The translations under genes and the position numbers were made by a program. A stretch of DNA of 62,695 bases, counting the filler. It is 7 parts of 7 records of this genome, joined end to end, with 100 filler letters (N's around TTAATTAATTAA, not from the genome) between each part and the next. Parts side by side here need not be neighbours in the genome. Positions count along the whole stretch, not along the records: positions 15,737 to 25,193 come from SRR31156797_25228; 6 more parts are not named here. One strand, written 5' to 3'. Within the stretch, counting starts at the first letter, position 1; the number at the start of each line of letters is the position of its first letter. Below, one piece after another: positions 1-62,695 of this stretch. Below the pieces are notes generated by a model. The model was not told the DNA's origin and ran no database searches. It saw nothing but the letters and a program-made list of their open reading frames with translations.

Positions 1-678
1 TCTGATATTACGTCCTTCACGACCAATAATGCGACCTTTAATATCGTCATTATCTATATTAAATACAGTAACTGAATTTTCAATAGCTTCTTCAGTTGCC
101 ACACGTTGAATTGTCTGAATAACAATTCTTTTGGCTTCCTTGTTAGCGGTCATTTTAGCTTCTTCCATTATGTCATTAATGTATGACATAGCCTCTGTGC
201 GTGCTTCAGCTTTTAATGACTCAATGAGTTGTGCTTTGGCATCCTCAACAGATAGACCACTTATTGCTTCAAGCTGTTCAACCTGGTCTTTGTGCATTTT
301 CTCAACCTCAGATTCGCGTTTTTCAAGCAAATCCATCTGTGCAGTTAGGTTCTGCTTAATGGCTTCTAATTCTCTGTTTTTACGATTGAGTTCTTCGGAG
401 CGTTGCGAGAAATTACTTTCTTTTTGTTTTAGTTTTTGCTCCGCTTGATTGATTTTCGAGTTTTTCTCATTGATATATTTCTCATGCTCATTTTTTAGTT
501 CGAGAAATTTATCTTTGGCCTGTAGAATCTTGTCTTTTTTTAGAAGTTCTGCCTCAGCACGACCTTCATCGATAATTTTATCTTTTCTTTTGCGCAGCAT
601 CACATTCCAAAGGAATAGAGAGAGTGATGTACCTAAAAGAAATGATATTATCAGGTATACAATTGTTAGTATTTCCAT
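1..678 (-). CDS. rny: Ribonuclease Y, 5' part (runs off the window)
   Basis: Manual translation from ATG at 678: N-terminal TM helix, coiled coil, then the KH motif [16 protein letters not shown] at the edge. Not in the ORF track because it has no stop in the window. Confidence 0.93.
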
Positions 679-727
679 TTCTTATAGTGTTAAATATGTA
701 TTGCTTATAAATATTTTCATAAAAAAA

Positions 728-917
728 CCCGCATTAAAACTATTGCTTTTTAGTAAAAAATCCATTTCTGACATGGAAGGCGCTGCGATCACGGGTTAGA
801 CTTCCACTGTCTCCGAAGAGATCCCGACGAGCGGGTTGAGGCCTGTCTTTGCCAAAATCAGCTTGACGCCAATTTACGTAGTGTTGATTTTTCAAAAGTC
901 AACTAGATTAATGCGGG
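728..917 (-). ncRNA. ssrS: Probable 6S RNA
   Basis: ~190-nt intergenic segment closed by the terminal stem CCCGCATTAA...TTAATGCGGG, between zapA and rny, the usual 6S position. Ends approximate. Confidence 0.75.
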
Positions 918-945
918 CAAAATCTTTATGTTAAAGAACCTTTGT

Positions 946-1242
946 CTATTTTTCTAAAGCTGCATCGAGCTTTTGACTGATATCTTGCAGAAAATCCGTG
1001 TACTTGTTAACTCCTTCACCCTCATCAATGTCTGAGAGTTTAGTTACAAATTGCAATGCTGCCATTGCCAAAAAATCCTGCGCATCTTTATCTGAATAAA
1101 CTTTACGATATTGAAATACCGTGTCGTTTATCTTTTTTGCAGCGTTGCGCACTTTTGCTTCATCAGCTCGCTTAATTTTAAGCGGATAGTATCGGTCTGC
1201 AATATTTACTCTTATTGTAAATGTTTCACTCAATTCACTCAT
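946..1242 (-). CDS. zapA: Cell division protein ZapA
   Basis: IRVNIADRYYPLKI...VRNAAKKIN...QDFLAMAAL pattern; zapA-6S-rny synteny. Confidence 0.9.
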   Translation of the reverse strand: MSELSETFTIRVNIADRYYPLKIKRADEAKVRNAAKKINDTVFQYRKVYSDKDAQDFLAMAALQFVTKLSDIDEGEGVNKYTDFLQDISQKLDAALEK

Positions 1243-1243
1243 A

Positions 1244-1537
1244 TCAGCGATTTAATAGCGCAATGCATTGATCAACTTCCCGCATAATTGCGTTGATTTT
1301 TGCCTTTGCTTCTTTTTTCCCTTCAGGAGTTTCTCCTAAGGAACGGGCAACTTTCAATGTTTCAAAGCGCTCCTGTAATGCATTATACTCTGCATTACGC
1401 TTATCCAATCTTGACTTTATTTCTTCTATTTCGCTGGTCAACATCGCATTAGCCTCTAAACACATTTCATAAGAACTAATTAATTGATCCAGTTTGTCTT
1501 GTACCTCATCTAAAATGTGGTCCTTATTTTCTGCCAT
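1244..1537 (-). CDS. ZapB-like coiled-coil protein
   Basis: 97-aa coiled coil ending REVDQCIALLNR, directly upstream of zapA as is typical in Bacteroidota. Confidence 0.75.
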   Translation of the reverse strand: MAENKDHILDEVQDKLDQLISSYEMCLEANAMLTSEIEEIKSRLDKRNAEYNALQERFETLKVARSLGETPEGKKEAKAKINAIMREVDQCIALLNR

Positions 1538-1558
1538 TTACGATTGGGTTTAATATTA

Positions 1559-1566
1559 CAAAATTA
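1559..1566 (-). promoter_or_regulatory. Bacteroidota sigma-A -7 element (TAnnTTTG)
   Basis: TAATTTTG on the minus strand about 20 nt upstream of the ATG at 1537. Confidence 0.5.
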
Positions 1567-1776
1567 AAATAAGATACCTAAAAGCCAAAATTATTATTGC
1601 GAATATTTTTTTCTTTTCCTCTCGTTTTTAAAGCATCAAAAAGCCACTATATTTGTTTCTTTTACGTATAAATTATCAAATTTGTTTAAATATTGACTTA
1701 ATTACTATCAGGAAATTATACATTTTTAGTAATAGCGCGAATATTTAACACATTTAGAATTAGTTACGAAAGAATT

Positions 1777-3528
1777 ATGCAAAGACGTTTTATACTTTTA
1801 CCCATTATTTTAATTATTGCTGTTTTTTCTATAAAGGCTCAACCAACCGTAAAGAAAGAAAGTCCATTTCGCTCACCGGTTGATTTTGAAATTTTGCTAA
1901 GTGGTAACTTTGCCGAGTTAAGAGGTTCTCACTTTCATACAGGTATTGATATAAAAACAAAAGGAACAATTGGTCATAATATCTATGCTATCGCTGATGG
2001 GTATATATCCAGAATTAAAGTTTCACCTTTTGGTTATGGAAATGCATTATATATTAGACATGACAATGGTTATACATCTGTTTATGGGCACCTTGATCGT
2101 TTTAATATTCAAATAGAGCAATTTGTAAGAAGTAAACAATATGATTTAAAGCGATTTGCAGTAAACTTATATCCAGAAGCGAATGCCATTAAGGTAAAGA
2201 AAGGTGATGTGATAGGATTGAGTGGAAACTCAGGTGGCAGTTTGGGGCCGCATTTGCATTTTGAAATTAGAGATACAAAATCAGAGAAGCCTCAAAATCC
2301 ATTGTTTTGGAATTTTGGAATCAAAGATAATATACCACCCAGATTTCATCATTTAATAATTAATCCTACTTCAAAATTTGCTAGTGTAGACGGAAAAACC
2401 GATAGGGTGATTTATGCGCTGGAAAGAGAAAATTCAAATTATTTTGTTAAAGATAAGGCAGTGATTAATGTGAGCGATACCATTGGTATTGTGGCTCAGG
2501 TAAACGATTATTTCAACTATACTTATAATCGCTGTGGTGTTTATGAGTTGAAATTATATGTGGATGATGAGTTGTATTATCATTTGAAGATGGATGATTT
2601 AAATTTCGCTGAAAACAGATACATTTTAAGTCATATTGACTATGAGCTAAAGCTGAATTCAAAAATAAATGCCCATAAATGCTATGTGGATGAAGGAAAC
2701 CATTTTAGCGCTTATGAATTTGTGAAGGGGGATGGTAGATTATATATAGAACCTGGCCAGAAAAAAAATGTAAAAATTGTTGCAACTGATGTGAAAGGGA
2801 ATAAAGCAAATCTTAAGTTCGCCTTGCTTGGTGTAGAGCCGCTTAAAGATATAGTGGTTAACAATTATGAAAAAGTATTAGAGCCGGGTGTTGTGGATAC
2901 TTTTGTAAGAGAGGAGGTTAGTCTTAAGTTTCCTGAAAAAGCATTGTATAATAAGGTTTATTTTGAATATGAGAAAGAACCTGCGTTAAGTTTTCTATAC
3001 AGTAATATCCACAAGATTCACAATCATAAGGTGCCTCTTCATCAACGATACAGTATTTCTTTAAAAACCCATGAGATACCTTTTAAATATCGGGATAAGT
3101 TATACCTGGCCAGCGTAAATGAAGAGAATGAGATTTCTACTGCCAGTTCAAATGTTGAATATAATGAGGGATGGTTAACTACTCGAATTAGATCATTTGG
3201 AAGATTTGCTGTTGCAATTGATACAGTTCGTCCTGAAATTGTGCCCATAAATATAGCTGAGAATAAAAACATGGCCAGCGAGTCTCTTATTTCTTTTAAA
3301 ATCACAGATGACGAAGCAGGGATTGATAATTACAACGGATATATAAATGGCAACTGGGTACTTTTTCAATATGATGCTAAAAATGACTTGATATTCTATG
3401 AGTTTGATGAGTTTATGCCACGGGCTGACAACTATATGCTGAAACTTATTGTAACGGATAATAAGAAAAATACTGCGGTAAAAACTATTTCTTTTGTAAG
3501 ACCAGAAATACAATCAAAGAACAATTAG
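1777..3528 (+). CDS. M23 family metallopeptidase, secreted
   Basis: Signal peptide; HTGID (HxxxD), YGHL and HLHFE zinc motifs. Confidence 0.9.
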   Translation: MQRRFILLPIILIIAVFSIKAQPTVKKESPFRSPVDFEILLSGNFAELRGSHFHTGIDIKTKGTIGHNIYAIADGYISRIKVSPFGYGNALYIRHDNGYTSVYGHLDRFNIQIEQFVRSKQYDLKRFAVNLYPEANAIKVKKGDVIGLSGNSGGSLGPHLHFEIRDTKSEKPQNPLFWNFGIKDNIPPRFHHLIINPTSKFASVDGKTDRVIYALERENSNYFVKDKAVINVSDTIGIVAQVNDYFNYTYNRCGVYELKLYVDDELYYHLKMDDLNFAENRYILSHIDYELKLNSKINAHKCYVDEGNHFSAYEFVKGDGRLYIEPGQKKNVKIVATDVKGNKANLKFALLGVEPLKDIVVNNYEKVLEPGVVDTFVREEVSLKFPEKALYNKVYFEYEKEPALSFLYSNIHKIHNHKVPLHQRYSISLKTHEIPFKYRDKLYLASVNEENEISTASSNVEYNEGWLTTRIRSFGRFAVAIDTVRPEIVPINIAENKNMASESLISFKITDDEAGIDNYNGYINGNWVLFQYDAKNDLIFYEFDEFMPRADNYMLKLIVTDNKKNTAVKTISFVRPEIQSKNN

Positions 3529-3529
3529 T

Positions 3530-4597
3530 ATGAGTGTTTTTAAGGTTTTAAGTTTAATGTCGGGGACTTCTTTGGATGGCCTTGACCTGGCTTTATGTTC
3601 ATTTGATATTACTAACGGTAAGATTAACTATGAAATTGAAAAAGCAGATACTTTGCCTTATAGTACAACCTGGTTAAGCAAATTGCAAAATGCACATTTA
3701 TTAGGCGGAGAAGAACTTTTATTGCTCAATCAGCAATATGGGGTATATCTAGGGGAGTTGGTTAATGAGTTTTTATCCAATCATAATATTTCAAAAGATG
3801 AAGTTGATCTGGTTAGTTCGCATGGCCATACAATTTTTCATCAGCCGGATAAGGGTTTTACCTATCAGTTGGGAAGTGGTGCAACATTGGCTGCGACATG
3901 TCAAATTGAAACTGTATGTGATTTTAGGACGCAAGATGTTGTGTTAGGTGGTCAGGGAGCTCCTTTGGTACCAATTGGAGATAAACTCCTTTTTAGTGAC
4001 TACGACTATTGTTTAAATATCGGAGGAATTGCCAATATTAGTTTTGAAGAGAACAATCAACGTGTGGCGTGGGATATTTGTCCCGCAAATATGGTTTTAA
4101 ACTATTTCTCTCAAAAAGAGGGAAGGTCTTATGATGCTTGTGGCCAATTAGCTTCATCAGGGGAAGTTATTAATGACTTGCTGAGTCAGTTAAATAGTCT
4201 TGAGTTTTATGATTTGAAACCACCCAAAACACTTGGCCGAGAATGGGTATTTGAAACTATTATTCCATTAATTGAGCAACAAAACATCAATACTCCTGAC
4301 ATACTTGCCACATTTACTGAGCATATAGCTATTCAGATATCAAAAGTAATTGGAAATAACCCTGTAAAGTCTCTTTTAATAACAGGAGGAGGTGCTTTTA
4401 ACAAATATTTGGTTGAACGCATCAACAAACTATCTGATGTAACCGTTAAACTACCAGATAATATAACCATTGATTTTAAAGAAGCTTTGATTTTTGCTCT
4501 TTTGGGCTATTTGCATCAAAATGGTCAGATAAACATTCTTAGTTCAGTTACCGGAGCTTCTAAAGATCATATTTCAGGTGTATTATTTCGTTCCTAA
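3530..4597 (+). CDS. anmK: Anhydro-N-acetylmuramic acid kinase
   Basis: LMSGTSLDGLD, SHGHTIFHQP, GGQGAPLVP, NIGGIAN, KEALIFA motifs. Confidence 0.95.
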   Translation: MSVFKVLSLMSGTSLDGLDLALCSFDITNGKINYEIEKADTLPYSTTWLSKLQNAHLLGGEELLLLNQQYGVYLGELVNEFLSNHNISKDEVDLVSSHGHTIFHQPDKGFTYQLGSGATLAATCQIETVCDFRTQDVVLGGQGAPLVPIGDKLLFSDYDYCLNIGGIANISFEENNQRVAWDICPANMVLNYFSQKEGRSYDACGQLASSGEVINDLLSQLNSLEFYDLKPPKTLGREWVFETIIPLIEQQNINTPDILATFTEHIAIQISKVIGNNPVKSLLITGGGAFNKYLVERINKLSDVTVKLPDNITIDFKEALIFALLGYLHQNGQINILSSVTGASKDHISGVLFRS

Positions 4598-4628
4598 TAT
4601 TTTGTTTTAATTCTTAAACTATTATTCT

Positions 4629-5780
4629 ATGGAAAATTTTGTTGCATATAATCCTGTCAAATTACATTTCGGAAAAGGTGTTGTAGATACCTTAGGCACT
4701 GAAGCCACGCAATATGGAAATAAAGCTTTGCTGATGTATGGTAAGGGATCCAGCGTAAAAAATGGATACTATGATGAAGTTCTTAAGCAGTTAAAAGGTG
4801 CTGGAATTGAGGTGGTTGAATACAATGGTATCAAGTCAAATCCGGTTTACGAAGATGTGGAAGAAGCCGTTGCCTTAGCTCGTAAAAATAATGTGGAATT
4901 AATCGTTGCCCTTGGTGGCGGTAGTGTAATTGATAGCGCTAAAATTGCCAGTTTATGCATACCGGACAATTTGAATCCCTGGCATGTAATGACACGCCAA
5001 CAATTACCTGAGAATGCAACTCCTTTGATTACAGTACTAACCCTGGCTGCAACAGGTACAGAGATGAATGCAGCAGCGGTATTACAAAACCATAAAACAG
5101 GGCAAAAAATTGGGTTTGTGCATCCTTTGGCATATCCGAAACAATCATTTCTTGATCCTACTTATACTTTTAGTGTGCCTAAAAATTATACGGCCTATGG
5201 TGTGGTTGATATGATTGCCCACGCCCTTGAAGCTTATTTTGGTGTTGGAGAATCAAGGTTAACTGATAAGTTTATTGTGTCAATTATACAAGAAGCGATG
5301 CATTATGGTCCATTAGTTTTAAAAGAGCCTGAAAATTATGACTATCGTGCTAATTTGATGTGGACAGGTACGACTGCTTTGAATGGAATGACCAATTGGG
5401 GTAAAAAATATGGAGATTGGGGAGTGCATAGCCTTGGTCACGAACTATCATTGCAATACGATGTGCCCCACGGGGCTAGCCTTTCAATTGCATATCCCGC
5501 ATGGATGAAACTTCAATTAGAAAAGGCAGGACATAAAATTGCTGCGCTTGGACAAGCATTATGGGGAGAAAGTAGCGTACGAGGAACTATCCGGAATTTT
5601 GAGAACTTTTTTGAAAGTATTGAATCGCCAATTCGTTTGCAGCAAGCTGCAATTGATGTGGATAAACGAGAAAATATCATTAGAGGTTTAAATGCAAATA
5701 AAGCAAGCGGATTCTCTTATCCTATGAATGATGAAGAAAGACAAAGAGTAGTAGATTATATGTATGAAGGTGCATTATAA
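4629..5780 (+). CDS. Iron-containing alcohol dehydrogenase (butanol dehydrogenase/YqhD-like)
   Basis: GGGSVID, TLAATGTE, H..GH...HG metal ligands. Confidence 0.9.
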   Translation: MENFVAYNPVKLHFGKGVVDTLGTEATQYGNKALLMYGKGSSVKNGYYDEVLKQLKGAGIEVVEYNGIKSNPVYEDVEEAVALARKNNVELIVALGGGSVIDSAKIASLCIPDNLNPWHVMTRQQLPENATPLITVLTLAATGTEMNAAAVLQNHKTGQKIGFVHPLAYPKQSFLDPTYTFSVPKNYTAYGVVDMIAHALEAYFGVGESRLTDKFIVSIIQEAMHYGPLVLKEPENYDYRANLMWTGTTALNGMTNWGKKYGDWGVHSLGHELSLQYDVPHGASLSIAYPAWMKLQLEKAGHKIAALGQALWGESSVRGTIRNFENFFESIESPIRLQQAAIDVDKRENIIRGLNANKASGFSYPMNDEERQRVVDYMYEGAL

Positions 5781-5785
5781 AATAT

Positions 5786-5813
5786 AAAAAGGGGCCTTAT
5801 CGCCCCTTTTTTT
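5786..5813. terminator. Bidirectional rho-independent terminator
   Basis: AAAAA-GGGGC-cttatc-GCCCC-TTTTTTT between convergent genes. Confidence 0.8.
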
Positions 5814-6639
5814 ATTGTTTCATTTTTTGTTCTCTTTCTTCTTTTTCTTTTAGTGCTCTTCGCTTATCAAATTTCAGTATTATATAAAGCACTCCGCCTA
5901 TAATGATAAGAAATGGCCAGATATTTAATATTCCCACTAGAACCTCTAGTAACATATTCCAACCTCGAGTGAATGCTTTACCAGCTTTTCTTCCTAAGCC
6001 TGCTGCTTGTTCAATAGTTTGGTAGAAGGTGATGCGCAATTCAGAAAAACTAACCTGTTTTTGTAGTTGTTTAAAACGGCTTTCAATAGATTCTATATCA
6101 CTTCTAACTTTTTCAAGTTCATTTTCAATGGTAAGCATATCTTCAACAGTTTCAGCCTTTTTAAGCAATGCATGATACCTTTCTTCCATTACTTTTTTTG
6201 ACTTTAACCGTGCTTCAATATCATAGTATTTTCCGGTAACATCTTCAATAGCAATGTTTTGATAGTCGATATTATCAATTTGGCTGGTAAGTTTGTTGAT
6301 GAAAGCATCAAAATCCTTTGAGGGAATACGGGCTTCCATTTCATATTCAATCTTGTCATCGTATTGGTTCACATTGTCTGTTCCCAGAAATCCATCGAAT
6401 TCAGTTACCAGCTCAGCGATTTTCTGTCGACTCTTTGCAGCATCTGCGGTTTCAAATCTCAAAGCGCCTTTTTTTACTAGTTTTCTATTATCAATGGTTT
6501 GATTAGCTTGATTATCGGCAGTTGCTTCTTTATACTCTTGAGGGCTTTCAGTGCCAGATGGCAACATAGAATCTGAACCGCCTGAACATGAAACCATTAG
6601 AATGGCAGAAATAATGATGATGGTTATTTTTCGTGTCAT
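5812..6639 (-). CDS. DUF4349-like lipoprotein
   Basis: Lipobox MVSC; RKLVKKG, RIPS..F, EDVT..Y.D..ARL, coiled coil and C-terminal TM helix. Confidence 0.8.
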   Translation of the reverse strand: MTRKITIIIISAILMVSCSGGSDSMLPSGTESPQEYKEATADNQANQTIDNRKLVKKGALRFETADAAKSRQKIAELVTEFDGFLGTDNVNQYDDKIEYEMEARIPSKDFDAFINKLTSQIDNIDYQNIAIEDVTGKYYDIEARLKSKKVMEERYHALLKKAETVEDMLTIENELEKVRSDIESIESRFKQLQKQVSFSELRITFYQTIEQAAGLGRKAGKAFTRGWNMLLEVLVGILNIWPFLIIIGGVLYIILKFDKRRALKEKEEREQKMKQ

Positions 6640-6843
6640 AGTTGGTGGGTTTTATTTCTTTTATGACTTATTAATTGACTATTGGTTTAATTAAATATAC
6701 AAAAATAACGTCCTATAATTCAATGTTTAAGCTTATTTAGATTCATTATTGTGAAATTTTTAACATATTTGGTACATGATTCGCTGGTGTATTGGACGAA
6801 ATGTCATTATTGGTTATCTTTATGCCAATTTTAAACTGCACAA

Positions 6844-7422
6844 ATGGACATTAAAAGAATAATTCAAGCATCTATCAGTACAAAAGAAAAGCTTTTGGCT
6901 GATCAGGATCTATTAAATCGCATTCAGGAAGCATCAGAAGCAATAGTTCAATGTTATCAAAATAGTGGCAAAGTATTATTGTGTGGAAACGGTGGAAGTG
7001 CTGCAGATGCACAACATATTGCAGCAGAGTTTTCAGGTCGTTTTTATTATGATAGACCACCTTTATTTGCAGAAGCATTACATGTGAATACTTCTTATAT
7101 GACGGCTGTTGCAAATGATTATAGTTACGATGAGGTGTATGCGCGCTATGTGAAAGCTGCCGGTCAAAAGGGAGATGTTTTAATTGGATTATCAACATCA
7201 GGAAATTCTGGAAATGTAGTGAGAGCAATGGAGGAAGCCGAGAAGTTAGGGATGAAGGTAATTGCTTTTACTGGCGAAACAGGAGGTAAAATGAAAGACA
7301 TTGCAGACATTTTGTTGAATATGCCTTCAAAGGATACACCCAGAATTCAGGAGAGTCATATTTTAGTAGGTCATATTATTTGTGAATGGGTTGAACGTTC
7401 AATTTTTCCAAAACAGAATTAA
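6844..7422 (+). CDS. gmhA: D-sedoheptulose 7-phosphate isomerase
   Basis: CGNGGSAADAQH, STSGNS, TPRIQESH motifs. Confidence 0.95.
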   Translation: MDIKRIIQASISTKEKLLADQDLLNRIQEASEAIVQCYQNSGKVLLCGNGGSAADAQHIAAEFSGRFYYDRPPLFAEALHVNTSYMTAVANDYSYDEVYARYVKAAGQKGDVLIGLSTSGNSGNVVRAMEEAEKLGMKVIAFTGETGGKMKDIADILLNMPSKDTPRIQESHILVGHIICEWVERSIFPKQN

Positions 7423-7483
7423 TTTTTTTCGATAATATATTGGCTTAACAGCCGCACTACCCGTTAATATTAAATCGCAGGAA

Positions 7484-8983
7484 ATGGAATCATTAGAAAG
7501 TTACTTTAAGCAGTTTCGGAACAATATTGTTGGAATCGATGCTGAATTTGAGTCTCCATATGGCAGACAAAAGATGGTTTATGCTGATTGGATTGCCAGT
7601 GGTCGTTTGTATAGACCAATCGAAGAGCGCATTCTTCACAATTTTGGGCCCATGGTTGGGAATACTCATTCCGAATCGAGCGAAACTGGTGTTACCATGA
7701 CACATGCTTATCATAAGGCACACAAAATAATTAAAGAGCATGTAAATGCTGATGAGAATGATGTAATTATTACCACTGGCTCAGGAATGACAGGTGTTGT
7801 GAATAAATTACAGCGATTGTTAGGTCTAAAGGTTCCTGAACAACTACATAAGTTTTGTGCCATATCTGATAAGAGATCAAAAAACTGCCTAAAAGAGTTG
7901 GGCGATGATCAGCCGGTTGTTTTTCTAACACATTTGGAGCATCATTCTAATCATACATCCTGGCTGGAAACTATTGCCGAGGTTGTTTTAATTGAACCCG
8001 ATGAGAATTTAATGGTAGATCCTGCCCATTTAGAAGAGCAAATACAGGAATATAAGCACCGAAAATTAATAATAGGTTCATTTTCAGGAGCTTCTAATGT
8101 TACTGGAATAAGACCAGATGTACATAAATTAGCAGCTATAATGCATAAATATGGTGGTTATTGCTTTGTTGACTATGCTGCTTCTGCTCCATATGATCCA
8201 ATAAATATGCATCCTGAAAATCCTGAGGAGAGATTGGATGCTGTAATGTTTTCACCGCATAAATTTTTAGGTGGTCCAGGTTCTTCAGGTGTTATTGTTT
8301 TCAACAAAGAGTTATGTAAAAATAAGATTCCTGATCAACCCGGAGGTGGTACAGTTTTGTGGACTAATAGATGGAATGAATTTCGCTATGTCGAAGATAT
8401 CGAAGCGCGCGAAGATGGCGGCACACCTCCATTTTTACAAGCTATTAGAGCAGCTTACAGCATAAAGCTTAAAGAACAGATGGGTGTGGAGAAAATTCAT
8501 GCCAGGGAAAAAGAGTTGGTGCAGATTGCTTTCAAAGAATTCCGTAAAATTGATAAACTCCATATTTTAGCTGATAGTGACCATGAGCGTTTAGGTGTTA
8601 TCTCATTCTATATTGAAGATTTCCACCATAATCTGATTGTTAAGCTGTTGAATGATCGCTTTGGTATTCAGGTGCGTGGAGGTTGCTCATGTGCAGGTAC
8701 TTATGGGCATTTCTTGTTGAATGTAGATATCATTACCTCGCATAAGATCACTGATATGATTAATTTGGGCGATCTTACTAAAAAGCCGGGATGGGTTAGA
8801 GCCTCATTACATCCAACAATGACAAATGATGAACTATATTATTTGGTAGATGCATTGAAACAAGTTATAGCTAATAAAGAAGAATGGGAGAAAGACTATG
8901 AGTTTTCTAAAGTTACCGGAGAATATTATCACAAAACGGCTCCTGTTCTGAATAATGACGTGGAGGGTTGGTTTAAATTGTAA
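7484..8983 (+). CDS. Class V PLP-dependent aminotransferase (cysteine desulfurase-like)
   Basis: EHHSN, SPHKFLGGPG (PLP lysine), GGTP, RGGCSCA motifs. Confidence 0.88.
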   Translation: MESLESYFKQFRNNIVGIDAEFESPYGRQKMVYADWIASGRLYRPIEERILHNFGPMVGNTHSESSETGVTMTHAYHKAHKIIKEHVNADENDVIITTGSGMTGVVNKLQRLLGLKVPEQLHKFCAISDKRSKNCLKELGDDQPVVFLTHLEHHSNHTSWLETIAEVVLIEPDENLMVDPAHLEEQIQEYKHRKLIIGSFSGASNVTGIRPDVHKLAAIMHKYGGYCFVDYAASAPYDPINMHPENPEERLDAVMFSPHKFLGGPGSSGVIVFNKELCKNKIPDQPGGGTVLWTNRWNEFRYVEDIEAREDGGTPPFLQAIRAAYSIKLKEQMGVEKIHAREKELVQIAFKEFRKIDKLHILADSDHERLGVISFYIEDFHHNLIVKLLNDRFGIQVRGGCSCAGTYGHFLLNVDIITSHKITDMINLGDLTKKPGWVRASLHPTMTNDELYYLVDALKQVIANKEEWEKDYEFSKVTGEYYHKTAPVLNNDVEGWFKL

Positions 8984-9004
8984 ACTCAACATTGAGATAT
9001 ATTC

Positions 9005-9034
9005 AAGGGCTTTGATGAATCAAGGCCCTTTTTT
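9005..9034 (+). terminator. Rho-independent terminator
   Basis: GGGCTTTGAT-ga-ATCAAGGCCC stem followed by a T tract. Confidence 0.75.
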
Positions 9035-9109
9035 GTTGATCATGGTGCAACAATCGATTTTATTCCCCGTCAATAAATTAAAAAGAGGCCGTCTCAAAAG
9101 TAAAACTTT

Positions 9110-9209
9110 NNNNNNNNNNNNNNNNNNNNNNNNNNNNNNNNNNNNNNNNNNNNTTAATTAATTAANNNNNNNNNNNNNNNNNNNNNNNNNNNNNNNNNNN
9201 NNNNNNNNN
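9110..9209. other. Artificial contig spacer
   Basis: N-run, TTAATTAATTAA, N-run; 100 nt; composition shifts sharply across it. Confidence 0.98.
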
Positions 9210-9290
9210 GTCAGCTCGTTGACGATCGGCATCGAGGGCGCCGGCGCGGCAGGTATCGTGTACATCGACGATATCCTCCTATACCCATAG
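9210..9290 (+). CDS. C-terminal fragment of a secreted protein (partial)
   Basis: Frame VSSLTIGIEGAGAAGIVYIDDILLYP*, resembling the YIDDI.LY tail of planctomycete LamG/discoidin-type proteins. Confidence 0.55.
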   Translation, partial: VSSLTIGIEGAGAAGIVYIDDILLYP

Positions 9291-9381
9291 ACCCCGAGGT
9301 CATCGACACCTTGGAAGAACGCTGAAATCGAAGGGGTTGTGAGCTTTGCTCACAGCCCCTTTTTCTTGTGACCCAGGCCGA

Positions 9382-10227
9382 TCAGCGGGGTTTCTCAGAA
9401 TCGTCGAGATAGGGCCAGTGCTGCCAGGCCCAGAGCCAGTCCTCGTTGATCTCGCGGGCGGGCAGAAGGGCTGTCTTGGGGAGGTCTTCCTTGAAGATCT
9501 GCCACGTTTCGTTGTGGACCCACTTGTGTCGCTCGGCGTGGCCGTCGGCGAAGCCGAAGGTGGCGGAGCGGCTGTGGAAGGTGGCCAGCGCATCGACCCA
9601 GCGGTCGTCGATCCAGGGGGCGAAACTCCAGCCGCCGTGATCGTAGTTGAAGCTGGGGTTCTGGAATTCGGTTTCGACGAAGACATACTTGAGACTCGCC
9701 TGCCTGATCTCGCCCAACTTCTTGGGAAAGTACCGGTGCCGCTCTTCGGTCCAGGAATGGAATCCCTTCTGGGCCGCCGAGAGGACGTCCGGGATAATGT
9801 AACTGCGGTACATGGCCTGGGTCCCGTCCAGGGCGGACTGGTAGCGGTTGTCGCCTGGACAGTGGTACACCTTCTGATCGCCCACATAGCGATACAACGC
9901 CCCTCGTTCGATGCCCCGGATGCGATCTTCGAGGAGTACCGGGCCGCTGATATAGGCACCGGAGGCGTCGATGGGAGGCAGGGCCCACATGCCGGTGTTC
10001 AGATTGCTCGTGTCCACATGGCCCCGGACAATGCGGCTGTCGTTATCGCCAGCGTACATCGTATAGGCCAGCATGAGCGACCGCTGGTTGGCCAGGCAAT
10101 TCGAGCCGCGTGCCAATTCCCGAGCGGCCCGCAGGGCGGGCATCAGAATGCCCATCAAGACGGCGATCACAGCGACGACGACCAGAAGTTCGATAAGCGT
10201 AAAGCCTCGTGTCTTGAACATGGCCAT
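9382..10227 (-). CDS. Prepilin-type N-terminal cleavage/methylation protein with H-X9-DG motif (DUF1559-like)
   Basis: RGFTLIELLVVVAVIAVLMGILMPAL, C.ANQR, YHCP, FH...FGFADGH. Confidence 0.9.
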   Translation of the reverse strand: MAMFKTRGFTLIELLVVVAVIAVLMGILMPALRAARELARGSNCLANQRSLMLAYTMYAGDNDSRIVRGHVDTSNLNTGMWALPPIDASGAYISGPVLLEDRIRGIERGALYRYVGDQKVYHCPGDNRYQSALDGTQAMYRSYIIPDVLSAAQKGFHSWTEERHRYFPKKLGEIRQASLKYVFVETEFQNPSFNYDHGGWSFAPWIDDRWVDALATFHSRSATFGFADGHAERHKWVHNETWQIFKEDLPKTALLPAREINEDWLWAWQHWPYLDDSEKPR

Positions 10228-10442
10228 TCTCCTTCACGAATCCGGTGCGTCAATTATACCACCTGCCGGCCAAAGACCTACCACTTCCTCAGCATTTCCT
10301 CTTAGGGTCGCCGTCACAATTCGGCCCCGGCGGCCAGAGACCTCAAGCGGCGTGGTGGATTTTTCATCTTGGGTAGACGAAAATGGCCGGTCCGATTGTG
10401 TTACGAGTGAAGGACGATCGTTTTTCGGTTCTCTGGAGAGCC

Positions 10443-10982
10443 ATGCTGGAAGACACACTGCTCATTTGGAAGTTCAAGGCCGGTGACGGCGCAGCGCTGG
10501 CCCGGATCTATGACAAGTACAAGAAGCCGTTGCTGCGGATCGCCACGAGTCTGCTCGCTCGCGAGCACCAGGCCGAGGATATCGTCCACGATGTGTTCCT
10601 CTGGCTGGCCCGCTCGCCCGAGAAGGTGAAACTCCAGGGCAATCTGCGGAGCTTCCTGGCCACCTGCGTGGTCAATCGGGTGCGGAACAGTAACAAGGTG
10701 AGCCGGCGGCAGGAAGGCGACATGAATCCGGCACCGGCGGTGACTGCCAGCGACGAATCGGAACCCGAGCGGTGGCTGATTGCCAGCGAGCGGCGTACGA
10801 CGCTCAACGCGACATTGGCGCAGCTTCCTTACGAGCAGTGTGAAGTAATCGTCCTGCACTTGCAGGGCAGAATGAAGTTTCGGGAAATCGCGAAATCCCA
10901 GCATGTGTCCATCAACACCGTCCAGAGCCGATACCGTTACGGCCTGGAGAAACTGCGGTCCCTTTTGGATGGCGAGGTTTGA
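10443..10982 (+). CDS. ECF RNA polymerase sigma factor
   Basis: AEDIVHDVF (region 2); LP.EQ.EVIVL...EIA...SINTVQSRYRYGLEKLR (region 4). Start set at ATG 10443. Confidence 0.9.
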   Translation: MLEDTLLIWKFKAGDGAALARIYDKYKKPLLRIATSLLAREHQAEDIVHDVFLWLARSPEKVKLQGNLRSFLATCVVNRVRNSNKVSRRQEGDMNPAPAVTASDESEPERWLIASERRTTLNATLAQLPYEQCEVIVLHLQGRMKFREIAKSQHVSINTVQSRYRYGLEKLRSLLDGEV

Positions 10983-10983
10983 C

Positions 10984-12216
10984 ATGAAACCGGAAAGAGA
11001 TATCGAGCAATTCGTCGAGCACATTGACGTCGATACCCATGTCGGAAGGGACCGGCACGTCCTCGATACCGTGCTGCAAGCGCACGAGGACGCGCGACAA
11101 CAACGACACCCCCCTACCTGGAGAATCATTATGAAGAGCAACACCACGAAACTGGCGACGGCCGCGGTCGTCCTGATCGGAATCGGTTTGTTCGTGACGA
11201 TCCTGGATCATATGACCACGCCGGCCTGGGCCTTCGAGCAGACCCTCAACGCGCTGAAGAACGTGCGGGCCGTGTACACGACCGGACGCATGTACGATCC
11301 GTCACTAGATAGGGACACCTCCTTCGAGATTTGGGCCAAATCCCACAAAGACGACCCCACGCGATCGGGCGATTGCCGCTATTCCGAAGGGGACGATCAT
11401 CTCTGCATCGCCTCGGAAGCCGAGAATGTCACGTACGTCTATACCCGGCTTGAAAACCCGAAGCAGGCCGTGGTCTACATCACCGCAGGTCTCAATCGCG
11501 GCATATACATGTTTCCCAGTGGCAACATGCTGGCGGAGTTCAAGGCCATGGCGGAGAACTGGCAGGAGGAGATCCGCAAGGACCCTGCGACCGGTAAGTC
11601 GTATGCGTACATCACGTTCTTTGTGCCGCCTGTTAACACGGCCCAGTATTGGCTAATCCAGGTCGACGTGGAGACAAAACTGCCCGTGCGGACGGCTGTC
11701 TGGCTAAACGCGGACCGCCAGGGCCAGCCCTACTACGAGTTCACCACGTGGGAGTTCAACCCCGACATCCCGGAAGGCTGCTTCGACTTCGACATGCCGG
11801 CCAGTGCCCAGGTCGTCGACTGTCGAGAACTCAACAAGGCGCTCGCCGAGACGGCCAACCTCGGGACCTCCGTCGACGGACTCGGTCTCGAAGAGGCCTG
11901 TAAGAAAGTCGTCACCGCCTACTGGGACGCCGTGATGGCCAAGGACTGGGAGGCCGTTTCAACGTTGCGGCCCCTGGCGACAGACGCGAACCTGGACAAT
12001 CTCAAGACCGCCTGCGAATCAGTCGCCTCGGTGAGCGTCACGCGAATGAATCACCTGGGCGACCCGGGCACCTTCGTCGAGGTGCTCTGCGGCGTCACGC
12101 TTAAGGATGGCACGGCACAGCATGCCCTGCTCAATGTGGATGTCAGAGAGACAGCCACAGGCAGCATGGGCGTGGTGGCCGGCGCCGTCGGCCCCGAGCT
12201 GTATGAAGCCAACTAG
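10984..12216 (+). CDS. Putative membrane-anchored anti-sigma factor
   Basis: Starts 1 nt after the ECF stop; WRIIMKS..TKLATAAVV TM helix, AWAFEQ, LolA-like periplasmic segment. Confidence 0.75.
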   Translation: MKPERDIEQFVEHIDVDTHVGRDRHVLDTVLQAHEDARQQRHPPTWRIIMKSNTTKLATAAVVLIGIGLFVTILDHMTTPAWAFEQTLNALKNVRAVYTTGRMYDPSLDRDTSFEIWAKSHKDDPTRSGDCRYSEGDDHLCIASEAENVTYVYTRLENPKQAVVYITAGLNRGIYMFPSGNMLAEFKAMAENWQEEIRKDPATGKSYAYITFFVPPVNTAQYWLIQVDVETKLPVRTAVWLNADRQGQPYYEFTTWEFNPDIPEGCFDFDMPASAQVVDCRELNKALAETANLGTSVDGLGLEEACKKVVTAYWDAVMAKDWEAVSTLRPLATDANLDNLKTACESVASVSVTRMNHLGDPGTFVEVLCGVTLKDGTAQHALLNVDVRETATGSMGVVAGAVGPELYEAN

Positions 12217-12238
12217 GCCTGCTTCAGTAACGCATCAC

Positions 12239-12266
12239 GGCCGCCGGGGCTTCCTCGGCGGCCTTT
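12239..12266 (+). terminator. GC-rich hairpin terminator
   Basis: GGCCGCCGGGG-ctt-CCTCGGCGGCC then TTT. Confidence 0.6.
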
Positions 12267-12296
12267 CTCCTGCGCCGAATCTGAATCACGTGGTCC

Positions 12297-14252
12297 TTGC
12301 CCTTACCCCGCCCCTGGACTAAGCTACTGGCACTGTTTACGGGGTGTAATCGCTTGAGAGAAGGACGCCGCACAATCGCATTCGGACTCGTCGGGGCACT
12401 TGCCCTCTATGCCAGTTGCGCGGTGCGCTTCACCGACAAGAAGGCTTCCTCGGGATCGGGCTGGCTGGCGCCGGTGGACATCTGTACCTCGGAGAGTAAC
12501 GAGTCAATATTGGTCCTCGGATCGGAGGGCCGATGCATCCTCATTTTTGACGTGACGTCGATGCACCTGCGCGAGGTGATCGATCTGTCGGCGCCCGGCA
12601 GCGGACTGGCCGTCCATGAACAAACGCTCTATGTGTCAACGCGCGAACCGGCCGGCCGGGTACTCGCGCTGGATCTCCGGGCCGGCACGCTGAAGCAGTG
12701 GCGCGTGGGCCACACGCCCATGGCGCCGACCGTCAGCCCGGACGGGCGCGTGCTTTGTGTCGCGAATCGCTTCGATCATACGGTCAACCTCATCAACCTG
12801 GCGACGAATGCGATGCGCACCGTCGACGTGGTACGCGAACCGGTTGCGCTGGTGCTGAGTAATGACGCCAAGCAACTCTTCGTCGCCAATCACCTGCCCG
12901 AAGTCAGACCGTTCCTGGACGATGAGAACCCCTATATCGGCGCCGAGGTTTCCGTGCTCGATGTTGAGCAAGGCCGGCTCATTCGCAGAATCCAACTGCC
13001 CAACGGCAGCCAGGGACTGCGCGGGATTGCGCTTTCGCCGGACGGGCGATACGTGGTAGCGACTCACGTTCTCAGCCACTGGACCATCCCGCCCACACGG
13101 ATTGACAAGGGCGCGATGAATATGAACGCCCTGTCGCTGCTCGACGCCGAGGCGCTCGAATGGGTCGAAACAATCATCCTGGACGATCCGGAGCGCGGCG
13201 CGGCCAATCCGTGGGCCGTGACGTTTTCGGGTGATGGAAGCCAACTCCTTGTCACCCATGCCGGCACGCACGAACTGAGTGTGATCGACTTCGCAGCGCT
13301 ATGCGAACGCGTACGATCGCGCGGCGGCGCTACGGGTCTCTATGATGCGAGCGACCTGAACTGGATGGCGGGCATCCGCCGGCGCGTGCCTCTTGCCATC
13401 AACGGCCCTCGCGCTTTACTCGAACACAATGGCAAGATCTATGTCCCAGGGTATTTCTCCGATGAACTGGCCATAATCGACCTCGACCAGGTCGAATCAT
13501 CGGCACGACTCGTTGCCTTATCGAGAGCATCACGGCCCGCGCGGACCCGGCTGGGCGAGCAGTACTTCAACGACGCCACGCTCTGCCTCCAGCACTGGCA
13601 GAGTTGCGCCAGTTGCCATCCGGACGGACGCAGTGACACGCTCTACTGGGACCTCGCCAACGATGGCCTGGCCAACACCAAGAACACCAAGAGCCTGCTC
13701 ATGTCGGCGCTGACACCGCCGGTGATGTGGCGTGGCGTCCGCGCCGACGCCGCGACGGCCGTGCGGGCGGGTATTCACCATATCCAGTTCGCCGAGCCGC
13801 GACCCGAGCAAGCCCAGGCCATCGACGCCTACTTGCTGCACATGAAAGCGGTGCCGGGCCCGGGCGTGAATGCCGACGTCTTGGAGAGCCCCAAGACCGA
13901 GCAAGCCAGTTGTGTCAAGTGTCACTACCCAGGCGTCGCCCGCGGCACGCTAACGGACGCCGCACGGCGTGGGAAGACAACCTTCGAGGGCAAAGCCGGC
14001 TGCGCCGCCTGCCATCCACACCCGACGTTCACTTCGATGGAGAAGGTCGATCCGGGATTAGGGGCAGGCGTCTTGTACGACGTGCCGTCTCTGATCGAAG
14101 TGTGGCGCACCGCACCGTATCTGCACAGTGGCGACGCGCTGACCTTGCGCGAGGCGATCACGGACTTCAACTGGATGCAAAAACGCGGCCGGACCAAAGA
14201 CCTCAGCGAACAAGAACTCGACGACCTGATCGCCTACCTCCAATCGCTTTGA
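12297..14252 (+). CDS. YVTN/YncE beta-propeller fused to a cytochrome c peroxidase-like domain, three CxxCH
   Basis: Propeller blades (SPDG..L.VAN, ANPWAV); CASCH, CVKCH, CAACH; VPSL..VWRTAPYLH.G. Start codon uncertain. Confidence 0.8.
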   Translation: MPLPRPWTKLLALFTGCNRLREGRRTIAFGLVGALALYASCAVRFTDKKASSGSGWLAPVDICTSESNESILVLGSEGRCILIFDVTSMHLREVIDLSAPGSGLAVHEQTLYVSTREPAGRVLALDLRAGTLKQWRVGHTPMAPTVSPDGRVLCVANRFDHTVNLINLATNAMRTVDVVREPVALVLSNDAKQLFVANHLPEVRPFLDDENPYIGAEVSVLDVEQGRLIRRIQLPNGSQGLRGIALSPDGRYVVATHVLSHWTIPPTRIDKGAMNMNALSLLDAEALEWVETIILDDPERGAANPWAVTFSGDGSQLLVTHAGTHELSVIDFAALCERVRSRGGATGLYDASDLNWMAGIRRRVPLAINGPRALLEHNGKIYVPGYFSDELAIIDLDQVESSARLVALSRASRPARTRLGEQYFNDATLCLQHWQSCASCHPDGRSDTLYWDLANDGLANTKNTKSLLMSALTPPVMWRGVRADAATAVRAGIHHIQFAEPRPEQAQAIDAYLLHMKAVPGPGVNADVLESPKTEQASCVKCHYPGVARGTLTDAARRGKTTFEGKAGCAACHPHPTFTSMEKVDPGLGAGVLYDVPSLIEVWRTAPYLHSGDALTLREAITDFNWMQKRGRTKDLSEQELDDLIAYLQSL

Positions 14253-14259
14253 GTGGCCG

Positions 14260-15636
14260 TCAGTTCAAGTTCACGTTGAGTGGCTTGGCGTCTGTCGCAT
14301 CGGGCTTCAGACCGGAGGTCGACCAAGCGTCGGGCTTGTCCCGACCCACCTTGACCGTGTAAGTCCCGGGGCCGTAGACATGCGGGCGGAAGCGCGAGCC
14401 CTGGACGCGCCGCGTGTACAGGATGTCACCATCGGCCTCGCTGATCACCTGCACCACCGGGTTGGACGCACCGCGAACCTGCACGTCAGGCAGATGACCG
14501 AACACCTTGCGGCCATCGTTGTCTTCCATCTTGAAGGCAAGAGGCCAGCCGGGATACTGGGCCGCGTCACCGTCAGCCAAATCGGCATAGCGGGGCCAGC
14601 ATTCGAATGTGGTCTCGCGCGTCCGCTTGTTGAAGCGAACCAGGCCATACCCGTCAGCCAGGAACGCCTCAGGATTGCGCTGGTTCTGCCGCATCGCCTG
14701 CATCTTTTCGTAGGCGGGATTCGCATAGGCGACCATAGTGATCTTGTTGTATAAGCCATCAAGGTAGTCGCCCGTCCAGGGCAGCGGACTTCCAGGAATC
14801 GGGTTGCCGCCGGCCTGCTCGTCCTCGGGCCACCACCAGCGCCCGTAATAGCTGTTGATGATGGCGGGATTGGTGAAGCCATAGGGACCATCCCGGAAAC
14901 TGTCGATGCCGTGCTTGACGACCACCGTCAGGTGCTGATCGCCGCAGAGGTGGCAGGCCAGCGCCCGGCGGATGGCCTCCAGGGCCTTGCGTCGCCCGGT
15001 CTGGGGCCAGCCGTTGCAGTCCAGATCGGCCAGCAAACGATTCTCTTTGGATCCATGCATATGCACGGCCCCGCAGAAGGCGGTCTGCGAGAGCACGGCC
15101 TTCATTTCAGTGCCGGTCCAGTCCTGGGCCCAAGCGTTGAGGAAGGCCAATTGGCGGTCACCCAATAGTTTGAGTTCGGGCAAATCGATTTTCTTGGGAT
15201 CGTAGCCGGGCTCACGGATATGGTCCGGGCGCGGGCCCATCCGGGGGATCTTGCCCTTCGGTCCGCTCTTAAACTTGCGGTCCTCAAGGACGGCGAAATC
15301 CACGCCCCCGACGCGCAGCCGGGTGAAGTAAACCTGGATGTCCTGGGCGACCGGCGCCGGGTCAGGGGAATCGGGCAGGTGCCAGGTCTGGGCGCGGTTG
15401 ACCATGCGAATGTACTCGGGCGGGTAGAAATAGCCGCCGGAAGAACCGTCCGTGGCATCGGCCACGATGCCGCCCTCGCCCCAGACGTTGCCCTGTCCGA
15501 TATCGTGATCGTCGGGGATGGCCACCACGGGGCGGTCCTTGATGATCTCCCGAAAATGATGCCCCCACAGCAACCAGGCGGCGGTGTGCTCCTTGTGATC
15601 GTAGCTCTGGTCGCCCGCAAAAAAGAGCAGGTCGGG
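14260..15636 (-). CDS. PhoD-like metallophosphoesterase (5' end lost at contig edge)
   Basis: Frame open to the spacer: FFAGDQSY, IPDDHD, EDRKFK, GDQH. Confidence 0.78.
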   Translation of the reverse strand, partial: PDLLFFAGDQSYDHKEHTAAWLLWGHHFREIIKDRPVVAIPDDHDIGQGNVWGEGGIVADATDGSSGGYFYPPEYIRMVNRAQTWHLPDSPDPAPVAQDIQVYFTRLRVGGVDFAVLEDRKFKSGPKGKIPRMGPRPDHIREPGYDPKKIDLPELKLLGDRQLAFLNAWAQDWTGTEMKAVLSQTAFCGAVHMHGSKENRLLADLDCNGWPQTGRRKALEAIRRALACHLCGDQHLTVVVKHGIDSFRDGPYGFTNPAIINSYYGRWWWPEDEQAGGNPIPGSPLPWTGDYLDGLYNKITMVAYANPAYEKMQAMRQNQRNPEAFLADGYGLVRFNKRTRETTFECWPRYADLADGDAAQYPGWPLAFKMEDNDGRKVFGHLPDVQVRGASNPVVQVISEADGDILYTRRVQGSRFRPHVYGPGTYTVKVGRDKPDAWSTSGLKPDATDAKPLNVNLN

Positions 15637-15736
15637 NNNNNNNNNNNNNNNNNNNNNNNNNNNNNNNNNNNNNNNNNNNNTTAATTAATTAANNNNNNNN
15701 NNNNNNNNNNNNNNNNNNNNNNNNNNNNNNNNNNNN
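15637..15736. other. Artificial contig spacer
   Basis: Same N/TTAATTAATTAA/N linker. Confidence 0.98.
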
Positions 15737-15757
15737 ACATAATCATTATATTTGAAA
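15737..15757 (+). repeat. 21-bp terminal direct repeat of contig 3, left copy
   Basis: ACATAATCATTATATTTGAAA, identical to 25173-25193. Confidence 0.95.
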
Positions 15758-15809
15758 CTGTCAGAAAGATTTCTTGTCACAAACAACACAATAAGCTAGA
15801 AAATAACCA

Positions 15810-15838
15810 TTGACACCTGTCACGTTACAGGTTATTTT
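15810..15838 (+). promoter_or_regulatory. sigma70 promoter of higBA with a palindromic operator in the spacer
   Basis: TTGACA-17 bp-TATTTT. Spacer holds CCTGTCACGTTACAGG (14/16 palindromic). ATG is 5 nt after the -10 box with no SD. Confidence 0.75.
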
Positions 15839-15843
15839 TATTT

Positions 15844-16122
15844 ATGATAGTCAGCTTTAAACATAAAGGACTTGAGAAATTCTATAAGATCGGCAGCAAG
15901 GCTGGCATTAACGCTAACCATGTAAAAAGGCTCAGTGCAATACTTGCGAGACTTGACGTAGCTTCAGTACCTGATGATATGGATTTACCAGGGCTGTTTC
16001 TGCACAAGCTGACGGGTAACCTTGAAGGATTTTATGCTGTAACAGTTTCGGGTAATTGGAGAGTTACGTTTAAGTTCGAAGATGGCAATGTCCGTGTTGT
16101 TGACTATCTGGACTATCACTAG
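15844..16122 (+). CDS. higB: HigB toxin (RelE/ParE superfamily)
   Basis: MIVSFKHKGLEKFY...LHKLTG.L.G..AVTVSGNWRVTF.F...VDYLDYH. Confidence 0.93.
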   Translation: MIVSFKHKGLEKFYKIGSKAGINANHVKRLSAILARLDVASVPDDMDLPGLFLHKLTGNLEGFYAVTVSGNWRVTFKFEDGNVRVVDYLDYH

Positions 16123-16181
16123 CCAAAGGCTGAACGAGTCCACAACAATAATTGGCGAGTACTAAATCATCGGAGGTAACT

Positions 16182-16469
16182 ATGAGTATGTTTAACCCGC
16201 CCCACCCAGGCGAAGTGATAAGAGAGCTTTGTATTGATCCTTTAGAACTCAGCGTTACAGATGCAGCCAAGGGACTAGGTGTCAGCAGAAAGGCTCTGTC
16301 TGAGCTTTTAAATGGTAAATCAGGCATATCTCCGCTTATGGCAATCAGGCTCTCAAAAGGGTTCGGCGGTACACCGGAAAGCTGGCTGAAACAACAGGTA
16401 GCCTATGACCTCTGGAAAGCACAAAAGGATGCTGACAATATCAAAGTCATTAATTTCAGAGCATCATAA
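16182..16469 (+). CDS. higA: HigA antitoxin (HTH)
   Basis: [11 protein letters not shown]...AA..LGVSR..LS..LNG..GISP.MAIRL...WL..Q..YDL; SD GGAGG before ATG 16182. Confidence 0.93.
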
Positions 16470-16568
16470 GCTTTCTTTCTCGTTTAGATACGTAGGCATC
16501 AAGTGTCGCTTTCTAATAAGTTAGAAAGTAACATAACTATATTTTTAGTTACTTTTTATAACTCAGAA

Positions 16569-16594
16569 GTCTCTACAAAACCAGGGGCGATTCA
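16569..16594 (-). repeat. Right terminal inverted repeat, IS3-family-like
   Basis: Reverse complement TGAATCGCCCCTGGTTTTGTAGAGAC; its TGA is the stop of the truncated 7TM-DISM frame. Confidence 0.82.
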
Positions 16595-17650
16595 GAACGC
16601 CATTATAAACAGCTTGCCTTCAGGAGCTTTCCGAATGGTCAGCACTATTGCCATACCCAGCAGCAACAGAATGAATACGGGACCGTTCAGCCATAGAAAT
16701 CTGGCGAAATAGCTGTAGTAACAGGTTGTAACTGTGAAACTGCCAGCTATACCAACTGAGGCTAGTATCAAAAAGTATTTATGTATTAAAGGAAATTTAC
16801 TCCTTGTCCTGAAAAGTTTTACAGCAAACAGTGCAAACATCGTATACGCCAGAATTGTCGCCACACCAACAAGGATATCCGAAAGCACGTGATACCACTC
16901 AGGGATAACAATAAACCCAAAACCTTGTATAGTCAGCCTGTTCAAAGCCATCAGCAGGAGGTATGCGGCATAATACCCGTACGAAAGATCCCTCATCCTT
17001 ATGGCTGAAAAAGCATTTATCACAAACAGCGAAAATATGATCATCATAATAGCTACATGTGTGAAAGTATATTTTGCCGTATCAGCTATAAGCTTTTCAT
17101 TGCTGATTATGCTCCCTTCAAATGTGTGCACGCTATTGGTGTGTATCCTCACATAAACATTTATCAGTGCCAAACTGCTATCCAAACGAGTTACCATGAG
17201 TGGGTGTGGAGTTTCCCTTTCGGAAATGGGGGTGTGGTCTCCCAGTTCAGACTTCTCATATGAGGCCGCTGAAAAAGGATCTTTACCCTGCTGTATATAG
17301 ACGGTCAGTTCATTCATTACAGGGTTGGTTATCAATATATATATCTGCTCTTTATGGTCGGGCGAGGTCTTAACCTGAAAGTGTATCCAGCTTGTTTTCT
17401 CTGTATATGAGCGATTTAAACCGCTCGGTATCTTTTTGAACCGCTCGTGATTCTCAGAAGTGAGTACATCGGTTAAAGTCAGCTCCCCTTGGTTGTCTGA
17501 AAACATTTCAAAATGACCTGAGAGAGGATATTTATCACTGCCGTTCAGCTAGACAACCTTTATGTCGTCAGCATATGCAACTGATGCGTTTGTGAAAACG
17601 AACACCATCAACAATATAAAAAGTATATTATTAACCAGTTTGCCGCTCAT
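16592..17650 (-). pseudogene. 7TM-DISM sensor pseudogene
   Basis: Signal peptide from ATG 17650; in-frame TAG at codon 34 (17549-17551); 7TMR-DISMED2-like and TM segments; cut at the inverted repeat before any output domain. Confidence 0.8.
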
Positions 17651-18063
17651 AAAAAACTCCTGATAATTACTTTTATACCTTAGAAGTGCCTATAAAACTA
17701 GGGATAACTCCTCTTTTGTAGTTTGTTTGGTTTATCTGGATGTCCACTAAAATCAGTATGGACCGCTTCTTCAAAAAACTGCTGCCAAAGTCGATACGCA
17801 ATTCATCAACAAAATTCACATATAGATTAATCCGATTAACTAAAAAAAATATTAAAAACTAACTTGCAAAATTTAAATAAAGTAATTAGCATTATGTCGA
17901 TACTAGTTTGTTATTTTATTGTGCGGCTTATTTTTATATTTCTAAATTCATAAAAGGTTTTCTTTTGCCTCAAACTAGTTGGTCGGCAATCCATAGTTTT
18001 GCATCCAAAGCTATGCTTGCGTAATATTATTCACATATTGATTATCATTGCGAGGAGACACAT

Positions 18064-21000
18064 ATGAAAAGACTAAATCCATTCTGGATTATCAGAAAGG
18101 GGCTGACCTTTATGGTAGCAGCCTCTGTGTTGCTGTCTGCATCTGTATCAGAAGCAGGACCGGCAGGGGGAGTGGTAACAGGTGGTAACGCAACCATCAC
18201 ACAGACCACGGAAACAACAACAATCAACCAATACAGCCAGAATGCTGCTATCAACTGGCAGTCATTCAACATCAACAGTGGCGAAACAGTTAACTTTAAC
18301 CAGCCAAATGTTCAGTCGATCACACTGAACAGGGTGGTGGGCAACGAAGGATCTGTGATAGACGGAGCACTGAACGCCAACGGGCAGGTTTTCCTGCTGA
18401 ACTCCAATGGAGTACTGTTTGGCAAAAATGCATCGATCAACACATCCGGGCTAGTCGCCACCACAATGAGCCTCAGCGATGAGGACTTTATGGCTGAGAA
18501 TTACAGCTTTAGTGATGCATCCGATGCATCCATCATCAACATGGGAACGATCAGCATAGCCGATGCTGGGTACGCTGCACTGCTAGGATCTGACGTGCAA
18601 AACTCTGGTAAAATCAGCGCCGTAAAAGGGAAGATATACATGACAGGCGCAGACTCTGCCACCATCAATCTGAACGGCAACTCTCTGGTCAGTCTGACAG
18701 TGGACAAGAGCACTGTAGATTCCTTGGTGCAGAACAGCGGTGCTGTGATCGCCAACGGAGGGGACATATACCTAACCACATCTTCAGCAGAGGACTTGGT
18801 AGCTGGCGTTGTGAACAACACAGGGCTGGTACAGGCAGAGAGCATCGGTGACCTGACAGGTAATGTTATCATATATGCCCACGGAGGCGCAGCCGAGATA
18901 GGCGGCACCATAACCACTGGGTCAGGAGAAGGATTTGTCGAAACATCCGGGGCAAACATGACCATCGCAGAGGGTGCCAGCGTCACAACAGGTCACTGGC
19001 TGATAGACCCTACGGACATAACCATCGACTCTGCCGCAGCAGACACACTTGAGTCTCAGTTGTCGAGCGGCGATGCAAGCTTAGAGGCGGATGAAACTAT
19101 CACTGTAGATGCAGACATAGATGTAGATGCAAACACGCTGACACTGACTGCCGGCACAGACATCACAGTAAACAGCACAATAAACGTAAACAACTCTGCT
19201 GAGATCGACTTCGAGTATGGCGGCGACCTGACAGTTACACTGGACAGCGGCACCGTCAACCTGAACGACTCCAGCACACTAACAATAAACAGCACAGCAT
19301 ATACTGTGATCAGAGACTATGCTGGCTGGTCAGCCATGAACAGCGGACTGAGCGGCAGCTATGCCCTTGGCGCAGACCTCGACCTAACAGGTGAATCCTA
19401 TACCGTGATAGGCACCAGCGGGTCAAAATTCACTGGCACATTCAACGGCCTGGGACATACAGTCTCCAACCTGAATATCAATACAGCAGACTCAGAGGTA
19501 GGTCTCTTTGGCTATGCCTATAACGCAAACCTGAGCAACCTACTAGTAACAAATGCCAGCGTCATAACAAGCGGCACATCAGCAGGAATACTTGCCGGAT
19601 ATATAGAAGGTACCAGCGTATCCAACGTAGGCGTCTCAGGTGACGTTGAAGGATCTATGTTTATAGGCGGTTTAATCGGCGACATGGAGGCAGGTTCCAG
19701 CGTTACAGGCAGCTATTCATCAGGAACTTCTACTGGTACATCAACATCAGGCATCGCCCCTGTAGGTGGGTTGATCGGTTGGATATACTCCGAAGCCGCA
19801 GATGTTTCTGTTTCTGACAGTTATTCATCTGCCACAGTCTCTGGATTAGCAGACCAAGCTGGCGGACTGATAGGATATGCTCAATACACCACAATTACAG
19901 ATAGCTATGCAACAGGAGACGTAAGCAGCGATCGCTTTGTCGGAGGTCTCGTTGGCGGTATGGGTGGACAATCTAGCGTGAGCGGCAGTTATGCCACAGG
20001 CGCAATAGTAGCTACTGGCGCTTTTGCTGGTGGACTAATTGGTAAATTATATGAAGCAAACAGCCTTACCAACAGCTACGCAACAGGAAACGTAACCGGC
20101 GGAGGAAACTATACCGGCGGTCTGCTCGGTTCTGTAGATACTTCTACGGTAACAAATACATATGCCACAGGTAATGTAACCTCTACAGCCTCTGCTGTTG
20201 GAGGACTTATTGGTGGAACACAAGGTTCTACGAGTAACATTTCAGGCAGCTATGCCACAGGTACAGTAAGCGGTGTCAGTTATGTAGGAGGGCTGTTCGG
20301 TATACTTTCAGCCAGTTCAGCATTATCCGACAGCTACTCCGCTGGTAATGTGACAGGCACAGGAAACTACACAGGCGGACTGACAGGATATACATCAAGC
20401 AGCACCAGCATTACAGACAGCTACACCAACGGTGATGTAGACGGTAACGACTATGTTGGTTCACTCACAGGATATCTGAATGGCGGAACCATCACAAACA
20501 GCTATGCACTCGGTGCTGTCTCTGGATCAAGTAACGTAGGCGGACTGCTTTATTACAACAGCGGTACAGTGACAGACAGCTACTTTAGCTCTGACACCAA
20601 CCCAGCAATGGCAGAAGACACATATAACGTAGCTGCTACAGAGTCCGAAATATTGATCGCGGTGCATGACAACTGGGACTCTGGTACATGGACAGATGCA
20701 AACACCAACATGGGTGTTCCTCTGCTCCAGTGGCAGAATATCACAGAAATATCACTCGATACGGATGGCACCTATACATATGGTACAGGATACGGTGCCT
20801 CAGACTTTCTGTCTGATGTGGCGGACTACAGCGACTACAGCTATATCGTAACAGATGCCTCCGACAACGATGTCACAGCATATGCCGAGGCTGGTACACT
20901 CGGCGCAGGCACATACACTGTGTCGCTGCTGGTAAAAGGCGAGTATAATGTAACAAATAACGGATCCAGCTTTACGATAGACAAAAAAAATCTGGACTAT

Positions 21001-22107
21001 TCGATAAACGCAGATTCTATTACATACGGTGACATATTCACCACATCGATCAACTACTCCGGCACTGTCTCCGGTGGAACAGATATAACTGGCACCACCA
21101 CATACACTGTACTCGATGCAAGCAACAACGATGTCACAATACAAGCAGAAGCTGGCACTCTCGGTGCAGGAACATACACCGTAGCAACGACTCTGACAGA
21201 TGACAACTACACAGCATCGGGCTCCACGACCACATTCACCATAGGCAAGAAAGAGCTCAGTTACACTCTCAGCTCCGACACCATGACCTACGGTGATACA
21301 TTCAGCATAACAGCCGAATACACTGGTACAATCGCAGACATTAGCGGTTCTACAGAATTCACTGTATACGATGCTAACAACAATGACGTAACAGCAGATG
21401 CAGAAGCTGGCACTCTCGGTGCTGGAATATACACCGTAGGTACGACTCTAACAGATAATAACTACACAGCATCGGGTTCCACAACTACATTCACTGTGAA
21501 TAAGAAGACCCTCAGCTATACGCTCTCACCATCCACTCTGATGTACGGCACAGAACTGGACTCTGTCAGCATCAGCTACGAAGGTAATCCTGATGATATT
21601 TCAGGCACACTGACATACACAGTACTAGACCTATACGGCAACGATGTGACAGCAGACGCAGAAGCGGGCAAGCTGAAGGAAGGAACATATACCATCACAG
21701 CCAGCCTGACAGATAACAACTACCTGCTGTCGGAAACAGAGTATCAGATGGTAGTAAAGGCTAATGAAAAGTTCGATGAGGTAGCCAGTATCACTCCGGC
21801 GATCTTTAACAACATAGCTATACAGCCTAGTATACCAGTAGGAGGGGGATCAGAAATTGGTGATTCCTTTGGTGGAGGCACATCTAGCCTTGACAGATTC
21901 TCTGAGTCGCTGGGCGATGACACAGGGGCTTCTTCTGGCGAGCAAACTGGCGGATCAGCAGCAGGCGCATCCGGAGATACCGGCGGTAGCTCTGGCTCTG
22001 ATGGAGAGGGAGGATCAACAGGATATGTTGATGCTGGCAGCGGATTTGCCAACAGTTATTCTGGCCTTGTTGAGATAATCAATGGCGGAATCAGCGTGCC
22101 GGAATAA
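18064..22107 (+). CDS. Two-partner secretion exoprotein TpsA (haemagglutinin-type TPS domain, GLUG-like motifs, C-terminal repeats)
   Basis: INWQSFNI, LNRV.G, NGQVFLLNSNG, WLIDP; many VGGL.G...SYATG.V motifs. Confidence 0.9.
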   Translation: MKRLNPFWIIRKGLTFMVAASVLLSASVSEAGPAGGVVTGGNATITQTTETTTINQYSQNAAINWQSFNINSGETVNFNQPNVQSITLNRVVGNEGSVIDGALNANGQVFLLNSNGVLFGKNASINTSGLVATTMSLSDEDFMAENYSFSDASDASIINMGTISIADAGYAALLGSDVQNSGKISAVKGKIYMTGADSATINLNGNSLVSLTVDKSTVDSLVQNSGAVIANGGDIYLTTSSAEDLVAGVVNNTGLVQAESIGDLTGNVIIYAHGGAAEIGGTITTGSGEGFVETSGANMTIAEGASVTTGHWLIDPTDITIDSAAADTLESQLSSGDASLEADETITVDADIDVDANTLTLTAGTDITVNSTINVNNSAEIDFEYGGDLTVTLDSGTVNLNDSSTLTINSTAYTVIRDYAGWSAMNSGLSGSYALGADLDLTGESYTVIGTSGSKFTGTFNGLGHTVSNLNINTADSEVGLFGYAYNANLSNLLVTNASVITSGTSAGILAGYIEGTSVSNVGVSGDVEGSMFIGGLIGDMEAGSSVTGSYSSGTSTGTSTSGIAPVGGLIGWIYSEAADVSVSDSYSSATVSGLADQAGGLIGYAQYTTITDSYATGDVSSDRFVGGLVGGMGGQSSVSGSYATGAIVATGAFAGGLIGKLYEANSLTNSYATGNVTGGGNYTGGLLGSVDTSTVTNTYATGNVTSTASAVGGLIGGTQGSTSNISGSYATGTVSGVSYVGGLFGILSASSALSDSYSAGNVTGTGNYTGGLTGYTSSSTSITDSYTNGDVDGNDYVGSLTGYLNGGTITNSYALGAVSGSSNVGGLLYYNSGTVTDSYFSSDTNPAMAEDTYNVAATESEILIAVHDNWDSGTWTDANTNMGVPLLQWQNITEISLDTDGTYTYGTGYGASDFLSDVADYSDYSYIVTDASDNDVTAYAEAGTLGAGTYTVSLLVKGEYNVTNNGSSFTIDKKNLDYSINADSITYGDIFTTSINYSGTVSGGTDITGTTTYTVLDASNNDVTIQAEAGTLGAGTYTVATTLTDDNYTASGSTTTFTIGKKELSYTLSSDTMTYGDTFSITAEYTGTIADISGSTEFTVYDANNNDVTADAEAGTLGAGIYTVGTTLTDNNYTASGSTTTFTVNKKTLSYTLSPSTLMYGTELDSVSISYEGNPDDISGTLTYTVLDLYGNDVTADAEAGKLKEGTYTITASLTDNNYLLSETEYQMVVKANEKFDEVASITPAIFNNIAIQPSIPVGGGSEIGDSFGGGTSSLDRFSESLGDDTGASSGEQTGGSAAGASGDTGGSSGSDGEGGSTGYVDAGSGFANSYSGLVEIINGGISVPE
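20854..21740 (+). repeat. Four ~85-87-aa intragenic repeats in TpsA
   Basis: D...NDVT..AEAG.L..G.YT units start at 20854, 21115, 21370 and 21628. Confidence 0.85.
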
Positions 22108-22126
22108 ACAAGTGAAGGAATATAGA

Positions 22127-23806
22127 ATGAACATTAATAAACTGATTATAATAATATTAACTGTATCGTTTGCGGCTGTGTCCTATGCCGCACCCATACC
22201 AAACATCGGAGATGTGATAAAGCAGGCAGAGCCACCACGCGACCTGCCCCAGAAAGAGAACGCAGTGCCGGAGATAAGGGAGAAGCTCCGACCTGCTATG
22301 AAAAGCGCAGATATGACCACCATATTTGTCAAAGGGTTTACCATATCCGGCAACATGTCTATCAAGACAGATGTGCTCACAGACATCGCCAACAAACCGG
22401 AGAATATCAATAAAAACATGACATTTGCTGATATATCCGCTGTGGCAGACCAGATAACAAAGTACTACAGAGCCAACGGCTTCTTTGTAGCAAAGGCATA
22501 CATACCTAAGCAGCAGATGACTAACGGCATCATAGAGATAGTGGTGCTGGAGGGTAAGTATGGCAAGATAAACGTAAACAATAGCTCGCTGGTGAGCGAT
22601 AAACGTATCAACAAGACGATCGACAAAGCCACAGGGCAAGATGTCATCACAGAGAAGATCATCGAGCGTCAGATGATGCTGGTGAATCAAATACCGGGAG
22701 CCAACCTGAAAAAGATTAACATCAGACCAGGGGAAGAATTTGGTACCAGCGACTTTGACATCAATATAGCCCCTACCCCCAGATTTTTTGGCTACTTTCT
22801 GGGTGACAACTACGGGCTTAGATACACTGGTGTCACACGTATACTGGCGGGAGCCGGAATTAACTCGCCATTTGGGATAGGTGACAAGCTGTTTGTCAGC
22901 GGTATCCTAAGCACTACGGGCGGACTGAAAAACGGCAGAGCATCATACAAGCTGCCGCTGAACTCCAGCGGGCTGACAGGTGCGATATCCTATACCAGAA
23001 CAGACTATTCCCTCGCAGAGGAATACGACTCACTCGATGCATCAGGTCAGTCTGATACAATAGACCTAACATTCAGCTATCCGCTGATCCTCTCAAAGCT
23101 GGAGAGTTCATACGCAACACTCACGTTCACATCCAGACAGATGGAGGATGAGGTAAAGGCATTTGAGATCAAAGACGAAAAGGACACTCTGGCGATAACA
23201 GCAGAGCTTAGCTATAAAAAGGTTTATCCTCTGTTTGGTTTCCGAAACACTTCGGAGCTGACAGGAGCCTATAAGCTGGGAAAGCTCGACTTTGACAACG
23301 ATGTAGCTGAAGCAACTGACGCGGCTGGGGCTGATACGAAAGGCACATACCACAAGCTGAACATCACAGCTAAACAAAGGATTCAGTTCAGCAGAAAGTG
23401 GAGCCTCACAGCTAACTTACAAGCTCAGCAAGTGCTGACAGACAAGAACCTAGATGGTAGTGAAGACTTTTCGACTGGCGGCGTATACGGTGTACGTGTC
23501 TTCCCAAGTAGTGAGCATAGTGCAGAAAACGGCTACATCCTGAACACAGAGCTGTTCTACAGACTGCCAAACTATAAGAAACTCGTCACAATGATCAGTA
23601 TCTTTGTCGACACAGCATATGCCAAGCCACAAGACGACTATGCTGACGAAGGCGGCAGAAGCCTTTCTGACACTGGCGCCGGTTTCTATGCATATTATGA
23701 CACATTATTCTTAAAAGCATATTACGCATACGCTCTGGGCTCTCAGGTCGAGAGCGAACCAAAGTATGACAGCAGATTCCTGCTACAGGCGGGGCTCACA
23801 TTTTAA
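22127..23806 (+). CDS. TpsB transporter (ShlB/FhaC/HecB family)
   Basis: Signal peptide, POTRA (YYR..GF..A.AYIP.Q), DNYG, GG..GVR.F, C-terminal Phe. Start set at ATG 22127. Confidence 0.92.
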   Translation: MNINKLIIIILTVSFAAVSYAAPIPNIGDVIKQAEPPRDLPQKENAVPEIREKLRPAMKSADMTTIFVKGFTISGNMSIKTDVLTDIANKPENINKNMTFADISAVADQITKYYRANGFFVAKAYIPKQQMTNGIIEIVVLEGKYGKINVNNSSLVSDKRINKTIDKATGQDVITEKIIERQMMLVNQIPGANLKKINIRPGEEFGTSDFDINIAPTPRFFGYFLGDNYGLRYTGVTRILAGAGINSPFGIGDKLFVSGILSTTGGLKNGRASYKLPLNSSGLTGAISYTRTDYSLAEEYDSLDASGQSDTIDLTFSYPLILSKLESSYATLTFTSRQMEDEVKAFEIKDEKDTLAITAELSYKKVYPLFGFRNTSELTGAYKLGKLDFDNDVAEATDAAGADTKGTYHKLNITAKQRIQFSRKWSLTANLQAQQVLTDKNLDGSEDFSTGGVYGVRVFPSSEHSAENGYILNTELFYRLPNYKKLVTMISIFVDTAYAKPQDDYADEGGRSLSDTGAGFYAYYDTLFLKAYYAYALGSQVESEPKYDSRFLLQAGLTF

Positions 23807-23816
23807 TAACTGACTC

Positions 23817-23843
23817 AAGCCCGGTGTAAAAGCTGGGCTTTTT
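23817..23843 (+). terminator. Rho-independent terminator after tpsB
   Basis: AAGCCCGG-tgtaaaag-CTGGGCTT then a T tract. Confidence 0.75.
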
Positions 23844-24179
23844 CATAACTCATTACAGGTGTTCACGTATGAATTCAGGGCGGTTAGTGGTAATGCTTGA
23901 TGCTCTGGCATCTATCAATCTGCTAGCATCCGCCGGATCGTCTATCATCCACACGTTTTAAAAATATCTGAAGTACATTGAGCACCAGCGACGTATCCAT
24001 CCTATGGCTAAAAGATCAGCTGTAATAACCGCTACGGAATATTCTTAATACTTTACATCGTAGGTGGATACAGAAACGCTCCCGGAGTCCGCAGCGAAGA
24101 AGACCTCTCCCTTTTTTAAGATATCTCGCTCCTGTTAGAGCCGATTTGGCAAGCATACTTGAGTTGATTTCAAGATCAT

Positions 24180-24200
24180 TTCGATCCCCACCGCCTCCAT
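24180..24200 (+). other. tmRNA 3'-end fragment, putative att core
   Basis: TTCGATCCCCACCGCCTCCA fits a T-loop plus acceptor 3' strand; the 5' T-stem strand and the rest of the gene are absent. Confidence 0.6.
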
Positions 24201-24471
24201 TTTTATTCTCTTTATTATCAATGACTTATATTTCAAATAGGCCGTTTTCGTAATATTTTCGTACAGATTTATCCTTGTTTATCAACGACTTACAATGGGC
24301 TCATTTTCTGAAAAAGTTAACTGCTTTATTATAAGTGAGTTAAGATGCATTATAATTTATTCACACACCCAATTGTACTACATCATATAAATTAAGAGTC
24401 TCAATAATTGAGGTCATCAGTATCACAAAGTGATATTATCAACTATATGCAAACATAGAGGGTGCCTAAAA

Positions 24472-25131
24472 ATGAGTAACATTGAAGACCTTGTTAAAGA
24501 CGGATTCAGTTCCGAGCTTAAATCAAGTAATGATTTAGCATTTGTATCATTAAAAATAGCTTTGACAGCTTATTACTCAACATATCAGTCAATGCAAATC
24601 TATTTTAGTTGGCATTATGATGATAGTGAACTTTCTGACGCTGATTTAGATGATAAATATCCTTATTCCTATTTTGAGTTATATGCCGAAACAATTGTAC
24701 ATTTTCAACATTTTTTTGAGTTACTTTTTAAACAAATATTGAGAAACATTCATGCTCTGTTAGCAACTGACACAAGCAATAAACATGACCTACTATTTAA
24801 GCTACTACATAATGCGCCAGTAACTGAAGAGGAACAAAATAAATTAAACTCAATAGAGTTCAGTAAAGCTCTTGAACGACTGACAAGCTTAATAAAAAAA
24901 GAATTGATTGCCAATCATATCGAACTTCAATTTATTAAGGATCATCATAAAGTATTTTCTGAACTAAACGCGTTAAGAAATCGCATTTGGCATTGGGGTA
25001 CTTATATTCTCCGATATAAGTCTTTAGACATTTTTATAGGAAAACACATCCTCCCTTTATTAATTGAGTTCTCAAAACTCGCTTCATTTAAAAACCTAAA
25101 TTTTACTTGGCAATATAACACCCCTAACTGA
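24472..25131 (+). pseudogene. Hypothetical protein with a HEPN-like RxxxxH motif, truncated by the element end
   Basis: LRNRIWH motif; AT-rich; the stop TGA is the first 3 nt of the inverted repeat. Confidence 0.6.
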
Positions 25132-25154
25132 ATTGCCACTGAATTAGTAGAGAC
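25129..25154 (+). repeat. Left terminal inverted repeat, IS3-family-like
   Basis: TGAATTGCCACTGAATTAGTAGAGAC, 21/26 identical to the reverse complement of 16569-16594. Confidence 0.82.
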
Positions 25155-25172
25155 ATTATAACTTTATATCAT

Positions 25173-25193
25173 ACATAATCATTATATTTGAAA
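25173..25193 (+). repeat. 21-bp terminal direct repeat of contig 3, right copy
   Basis: Identical to 15737-15757. Confidence 0.95.
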
Positions 25194-25293
25194 NNNNNNN
25201 NNNNNNNNNNNNNNNNNNNNNNNNNNNNNNNNNNNNNTTAATTAATTAANNNNNNNNNNNNNNNNNNNNNNNNNNNNNNNNNNNNNNNNNNNN
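25194..25293. other. Artificial contig spacer
   Basis: Same linker. Confidence 0.98.
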
Positions 25294-25313
25294 GGTGGGA
25301 GCGCCCGGAGGGC

Positions 25314-25348
25314 GAGTTTTGAGTGTTTAGTGTTGAGTTTGTAGTTTG
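25314..25348 (+). repeat. Degenerate heptamer tandem repeat
   Basis: GAGTTTT GAGTGTT TAGTGTT GAGTTTG TAGTTTG. Confidence 0.7.
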
Positions 25349-25432
25349 TGGGATGGGCAGGCATGTCCTGAGCGATGTCGCACGGATTGCTGCCCATGCG
25401 GATGAGACTTCGAGGGTGAAGGAGAGGTAAGA

Positions 25433-28400
25433 ATGGCGATGGGCATCGGAAGAGTATTGCTGTTGGCGGGGGTGGTTTGGCTGGGGTTGGTGCCTTGCGT
25501 CTGGGCGCATACGGATGTGGTGCCCCAATACGCGCGCTATCTCATCGATTCGACGGCCGATCTGGTCATTGTCGACGTGCGGGAGCGGTCGGAGTATTGT
25601 GATGATCGGGGACACATTCCGGGGGCGGTGAACTATCCGCTGACTTCCGGCGTGCTCCAGGCCCGCTACCAGGAGCTGCGGCCGGAGCATCCGATCCTGG
25701 TGGTCTGTCGCAGTGGGGGGCGCAGCAACGTCGCTGCTAACTTCCTCGATTCCCAGGGCTTCCCGGAGGTCTACGACATGACGGGCGGCATGGATGCCTG
25801 GCTCTGGGAGACCGTCCCCTGCAAATACGCCGGCGGCTCCGGCACGCCCGGCGACCCCTACCAGATTGCCACCGCCGAACAGATGAACGCCATCGGCACC
25901 GACCCCAACGACTGGGACAAGCATTTCCTCCTCACCGCCGACATCGACCTGTCCGGCTACACGGGCACGCAGTTCAACATCATCGGCGTTGACCATGAGA
26001 ATCTCTTCACCGGTGTGCTCGACGGCAACGGCCATACGATTTCCAACTTCACCTGGCGTTCCGAGGATAGATATTACATTGGGCTGATCGGATACATGTC
26101 GGGTGAAAATGCCGAGATCAGGGACCTGGGGATGCTCGATCCGGAGATCAGTGCGGGATCAGGCCGTCATGCCGGCTCGCTGGTAGGCTATCTCACGCGG
26201 GGGACGATCACCCGGTGTTACGTCGAGGGTGGAAAGGTCGGTGGATCCGAATATATCGGCGGACTGGTCGGCTCCTGTGCAGGCAGAGTCACGGAGTGCT
26301 ATGCGGTTGCCGACGTTGAGGCCTATCGGTCCGTCGGGTGCCTGGCGGGGTCAAACCTCGGAGCCATCATTCGTTGTTACGCGATGGGACATGCTTCCGG
26401 GCAGTGGTATACGGGTGGCCTGGTGGGCATGGCTCAGAGCAAGAATACCGTCGCGCACTGCTATGCGGTGGGAACGCTGTCGGGTGGTGGCTGCACCGGT
26501 GGGTTGGTCGGTGCCAACACAGGATGCCGGGTCGTTGGATCGTTCTGGGATGTTGAGATTGGCGGGTACAACCAAAGTGAGGGGGGGACCGGGGAGACAA
26601 CAGCACGGCTGAAGATAGCGTCCACCTTCGTGGGCTGGGCGCCCGCCGATCGTGAAGCGCGCTGGACGATTGACGAGGGGCAGGACTATCCGAGATTACG
26701 CTGGGAAGGCAAGCCAGGAGAGGTCTTGCAGACCGCGTCGCTGTCCGATTTCCTGCCGGGCGCAGGGACAGAAGAAGATCCCTTCGTGATCGCCAGCGCC
26801 GAGGACCTCAACCGCATCGGGTGGTTCCCCTACCGATGGGACAAGCACTTCGCGCTCACGGAGGACATCGATCTCAGCGCCTACTCTCAAGGGCGGTTCA
26901 ACACGATCGGCGTGAGCGCCCTGCCGTTTACCGGTGTGTTCGACGGGAACGACCACTGCATCTCCAACTTCCAGTACAACTCCCCCTACAGCTCAGACTA
27001 TGGCTGGTATGTCGGCCTGTTCGGCTGTGTGTCGGGTTTGGATGCCACGATACACGACGTAAGGGTACTGGCGCCGAGGATCAATGTGCGGGGAGGATCC
27101 TACGTCGGTTCTCTCGTCGGCTGTCTGGAAAGCGGAATGATTCGCGATTGCCACGTAGAAGATGCGCGCGTCAACGCCTGCGGCGCACTTGGTGGCTTGG
27201 TCGGAAGGAATTCGTGCGGGGTTGTCGCGCATTGCTCGGTAACCGGCACGATCGTCGGGGACAGTTCGGTGGGTGGACTGGTCGGCGCCAACGAAGGCGT
27301 GATCGCGGACTGCCGTGCGACCGTGACGGTCGAGGGGGAGAAACGCGTGGGCGGGTTGGCTGGACTCAGTGCGAACTACAGTGCCATCACGAATTCCCAC
27401 GGCCAGGTCGTTGTCAGCGGCGAGCATATCGTCGGTGGCCTGGCGGGGTACAACGGCTTCTTTGGCGAGATGGCGAACTGCCATGTGAGCGGACAGGTAA
27501 GCGGTGACTACACGATCGGGGGCCTGGTGGGCGAGAACCGAGACGACAGCGTTCTGACCCACTGCTACTCGACCTGTGAGGTACACGGTAACACCGACAC
27601 CGGTGGCCTGGTCGGTCTCGAACTGTATGGCAGAGTGAACGGGTGTTTCTGGGATGTTGACCGCAGCGGCTTGGTGTCGAGTGCCGGGGGCACCGGTTTG
27701 ACAACCGCGCAGATGGGCGATCCGAACCAATTCCGGGACGCGGGCTGGGACTTCTTCGGGCCGGGGGATGGACCGAGCGACGTTTGGGCCATGGATGGGA
27801 ACACGGGGTACCCCGTTCTCTGGCGGGAAGTTGGCGAGGACCAATGGCCCGCGCTGCCGCCGTTCAGTGGCGGGCGCGGGACATCGGAGGCGCCTTACCT
27901 GATAGCCTCACCGGAAGACTTGTCCCTTATTGGTCATAATCCGAGATTGATGGAGGCACACTTTGCCCTGATGAGCGATATCGACCTGGCGGGCACTTCG
28001 CTGGGCCGCATCGGTGACCAAGCGTGCCCGTTCAGCGGTGTCTTTGACGGAAACGGCAAGATCATCTCCAACTTCGCACGCGTCTCGGACGGCAAGGACT
28101 ACATCGGTCTGTTTGGCTACGTTCGGGGCGCCGAGGCACACATCATGAATCTCGGGATGATCGATCCGGATATCGATGCGGGATGGGGCAGCTATGTCGG
28201 CTCGATGGTCGGCTATCTCAGGGGAGGCAACTTGAGCCATTGCTACGCCGTGGGCGGCATCGTGGCGGCCAGGGACTACACCGGGGGCTTGGTCGGCCAC
28301 AGTCAGGGCGGCATGTTGTCGCGGTGCTCGGCGACGTGCGAGGTCATCGGGGGGGCGCATCCCAAGGCGGCGCCGGCAATGCTGCCGTTCTACGGGAAGT

Positions 28401-28981
28401 ATGTCGGAGGGCTGATCGGACGAAGCGAAGGTCTCGTCGTGGACTGCCAAGCGGCCGGCACGGTGACGGCCATGGCCTATGCCGGCGGTCTGATTGGATA
28501 TAACTTCACGGGGACGGTCTTGAACTGCTGTGCGACCGGCCCGGTGGCCGCAGACCGTGTTGTTGGAGGTCTTGTTGGGTACAACTGGCTTTCCACAGTT
28601 GCCAACTCTTATGCGACCGGTGCCGCCACCGCACTTGGCTGGGCCGGGGGACTGGTGGGCGTTCAGTGGTGGGACGCTACCATCCGAGACTGTTATGCAA
28701 CCGGAGTGGTGCGCGCCGGCATGGAAGTCGGTGGCCTGGTAGGGCACGAAGAGGCTGCCGAGACCCTTGCTTCTTTCTGGGATGTTGGGGCAAGTGACCA
28801 GGCAAGTAGCAGCGGCGGGGCGGGGTTGGCGACAGCCCAGATGCGGACCACCGGCACGTTTCTAGCGGCGGGGTGGGATTTCGTGGGGGAGGTGGAGAAC
28901 GGGACGGAGGAGATTTGGTGGATCGATGAGGGGCAGGACTATCCGCGGCTGTGGTGGGAACGGGACGAGACATCCCTTTGA
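25433..28981 (+). CDS. Secreted rhodanese domain plus three GLUG-motif modules
   Basis: Signal peptide; DVRE, GHIPGA, CRSGGRS; three modules opening G.GT...P..I and closing W..D....YP.L.W. Confidence 0.85.
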   Translation: MAMGIGRVLLLAGVVWLGLVPCVWAHTDVVPQYARYLIDSTADLVIVDVRERSEYCDDRGHIPGAVNYPLTSGVLQARYQELRPEHPILVVCRSGGRSNVAANFLDSQGFPEVYDMTGGMDAWLWETVPCKYAGGSGTPGDPYQIATAEQMNAIGTDPNDWDKHFLLTADIDLSGYTGTQFNIIGVDHENLFTGVLDGNGHTISNFTWRSEDRYYIGLIGYMSGENAEIRDLGMLDPEISAGSGRHAGSLVGYLTRGTITRCYVEGGKVGGSEYIGGLVGSCAGRVTECYAVADVEAYRSVGCLAGSNLGAIIRCYAMGHASGQWYTGGLVGMAQSKNTVAHCYAVGTLSGGGCTGGLVGANTGCRVVGSFWDVEIGGYNQSEGGTGETTARLKIASTFVGWAPADREARWTIDEGQDYPRLRWEGKPGEVLQTASLSDFLPGAGTEEDPFVIASAEDLNRIGWFPYRWDKHFALTEDIDLSAYSQGRFNTIGVSALPFTGVFDGNDHCISNFQYNSPYSSDYGWYVGLFGCVSGLDATIHDVRVLAPRINVRGGSYVGSLVGCLESGMIRDCHVEDARVNACGALGGLVGRNSCGVVAHCSVTGTIVGDSSVGGLVGANEGVIADCRATVTVEGEKRVGGLAGLSANYSAITNSHGQVVVSGEHIVGGLAGYNGFFGEMANCHVSGQVSGDYTIGGLVGENRDDSVLTHCYSTCEVHGNTDTGGLVGLELYGRVNGCFWDVDRSGLVSSAGGTGLTTAQMGDPNQFRDAGWDFFGPGDGPSDVWAMDGNTGYPVLWREVGEDQWPALPPFSGGRGTSEAPYLIASPEDLSLIGHNPRLMEAHFALMSDIDLAGTSLGRIGDQACPFSGVFDGNGKIISNFARVSDGKDYIGLFGYVRGAEAHIMNLGMIDPDIDAGWGSYVGSMVGYLRGGNLSHCYAVGGIVAARDYTGGLVGHSQGGMLSRCSATCEVIGGAHPKAAPAMLPFYGKYVGGLIGRSEGLVVDCQAAGTVTAMAYAGGLIGYNFTGTVLNCCATGPVAADRVVGGLVGYNWLSTVANSYATGAATALGWAGGLVGVQWWDATIRDCYATGVVRAGMEVGGLVGHEEAAETLASFWDVGASDQASSSGGAGLATAQMRTTGTFLAAGWDFVGEVENGTEEIWWIDEGQDYPRLWWERDETSL

Positions 28982-29080
28982 ATCAAGCAGCAAATAGCAA
29001 GAATCAAGATTGCGGAATCGCCGTGTAGCGGCGATAACCTCCTCAATATTGCATTTTTCGCTTTGCCTTTTGATTTTGCA
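28981..29080. repeat. Opposed heptamer arrays around a GC hairpin
   Basis: AATCAAG CAGCAAA TAGCAAG AATCAAG ... ATCGCCG-tgtag-CGGCGAT ... CGCTTTG CCTTTTG ATTTTG. Confidence 0.55.
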
Positions 29081-29154
29081 GGTTTGTAGAATCGACAGCC
29101 TTCTCACGCATGGGGTGGGATCGGACGGCCTCTGGGATCAAGGAGAAATTGACG

Positions 29155-29583
29155 GTGAAGGTAGGACGCAGGACAATGTTGTCGGTGGCGAGTCTCTTTC
29201 TGATGGTTTTGGGTGTCGGTGCTTGCGCTCGCATGGACGTGACGCCGGAGAAGGCACAGAAGCTCATCGCCTCCAGGAACGATCTCGTGGTAATCGACGT
29301 GCGCGAGCCGTCCGAGTTTTGCGATACGCGCGGGCATATTCCGGGGGCGTTGAACTACCCGTACACTTCCGGCGTTCTCGCGGCCCGCTACGAAGAGTTG
29401 CCGAAGGATCAGCCGATCCTGGTGGTCTGCCGCAGTGGACGCCGCAGCGAACTGGCCGTCGAACTGCTCCGGTCCGAGGGCTTTGCGAAGGTGTACGACA
29501 TGACCGGTGGCATGAAGGCCTGGCCCTGGGAGACCGCTCCCTGCGAAGCGGCCACCGACAGCAATGCGCCGGTTGCTCGGTGA
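29155..29583 (+). CDS. Exported single-domain rhodanese, possible lipoprotein
   Basis: SD AGGAG then GTG 29155; signal peptide with VGAC; DVRE, GHIPGA, CRSGRRS. Confidence 0.85.
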   Translation: MKVGRRTMLSVASLFLMVLGVGACARMDVTPEKAQKLIASRNDLVVIDVREPSEFCDTRGHIPGALNYPYTSGVLAARYEELPKDQPILVVCRSGRRSELAVELLRSEGFAKVYDMTGGMKAWPWETAPCEAATDSNAPVAR

Positions 29584-29688
29584 CATATCACCACCGCCGC
29601 TATCATCTGTCTTGGATTAGCATGGGCAACGAGTTGCCCATCCTACCGTCTACGCAATACGCGCGACGCACGACACAAGACGAATCGA

Positions 29689-31116
29689 TTAGCTCTTCCG
29701 GATGCGCTTGACGAGTTGGTCTTCGCCGGGCTTCAGGGCGGCGCGGTGCTTCTCGACTTCTTCGAAGATGTCGGCGATCACGTCGGGGTGGTTCTTGGCG
29801 ACGTCGTATTTTTCCGACGGATCGTGTTCCAGGTGGTAGAGCACGGGCGGATCGTGCTTGACGGGCTTGTCGCCGCGGTAGCCTGATTTCGTGATGAAGT
29901 GCGCCTTGTACGGTCCCTTGCGCACGGCGTAGAGTTCGGTGCCGCGATAGTAGAACATGGTCTGCCGTGGGCTTCGCCCGGTGCCGAAGAGGGCCGGGCG
30001 CAGGTCGAGGCCATCGACGACGCGGTCGGTGGGAACTTTCGCGCCACCGAGTTTCAAGATCGTGGTGTAGAGGTCCATCGTCGCGCCCATGTCACGGACC
30101 ACGCCCGGGGCGATCTTGCCCGGCCACCAACAGATCGTCGGCTCGCGCATCCCGCCTTCGTAGGTGCAACCCTTGCCCTCGCGCAGCAAGCCGGCCGAGC
30201 CACCGTGCGTTTGGAACGGCAGCCAGGGGCCGTTGTCGGAGGTGAAGACGACGAAGGTGTTCTCGGCTAGGTCGTGTTTCTTCAGCGTATCGAGAATGCG
30301 CCCGACCCCGGCATCGATCTCCTCGATGACATCGCCATAAAGCCCGCGCCGGCTCGTGCCCCGGAATTCGTCCGAGGTAAACAGCGGCACGTGCGGCAGG
30401 TTGTGCGCGAGGTAGAGGAAGAAGGGCTCATCTTTCTTTCGCTCAATGAAGCGCACGGCCTCGTCGCTGTAGCGTTTGATGATGGTGTTCTGATCGGCCG
30501 GACGCTCGATGACTTCCTCGTCGCGCATCAGCGGGACGTTCCAGTATTCGACCTTCGGGTCCCAGAAGGCCTGCCGCCCTTTGGGGTCACCACTCACGCG
30601 GTCCATGTCGTTGCTGTAGGGAATGCCGTAGTAGGAATCGAAGCCGTGACTGGTGGGCAGGTATTGAGGCAGATGGCCCAGGTGCCACTTACCGATCGCG
30701 GCGGTCGCGTAGCCCTGGGGCTTGAGTGCCTTGGCGATGGTGACTTCGCTTTGAGGCAAGCCGCCGGCTGAATCCGGGAACAGCACCCGCCGCTTGCTGC
30801 TGCACATTCCGCTGCGGATCGGCAGGCGCCCGGTCAGCAGGGCGGCGCGGCTGGGCGTACAGACCGACGCGCCGACGTAGAAGTTCGTCCACTTCTGGCC
30901 CTCGGCCGCCATGCGATCGAGGTTGGGTGTGCGAATCGTGGGATGGCCGAAGCAGGCGAGATCGCCATAGCCGAGATCGTCGCAGAAGATGACGACGACG
31001 TTGGGCCGTCTGCCTCTGCCTCCCGCGGTGGCTGGCGCCAGCAGGTTTCGAGATCCAGGTATCGTTAAGGCCGCGGCGGTCAGGCCCATCGTCTTGAAGA
31101 AGTCACGTCGATTCAT
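29689..31116 (-). CDS. Sulfatase (arylsulfatase A-like), Tat-exported
   Basis: MNRRDFFK Tat motif; DDLGYGD, CTPSRAALLTG, GKWHLG, SDNG. Confidence 0.95.
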   Translation of the reverse strand: MNRRDFFKTMGLTAAALTIPGSRNLLAPATAGGRGRRPNVVVIFCDDLGYGDLACFGHPTIRTPNLDRMAAEGQKWTNFYVGASVCTPSRAALLTGRLPIRSGMCSSKRRVLFPDSAGGLPQSEVTIAKALKPQGYATAAIGKWHLGHLPQYLPTSHGFDSYYGIPYSNDMDRVSGDPKGRQAFWDPKVEYWNVPLMRDEEVIERPADQNTIIKRYSDEAVRFIERKKDEPFFLYLAHNLPHVPLFTSDEFRGTSRRGLYGDVIEEIDAGVGRILDTLKKHDLAENTFVVFTSDNGPWLPFQTHGGSAGLLREGKGCTYEGGMREPTICWWPGKIAPGVVRDMGATMDLYTTILKLGGAKVPTDRVVDGLDLRPALFGTGRSPRQTMFYYRGTELYAVRKGPYKAHFITKSGYRGDKPVKHDPPVLYHLEHDPSEKYDVAKNHPDVIADIFEEVEKHRAALKPGEDQLVKRIRKS

Positions 31117-31134
31117 AGGTCGGTTCCCTTGGCG

Positions 31135-31931
31135 TCAGGCGGTTCGGTTGGTGGTCGGTTTCTTGAGGGGCCAGGGTTGCACGCCGCAGCGCTTCACCCA
31201 GCTCCGGTACAGCGTCTTCAGTTCGCGAACCGTCTCGGGAAATCGTTCGGAAAGATCGTGCAGTTCCGTGCGGTCCGCTTCGAGATCGTAGAGTTCCCAG
31301 GGCTCTCCGTGTGCGGCGACCAGCTTCCACTTACCCTGGCGCACCGCTCGGTTGCCCTGGTGTTCCCAGAACAGCGCATCGTGGCCTTTTCGATCGCTCC
31401 CTTTGAGCAACGGCAGCAGACTCTTGCCCTCCAGAGGAATGATGGCTCTTCCTTTGTAGGTCCCGGGGTACGTCGTGCCCGTGACATCGCAGCAGGTGGC
31501 CATGATATCGATCACGTGGCCCGGCTCGTGGACCAGCTTGCCCTGGCGCTTGATGCCGTGCGGCCAGTGGGCGATCAGAGGCGTGGCGGTGCCCCCTTCG
31601 TGCGTCCAGGACTTGTAGCGCTGAAACGGCGTGTCGCTGGCGTTGGCCCAGCACCGGCCGTAGCTGGCGTAAGACTGCGGCGACCCGATCGGCTCGCCCG
31701 CGCGACTGAACCCCCACAGGCCACCTTCGGCGCTGCCCCCGTTGTCGGACAAGAAGAGGATCAGCGTGTTGTCGAAAACGCCGGCTTCTTTCAGCGTGTC
31801 CACCAGCCGGCCGATGTTCTGGTCCATCCGATCGACCATCGCCGCGTAGACCGCCATGCGCAGGTCCATCTCGTCGCGCTGGGTATCGTCCAGCGACTCC
31901 CAGGGTTTGCCACCGCGCGGCGACAGGGCCC
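31135..31931 (-). CDS. Arylsulfatase, C-terminal part (partial)
   Basis: YAAMVDRMDQNIG, SDNG, EGGTATP, WELYDL; open to the contig edge. Confidence 0.88.
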
Positions 31932-32031
31932 NNNNNNNNNNNNNNNNNNNNNNNNNNNNNNNNNNNNNNNNNNNNTTAATTAATTAANNNNNNNNNNNNN
32001 NNNNNNNNNNNNNNNNNNNNNNNNNNNNNNN
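31932..32031. other. Artificial contig spacer
   Basis: Same linker. Confidence 0.98.
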
Positions 32032-32073
32032 CCAGTTACTTTTTACCGGACACTAGTGATTCATTATATATAG

Positions 32074-32131
32074 AAACTCCCGGCTGAAAATATCAACCGG
32101 GAGTTTTTAATCTGGTAATTGGATAACTTCT
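32074..32131. repeat. REP-like hairpin repeat, copy 1
   Basis: AAACTCCCGGCTGA-aaata-TCAACCGGGAGTTT plus tail TTAATCTggTAATTGGATAACTTCT. Confidence 0.85.
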
Positions 32132-32323
32132 ATTATAGGTCTGTTAAGGCCAAATTCATGACTACAAATTTACTTTAACATTTTCTTAACGGAGTTTAAC
32201 CAGTCTTTAACCAAATTGATTTATCTCTGATTTTAAATTTGCTCCTACTAAAAACATCTTAATAACATTCATATTTTTAAGACCAGTATATGTTTTGTTG
32301 AACCTTTATTAAAGTATCGTTCT

Positions 32324-32524
32324 ATGTTAGATTTATGTAAAACTGTATTAGAAGGAGTTCATGAAGACAAAAACCTCTTTAGAAAAGAATTGATTAAATC
32401 AATGTCGTGGTTAAATGCTGAAGACCAATTAAAATTTCAAGCCTGGGTACGAAAAACTTTTGGGCATAAACATGCCGATGTGATTGAAGAAATACTCAAT
32501 ACCAAGTACCTTTTTGCGTCGTAA
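32324..32524 (+). CDS. Small hypothetical protein
   Basis: 66-aa ORF (K.VL..V..D..LFRKELIKS..WL) preceded by a TAAATTTG promoter motif. Confidence 0.7.
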   Translation: MLDLCKTVLEGVHEDKNLFRKELIKSMSWLNAEDQLKFQAWVRKTFGHKHADVIEEILNTKYLFAS

Positions 32525-32653
32525 AATCTCTTATTTAGTATGTATCGGTTAAACCGGTACATACGCCTTTATATATGTGTATGCTTAATTCTAAGCGTAA
32601 CGGTATTCTTATATCTAATTATTAATAAAAAACAGTTTTAAGGAGGAACTTCT

Positions 32654-33802
32654 ATGCAACGTTTTAAAATTTACTGGACACTATTTATGGTATCCTTTTT
32701 ATTAATTAATATTCAGCAAAACTTATTGGCTACTGAGGGTAAGGCCGAAATCTATACACCATATACTATGGTATCTGTATCGCCCGGTAGCACAGTAAAT
32801 TATACTTTAGACATCATTAATAAGAAAGATCAAACGATAAACCAAAATATCAGTATCAACAACATTCCCCGCTCCTGGAATTATACCCTTACTGCAAGTG
32901 GTATGTCTATTAACAAAGTGGCTGTTTTAGCTAATAAAAAAGAAACCTTAAAATTAAAAATAGACGTTCCATATAAGGTAAAAAAGGGATATTATACTTT
33001 TAATGCAAAACTGGGCGATATAGCGTCTTTACCTTTAACCATTCATATTACTTCTGGCGGATCTAATGAAACAGAACTTTCATGCGAGCAAAAAAATATG
33101 GAAGGTACTTCAAAATCAAACTTTTCTTTCAACGCAGTACTGAAGAACAAAACCGCCAACAAACAACAATATGCCCTAATGGCATCAGCTCCCAAAGGTT
33201 GGAGCGTTGCTATTAAGCCGAACCACAAACAGGCTACCTCCACTGAAGTTGAGGCCAATGGTACAAAAAGTATTAATTACACTATAAACCCACCCTCTAC
33301 GGTAAACGCAGGAACTTACTTAATACCTGTAAAAGCAGTATCCGGATCCACCTCTGCAGAAATGGAATTAGAGGTGGTGATTACCGGGACATATGAATTG
33401 TCTTTTTCAACACCAACAGGACTATTAAGTGCTAAAATAACAGCCGGGGAGGACAAAAAACTAGCGTTAATAGTTAAAAATACAGGTTCTACTAAACTTG
33501 AAAATATTGAACTATCCGCCTCAAAGCCAAAAAACTGGGATATTTCATTCGATACAAATAAAATTGAAATTCTGGAACCCGGAAAAACAACTACGATTTA
33601 TGCAAACATTAAGGCTGATAAAAGAGCCATTCCCGGTGACTATGTAACCAAGATTACAGCAAAAACGACCGAAACTACACAAAGTCTATCTTTTAGAATT
33701 ATGGTAAAAACACCCATGCTAATGGGCTGGTTAGGGATCTTAATCATATTGATCACCATAGCTGGTATCGTATTCTTAATTAAGAAATTTGGAAGGAGGT
33801 AA
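32654..33802 (+). CDS. NEW3/Ig-like repeat membrane protein associated with an ABC transporter
   Basis: Signal peptide, three beta-sandwich repeats (P..W, G.Y), VKNTGS, C-terminal TM helix ending KKFGRR. Confidence 0.8.
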   Translation: MQRFKIYWTLFMVSFLLINIQQNLLATEGKAEIYTPYTMVSVSPGSTVNYTLDIINKKDQTINQNISINNIPRSWNYTLTASGMSINKVAVLANKKETLKLKIDVPYKVKKGYYTFNAKLGDIASLPLTIHITSGGSNETELSCEQKNMEGTSKSNFSFNAVLKNKTANKQQYALMASAPKGWSVAIKPNHKQATSTEVEANGTKSINYTINPPSTVNAGTYLIPVKAVSGSTSAEMELEVVITGTYELSFSTPTGLLSAKITAGEDKKLALIVKNTGSTKLENIELSASKPKNWDISFDTNKIEILEPGKTTTIYANIKADKRAIPGDYVTKITAKTTETTQSLSFRIMVKTPMLMGWLGILIILITIAGIVFLIKKFGRR

Positions 33803-33804
33803 AT

Positions 33805-34770
33805 ATGGATAATCCGGTGATTCAACTCAATGGGATTTCTAAACAATACGGTGATTTTACTGCAGTCGACAACCTGAACTTATCCATTCACAAAGGTGAG
33901 ATATTTGGCTTGCTAGGTCCCAACGGAGCAGGAAAATCAACTACGATACTAATGTTAATGGGACTCACAGACCCCAGTACAGGAAGTGTGCACGTATGTG
34001 GAATCAATTCTACTTCGAAACCTATTGAAGTGAAAAAGCAAGTTGGGTATTTACCCGAAGATGTTGGGTTTTATGATGACCACACTGGTTTAGAAAACCT
34101 GATATACACAGCCAGACTGAATGGTTTTGATTATACAACTGCTAAAGAAAAAGCCTGTGAGCTATTAGAACGAGTTGGACTGAAAAATGATATAAATAAA
34201 AAAACAGGTAAGTATTCCAAAGGAATGCGTCAACGCTTAGGTTTGGCCGATGTGCTGATTAAAAATCCGGAAGTCATCATATTAGATGAGCCAACTACAG
34301 GTATTGATCCACAAGGCGTGATGGAATTGCTCGGATTAATAAAAAAACTAAGTGTGGAGCAAAACATCACTGTATTATTTTCATCTCATAACCTGCACCA
34401 GGTTCAAGAGGTTTGCGATCGTGTAGGAATATTTGTTAGTGGAAAGTTACTGGCTGAAGGTAAAATCAAAGAGTTATCTAAAAAACTCTTTACTCATGGT
34501 TTGTATTTAATTGAACTGGGAATAGATTATGGCAAAAATTCCGGAATAAATTCTGACGAACTCAAAAACCTTTTAAATGCAATTGATGGTATTCAGAAAG
34601 TATCCGAAAACAATGGTCACTTTCAAATTGAATGCGCTTCAGATATTTCACCTATCATAGCTAAAAAGGTAATTGAAGCCAACTGCAATCTTAATTTTCT
34701 GAATAAAAAAGAATATGGTCTGGATGCCATATATAACCGATACTTTGAAGGAGGATTAAACAATGATTAG
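33805..34770 (+). CDS. ABC transporter ATP-binding protein
   Basis: GPNGAGKST, YSKGMRQR, ILDEPT. Confidence 0.95.
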   Translation: MDNPVIQLNGISKQYGDFTAVDNLNLSIHKGEIFGLLGPNGAGKSTTILMLMGLTDPSTGSVHVCGINSTSKPIEVKKQVGYLPEDVGFYDDHTGLENLIYTARLNGFDYTTAKEKACELLERVGLKNDINKKTGKYSKGMRQRLGLADVLIKNPEVIILDEPTTGIDPQGVMELLGLIKKLSVEQNITVLFSSHNLHQVQEVCDRVGIFVSGKLLAEGKIKELSKKLFTHGLYLIELGIDYGKNSGINSDELKNLLNAIDGIQKVSENNGHFQIECASDISPIIAKKVIEANCNLNFLNKKEYGLDAIYNRYFEGGLNND

Positions 34771-35731
34771 TATAAGCACAAAGCAAACAAATCCATTTGG
34801 CGTTATGGTAAGTAAAGAAATTTCCGATACCGTTAAAAGTTGGAAATTCATCATTATGGTAGCATTGGTGTTGCTAACATGTATGGGCTCACTATATGCT
34901 GCCCTTAGTGATTTTTCTTCCGTTATAAAAGGAGCAAATGCCGATGATGAGTTCTTCTTCCTGAAGTTGTATACCCATTCCAATGGAACTTTGCCATCTT
35001 TTCTGGTATTCATTAGTTTCTTAGGGCCTTTACTGGGTATAAGTATGGGTTTTGACAGTATAAATACGGAACATAACAAAGGGACTTTAAGCAGACTATT
35101 GGCACAACCTATTTATAGAGATTATATACTTAATGCCAAGTTTACAGCTGCCTTAACCATTCTCAGCTACCTATTCATTGGGCTTAGTTTACTGGTACTT
35201 GGATTTGGTCTTGTTTCTATTGGAATTCCTCCTACAGTTGATGAATTATCGAGAATCATCATATTCTCCATTGTAAATATTATATACGTTGGTTTCTGGC
35301 TTAATTTATCTATACTCTTCTCAGTAAAATTTCGTCAGGCAGCAACATCTGCACTGGCTGGAATTTCAGTATGGCTTTTCTTTACTATTTTCTATAGTAT
35401 GATTGTAAACCTTATTGCAAAAGGTCTGGCACCGGTAAGGTTTATAAGTGAGAACCAGATGGTCAATTTTCAACGTTTTGTTCAAAACTTAATGCGCTTT
35501 AATCCTGGACAATTATTCAATGATGTTACAAATACCATACTACGACCTTCAATCCGCAGCCTGGGTCCCCTAACTACAGAACAAACCATCGGGGCTATTC
35601 CTAGTCCATTACCGCTTGGGCAGAGTCTAATGCTAGTTTGGCCACAGGTTGTTGTCCTCATTGGAGGAACACTATTATTCTTTGCCATTGCATATACCCT
35701 ATTTATGCGAAGAGAAATACGTTCTAGATAA
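34763..35731 (+). CDS. ABC-2 type permease
   Basis: Multiple TM helices; GFDSIN.E...GTL.RLL.QP. Confidence 0.9.
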   Translation: MISISTKQTNPFGVMVSKEISDTVKSWKFIIMVALVLLTCMGSLYAALSDFSSVIKGANADDEFFFLKLYTHSNGTLPSFLVFISFLGPLLGISMGFDSINTEHNKGTLSRLLAQPIYRDYILNAKFTAALTILSYLFIGLSLLVLGFGLVSIGIPPTVDELSRIIIFSIVNIIYVGFWLNLSILFSVKFRQAATSALAGISVWLFFTIFYSMIVNLIAKGLAPVRFISENQMVNFQRFVQNLMRFNPGQLFNDVTNTILRPSIRSLGPLTTEQTIGAIPSPLPLGQSLMLVWPQVVVLIGGTLLFFAIAYTLFMRREIRSR

Positions 35732-35798
35732 CTATGAATTAAGCAATAAACAGAGTACAAATTAAATCATTTCAATTTATAATAAATCATTCTAAACA

Positions 35799-36731
35799 AT
35801 GGACATCCATGTAAAGAACATTACCAAAACGTACGGTACACAAAAAGCCTTAGATGATTTATCGTTTAAGGTTAAAACCGGAGAAATACTGGGATTTCTG
35901 GGACCCAATGGAGCAGGTAAAACCACCACAATGAAGGCCATTACCTGCTACATTACGCCTAATGGCGGAGACATCACATTAGGTGGAAAATCGGTACATG
36001 ATTCACCCGATGAGGTGAAAAAGAATATCGGTTATCTACCGGAGAATAACCCTTTGTATCTTGATATGACCATTATGGATTATCTCAATTTTATTGGCGA
36101 GTTGCAAGGGGTTAGCAAAAGCAATATTAAAGCGCAGGTCGAGAAAATGATTCGAATTTGTGGGTTAGACCTTGAAAAACACAAGAAGATAGGTGAATTA
36201 TCTAAGGGCTACAAACAAAGGGTTGGTCTGGCACAAGCGTTAATACACGACCCTGAAGTTTTAATTCTTGATGAACCGACTACAGGTTTAGACCCCAACC
36301 AGATTATTGAGATCCGAAAGCTTATAAAGGAAATTGGGCGTGAAAAAACGGTTATTCTGAGCTCTCATATTCTGGCCGAGGTGGAAGCTACTTGCGACAG
36401 GGTTTTAATCATTAACAAAGGAAAGATTGTGGCTGATGGAAGCCCGGAATCATTGCGAAAAGAAGCTCAAGGAACTGAAATTCTAAAGGTGGGACTTAGT
36501 GTAGCAGACCGAAACGAAGCACACAAAGCCTTAAGTGATATTGAAGAAGTAGCTACTGTTTCGTTTACAGATGCTAACACATGCATTTTTGAGGTAGAGA
36601 GTTATGTGGGAAAATCATCTATCAAAAGCATCTTTAACATGTGCGTAAGTAAAGGTTGGTTTATAACTCAGTTAACCCCTGTTGAAAAGAACCTGGAAGA
36701 TGTGTTTAGAGAATTAACACAAGCGAGCTAG
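35799..36731 (+). CDS. gldA: GldA-like ABC ATP-binding protein
   Basis: GPNGAGKTTTM, IGYLPENNPLY, LSKGYKQRVGLAQA, GLDPNQ. Confidence 0.75.
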   Translation: MDIHVKNITKTYGTQKALDDLSFKVKTGEILGFLGPNGAGKTTTMKAITCYITPNGGDITLGGKSVHDSPDEVKKNIGYLPENNPLYLDMTIMDYLNFIGELQGVSKSNIKAQVEKMIRICGLDLEKHKKIGELSKGYKQRVGLAQALIHDPEVLILDEPTTGLDPNQIIEIRKLIKEIGREKTVILSSHILAEVEATCDRVLIINKGKIVADGSPESLRKEAQGTEILKVGLSVADRNEAHKALSDIEEVATVSFTDANTCIFEVESYVGKSSIKSIFNMCVSKGWFITQLTPVEKNLEDVFRELTQAS

Positions 36732-36832
36732 TAAGATTAAAAGTAAATAACGATTTGGTATTCATTCACCTGTTTATGAATCTAGAAATTCTTCATGTAT
36801 ATGGATACAATAAATCTTGACACTAATATATT

Positions 36833-37558
36833 ATGAAACAAATATGGATAATCACAAAAAAGGAATTAAAAGGATACTTTGATTCTTTGATGGCCTACAT
36901 ACTAATCGTTGTTTTTTTAGGCTTAAGCGGTTTTTTCACCTGGCTTTATGGAAACAACGATGTATTTTACATTAATAGAGCAACCATGCAACCATTTTTT
37001 GGCATAGCTTACTGGACGCTCTTTATATTTATTCCGGCATTAACGATGAAACAAATTGCCGAAGAATTTAAAACAGGAACTATTGAGTTGCTGTTGACTA
37101 AACCAGTTTCGGATTGGCAGGTAGTAAGCGGTAAGTTTTTGGCTACCTTTATGCTTATCGCAATCTCATTAGCCTTGACACTTCCTTATTACATTTCAAT
37201 TGCTAATATAGGGCCAATAGACCATGGCTCTGTTGTAACGGGGTACTTAGGCTTACTTTTAATGAGTGCTGCATATATTAGCCTGGGGATTTTTGCCAGT
37301 AGTATTACATCTAACCAAATAGTGGCTTTCTTATTGGCATTAATCATTGGCATCTTCTTTCAAATTTTATTTGGCATTATCTCAGGAGCATTCCCCGGAA
37401 TGATAGGAGATGCCTTATCCTACCTGGATATGCAATTCCATTACAGAAGCATTACTAGAGGAGTAATTGACAGTAAAAACATCATCTATTTTGCTACAAT
37501 CATTGTAGGAGGTTTAATGGCCTCTGAACTGTCACTTGTTAAACGTAACATCAACTAA
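36833..37558 (+). CDS. gldF: GldF-like ABC permease
   Basis: KKEL..YF.S..AY, IPALTM..IAEE...GTIELLLTKP, NQIVAF. Confidence 0.75.
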   Translation: MKQIWIITKKELKGYFDSLMAYILIVVFLGLSGFFTWLYGNNDVFYINRATMQPFFGIAYWTLFIFIPALTMKQIAEEFKTGTIELLLTKPVSDWQVVSGKFLATFMLIAISLALTLPYYISIANIGPIDHGSVVTGYLGLLLMSAAYISLGIFASSITSNQIVAFLLALIIGIFFQILFGIISGAFPGMIGDALSYLDMQFHYRSITRGVIDSKNIIYFATIIVGGLMASELSLVKRNIN

Positions 37559-37569
37559 TTAAAAAAATC

Positions 37570-39069
37570 ATGAACGATAAGCTACGATTTAAATATTATA
37601 TCGCATTGGTTTTGGGCGTATTGGTCTTAATTAACGTTTTGGCGAATCGTTTTTTTGTTCGCCTTGACTTTACTGAAGACCAGCGATATACATTAAGTGA
37701 AACTACTAAAGATATATTGAAAGATATTACTGAACCTATTACTGTAACCGCCTATTTTTCTGAAGGTTTGCAACCTCAGTTTGATCAGTTGCGAAAAGAC
37801 TTTAAGGACTTATTGGCAGAATATGCATCACGCAGTAATCATCAATTGGTATTTGAATTTATAAACCCAAATGAAGATGCGCAGGAAGAACAAATAGCAG
37901 TTCAGGCGGGTATTCAAACAGTAATGATTGAAGCAAGGGAAAAAGATCAGGCTACCACAAAAAAGGCATATATGGGTGCCATAGTACAAATTGGCGAAAG
38001 CTCAGAAACGATACCATTTATTCAACCCGGAGCACAAATGGAATATGCGCTAACAACTGCTATTAAAAAAATGACGGTTCCGGATAAGGATGCCATTGGT
38101 TTTATTGTTGGACATGGAGAACCGGCAATAAATGAGCAAATACAAGTAATACAGGGATTAGAAGTTTTGTATGTACCTGAAGAAGTAACCTTATCCGATA
38201 GCGTTAATCTGAGCAAATATAAAACCTTGGCCTGGATTAATCCGCAGGATTCTATTGCTGCAGCACATTTTACATATGTGGAAGATTTTCTAAAACAAGG
38301 AGGAAATCTACTTGTATCATTCAACAAGGTGGATGCTCAATTGAATCAGGGAATGGGTTTTGCCAAATATACTGGTATGGGGGACTGGTTAAAAAAGCAA
38401 GGGCTTACTGTCAATGAAGACTTTATTGTAGATGCCAATTGTGGTTCAGTCAATGTACAGCAGCGTCAGGGAATTTTTACAGTAAATCGCCCCATTAACT
38501 TTCCTTATCTGCCTATCCTATCTAATTTTGCCGACCATCCAATTACACAAGGTTTAGGAACAATGATTATGCAGTTTGGAAGCTCCTTAAGCTTTAACGG
38601 TGATTCCTTAAGCAAATTTACCCCATTAGTCTTTACTTCAGATAAATCAGGAAAACGAGCAGCTCCGGTATATTTTAATATCGAAAAACAGTGGCAGGAA
38701 GGTGATTTCACCGCATCAAAACTTCCTGTAGCAGGACTTTTAGAAAAAAACAATTATAAAGTAGTTGTCATTACAGATGGAGATTTAGCCATTAATGGTA
38801 CTGGTCAGGAAGTTCGTCAGGTTCAACCAGACAATGCAAATTTTATAGTTAATGCCATTGATTTTATGAGTGATGATACCGGATTGATTCAATTAAGAAG
38901 TAAGCAAGTGAAGATGCGACCTTTAGATCAATTGGAAGATGGAGATAAAAACATATTGAAGATTCTAAACTTCACTTTGCCCATCCTTATTATTATTGGT
39001 ATAGGAATTTATCGTTATCAAAGAAGAAAGTTTACCCGCTTAAAAATTAAAGGAGAAAGCTATGTTTAG
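37570..39069 (+). CDS. gldG: GldG-like ABC auxiliary protein
   Basis: RLDFTEDQRYTLS..T, EY.LT.AI, GHGE, HPIT; N- and C-terminal TM helices. Confidence 0.78.
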   Translation: MNDKLRFKYYIALVLGVLVLINVLANRFFVRLDFTEDQRYTLSETTKDILKDITEPITVTAYFSEGLQPQFDQLRKDFKDLLAEYASRSNHQLVFEFINPNEDAQEEQIAVQAGIQTVMIEAREKDQATTKKAYMGAIVQIGESSETIPFIQPGAQMEYALTTAIKKMTVPDKDAIGFIVGHGEPAINEQIQVIQGLEVLYVPEEVTLSDSVNLSKYKTLAWINPQDSIAAAHFTYVEDFLKQGGNLLVSFNKVDAQLNQGMGFAKYTGMGDWLKKQGLTVNEDFIVDANCGSVNVQQRQGIFTVNRPINFPYLPILSNFADHPITQGLGTMIMQFGSSLSFNGDSLSKFTPLVFTSDKSGKRAAPVYFNIEKQWQEGDFTASKLPVAGLLEKNNYKVVVITDGDLAINGTGQEVRQVQPDNANFIVNAIDFMSDDTGLIQLRSKQVKMRPLDQLEDGDKNILKILNFTLPILIIIGIGIYRYQRRKFTRLKIKGESYV

Positions 39070-40024
39070 AAAATTAAATATTAAAACGCTGAGCTGGGTA
39101 TTTACAGGCCTGCTCATACTAGCTGTTGTTATTAAGGTATTAGATAAACAAAGAGGTGTTAATACACTTAAATCTGAACTTTTTAAAATAGATGAAAACA
39201 CTATTACCTCAGTAATTGTACAGCCCAAAATACTTAATGGTAAAAGTATTGAACTTAAAAAGGAAAATAATGATTGGAAAGTAATCTCTGAAGGGAAATC
39301 ATATAATGGTGATGCCACAACGATTGAACGCTTGGTAGAACAGTTAAATGGATTAAAACCGATTAGGTTAGCATCTCAAAGCAAAGATAGTTGGGATAAA
39401 TTTGAGTTAACGGACTCTCTGGCTACAAAAGTGCAATTTATGGGAGCTGAAGGAGAATTATCCAGCATTTATATAGGTAAGTTTTCATATTCGCAACCCA
39501 AAACAAATCCAATGATGCAACAAAATCCATATATGCGTCCTCAGGGTACAATGACATCCTATGTCCGATATAACGACGAAAAAGAAGTTTATGCTGTAGA
39601 AGGTTTTCTGGGTAGTTCGGCGAACAGAAACGCTGATGCGTTTAGGAATAAAACCATATTAAAAACCAACAAAACCGATATCAACAAAATTGAGTTTAGT
39701 TATCCTTCCGATAGTTCGTTTACCATCGTTAAAAACGAAAGCGCATGGATGAGTAATGGCATTCTGCTCGACTCCACTTCCGTAGCCAATTATTTATCTG
39801 GAATCACTTCTTTAGAAGGAAGAAGCTTTACCGATAATAATAAAACAGCAACGCACACAGCTAAAATTTCTTTAAGCAACGGAGACATTGTTGAAGTGAG
39901 TGCAGCTATTGAAAATGGCCAAGCCACTATAACGACTTCTCAAAACAAAGGAACTGTTTTTAAAGAAGGTTTAAGTTCAAATTTCAATAAACTATTCATA
40001 TCTAAAAAAGAGCTATCGAAGTAA
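39062..40024 (+). CDS. DUF4340-like protein
   Basis: N-terminal TM helix; usual fourth gene after gldA/F/G-like clusters. Confidence 0.7.
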   Translation: MFRKLNIKTLSWVFTGLLILAVVIKVLDKQRGVNTLKSELFKIDENTITSVIVQPKILNGKSIELKKENNDWKVISEGKSYNGDATTIERLVEQLNGLKPIRLASQSKDSWDKFELTDSLATKVQFMGAEGELSSIYIGKFSYSQPKTNPMMQQNPYMRPQGTMTSYVRYNDEKEVYAVEGFLGSSANRNADAFRNKTILKTNKTDINKIEFSYPSDSSFTIVKNESAWMSNGILLDSTSVANYLSGITSLEGRSFTDNNKTATHTAKISLSNGDIVEVSAAIENGQATITTSQNKGTVFKEGLSSNFNKLFISKKELSK

Positions 40025-40032
40025 TTTAAAAT

Positions 40033-40091
40033 AAACTCCCGGCTGAATAATATCAACCGGGAGTTTTTAATCTAATAATTGGATAACTTCT
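40033..40091. repeat. REP-like hairpin repeat, copy 2 (likely bidirectional terminator)
   Basis: Near-identical to 32074-32131 including the non-hairpin tail; lies between convergent genes. Confidence 0.85.
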
Positions 40092-40148
40092 TTTTTTACA
40101 GACTTCTAGAAGATCGTAATTAGAAGTCTCAATTTTATTCTGAATTAT

Positions 40149-42407
<2,259 letters not shown>

Positions 42408-42567
42408 TTACTGATTAGGAAATATGATTTAAGATACATCAAATATTTCATTTAAAAAATTTCAAATCACAACAAGAACCCTATAATACAACTCCTTACA
42501 AACTTCAACAAATCAATACTAAATAATAAATATACACTATGTGCCGACAATTCTAAACATAGATTTT

Positions 42568-44319
42568 TTACAAAATCAACCTAAGCAATCCCCAATAATC
42601 TAATAATACGAGTAAAACTGTTGACGCAGAAATAACGGATAAAGTATGCCATTTTCTAAATGATGATAAATTATTTCTCACAAGTATTATAGAAAACAGG
42701 ATAGTTAATACTACAGTGAATATTAAACTAATCATTGGCATTAGAATTTTAATCTTAGTCACTATGTCAGTTATGAAAAAAGTGGAAATACCACCTTGAA
42801 ACATATGCTCAGGCAAGGTGAGTAACAAAGACAGAAGAATTAAATTTATGGTAGTCACTAAAATTACTAAGAAACGGATACGGTACTTTTTTATGCTATT
42901 ATCCGTACTTTTTACCGACTCTAATTTGCGCTTATTAAAAAAGTATAAAACAGGGCGTATTACTAAAGTGCTTAAAAAAGCTAAAAACATGATCAACACG
43001 AGTAATTGGATGAAATGACTATTACGAAAAGTAGATCTTCGCATGCCTTTCGCATATTTATCAGCAACTTCATCCAGCATTGAGTTTAGCTCTGCTTTAG
43101 AATACCAACTGCCTTTTGTCATTACTCCGGCTATTGTTTTTGTATTTTTTATATCTACCAGAGGATTATTCTTCAGTAATAGTAAATCAGCATCCTTTTC
43201 TTTTTCAATAGTTCCTAATCTTGATTCATATCCAATCATTTCTGCGCACTTTTTTGTTGCCGACAAAAGAATTTGATAAGGTGGAATGCCGGCATCTTGC
43301 CAAAGCAACAATTCTTCGTGAAGACTAAAGCCTGCAATGGTGTATGGATTACTTACATCTGTTCCTACAACAATATTGGCATTATTATCAGCAAGTGTCT
43401 TTAGAAATTTGGTTTTCTGTATGAAATGTGAATCCCAGGATTTACCTGTTTTCCACCATGCAGCAGCACTAGGAGAAACATATTTAATCTCGTTAGGAGG
43501 ATTATTATTTAAGGAGTCATTACTTCCTAAATTTTTTAACACCACTAAGGTAGGACAGTTCCAAATGCCACTTTTAAGCGTTTCTTCCACAATTTGCTCA
43601 TTATCATAATACTTTTCATATCCAACCAGATGTTCAATTGAGTTTAAACCTGAGTGTAACACATCTTTAACATCAACTTCCATAGGAACATGCCCCACAA
43701 CAGGCATATCAAGTTTCTTTGCAACCCTAATAATTTCATCAAGTACTTCTTTTGTCAGCTTATTATATATTTTAATCGCATCATAACCATCCGCTTTCAT
43801 TTGAGATAAAGCATCAAATACCTTGCTTTTATCGCCTATTTCAAAAGAACCGGGCCATACCGGGTTTACTCCATCAATGATGGGACCGGTTGTATATAAC
43901 TCAGGACCAATTAAGCTCTTTTCTTTTATTTGTTCTCGAATTTTTAAATGACCTGGAGCTCCAAACATATTTCTAATAAATGTTACTCCGTTAGCCACAT
44001 ACAATAGTTTGTCATCTTCATTATTAAAATGAACATGCATATCGCATAATCCAGGCATAAGATATTGTTCCATTCCTTCAACTATGTTGGTGTTTTTGGG
44101 AATGGTCATTTCATCATAAATACCTATATCTGCAATTTTGCCATTCTTAACTAATACGGAATGATCATATAAAATAGAATCATTAACCATAGTAATTACA
44201 TTCACATCCTTAAAAACGGTAGTAGTATTTTCGACTGGTTTATTACATGAAGAAAGAAGTAATATTACTGCCAAACTAGTTAGTTTCACAGCTTTTATTA
44301 TTGTAGATGATGTTTTCAT
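42568..44319 (-). CDS. Amidohydrolase family lipoprotein with C-terminal TM helices
   Basis: LSSC lipobox; PGLCDMHVH, GH, EH, GTD; three hydrophobic helices at the C-terminus. Confidence 0.85.
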   Translation of the reverse strand: MKTSSTIIKAVKLTSLAVILLLSSCNKPVENTTTVFKDVNVITMVNDSILYDHSVLVKNGKIADIGIYDEMTIPKNTNIVEGMEQYLMPGLCDMHVHFNNEDDKLLYVANGVTFIRNMFGAPGHLKIREQIKEKSLIGPELYTTGPIIDGVNPVWPGSFEIGDKSKVFDALSQMKADGYDAIKIYNKLTKEVLDEIIRVAKKLDMPVVGHVPMEVDVKDVLHSGLNSIEHLVGYEKYYDNEQIVEETLKSGIWNCPTLVVLKNLGSNDSLNNNPPNEIKYVSPSAAAWWKTGKSWDSHFIQKTKFLKTLADNNANIVVGTDVSNPYTIAGFSLHEELLLWQDAGIPPYQILLSATKKCAEMIGYESRLGTIEKEKDADLLLLKNNPLVDIKNTKTIAGVMTKGSWYSKAELNSMLDEVADKYAKGMRRSTFRNSHFIQLLVLIMFLAFLSTLVIRPVLYFFNKRKLESVKSTDNSIKKYRIRFLVILVTTINLILLSLLLTLPEHMFQGGISTFFITDIVTKIKILMPMISLIFTVVLTILFSIILVRNNLSSFRKWHTLSVISASTVLLVLLDYWGLLRLIL

Positions 44320-44392
44320 TGTTATTGGTTATATAATTTTGGCTCAGATTGAGCAGGTAATAGATTCCTAAATCTTGCAAAAACTTTTACTG

Positions 44393-46075
44393 TTAATTTT
44401 TTACTTTTTCAAAATATAAGTTTCGAACACGACCATTAGATACTTTACAACCTGATATGAGATTATTTTCATCCCTGATAAACTCAATATGCCCGAAAAA
44501 CCATGCTTCACCTCCAAACTCATCCTTCTTTACAGGAATTAAATTGAAATCACTTAATCTGCTGTGGTTTGCAACAAGGTTGTCATTCTCTACAGTAAAG
44601 TTGTATGTTGTAGATAATTCTGCGCTATAAAACTCTCCTGAATAGTCAGAAAGATCCAAAGAAGATTTGTCAAATGCAGCAACTCGTGGAGCCTCCATTA
44701 TTTGACCACCTTGGTGAAGCTTAAGTAACTTAACGCTTTCTCCTTTATTTGGTACAAACTCAATAGTGGCACCAACTTGTTCAGCACTAAATTGAGTATT
44801 TGACTCTGTTTTTAAAGGAATCATAGGCTGGCCTGTAGCCTGAGCCTGCAACATATCATTCTCCTCAGTAATTGTTATGATAAAACCGGGTTTTAATTCA
44901 TAATCACCTACATAGTTTACAAGTACATTTTTATCAAATACAATAGCCTCTGACGTGCTCTCTTCTTTAATTTCTTTGCGATTGTCTTCTTCTTTAATTT
45001 TTTCTTTCAGATAAATATCTACCACTTTATGAGCCAATTCATTTGGATTGAATTCTGCAGTATTACTAAATACAGCTACCGCAAAATTTTCGTCCGGAAA
45101 ACGAGTTAAATAGGAACGATAACCAGCATCTGCACCTCCATGTTGTATTTCTTTCAATCCTTTATAATCACCTACAAATTGCCCAAGAGCACCTCCAAAA
45201 GTTTTTCCATTGTTCAATACAGTAAGGGTATTCATTTTATTAATAATAGTTGAATCTCCTACTTTAACATCTGCAAAATTCATTGTCCATAGGCTCATAT
45301 CCTCAACAGTGGTAAATAGACTTGTTGCTCCCACATTAGCATAGTTCAAGACACTTTTTTTATATCCATCAGAAACAGGTTTATATGAGTAGGCTCGGTT
45401 TTTTACGATTTTCTCATGATCATCATAAAATAGCGTGTTTTTCATTTTTAGAGGTTCAAAAATATTAGTTTGGGTAAATTCTGCGAATGAGATACCAGAA
45501 ACTCTGGAAACCACTTCAGCTAAAAGTGTAAACCCGGTGTTACAATATGCAAATTCATCACCTGGATTAAAATTTAGTTCCTTTTGCTTACTCACAAGTT
45601 TTAAGATATGCTCTTTTGTAATGACATCATCCAATCTCCAGCCAGCCATGGCCAATAAATTCCATTGATCTCTTAATCCACTGGTGTGAGAAGCTAAATG
45701 TCTTAATGTGATTGTTTTTCCAAATTCAGGTACTTCTGGGATATACTTTCTAACATCATCATCTAAACTTAATTTACCTTGTTTTTCTAACAATAGAATC
45801 GAAAAAACAGTAAACTGCTTTGATACTGAAGCAATATGAAATATTGAACTAGGCGTTATAGGTATATCGTATTCTAAATTGGCTATCCCATAGCTTTTTT
45901 TATAAACAATTGTCCCATCTTTAACAATTGCAACAGCTGCTCCTGGAGTATTATCCGTATCCCATTTTGCAAAAAGTTCGTCAACTTGTTTTTGTTTGTC
46001 AGTTTGAGATTGGATGGTACATGTTAGGATGAAAAGTACAAGAAATAGTGATAGTTTAATTAGTGTCTGATTCAT
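44393..46075 (-). CDS. Serine hydrolase (beta-lactamase class C/AmpC-like family)
   Basis: SVSK (SxxK), YCN (YxN), HGG motifs; DUF3471-like tail. Confidence 0.88.
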   Translation of the reverse strand: MNQTLIKLSLFLVLFILTCTIQSQTDKQKQVDELFAKWDTDNTPGAAVAIVKDGTIVYKKSYGIANLEYDIPITPSSIFHIASVSKQFTVFSILLLEKQGKLSLDDDVRKYIPEVPEFGKTITLRHLASHTSGLRDQWNLLAMAGWRLDDVITKEHILKLVSKQKELNFNPGDEFAYCNTGFTLLAEVVSRVSGISFAEFTQTNIFEPLKMKNTLFYDDHEKIVKNRAYSYKPVSDGYKKSVLNYANVGATSLFTTVEDMSLWTMNFADVKVGDSTIINKMNTLTVLNNGKTFGGALGQFVGDYKGLKEIQHGGADAGYRSYLTRFPDENFAVAVFSNTAEFNPNELAHKVVDIYLKEKIKEEDNRKEIKEESTSEAIVFDKNVLVNYVGDYELKPGFIITITEENDMLQAQATGQPMIPLKTESNTQFSAEQVGATIEFVPNKGESVKLLKLHQGGQIMEAPRVAAFDKSSLDLSDYSGEFYSAELSTTYNFTVENDNLVANHSRLSDFNLIPVKKDEFGGEAWFFGHIEFIRDENNLISGCKVSNGRVRNLYFEKVKN

Positions 46076-46376
46076 AAGTAGTCGTTTTTAACTAAATAAT
46101 GATTGATTACATTGTTTCAAAAACAATTCAATGGATTTTTAGGGAATTTACGGAATTATGAGATTATACTTCACAGACAAGTAAGTTTTGTGTGAAATAA
46201 GTTTGAATAAAAGAAGCCTTCCGATCCGCTTACCTTCTCCAGCAGTATATGAATACCATAAACTACCTGAATACATTTATGTTACAAAATGCTATCAAGA
46301 CTTTCTGATTTATTCATATTATGGAAAATGAGAGAAGGTTCTATGGAAAAGGACTTAATTCAGTATGCAAATTCCT

Positions 46377-46778
46377 CTACTGAGTTACAATTTTTGTTTG
46401 TGATGGATATTTCTTCAGATTTCTGAGTACAAACCAGGTAATAGCTGATAGAATAAGAAATGTGATACCAAAAAGAGGGGCAATAAAAGTTACTTTTAAA
46501 CCTCCAGCCAGCATTCCCGGCTTAATATTGGCAGCGTCCATACATTGAACTGCATCAAAGGCAGCAATTAAGCCCATCATTTGCCCGGTTATCCCAAATA
46601 AAAATGATAGACTGCCAAAAAACAAAATACTGTTATTGGTTCTTTTAAGTTTTTGAGGATTTTTATTACCAAGGTATAAAATGATAAAACGAATTGCCTG
46701 TACAATTGCAAGAATCCACATGGAGTACACTAGAGACATAAAAAAAGCTCCACCTTCAAAAAATAGTCTAATTATCAT
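46377..46778 (-). CDS. Small MotA/TolQ/ExbB-like three-TM protein
   Basis: F.EGG.FFM, G..GQ..GL..AF, LAGGLKV..I...G. Confidence 0.7.
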   Translation of the reverse strand: MIIRLFFEGGAFFMSLVYSMWILAIVQAIRFIILYLGNKNPQKLKRTNNSILFFGSLSFLFGITGQMMGLIAAFDAVQCMDAANIKPGMLAGGLKVTFIAPLFGITFLILSAITWFVLRNLKKYPSQTKIVTQ

Positions 46779-46991
46779 GACTTTAAGTATTAAAAATTAA
46801 TAATGGAACAATAGTAAAGATTCATGATAACCTTTAAAAAATTATTATGGAAACAGCATAAATGGCATCCTTAACAACAAATTTAAAACAATAAATAGCA
46901 TTATTGTTATTCAGGGTGTGTTTTGTGCTGTTGACATAAAATAAGAGTATCTATTCATACAGAAGCTATTTTCGTTATATATTTGTTAGCT

Positions 46992-48062
46992 ATGACCATT
47001 AACAAAAACATTAAATCCGTTTTAAATGCCTTTCCTTATAGGGAAATTATTTATTGGATCATAGCCTCTTTATTTATGTTTTTTGTTTTTAGTAACAGGC
47101 AATATGATATTCAAATACGTACTAATGTATCCATTTTGCTATTACTGATTAGTTTTGCAAGTGCCAGAATTATCAATAAAGTCTTAATCCCAAAGTTCTT
47201 ATTTAAAGGTAAAAGAGGCTTGTTTATATATTCTATTGTTTTCTTAATTATTATATCGTCATGGCTTATTAGCATAGCACTCTTTTTAATCACTTTTTAT
47301 AGTAACATTGCTTTCGAAAATACCATTTTGCCTTCCAGAGAAGATGTTATCATTCTGCTGACTGGCACCTATATAATTGCAGTACTGTCTTCTGTTTTTT
47401 ATTTTACAAAAGAATCTTATCAATCAAAAGAAGAGAAATTAATTATTGAGAAGGAAAAGAATCAGCTGGAATTAAAATTTAAAGAAGTACAGCTGCAGTT
47501 GCTTAAAGAGCAAATTCACCCGCATTTTATCTTTAACATGATGAATAACCTTTATGCACTGGTAAATGAAAACACTGCACTTTCCAGAGAAGTTATCGTG
47601 CGTTTGTCAGATTTGCTGGAATATATGCTTTACGAGTGCAATACAGAGAAGGTAGCATTAAGCAAAGAAATCAAATTCATTAATAATTATATTGAACTTG
47701 AAAAGATAAGGCACGATGATAGTTTTAATGTTAAAACGGATTTTCCCAAGGATGTATCCGGGATAAAAATAGCCCCTTTAATTCTTTTCCCTTTTGTTGA
47801 AAATGCCTTTAAGCACGGGCTAAAACAAACCAACAATGATTTTATTACCATGCAACTTAGCATTACTTCACTCAAAATAGTATTTAATGTAAAGAACTAC
47901 AAACACGATGTTACAGTTGCTGACGAAAAAACTAAAAAGAGTAAAGGTTTAGGTCTTAAAAATGTGCGAGAAAGACTTGAGCTATTGTATCAGAACAGAT
48001 ATGATTTACAAATATCAATAGACAACAATATCTTTGACGTTAACCTAATAATAATACGCTAA
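46992..48062 (+). CDS. LytS/YehU-type sensor histidine kinase
   Basis: Four TM helices; QIHPHFIFN..NN, ENAFKHG, GLGL.NV..RL. Confidence 0.9.
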   Translation: MTINKNIKSVLNAFPYREIIYWIIASLFMFFVFSNRQYDIQIRTNVSILLLLISFASARIINKVLIPKFLFKGKRGLFIYSIVFLIIISSWLISIALFLITFYSNIAFENTILPSREDVIILLTGTYIIAVLSSVFYFTKESYQSKEEKLIIEKEKNQLELKFKEVQLQLLKEQIHPHFIFNMMNNLYALVNENTALSREVIVRLSDLLEYMLYECNTEKVALSKEIKFINNYIELEKIRHDDSFNVKTDFPKDVSGIKIAPLILFPFVENAFKHGLKQTNNDFITMQLSITSLKIVFNVKNYKHDVTVADEKTKKSKGLGLKNVRERLELLYQNRYDLQISIDNNIFDVNLIIIR

Positions 48063-48763
48063 TGCCCTGTAAAACAAAATATACTTGCCTGATTATTGAT
48101 GATGAACCTCTGGCTATTAAAGTTATTCAGGAACATCTTGAAAATTTCAGTGATCAGATTGAATGTATTGGGACCTTCACAAAGCCTATTGAGGCTATGC
48201 CACTTCTAAACAAAGGAGGTATTGATATATTATTCTTAGATATTAATATGCCATCCATTTCAGGCATTGAATTTTTAAAGGCCATACCTCATCAACCATA
48301 TGTTATTTTTACGACAGCATACCGGGAATATGCTGTTGATGCGTTTGACCTCAATGCACTTGATTACCTTGTTAAACCAATTTCAACCGGAAGATTTTTA
48401 AAGGCTATCAACAAATTCCTTTCATTGAAACAAACTAATCGTACTAAGCACAAAGAAATCATTCATATTAAAGCAGATAAAAAGCATTATAATATTCCCA
48501 CGGAAACTATCCTTTATATTGAAGGCGTTGATAACTACATTAAAATTAAAACCACAACAAACAGCTTGATCTGCTACGACTCACTATCTGGTATGGAGAA
48601 GGAATTATCATCAGAGATATTTTTACGCATCCATCGTTCTTTCATTATTAATATCAATCAAATAGACCACTACACATCATCATACATTAAAATAGATGAC
48701 CGACAATTTACTATTGGAAGGAATTATAAAGAACGAGTATTAAAGCTCCTTGAAATACAATAA
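48062..48763 (+). CDS. LytTR family response regulator
   Basis: DDEP, FLDI.MP, FTTAY, FLRIHRSFIIN. Confidence 0.93.
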   Translation: MPCKTKYTCLIIDDEPLAIKVIQEHLENFSDQIECIGTFTKPIEAMPLLNKGGIDILFLDINMPSISGIEFLKAIPHQPYVIFTTAYREYAVDAFDLNALDYLVKPISTGRFLKAINKFLSLKQTNRTKHKEIIHIKADKKHYNIPTETILYIEGVDNYIKIKTTTNSLICYDSLSGMEKELSSEIFLRIHRSFIININQIDHYTSSYIKIDDRQFTIGRNYKERVLKLLEIQ

Positions 48764-48976
48764 GCTCTATTCGGAATAATTTGATTAACCGAAAAGAATA
48801 AAAATGGTAAATGAAGTATGCTAACAAATACAAAAATCAATACAGGCTTAAGGCCATTGGGTGGCTCTCTCATATAAATAGTAAAATTAAGTTTCAAGAT
48901 TGATATCTGGGTGTTATTAAAATAATTACCTACAATCAAGTAGGTTATCAGTAAATAGCCAAGAGATACAAAATTA

Positions 48977-49009
48977 AAACTCCCGACTGAATATAATCAA
49001 CCGGGAGTT
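48977..49009. repeat. REP-like hairpin repeat, copy 3 (terminator after tRNA-Leu)
   Basis: AAACTCCCGACTGA-atataa-TCAACCGGGAGTT; hairpin part only. Confidence 0.8.
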
Positions 49010-49015
49010 ATATCG

Positions 49016-49098
49016 TGCCCAAGGCGGGACTTGAACCCGCACGTCCGTAGGACACACGGCCCTCAACCGTGCCTGTCTACCAATTTCAGCACTTGGGC
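49016..49098 (-). tRNA. tRNA-Leu(GAG)
   Basis: GCCCAAG acceptor stem, anticodon arm CACGG-TTGAGGG-CCGTG, long variable arm, GGTTCAAGTCC; CCA not encoded. Confidence 0.95.
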
Positions 49099-49147
49099 TT
49101 AAACAAAAAAAGAGCGATTTTCCATCACTCTTTATTTTAAAAAGATG

Positions 49148-49176
49148 AGCGAAAAACGGGACTCGAACCCGCGACC
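49148..49176 (-). tRNA. 3' part of a tRNA, probably Gly (cut by contig edge)
   Basis: GGTCGCGGGTTCGAGTCCCGTTTTTCGCT with U discriminator; anticodon not visible. Confidence 0.75.
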
Positions 49177-49276
49177 NNNNNNNNNNNNNNNNNNNNNNNN
49201 NNNNNNNNNNNNNNNNNNNNTTAATTAATTAANNNNNNNNNNNNNNNNNNNNNNNNNNNNNNNNNNNNNNNNNNNN
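49177..49276. other. Artificial contig spacer
   Basis: Same linker. Confidence 0.98.
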
Positions 49277-49412
49277 GACCCCCATCCCTCTCTTTTCCTA
49301 AACTTTATGTGTCGCTTCGCGAAGTGTGTGCAAATGGATGATCTATCTTTGTTTGGAAGGTTGGACAAAGGGGAATGGGTGGGTGTAATTGTAAAGAAAA
49401 GGAGATCACGTC

Positions 49413-49625
49413 ATGGCTGATATAATTATTTATGGAAAATCCACCTGACCGCATACCAAGCGGGCGTTGGATGCGCACCCGGAAGCAAAATTTGTAGACG
49501 TTTTGATGAACCCGGCAGATTTGGAAGCAATGCTCAAATTGACAGACGGGATACGTAAAATCCCGGTCATAGTTCAAAATGGACAAACAACCATTGGCTA
49601 TAATCGTGGCTCCTGACACGTTTAA
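49413..49625 (+). CDS. Glutaredoxin-like selenoprotein with two Sec (UXX-star type)
   Basis: SD AAGGAG; MADIIIYGKST-U-PHTKRALDAHPEAKFVDVLMNPADLEAMLKLTDGIRKIPVIVQNGQTTIGYNRGS-U-HV*; TGA at 49446 and 49614, each followed by a hairpin. Confidence 0.88.
49450..49475 (+). promoter_or_regulatory. Candidate SECIS for the first UGA
   Basis: CGCAT(a)CCAA...TTGGATGCG stem with a G-rich apical loop directly 3' of the UGA. Confidence 0.6.
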
Positions 49626-49629
49626 AGTC

Positions 49630-49644
49630 TCGGCAGGTTGTCGA
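49630..49644 (+). promoter_or_regulatory. Candidate SECIS for the second UGA, in the 3' UTR
   Basis: TCGGCA-GGT-TGTCGA; loop begins 20 nt after the UGA. Confidence 0.6.
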
Positions 49645-49809
49645 AAAAACAAAATAAATCCCAAAGAAACAAGTTTCTTCGGGATTCTTATTTAACAACT
49701 CTCGCCAAAGGTGACACAGGGTTTCCAAGGCGGACTCTCCCCTTTGGCTGCCAGAGGCGAAATCTCCTGACAAATGCCGCTGAAAGCGGCTTCCGACACT
49801 CTTCACCAA

Positions 49810-50628
49810 TCAGCTCACCAAAACACCTGCATACCCCACCACTTGATCGAAATCACCGGAAACTTCGCCGGAAGTGGTATAAGCAACCAGTTCTCCTTTA
49901 GTCGCCCCCATTTCAAGAGCGGCATAAAGACCAGTGGTCATGGGCAGGACACCACACATGGAAATATTATTTCCTCGAACCGTATTAAACAAAGCTGTTG
50001 GATCAAGCGTGACCACCGCTTCCAAAGCCATGGAATCCATTTTCTTAGCCTCATCGTGTGAAATATAATGGCTCATGTCGGAACTGACCACGATGGATAC
50101 AGGGCGATCAAACGTCTTAAGAGTCTGTCCAATAGCCTGCCCAACCTGTCTCAGAGAGTCGAGGGACGACGAAGAGATGGAAATTGGCACTATGGTCGTG
50201 TCTGGCTCCAAACGATGCAGAAACGGCAATATGACTTCTAGAGAGTGTTCATCCATATGCGCGGACGCATCAGCCTTCAAATTGACATCAGAAGTCAATA
50301 ACGCATTCGCCAAATCCGAATCAAACGACACAGAGCTACCGGGAATATTCCAATCCCCTTCATTCCACACTGAGAATCGCTCTCCGCGCCCGGTATGATT
50401 TGGTCCAAGCAAAAGTACCGTCTGCTCCAGATTCGCCATGCCCAATGTCTTGCCGCATACAGCACCGGAGAAAATATAGCCAGCATGAGGCACCATAGTC
50501 AGCAATGTCCGATCTAGATTTTTGTCCTTCCCCAACCCAAGAAACGCATCCACCATGGCATACAACTTCTCAGGCTCGTCATCATAAAAACGTCCCGCAA
50601 CAATTGGCTGTCTTTCCATATCATTCAC
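49810..50628 (-). CDS. amrB: AmmeMemoRadiSam system protein B (MEMO1 family)
   Basis: R.P.VAG.FY, PHAGY.FSG, GPNHTG, EHSLEV, SSDMSHY, MCG, VVGYAG. Confidence 0.93.
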   Translation of the reverse strand: MNDMERQPIVAGRFYDDEPEKLYAMVDAFLGLGKDKNLDRTLLTMVPHAGYIFSGAVCGKTLGMANLEQTVLLLGPNHTGRGERFSVWNEGDWNIPGSSVSFDSDLANALLTSDVNLKADASAHMDEHSLEVILPFLHRLEPDTTIVPISISSSSLDSLRQVGQAIGQTLKTFDRPVSIVVSSDMSHYISHDEAKKMDSMALEAVVTLDPTALFNTVRGNNISMCGVLPMTTGLYAALEMGATKGELVAYTTSGEVSGDFDQVVGYAGVLVS

Positions 50629-50758
50629 TCCTGAAAAAGACTGACTCTCCTCAGTTTCATAAGCATTGTAGCATCACATCCCGCAACCTACCACCCGCGC
50701 AGACACGCCTACAAAAAGTTTAAAGAAAGGGTAAGAGAAACGACTGCCGAAGGCATCT

Positions 50759-53700
50759 TTACGGTACGGGTTGGTATTCAGCAGCTTTTTGTTCAAGTTC
50801 GTAGGTTTCGAGTGCGGACTTGGCAAGTTGTGCCTGAAGCGTTTCCGGCTTCTTCTCGATAATATCACCGAGCAACTGTTTCCATTCGTCCATGGCACCG
50901 GCCTTGCGATAGATACGGGCCAGCTTGAATCGAGTGGACGCCCATTCAGGGTTATCCACTTCAATATAACGGTCATATTCCTTGGCCCATTTGAGCGCTT
51001 CATCATACCGACCTGACCGCTCGGTGGCATAAATAGACATCAACACGGTATCCTTGATCTTTTCAGGATCACCGTTGGTCTGAAGCAGCAAGGCCAACGC
51101 TTCTTGAGCATAGACAAATACCCGACGCAAATCCTGCCGCTGCATGGCGTCCTTGGCCATGTAATACATGGCATAGGCTCGAAATGCCGGATCTACAGAA
51201 GCATCCTTTGCAAGTTCGGCCCACATGGGCATAGCTTCCTTGGCATCACCAAGATTCTGCAAGGACATGGCTCGTGCATACTCTAGCTGCTTCTGTTGAG
51301 CGGGTTTGAGTTTCCAATTCTTTTTAGCCATGGAAACAAGATCGGCAATCTTCTTCCAATTCAACTGATCGAGATGAATATTCACGGCAAGTCCAAGGGC
51401 ATCATCCGACACACCCGGAACCTGCTTTTCCTGAAGATATGGTTCGATCAATTCCAGTGCTTTCTCTGGCTGACCAATTTTCCAATAACTCGTGGCAATA
51501 GCAATTTTTGTCTTGTCATCAACCTTGGAACCTTCCTTGCCGATGAAATCATATGTTTCCCAGTACCGAACCACACGACCATACCGCTCTTCACCGATCA
51601 TACCGGGCACGGCCAGAACAAACACGGAATCGCCAAGAGCCTTGGTCTTTTCCACGAGCGGACTGTCAGGATAGTTTTCTATAAGATCCTGAGCGGCAGT
51701 CAACGCCTCGGGATATTTTTTATTAAATGCATACCACATGGCCAGCTTGAGTTGAGCGATGGGCGCCAAGGGACTATCAGGATGCTTGGCAACAATATCT
51801 TTATACACCCGCTGAGGATTAAGATTGTATGGCCGATCAAAGACATCCACCATTTCATGCATGGCCGGATCGTCGTAAATACCCTCTTCAGCCAAACGCA
51901 TCTTGGCGATCAATCCACCCTCTTCTTCCGGGTAGTTAGTGACCACTTTTTCATAAATCTGCTTAGCAGGCTTCTTCAACCCAAGACGAATGTAGATATC
52001 GCCAATTCGCGCCAGAACGACATCTGCTCCATCGGCGTCGGGATTAAGGTTGTAATAAGTAAAATAATGATTCTTGGCCGCTTGCCACTTCTTGAGTTCC
52101 ATTTCCACTGAACCGGCAAGACGCAGGAATTCCATATTTTCCATGTAATAATCAGGCCACCGCTTATCAATGTAATCCACGATCTGAAAGGCCTGATCAA
52201 GAAAGCCGGTCCGGTTCAGGGAATCTGCCAAATAATAGGCCGCCTGCTTAACCAACTGGTGTTCGGGATAAGTCTGAATGAGATACTGAAATTGATCAGC
52301 CGCTTTTCTATATTCGCCTTTCTTATAAAAATACTCGCCCCAAAAATAACTGATGGATGGAATGTTATCATCGTCAGGATACTTTTCCTGCAAAATCTTA
52401 AAATAGGCACGCGCTTCCGGGAAGTTCCCAACCTGCAAGTTCAACAGACCAAGATTAAGCAGTGCGCGAGGCACTCTATTGGAACGAAGATTCGCATTCA
52501 TGGCCTCAATAAAAGCCTGTGCAATTTCATCAAATTTACCGGAAAGATTATCTGAATTAAGCTGTTTCTTAATGTCGGCCACAGCATAAAGAGTTTCTTC
52601 ACGCACATCATCCGGCACATCAGGTTGCTTTAAAATATCTTCATATAAAGGCAAAGCAGCGGCCAATGAACCGTTGAACATCAGGGACTGCGCTTCATAA
52701 AGCTGATTCCTGATCTCTTCTTCATGAGCCTTGGCTTGCTCTTCGGGGGTCAATTCAGGTTGTTGTTCACCTTCAACGCCGGGTTGAGCCTGCTCTTCTT
52801 CCACCTCTGCTACAGGCTGTTCAGCCTGTATGGTTTCAGCAGGAGCTTCTTCAACCTTCTTGGCCTCAGCCTGTGAAGCTTCCAAAGTTTGCTCGACCTG
52901 AGCCGTCTCTTCCGGCGTAGGAGCCGGCGGCGGAGCACCCTCAACTACGGTCGGCGGTGGACTGACCGCTCCACCGGCCTGTCCCTGACCTGACACCTCA
53001 ACTACTTGCGGAGGCGTCGGAGGTGAAGACACCGCTCCACCAGTCTGTCCCTGACCTGACATTTCAGCTGAAGATGGTGGGGTCACAACACTGCCAACTT
53101 GTCCGACACCGGAAACTTCTGACGGCGGCGGTACAACTGCGCCACCAACCTGTGTAGATTGCGTCGCCCCTGCCCCCTGTCCTTCGCCAACCACCGGAGC
53201 GCGCCCGGCCTGACCACCAGCAAGTTCAGCAAACTTCACTTGCTCTGCCGTCTGATTCACGGCCTTAAAACGCAATTCATTGGATGGCGGATAGACACCG
53301 GTTTCGACTTCACGCGGAGATGCAACAGGTTGAACCGGCTGAACTGGTTCGGCAGGAAGCGTGGCCTCAGTTGGCAGAGTCCCTTGAGAATTCTCTGAAA
53401 CTTGAGAAACAGGCGCATCCGGTGCAGCAACCTCATTTCTTACAGAATACGGGACAGCGAAGAACGGCTTTTTTTCACCATTCGCATTGGGAATTGCTTG
53501 TGGGGTTTCAACCGGGGAAGCTAACGCGGGACTTGTGACAGCCTGCTTAGGTGTAGCAGGAACCGGTTTTGGTTTTGCCACAGTTTTCGGCTTGGACGCA
53601 GATTTCGGGGCAGGCTTAGGTGTCGGTTTTACCGCAACCTTGGGTTTGACACCCGCAGGTTTCCAACGAGCTCCAATAGGATCTCGAAAAAGTTGCAGCA

Positions 53701-54067
53701 TGAATGCAGGCTTGCCGGGAATGGGGAGACGAATATATCCAAAAGCATTGGTTCTGGTCTTGAGTGTCACCCCTTTGTCGGTGGTAGTGATGGATTCTAC
53801 CAGCTTGCCGGGAAAAGACTTGGCACTCGGTTTAGTTTCCTTATCCCACGTTCCCGAAGGCAAGGAGATAGTCAGCTCTTTTGCACCGCCACGCGTCACC
53901 GATGACTTAGGTAAGACACCTGAATCAAATGAAAAAGTAAGTTTATCTGAATCCCCAAGAGATTGAAAATTCACGCGCAAAGCTTGAGCTGGATTGACGA
54001 AAATCAATCCGGTGATAAGGGTCGCTGCAACGGACCAAAGTATTTTTTTGGCGCTTTTCACTGTCAC
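50759..54067 (-). CDS. Large exported TPR protein with a Pro/Gln-rich linker
   Basis: Signal peptide, AMIN-like N-terminal region, low-complexity linker, many TPR repeats (..YP...). Confidence 0.8.
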   Translation of the reverse strand: MTVKSAKKILWSVAATLITGLIFVNPAQALRVNFQSLGDSDKLTFSFDSGVLPKSSVTRGGAKELTISLPSGTWDKETKPSAKSFPGKLVESITTTDKGVTLKTRTNAFGYIRLPIPGKPAFMLQLFRDPIGARWKPAGVKPKVAVKPTPKPAPKSASKPKTVAKPKPVPATPKQAVTSPALASPVETPQAIPNANGEKKPFFAVPYSVRNEVAAPDAPVSQVSENSQGTLPTEATLPAEPVQPVQPVASPREVETGVYPPSNELRFKAVNQTAEQVKFAELAGGQAGRAPVVGEGQGAGATQSTQVGGAVVPPPSEVSGVGQVGSVVTPPSSAEMSGQGQTGGAVSSPPTPPQVVEVSGQGQAGGAVSPPPTVVEGAPPPAPTPEETAQVEQTLEASQAEAKKVEEAPAETIQAEQPVAEVEEEQAQPGVEGEQQPELTPEEQAKAHEEEIRNQLYEAQSLMFNGSLAAALPLYEDILKQPDVPDDVREETLYAVADIKKQLNSDNLSGKFDEIAQAFIEAMNANLRSNRVPRALLNLGLLNLQVGNFPEARAYFKILQEKYPDDDNIPSISYFWGEYFYKKGEYRKAADQFQYLIQTYPEHQLVKQAAYYLADSLNRTGFLDQAFQIVDYIDKRWPDYYMENMEFLRLAGSVEMELKKWQAAKNHYFTYYNLNPDADGADVVLARIGDIYIRLGLKKPAKQIYEKVVTNYPEEEGGLIAKMRLAEEGIYDDPAMHEMVDVFDRPYNLNPQRVYKDIVAKHPDSPLAPIAQLKLAMWYAFNKKYPEALTAAQDLIENYPDSPLVEKTKALGDSVFVLAVPGMIGEERYGRVVRYWETYDFIGKEGSKVDDKTKIAIATSYWKIGQPEKALELIEPYLQEKQVPGVSDDALGLAVNIHLDQLNWKKIADLVSMAKKNWKLKPAQQKQLEYARAMSLQNLGDAKEAMPMWAELAKDASVDPAFRAYAMYYMAKDAMQRQDLRRVFVYAQEALALLLQTNGDPEKIKDTVLMSIYATERSGRYDEALKWAKEYDRYIEVDNPEWASTRFKLARIYRKAGAMDEWKQLLGDIIEKKPETLQAQLAKSALETYELEQKAAEYQPVP

Positions 54068-54130
54068 GTCAGCCAGTTATGCAATTGTCATGCAACCCGG
54101 CCAGCCAACACTCGGCCAGGCACTCCAAAT

Positions 54131-55147
54131 TTACAGCAAATTCCGTTTTTTCAACTTCTCAATCAGCGTGGTCCGTTTGATGCCAACGAGTTCCGCAGCT
54201 TTGTTCTTCACTCCATCCGCCAGTTCCAAGGCCTCGGCCAGCAAACGACCTTCAATGGCCTCCAAAAATTCCTTAAGCTTGAGGTCTTTATCCTTCATGT
54301 CCTTAAGCATCGGCCACGCAAAGCCAACAGGTGCGACTGGTTGAAGAACTTCAACCTTTCGCAAAGGTCGCTCACCTATATCCTCAAAGATCTTGGCAGG
54401 GAGATCTTCAGGCAAAATCTCAATTCCATCACACAGGATGGAAAGACGTTCCATGAAATTTTCCAACTCACGAACATTCCCGGGCCAAGAGTATGTCAGA
54501 AGCATCTCCTGAGCTTTCTCGGAAAGTTTGAGTTTCTTTCGTGCTTTGCTTGTACAATGGCCACAGAGGAAATGCTCTGCCAACAGCAATATATCATTCC
54601 CACGCTTCCTCAACGCCGGCAAACGCAAAGGAATGACATTCAAACGGTAGAACAGGTCCTCACGAAACCGGCCTGCCGCCACTTCGCCCTCAAGATCACG
54701 ATTCGTGGCAGCGACAACGCGAACGTCAACTTTTTTGATACTGGTGCCGCCCACACGTTCGATTTCTTTCTCCTGAAGCGCACGAAGAATCTTGACTTGA
54801 AGCGACAAGTCCATCTCGCCAATCTCATCAAGAAAAATAGTACCGCCATCAGCCAACTCAAATCGACCGGGACGGGAACGAATTGCATGCGTAAACGCTC
54901 CCTTCTCATGCCCGAACAGTTCTGATTCGAGCAATTCTTTGGGAATAGCTCCGCAATTGATAGGAACAAACGGCTTGTTATGGCGTTCGCTATTTTGATG
55001 CAGTGCCCGGACAAGAAGTTCCTTGCCGGTACCGGATTCGCCGGTGACCAACACCGTACTATCTGTGGGAGCAACCTTTCCCAGCACCTTGAACACTTCG
55101 GCTAGGGCGGGACTGTTTCCGATTATACCGGCTAGGTTGAGTGCCAT
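54131..55147 (-). CDS. Sigma-54-dependent activator without a sensory domain (FlrA/FleQ-like)
   Basis: [51 protein letters not shown]. Confidence 0.88.
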
Positions 55148-55226
55148 CTCTCCTCCAACTACACATGACTATGCATCAAACGGGTCATGGGGCACCCGCA
55201 GCTATTTCTTTAATATACATCTTCCC

Positions 55227-55261
55227 TGTCAACAAAATGACAGTATGTCAATATATTCAAT
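55227..55261. promoter_or_regulatory. Palindromic box pair upstream of the activator gene
   Basis: TGTCA-ACAAAA-TGACA followed by a degenerate copy TGTCAATATATTCAAT. Confidence 0.5.
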
Positions 55262-55311
55262 CATATTTACCGGAAAATATTCGAAAAAACACAATATTCA
55301 ACGATTCGCCC

Positions 55312-55341
55312 AAAAAAAAGGCCCGACACGAATGCCGGGCC
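55312..55341 (-). terminator. Rho-independent terminator
   Basis: GGCCCGGCA...TGTCGGGCC-TTTTTTTT on the minus strand after the oxidoreductase. Confidence 0.75.
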
Positions 55342-55362
55342 ATAAATTCAAACAGAATCATT

Positions 55363-56757
55363 TTAGCTACGCTTGATGATCTCCTTGGCAGGAATAAGCG
55401 CAGTTGCAGAGGCACCAACGATATTCCCCGCCACACCGGGGCCGTCCCCAGCCACAAACAAACCTTCAACACTCGTCTCCAAATGCTCTCGGGTATCCAC
55501 TTGTGTGGCAAAGAACTTGATTTCAGGCGCATACAGCAATGTCTCATCGTTGGACACACCGGGCACCACATTATTGAGCTGTTCCAGACCGTCCATAAGG
55601 TTGGTCAGAATACGCTCGGGCAGAGCCATGGCAATATCACCCGGCACTACGTTTTTCATGGTCGGTTCGATGTAACCGTTACCGATACGGTCCCATGTGG
55701 AACGACGTCCGCGACGCAAATCACCAAACCGTTGCAGGATGGGCTTGCCACCACCAATCAAGGTCGCCAGTCGTCCGATGGATTCACCATAGGCCTGATT
55801 GTCCTCGACAGGATCATTCAGCACGACCTTGGACAAAAAGGCGAAATTGGTATTCTCGGACTTGGTATTCATGAGTGCATGACCGTTGACGCAGACAAAG
55901 TCCTGATAATTTTCCAGAGCCACGAATCCGCCGTAATTGGTGCAGAACGTGCGGGTCTGGTCATCGTATTTATTGGTACGCACAAAAAAAGTCGGATCAT
56001 AAATCACGGAACATAAGTCCTGCATGATCTCGTTATGGACCTCGACGCGCACGCCCACTTCGATTCCACGCTGGGATACTTCGATACCATGATTTTGCAC
56101 GACATGGCCGACCCATTCCGCCCCGACACGGCCCGGAGCCAGAATAACATTCTTGGCCTTATACTCGCCACGGTTGGTGATCACGCCAGTGACGCGCCCC
56201 TTTTCCACAGTGACATCCTTGACGTTTTCGGATGTATGGAATGTGACACCCTTGTCCTGAATATAGTCAGCCATCCCTGCAATATGCCCGGGCAGATTAT
56301 CGCTGCCCAGATGCTTCTGCTTAATAACCAACAGGTCGATGCCATGTTTACGGGCGTCCTTACGGATTTCCTTGGCCATATCCATGTCAGTAGGGAAAAC
56401 CTGCCCGTCCATGCCGAATCGATTGAAGATTTCTTCAGTCTCTTCGATCAGGGCGTGGGCTTCGGTAACACCGACAAACTGTGTCAGGTCCGTCTTGCCG
56501 AGCTTGTGAATAAAATTCAATTTACCATCTGAGAACAAACCAGCTCCGCCTACGCCACACAGGATGTTGCACGGACGGCACTTGATGCATTCCTGATCAC
56601 CGGACAAAGGACAATCCCTTTTCAGGGAAAGTTTGCCCTTATCGATAAGCAACACATCCAGATCAGAATGTTCAGCCAGATAATACGCAGCGAACAACCC
56701 AGCAGGGCCTCCACCAACGATGATAACGTCAAATTCAGTCTTCTTTGTCTTGGTCAT
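55363..56757 (-). CDS. NAD(P)/FAD-dependent oxidoreductase with a Cys cluster
   Basis: GGGPAG, CP..CIKCRPCNILCGVGGAGLFSDGK, GVRVE, AGDG. Start set at ATG 56757. Confidence 0.85.
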   Translation of the reverse strand: MTKTKKTEFDVIIVGGGPAGLFAAYYLAEHSDLDVLLIDKGKLSLKRDCPLSGDQECIKCRPCNILCGVGGAGLFSDGKLNFIHKLGKTDLTQFVGVTEAHALIEETEEIFNRFGMDGQVFPTDMDMAKEIRKDARKHGIDLLVIKQKHLGSDNLPGHIAGMADYIQDKGVTFHTSENVKDVTVEKGRVTGVITNRGEYKAKNVILAPGRVGAEWVGHVVQNHGIEVSQRGIEVGVRVEVHNEIMQDLCSVIYDPTFFVRTNKYDDQTRTFCTNYGGFVALENYQDFVCVNGHALMNTKSENTNFAFLSKVVLNDPVEDNQAYGESIGRLATLIGGGKPILQRFGDLRRGRRSTWDRIGNGYIEPTMKNVVPGDIAMALPERILTNLMDGLEQLNNVVPGVSNDETLLYAPEIKFFATQVDTREHLETSVEGLFVAGDGPGVAGNIVGASATALIPAKEIIKRS

Positions 56758-56912
56758 AATACCCTCTCTGTATCTCGCAAGTATGGCCCGCTTTGGGCTA
56801 CTCCGCAAAATGGAGCGCGCGCAAACGGGCCATGATCGACCGTATGACAGGATTTAGGAAGGTGTCAACCCCTTGGAGGAATGCCTCCGGCGGCCCTACC
56901 GGGGGTCGCTTT

Positions 56913-57012
56913 NNNNNNNNNNNNNNNNNNNNNNNNNNNNNNNNNNNNNNNNNNNNTTAATTAATTAANNNNNNNNNNNNNNNNNNNNNNNNNNNNNNNN
57001 NNNNNNNNNNNN
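56913..57012. other. Artificial contig spacer
   Basis: Same linker. Confidence 0.98.
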
Positions 57013-57038
57013 GGGTTCAAATCCCGTTTCCCGCTCCA
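57013..57038 (+). tRNA. 3' end of a tRNA, probably Gly (cut by contig edge)
   Basis: GGGTTCAAATCCCGTTTCCCGCTCCA. Confidence 0.75.
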
Positions 57039-57136
57039 CTTCAAAGCACCTTCTCCAAACATAAAAAAACTCAAAAAGGCTTGAGATTCCTCTCAAACCC
57101 TTTTTTTACGCTTTTTAATTCATTCTTCCCGCACAA

Positions 57137-57466
57137 TCATAGTTGATCATATTTGTCTGCACGTCCCCTGGCTTTCTCCACAGGATATTTTTTATCATTG
57201 GCGGCAATCTTATCCGATATTATGGCCTTGGGATCGAATCCATAATGTTCGCACAGCAAAAGGGCATAGATCATTACATCCGCCAATTCTTCAGCAACTT
57301 TTTCCTGATCAACGGATGCAAGGTCGGTCTCTTTCTTCCACAGAAACAATTCGTTCAGCTCGCTTGCTTCAATTCCCAGGGCCAGGGCCAGGTTTTTCGG
57401 ATCATGGAATTGTTTCCAGTCCCGGGCATCCCTAAAGGCGATGAGTTTGGAAATAAGCGCCTTCAT
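57137..57466 (-). CDS. MazG-like nucleotide pyrophosphohydrolase
   Basis: RDWKQFH.PKNLA..L..EA.EL.E.F.W, EELADV..Y, N..KYP. Confidence 0.9.
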   Translation of the reverse strand: MKALISKLIAFRDARDWKQFHDPKNLALALGIEASELNELFLWKKETDLASVDQEKVAEELADVMIYALLLCEHYGFDPKAIISDKIAANDKKYPVEKARGRADKYDQL

Positions 57467-57814
57467 GGTTCAACCGGAGTAAAGGAAAAAGCTGATATCA
57501 AATAATTCAAAATAACAAAAGAACACATTCTGCAAAATCTCCTTAATTTCACTCGTAAAATTACTATACAACAGGTCCCGCCCCTTGTAGACAGGAAGTT
57601 ACTTTATGTCAAGGGTATTAATCAAACACATCGTTCCGAACGTCAAACGTCAGGTGTTATATTTGGGGGTGAAGAGCCGTCATTGACCGGGGCTGATTTG
57701 TATGAGAATATGTAAAACGATAATTTGGAACACGGCTGAATGCTATCGGTTTGTTTTGGCGGATCGATTTAAACTCAGCCCGGATAATTGAATCACAACA
57801 GGAGATAATCCCAT

Positions 57815-58192
57815 ATGGCATCCAATAGAAACAAAAACAACACAAGCAGGGTTGCGGAAATGATGCGCAGCCAGCGAGATCGTGAAAATACGTACCGGGA
57901 GCGCGCCCTCAAGCTTTATCCCTGGATCTGTGGGCACTGTGGCCGCGAGTTCACCAGTAAGAATCTGCGTGAGTTGACCGTGCACCACAAAGATCACAAC
58001 CATGATAACAATCCCCCGGACGGCAGCAACTGGGAGCTGTTGTGCATCTATTGCCACGACAATGAACACTCCCGGGACCAGGTCGCCGATGCCTATGATA
58101 CAACCTCCCCAGCCGGCAGGTCTTCGGATTCGGATAATGATTTTACCGATAATCCGTTTGCCGGACTGGAGGATCTAATGAAAGATAAATAA
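57815..58192 (+). CDS. yajD: YajD family HNH nuclease
   Basis: YRERALKLYPWICGHC, LTVHHKDHNHDNNP.DGSNWELLC.YCHD.EH. Confidence 0.9.
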   Translation: MASNRNKNNTSRVAEMMRSQRDRENTYRERALKLYPWICGHCGREFTSKNLRELTVHHKDHNHDNNPPDGSNWELLCIYCHDNEHSRDQVADAYDTTSPAGRSSDSDNDFTDNPFAGLEDLMKDK

Positions 58193-58853
58193 CCAGACAG
58201 TTGGAGCCGCAGGTGGGATGCAACTAAGCCCATTTCATTAAACTTTGCATTCCACCACAGGCGCTTTCTCCGGCATTATCATCTGCGGCTCACAATGGGA
58301 TGTTTTTTGCCCAACTCTTTCAGTGCTCCGGATTTTGGAAATAGTTAAGTCTCTGTAAAAAAAGATTAGAATTTTGGCGTCTTAAAAAAAATGAATCCTT
58401 AATCCTTTAAAGGTTCAATTAAGTGAAGGATAGTTATCTCTCAAGCGTGCCATGGTTATTGATCATAATCCTTCTTTCCACGAATACCAGTGTATTGATT
58501 TTTATTTATGGGCGGCTGTGGGGTTGTCTTCCCGGCGGGACAGTGATTTATATATTAATAGAGCTTTACAACCAATCCCATTATTGATAATGCCCATCTC
58601 AAGGAATTTTTACCCTTAAGTCGTTTTAAATGGGGTTGTTCCTGTTGAAATGGAAATTTATAGTTGCGAGACTGATGATGCTGCCACCTGGGTTGAAGTG
58701 AATCTTGAGATTTCGAAAGGCTTTTGCGTCAGGTGGATAAGAACCTTCGTGGATTCAGCTATGATTTTTTAAATCAGGGCTATTTACGATAATTTAAATG
58801 AAGGCGAGGAATGAAAACGTTGCTACCCGAACAAGGATTGAGGACTTTTAGCT

Positions 58854-59202
58854 ATGGATGTTTTTAAATACCGTGACACTATCGTTAGCAACTACCGATC
58901 CTTTTCTACTAGTTTTACAAAGATTAAAGCCGAAGACATCAATGCGTATATCAACGATGCCTATGACTCTGGTGTCTATTGGCCTGATCCTTTGATTCAG
59001 CTTAACCCTTCATTTGTGGCAGGTCAGACCGTCGAGCAGCTCGTGGCAAGCAAAGAATTAAATCCTATATGTAAGGAAATTTTCAGATTTGGCAGGGAAG
59101 GTGGAAATCCCGGGATTACAGCCCAACTGCATAAGCATCAAGAGGAGGCACTCGATATAGCTCAAAATGGTGAGAGTTATGTGCTCACCACCGGAACCGG
59201 CT
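58854..59202 (+). pseudogene. N-terminal remnant of a large DEAD/DEAH helicase
   Basis: WPDPLIQLNPSF, Q-motif LHKHQEEA; breaks inside Walker A (VLTTGTG, no SGKS). Confidence 0.8.
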
Positions 59203-59623
59203 TTTTGAGGCATATGTCGCAAAAAAAATGAAACCTATCGCCTTGACGGCAGGGATGCAGATGAGGGAACAGGGGCCTATAAGATATATGGCCCGACGTG
59301 TTGATAAAGGCGGGCAACTTTTTTTAATGAAGCCTGATATGGTTTTTCTCGGGCCGGATAATCGACCTTTTGCAATTGCCGATGCCAAATGGAAATTGCT
59401 TGATGAAAAGGAAAAAAAGCTTGGCATATCCCAGGGCGATCTATACCAGATTAATGCCTATGCTACCCGTTACAAGGTCGACAAACTTGCATTGATCTAT
59501 CCGTACCAACGACAATTGATAAAGTCTGTAAAACTTTACTTAAAAGCTACAAACACAACGGTCATTGTTATTCCCCTCGATGTAACCTCTACAGCTTTGC
59601 CTATATCATTTTTGGATTATTGA
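59194..59623 (+). pseudogene. C-terminal remnant of an McrC-family nuclease
   Basis: Frame NRLFEAYVAKKM...KPD...IADAKWK...DLYQ..AY...LIYP; N-terminal part missing. Confidence 0.8.
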
Positions 59624-59882
59624 ATCAAGAATACCGATGTATATTTCATGGCGGGACAAATTGTTTCAGAGGCCCGCTATCATACTTTCTGTGGAAAAAA
59701 CAAAAAAAAGATTGCAAGCCTATCATTTTTTTTGTTAAAGCATGTAAATGCTTGTTACTGCTGCAATGAGCTGTTGTCGTGGAGCCCCATGATAGATGCT
59801 TATGGTTCAACGCTCTTTCCCTTTTTTTAAAATTGCAAGAATCCAATTGGATTTAATCAAACTAAAAATAAAGGAGCGTAAC

Positions 59883-60662
59883 ATGTCAAATTCTATTTTC
59901 ATTCAAAACCAGATCAGACAAAACTCGCAAGTTATTGATATTTTGCCTATTTCCGATTTAATTAAAGCTTGGGAGCAGACCACCGGTGAAAAAATCGGGC
60001 AGGTAGTTGGAAAAACAGCCCGTTTGGCCGCTGATCATACCGCGACAGTACTTGATATCCATGTAGTAATAAAACTAATAAAAGATTTTGGCATTGACGG
60101 CAGGGTTCTTTTGAAAACAACGAATGGAAAACAATATGTTATTTTTAAAGGATATGCGGGAACCCGTTCTATATTCACGGCTACGCGCTACCTCGCAAAT
60201 AATCCCAAGGTCGTCGATATGGCTATTGGGAAAGTGGGGGTTAATCGTTCAATTATGTCCGGTGCTCGATTGACTATTTTTCTGATCGTTCCGATAAATG
60301 TATTGAACCATATTCTCAGTGATCAGCAAACAATGACCCAGTTAATAGGCCGTACCGCAACCGACCTAGTTAAAGTTGGCGCTGCATCGGCTATTGCCTC
60401 TTTAGCTGCAACAGCTACAGCAACACTCACAACATTGGCCGCAGGTCCAATCGTTGTTGCTATTGTGATCGGCTTTGCAACAGCATTCGCGCTTGAAGAA
60501 CTGGATCGGCAATTTGGCATCACCAATGCACTCATTAAAGCTCTTGATGATGCTTATGATAATTCGTTCGGTGAATTTGGACGAAAACTATATCAGATTC
60601 AACGACGACTGAAGTGGCAAATTATGAATGGCCAATTAGTCGGTAAAGGAATTCTTTATTAA
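59883..60662 (+). CDS. Putative membrane-disrupting toxin, Tme-like
   Basis: SD AAGGAG; KQYVIFKGYAG.R....TRY...NPKV..M.IG and an Ala-rich hydrophobic C-terminal hairpin; family assigned from recalled motifs. Confidence 0.6.
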   Translation: MSNSIFIQNQIRQNSQVIDILPISDLIKAWEQTTGEKIGQVVGKTARLAADHTATVLDIHVVIKLIKDFGIDGRVLLKTTNGKQYVIFKGYAGTRSIFTATRYLANNPKVVDMAIGKVGVNRSIMSGARLTIFLIVPINVLNHILSDQQTMTQLIGRTATDLVKVGAASAIASLAATATATLTTLAAGPIVVAIVIGFATAFALEELDRQFGITNALIKALDDAYDNSFGEFGRKLYQIQRRLKWQIMNGQLVGKGILY

Positions 60663-60665
60663 TTG

Positions 60666-61070
60666 ATGAATAAAACTACTGCACATATAATACTCGGTTT
60701 TTTTGATGCCTCAGCACTGTTTGCCTGTTATTATGTTTTTACTCAATGGAACAATATCGATCAGCAAATAAACCTCAGCGCTGAAACTATAACTTTTCAA
60801 AATGTTATTGGTTATTATATTGCGATGATTGTTGTACCTGTAACTCATATGTTATCTCTAATTCAATGGCAAGGTACTGCCCAAAGGTGGGCCAACCGTT
60901 TTTTGATTTTCTTTTTTTTGCTGATGATAGTTGTCGGTTCTACCTTATCTTTATCTTTTGAAAATAAACTCTTAAACGCCGGATATCGTTACTGTGCCAG
61001 TCAAAGTGAACGGATGACCTTTTCAGAATTTAAAACTTATCTCAGGGAGGATATGAAATGTTCAGATTAA
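60666..61070 (+). CDS. Putative immunity protein, DUF1240-like
   Basis: Three TM helices, then L..AGY.YC...Y......C with paired C-terminal Cys; starts 3 nt after the toxin stop. Confidence 0.6.
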   Translation: MNKTTAHIILGFFDASALFACYYVFTQWNNIDQQINLSAETITFQNVIGYYIAMIVVPVTHMLSLIQWQGTAQRWANRFLIFFFLLMIVVGSTLSLSFENKLLNAGYRYCASQSERMTFSEFKTYLREDMKCSD

Positions 61071-61516
61071 GCTGCCTGATTTGTATCTTTTTAATATTTA
61101 TTTCTCCTGGTTTATATGCTGATGAGAAAGGCAAAACGATTATTCCTTTGAAGCTGCAATGCAATATAGCGTTCATGGATTTTGATGGTATTGACCATGC
61201 TGTTAAATCCGTTGAGGTCATCCTGACAGAATATAAGCATAAACCCGGAGGCATGATACTGGTCAGCCAAACGGATAATTATGAATTCTGGGTCATGACC
61301 CATGGCGTGCAAACGATTAATGGGCATCGATTTATCAATAACTTTCAGGTTGCGATCAAGGACAAGGCAAGCAAGCTGTTCATGCATGCTTTAAGCGACA
61401 TCAGCCATACTCCGGAACGTCCGCCAAAACATGCCAGAATCAGCCTGGTGGACTATTACCCGGATTCATCCCTCGAAAAAGGTGAGTTGTTATTTGAGTG
61501 CAGTCATATTGAGTGA
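61058..61516 (+). CDS. Exported hypothetical protein
   Basis: Signal peptide ending LYA; SD GGAGG; overlaps the previous stop; one Cys near each end of the mature chain. Confidence 0.65.
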   Translation: MFRLSCLICIFLIFISPGLYADEKGKTIIPLKLQCNIAFMDFDGIDHAVKSVEVILTEYKHKPGGMILVSQTDNYEFWVMTHGVQTINGHRFINNFQVAIKDKASKLFMHALSDISHTPERPPKHARISLVDYYPDSSLEKGELLFECSHIE

Positions 61517-61631
61517 ATCTTATCCTTGAGCAGTCCTTTCCCAAGTGTTAATATCCATTGATACTCGACAGGCAATCCACAGGCGCTCCTACTCCCGGTA
61601 AACCAATGAACTAAGCACCTTCGAGGGGAAG

Positions 61632-62695
61632 ATGAAATTTTTAGATTTTCTTGACAGCAGAAAGAAGATGCTGATCAGCGAAAAGGTGGCGGAGACGCCC
61701 TGCGGAACCTTGGGAAAGGTATGCCTGGGTGCTAATTCCCTGGTGGGCATGCTGACCCTTTTGTGGCTTGGATTGCGGTTCAGGAAATTTGTCCTTGCGG
61801 CAAGGCCCTTGACCCTTCATCTGGAAAAGCAGATATTCCCCGAGCTTGTGGCCAAACGGCAACGGTGGCTCAGGTTGATCCTGGAATCGGATCCGGACAG
61901 GGGGTATATCGTGTCCGGGAAGGGAGGGGGCAGGTCCTATCTGTTTCCCGGGACCAATGATCTGGCCGTTCTTCTGAAAGAGGCGGGGATCAGGGAAATC
62001 CGGCTCAATACCAGCCTGGAGTACAACCAGATCCTTAACGCCCTGTTGCTGTATCTCCATGTTTCTAAATTTCTGTTTGCGGGGGAGGCCTATCCCTGCC
62101 GGTGTGATTCCTGTAGAAGAAAGAGCATGGCCGGGTGCATGCTTTCCGAAGGGGGGCTTCACAGGTTCTGCTGCGATATCCGGTTTTTTCCGGAATCCGG
62201 CATTCTGGAGCTGGACTATACCTATTGTGAGCTGATCCTTTCCCGGATGGTCAAAAGTTTTGTAGAGGACTGGAGCCGGTTTGGGGACCATCGGGTGTTT
62301 TTTGCTAATGCGCCGGTGGTTGCGGGGGGCGCTTTTCTGGTGTTGCTGGTTCCCTTTTTATTCGGGGCCGGGGGCATGAATCTGATCACCTTTTTCTGGC
62401 TGTGGCTGATGGTGGTGGTGCCGGGGGGGCTGTGGTTTGTCATGTACCTTCTGGGATCGTTTTTTTATGAAAAAGAGCATGATGAGCTTCTGAAGTCGGA
62501 ATATATGCGCCAGGAACAGATCCTTGCGCGGTTTCCGGAAACCAACCCCAACCCCTTGGTCAAGGTGGGGGAGGAGGGGGAGGTGCTGTATGCCAATCCC
62601 GCTGCCTTGAATTGGGTGGAATCCGTTGAGGGGGCCTTGGAACTGGAGGATATCCTGCCCAGGGGGTTCGGGGAGTATGTGGGGCGGGGGGCCCA
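61632..62695 (+). CDS. Membrane sensor protein with a PAS-like domain (runs off the window)
   Basis: Frame open from ATG 61632 (SD GAGGGG) to the end; two TM helices, then LARFPETNPNPLVKV...GEVLYANPAA. Not in the ORF track. Confidence 0.75.
   Translation, partial: MKFLDFLDSRKKMLISEKVAETPCGTLGKVCLGANSLVGMLTLLWLGLRFRKFVLAARPLTLHLEKQIFPELVAKRQRWLRLILESDPDRGYIVSGKGGGRSYLFPGTNDLAVLLKEAGIREIRLNTSLEYNQILNALLLYLHVSKFLFAGEAYPCRCDSCRRKSMAGCMLSEGGLHRFCCDIRFFPESGILELDYTYCELILSRMVKSFVEDWSRFGDHRVFFANAPVVAGGAFLVLLVPFLFGAGGMNLITFFWLWLMVVVPGGLWFVMYLLGSFFYEKEHDELLKSEYMRQEQILARFPETNPNPLVKVGEEGEVLYANPAALNWVESVEGALELEDILPRGFGEYVGRGA

What the first reader, a model, noticed from the sequence alone, without database searches (positions are those of the whole stretch)
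15737..16594. Transposase-less IS3-like mini-element whose only cargo is a HigBA toxin-antitoxin pair
Seen: joining 25129-25193 to 15758-16594 through the 21-bp overlap gives a 902-bp unit. It is bounded by 26-bp imperfect inverted repeats (TGAATTGCCACTGAATTAGTAGAGAC and TGAATCGCCCCTGGTTTTGTAGAGAC, 21/26) and contains only a promoter, higB and higA. Each end supplies the TGA that ends a neighbouring frame. Known: IS3-family elements have TG...CA ends of this style, and non-autonomous derivatives move using a transposase in trans. Inference: an addictive MITE-like cassette that spreads a TA module and stabilises whatever it flanks.
Basis: partly seen in the sequence, partly recalled or inferred. 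Interest (0 to 1): 0.85.

Follow-up and report, generated by a model that had tools for sequence, protein, structure and literature searches.

The report
IS3-type ends around a higBA pair
Two end sequences typical of an IS3-family jumping gene enclose only a HigB/HigA toxin-antitoxin pair and no transposase, so this looks like a stranded cargo cassette of a known kind, with nothing yet showing that it moves.

Summary
The window is seven contigs joined by spacers. The finding lies on a 9,457-bp contig (15737-25193) whose ends share 21 bases. Closing it into a circle gives a 902-bp unit bounded by 26-nt inverted repeats that match at 21 of 26 positions. Only 1 of 200 shuffled circles had an equally good pair.

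The ends are IS3-family ends. Copy B matches the left end of ISPsy29 at 25 of 26 positions and the right end of ISAs5 at 24 of 26. Inside the unit are a promoter with a palindrome, an intact higB and an intact higA. No transposase trace was found anywhere in the window.

Both neighbouring genes are cut at the repeat tips, so the tips are real breakpoints. The shared TGA stops are a by-product of this truncation.

Mobility is not shown:
- I found no second copy of the unit.
- There is no target duplication.
- No partner IS was found.
- The two flanks belong to different genes.
- Contiguity rests on the assembly overlap alone.

The unit is best read as a mobile-insertion-cassette-like IS3 derivative, probably stranded. 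It is a new variant of a known kind and of moderate interest.

The parts
25129..25154 (+). End A: 26-nt terminal inverted repeat, tip at 25129. It is the more diverged of the two ends.
   Evidence: A matches B at 21/26, ISPsy29's left end at 20/26 and the Acetobacter solo end at 22/26. It has no match in plasmids.
25155..25193 (+). Sub-terminal non-coding stretch next to end A. Bases 25173-25193 are the 21-base overlap with the contig start.
15737..15757 (+). The 21-base stretch identical to 25173-25193. The whole 902-bp join rests on it.
   Evidence: This is the only one of the seven contigs with a terminal overlap.
15810..15838 (+). Promoter-like site (TTGACA, 17 nt, TATTTT). It ends 5 nt before the higB ATG.
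   Evidence: 10 of 12 consensus positions. The scan found 2 sites in the region; shuffles averaged 1.7, so the site alone is not significant.
15815..15832 (+). Perfect 6+6 palindrome between the promoter hexamers. It is a likely HigA operator (inference).
   Evidence: One search reports it as a stem. The operator role is inferred from how HigA antitoxins repress their own promoters (PMC6987408, abstract as listed).
15844..16122 (+). higB, a 92-aa RelE-like mRNA-interferase toxin. It looks intact.
   Evidence: PF05015, E 8e-20, residues 4-92 on profile positions 2-91 of 91; relatives up to 97% identical, nearly all 92 aa.
16182..16469 (+). higA, a 95-aa helix-turn-helix antitoxin. It looks intact.
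   Evidence: TIGR02607, E 3e-28, profile positions 1-80 of 81. HTH_3.
16569..16594 (-). End B: 26-nt terminal inverted repeat, tip at 16594. It resembles an IS3-family left end.
   Evidence: B matches ISPsy29's left end at 25/26 and ISAs5's right end at 24/26. 102 of 72,556 plasmid records match it.
16592..17650 (-). Flank 1: the front half of a 7TMR-DISM sensor histidine kinase gene. It is cut at the B tip and also carries an in-frame TAG at 17549-17551.
   Evidence: the 7TM domain stops at profile position 159 of 205; 27 of the 30 best relatives are 640-694 aa, and the fragment aligns to about their residues 21-372; a full relative adds HisKA and HATPase_c. One search shows the in-frame stop.
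24472..25131 (+). Flank 2: the first ~217 codons of a ~365-aa protein family with no Pfam domain, cut at the A tip.
   Evidence: 65 of 69 relatives are 338-396 aa; in 9 of the 10 relatives I aligned (357-371 aa), the match covers only their first 212-219 residues and ends 4-13 nt before the tip. No remainder was found in the window.
17671..17711 (-). Copy C: a third, degenerate copy of the end-plus-leader sequence. It has the same orientation as B and lies just upstream of the kinase gene's start.
   Evidence: family D16: 33 nt at 82% identity to B; similarity runs inward beyond the repeat. The distance from repeat to ATG is 35 nt, against 36 nt in ISPsy29.

Best explanation
The unit is a transposase-less derivative of an IS3-family insertion sequence of the ISPsy29/ISAs5 type. 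Two ends from one IS species, correctly oriented with TG...CA tips, enclose an intact, self-regulated higBA toxin-antitoxin operon. In ISfinder terms it has the structure of a mobile insertion cassette (MIC).

Shown: the ends are IS3-type. Both tips are breakpoints of neighbouring genes. The cargo is only higBA. No transposase is in the window.

Inferred: the ends were once used by an IS3-type OrfAB transposase, supplied in trans or present before it was lost. This produced an insertion and at least one further end-mediated or copy-to-copy rearrangement, and that is why the two flanks are different truncated genes. HigA represses the promoter through the palindrome, and HigB cleaves mRNA when HigA decays, so loss of the DNA segment is penalised.

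With no partner IS, no second copy and a decayed left end, the cassette is most likely stranded now. It probably acts simply as the addiction module of the 9.4-kb circle or tandem unit it sits on.
For: Ends:
- B matches ISPsy29's left end at 25/26 and ISAs5's right end at 24/26.
- 102 plasmid records match end B, often at several places per record.
- I inspected 5 of those hits. In 4 of them (H3, H18, H20, H21) the match is the tip of an element about 1,231 bp long with the opposite end in place. In 3 of the 5 (H3, H20, H21) an IS3-family transposase CDS is annotated beside it.
- ISPsy29's ORFs carry HTH_Tnp_1 and rve domains.
- PMC3189936 lists ISPsy26 (synonym ISPsy29) as IS3 family, at least 1231 nt, 2 CDS, 28-nt repeats (passages).
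- A, B and the Acetobacter end share G at position 24, where all four ISPsy29/ISAs5 ends have C. This argues that A and B come from the same IS species.
- A and B differ no more (21/26) than the two ends of ISPsy29 or of ISAs5 do (22/26 each).

Significance: 1 of 200 shuffles gave as good a repeat pair.

Breakpoints: both flanking genes are truncated within 0-13 nt of the tips.

Cargo: HigB and HigA are full length, with a promoter and palindrome upstream. tblastx of two full IS copies against the window gave nothing better than E 0.011 over 21 residues, apart from the end matches themselves.
Against: - There is no 3-4-bp target duplication: AAC lies left of A and GAA right of B.
- The flanks are two different genes in convergent orientation, so this is not a simple insertion. 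The missing halves are not in the window.
- No further copy was found in the other six contigs.
- The plasmid collection has no match to the right-hand 858 bp of the unit plus 106 bp of flank, at E up to 1e-5.
- One scan of 185,579 species' genomes with the A/B consensus gave a single isolated end and no cassette.
- End A has no match in plasmids even at E up to 10, and it matches known IS ends at only 16-20 of 26 positions. It may no longer be functional.
- The third copy C shows that IS debris accumulates here, which favours a scar reading.
- Contiguity of A with higBA rests on a 21-base contig-end overlap only.
Confidence: 0.55

Rival explanations
1. IS scars. A and B are leftovers of two separate IS3-family insertions or rearrangements that happen to lie on either side of a resident higBA locus. 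The 902 bp never moved as a unit. The region is a graveyard of decayed IS ends and broken genes.
For: - A third degenerate end-like copy C lies 1.1 kb away.
- Both neighbours are broken genes, and one also carries an in-frame stop.
- There is no target duplication.
- A is much more decayed than B, and only B finds relatives in plasmids.
- Isolated end fragments of this IS group do occur elsewhere: a 132-bp right-end fragment beside ISAs5 in L003 and a solo end in Acetobacter malorum.
Against: - The two ends face each other in the correct orientation at an IS-like spacing: 902 bp, against about 1,231 bp for full copies.
- They share the position-24 G.
- Such a pair occurred in 1 of 200 shuffles.
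- No transposase fragment remains inside. If two whole IS copies had decayed in place, some coding remnant would be expected.
Confidence: 0.25
2. Assembly artefact. The 21-base overlap does not reflect a real junction. It could be a collapsed repeat or a mis-closed loop in the assembly graph. In that case end A and the higBA-plus-end-B segment belong to different copies or loci, and the 902-bp unit as described does not exist at one place.
For: - The join crosses a contig boundary.
- The circle of 9,436 bp has no recognisable replication gene.
- The contigs in the window range from 35% to 62% GC, so the assembly is mixed.
- Repeats such as IS ends are where assemblies break or mis-join.
Against: - The two contig ends tile exactly, with a k-mer-sized overlap. 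This is what a closed loop in a de Bruijn graph gives and is not expected from two independent extensions into a repeat. It is the only contig of seven with such an overlap.
- The join yields a coherent element with matched, correctly oriented ends.
- The contig reads through both tips into unique flanks without breaking.
Confidence: 0.15
3. Chance. The inverted repeat is a coincidence in AT-rich non-coding DNA and has nothing to do with transposition.
For: A 27-nt repeat at 81% complementarity is short. The repeat finder lists 202 inverted pairs on the contig, several of similar length.
Against: - 1 of 200 shuffles reached this quality.
- B matches the tip of an annotated IS3-family element at 25/26.
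- Two unrelated genes break within 0-13 nt of the tips.
Confidence: 0.03

Closest known systems
Mobile insertion cassettes (MICs): IS- or Tn-type inverted repeats around passenger genes, without a transposase. An example is the Tn3-derived MICs carrying TALE genes on Xanthomonas plasmid pXAC64.
   Same: IS-type terminal repeats, no transposition gene, and protein-coding cargo. The definitions are in passages of PMC4133298 and PMC7157771.
   Different: The known examples that I read about derive from Tn3-family ends. MIC231 from IS231 is recalled, not seen in a call. Here the ends are IS3-family and the only cargo is a TA pair. Mobility, copy number and target duplication are not shown here.
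ISPsy29 (synonym ISPsy26) of Pseudomonas savastanoi pv. phaseolicola 1448A and ISAs5 of Aeromonas salmonicida: autonomous IS3-family elements.
   Same: The terminal repeats: B matches at 25/26 and 24/26, with TG...CA tips. Copies B and C also show a leader-like stretch inside the end.
   Different: Those elements are 1,231-1,232 bp and encode OrfA (HTH_Tnp_1) and OrfB (rve). This unit is 902 bp, has no transposase, and carries higBA on the strand opposite to where orfAB would run if B is the left end.
Toxin-antitoxin pairs carried inside Tn3-family transposons, for example Tn4662a with tad-ata and TnXc4.
   Same: A type II TA pair rides inside a transposable element, and is thought to stabilise the element or its carrier (PMC7157771, title, start of abstract and passages; PMC4133298, passages).
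   Different: Those transposons keep their transposase and resolvase, and the TA pair sits beside them. Here the TA pair is the only content, and the ends belong to a different family with a different mechanism.
MITEs, for example MITEPsy1 (100 nt) and TIMEs (262 bp).
   Same: Non-autonomous elements with repeats like those of a resident IS, which would depend on a transposase in trans (PMC3189936 and PMC4133298, passages).
   Different: MITEs are about 30-300 bp, non-coding and multicopy. This unit is 902 bp, coding, and seen once.
HigBA type II toxin-antitoxin modules.
   Same: Toxin gene first. HigB matches PF05015 over its full length, HigA matches TIGR02607, and a palindrome lies in the promoter.
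   Different: Nothing unusual in the module itself. Only its bracketing by IS3-type ends is unusual.

Membership tests
IS3-family insertion sequence (autonomous) | Terminal inverted repeats homologous to those of family members, with 5'-TG...CA-3' tips | tested here: met
   B matches ISPsy29's left end at 25/26. A matches at 16-20/26. Both tips read TGA...TCA. That TG...CA tips characterise the family is recalled knowledge.
IS3-family insertion sequence (autonomous) | orfA and orfB encoding a DDE (rve) transposase | tested here: not met
   tblastx of two full IS copies against the window found no coding match (best E 0.011 over 21 residues). Pfam on the unit's ORFs gives only HigB and HTH domains.
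IS3-family insertion sequence (autonomous) | 3-4-bp direct target duplication | tested here: not met
   AAC lies left of A and GAA right of B. For comparison, 1 of 4 full copies examined in plasmids has a perfect 3-bp duplication (GGG, L004). The size of the duplication in this family is recalled knowledge.
Mobile insertion cassette (MIC) | IS-type inverted repeats around passenger gene(s), with no transposase | tested here: met
   The definition is in PMC4133298 and PMC7157771.
Mobile insertion cassette (MIC) | Evidence of movement: further copies with other flanks, target duplication | tested here: not met
   No copy in the other six contigs. No plasmid match to the right-hand 858 bp of the unit plus flank. 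One isolated end in genome contigs. No duplication. Metagenome contigs were closed, so the search is incomplete.
Mobile insertion cassette (MIC) | A cognate transposase in the same cell | not testable with these tools
   None in the 62.7-kb window. The rest of the source genome is not available, and the window's contigs are of mixed origin.
MITE | Small (about 30-300 bp), non-coding, multicopy | tested here: not met
   902 bp, two intact genes, one copy. The definition is in PMC4133298.
HigBA type II toxin-antitoxin | RelE-fold HigB toxin gene followed by an HTH HigA antitoxin gene | tested here: met
   PF05015 E 8e-20 over the full length; TIGR02607 E 3e-28, above its cut-off; toxin gene first. 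Activity was not tested.
Plasmid (for the 9.4-kb circle) | A replication initiator or other replication module | tested here: not met
   Pfam and NCBIfam scans of the six long ORFs show none. The only candidate feature is three 19-nt direct repeats at 24210-24342. Replicons that lack a recognisable initiator gene cannot be excluded.

The most novel reading that the evidence does not exclude
The 902-bp unit is a live 'addictive' cassette: an IS3-family MIC whose only cargo is higBA. It would be moved in trans by a resident ISPsy29/ISAs5-type OrfAB, and its ends would also drive deletions or recombination. The 9.4-kb circle or tandem unit, with two genes cut at the tips, would then be a product of its activity, held in the population by the toxin.
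Probability: 0.15. Interest if true: 0.6.

Novelty: new variant of a known kind. Interest (0 to 1): 0.35.

Why it matters
If the cassette does move, it would be a minimal selfish unit: two transposon ends plus an addiction module. It could spread using another element's transposase and then resist loss. That would extend the known link between TA pairs and Tn3-family transposons to the copy-out-paste-in IS3 family. It would also offer one route by which TA pairs scatter through chromosomes. As the evidence stands, it is a single, possibly stranded copy on a short metagenomic contig. Its main value is as a lead to follow in the full assembly.

Tried and rejected
- Chance repeat: rejected (1 of 200 shuffles; IS match).
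- Natural gene ends at the tips: rejected. Both genes are truncated.
- Simple insertion into one gene: rejected. The flanks are different genes, and tblastn of 10 relatives found no remainder in the window.
- Transposase remnant inside the unit or elsewhere in the window: none.
- More copies in the window: none. Beyond self-matches, the best blastn-short hit was 17 nt at E 0.054.
- DNA relatives of window 15737-16700 (the right-hand 858 bp of the unit plus 106 bp of flank) in plasmids: none.
- End A in plasmids: none.
- The genome-contig scan gave one isolated end in Acetobacter malorum, with no transposase beside it. Neither A nor B itself was returned, so the source assembly is not in that collection.
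- Integron cassette or attC reading: I considered it from the sequence and dropped it once the ends matched IS3 tips.
- Known RNA family at the repeats: Rfam found only one tRNA, elsewhere in the window.
- Host identity: not resolved. TpsB's best named relatives are only 41-42% identical.
- PMC8265657 ('mobilizable' higBA of IncC plasmids) has nothing on inverted repeats or transposases.
- A resemblance of these ends to other IS3 subgroups that I recalled from memory was not used.

Full report
**What the window is.** The 62,695 bases are seven contigs joined by 100-base spacers of N runs around TTAATTAATTAA. Their GC content ranges from 35% to 62%, so they are unlikely to come from one genome. 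The finding lies on the third contig, 15737-25193 (9,457 bp, GC 44%). It is the only contig whose two ends share a terminal overlap, of 21 bases. In the window itself the two halves lie 8.5 kb apart.

**The observation.**
- Repeat A is at 25129-25154 (+) and repeat B at 16569-16594 (-). They match at 21 of 26 positions, or 22 of 27 with one more base.
- The joined unit is 902 bp, with GC 39.8% against 44.6% for the rest of the circle.
- Inside it are a promoter-like site at 15810-15838 (10 of 12 consensus positions) with a perfect 6+6 palindrome between the hexamers.
- higB is at 15844-16122 (92 aa; PF05015, E 8e-20, full length). higA is at 16182-16469 (95 aa; TIGR02607, E 3e-28).
- The ORFs 24430-25131 (+) and 16592-17506 (-) both stop on the tip TGA.
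- As a null, I scanned the real circle and 200 dinucleotide-preserving shuffles for inverted pairs of at least 22/27 enclosing 100-1500 bp. The real circle has one such pair. Of the 200 shuffles, 1 had any.

**The ends are IS3-family ends.**
- A 50-nt query over end B matched 102 of 72,556 plasmid records, mostly Pseudomonas (57), Ralstonia (18) and Aeromonas (11), often at several places per record.
- I inspected five of these hits. In H20 (P. savastanoi 1448A large plasmid) the match is the left tip of an element whose CDS is annotated 'IS3-like element ISPsy29 family transposase'.
- In H21 (A. salmonicida pAsa5) it is the right tip of an ISAs5-family element. In H3 (Diaphorobacter) it is the left tip of an IS3-family element.
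- In H18 (Acinetobacter johnsonii) no transposase is listed in the incomplete PLSDB gene table. The opposite end lies 1,232 bp away and the element is flanked by a 3-bp GGG duplication.
- In H1 (Marinomonas) no transposase is listed.
- The full copies measure 1,231-1,232 bp. ISPsy29's two ORFs carry HTH_Tnp_1 and rve domains.
- Bardaji et al. list ISPsy26 (synonym ISPsy29) as IS3 family, at least 1231 nt, two CDS and 28-nt repeats (PMC3189936, passages).
- B matches the ISPsy29 left end at 25 of 26 positions and the ISAs5 right end at 24 of 26. A matches the four known ends at 16-20 of 26.
- A and B share G at position 24 where all four ISPsy29/ISAs5 ends have C. They differ from each other (21/26) about as much as the two ends of one IS do (22/26 in both ISPsy29 and ISAs5). 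I take them to be the two ends of one unidentified IS species.

**The tips are real breakpoints.**
- The 304-aa ORF on the minus strand matches 7TMR-DISMED2 and then 7TMR-DISM_7TM only up to profile position 159 of 205, exactly at the B tip.
- In a search without length limits, 27 of the 30 best relatives are 640-694 aa, and the fragment aligns to about their residues 21-372. The best relative has the complete 7TM domain followed by HisKA and HATPase_c. The window therefore holds the front half of a sensor kinase gene.
- That gene starts at 17650 with a signal peptide and also has an in-frame TAG at codon 34.
- The 233-aa ORF on the other side belongs to a family with no Pfam domain. Of its 69 relatives, 65 are 338-396 aa (that search covered only lengths 128-408).
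- I aligned 10 of those 69. Nine, at 357-371 aa, match by their first 212-219 residues only, and the match ends 4-13 nt before the A tip. The tenth is 245 aa.
- tblastn of those ten relatives found no remainder anywhere in the window.
The shared TGA stops simply reflect truncated frames reading into the tips. Each would be in frame by chance one time in three.

**What argues against a working mobile unit.**
- The three bases outside the tips are AAC and GAA, so there is no target duplication.
- The two flanks are different genes that converge on the unit, which one insertion cannot produce. At least one further event is needed, either an end-mediated rearrangement or recombination between two copies.
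- No IS3-type coding sequence is present in the window. The best tblastx hit was E 0.011 over 21 residues.
- No other copy of either end occurs in the other six contigs.
- Window 15737-16700, which covers the right-hand 858 bp of the unit plus 106 bp of flank, has no DNA relative in the plasmid collection. End A has none there even at E up to 10.
That match agrees with B at 25/26 but stands alone in a gene's upstream region, with no transposase beside it.
- A third, degenerate copy (C, 17671-17711) lies in the same orientation as B, just upstream of the kinase gene. It resembles B for about 50 nt inward. Its repeat sits 35 nt from the ATG, compared with 36 nt in ISPsy29. This shows repeated IS activity and decay in this stretch.

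**The circle.** The 9,436-bp circle also carries an intact two-partner secretion pair. tpsA (18064-22107) has a TPS domain and GLUG repeats; tpsB (22082-23806) has POTRA_2 and ShlB domains. I found no replication gene. The overlap could reflect a small replicon with an unrecognised origin, a tandem amplification, an excised circle, or a mis-closed graph loop. Without reads I cannot tell which. Recombination between two direct copies of the cassette, one inserted in each of the two broken genes, would give exactly this circle. That is inference only.

**Comparison with what is known.** In structure the unit fits a mobile insertion cassette. MICs are named alongside MITEs as elements that a transposase acting in trans may move (PMC4133298, passages). 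They are described as 'devoid of transposition genes' (PMC7157771, passages). It does not fit a MITE, which is about 30-300 bp, non-coding and multicopy. TA pairs inside transposons are established for the Tn3 family (PMC7157771; Tn4662a in PMC4133298). A 2025 review lists ICEs, prophages, integrons and transposons as TA carriers (PMC12548467, passages). A 2026 study finds TA pairs co-occurring with cointegrate-forming transposases and, less strongly, with copy-and-paste transposases (PMC13617665, passages). In five literature searches, judged from listings, abstract beginnings and the passages I read, I saw no IS3-derived, transposase-less cassette whose only cargo is a TA pair. The IS3-family rules I rely on (TG...CA tips, 3-4-bp duplications, copy-out-paste-in through a circle, a preference of the transposase for acting in cis) are recalled knowledge, not call results.

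**Verdict.** 'IS3-like, transposase-less, TA-only' is supported. 'MITE-like element that spreads and stabilises its flanks' is not shown.
- Best reading (0.55): a MIC-like IS3 derivative, probably stranded.
- Rivals: independent IS scars around a resident higBA (0.25), an assembly artefact at the join (0.15), and chance (0.03).
- Novelty: a new variant of a known kind.
- Interest: 0.35.

Noticed in passing
window 1-62695; spacers at 9110-9209, 15637-15736, 25194-25293, 31932-32031, 49177-49276, 56913-57012: The window is seven contigs joined by N/TTAATTAATTAA spacers, with GC from 35% to 62%. It is probably a mixed or metagenomic set, so neighbouring contigs say nothing about this element's host.
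   Followed up: partly
window 15737-25193: This contig closes into a 9,436-bp circle through a 21-base overlap. It carries an intact two-partner secretion pair (tpsA 18064-22107 with GLUG repeats; tpsB 22082-23806) but no recognisable replication gene. TpsB's best unnamed relative is 69% identical. The best named ones (Arcobacter, Sulfurospirillum, Sporohalobacter) are 41-42% identical.
   Followed up: partly
window 17549-17551 (- strand): There is an in-frame TAG at codon 34 of the truncated 7TMR-DISM kinase gene, right after its signal peptide. The gene is doubly disabled.
   Followed up: yes
window 17650-17711 (- strand): Copy C resembles an IS3 left end plus leader. Its repeat lies 35 nt from the kinase gene's ATG, against 36 nt to the orfA ATG in ISPsy29, and both share the word ATCAGGAG before the ATG. 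Whether the kinase gene borrowed an IS-derived ribosome site and start codon is unexplained.
   Followed up: partly
L001 6742-6767 (Acetobacter malorum NZ_LHZC01000054.1): An isolated 26-nt end matches B at 25/26. It sits 18 nt upstream of a gene's start, with no transposase beside it. An ORF about 800 bp away looked to me like a transposase tail, which I did not test.
   Followed up: partly
L003 2503-2634 (A. salmonicida pAsa5, NC_009350.1): A 132-bp fragment of the ISAs5 right end is duplicated directly in front of a full ISAs5 copy. It is an example of the end debris this IS group leaves behind.
   Followed up: no
window 24472-25131 and relatives P0001-P0069: The truncated ORF belongs to a widespread family of about 365 aa (69 clusters, from Gammaproteobacteria to Clostridia) with no Pfam domain in the three members I scanned. 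One source names a 303-aa member 'RiboL-PSP-HEPN domain-containing'.
   Followed up: partly
window 24210-24342: Three 19-nt direct repeats, spaced 64 and 50 nt apart, lie upstream of the truncated ORF. They look like iterons, but there is no initiator gene beside them.
   Followed up: no
L005 2486-2530 and 3079-4602 (Marinomonas algicola plasmid NZ_CP061942.1): An IS3-type end with an 18-nt tip duplication lies next to a group II intron reverse transcriptase gene. No transposase is listed there.
   Followed up: no
window 49016-49098 (- strand): This tRNA is the only Rfam match in the window at gathering threshold.
   Followed up: no
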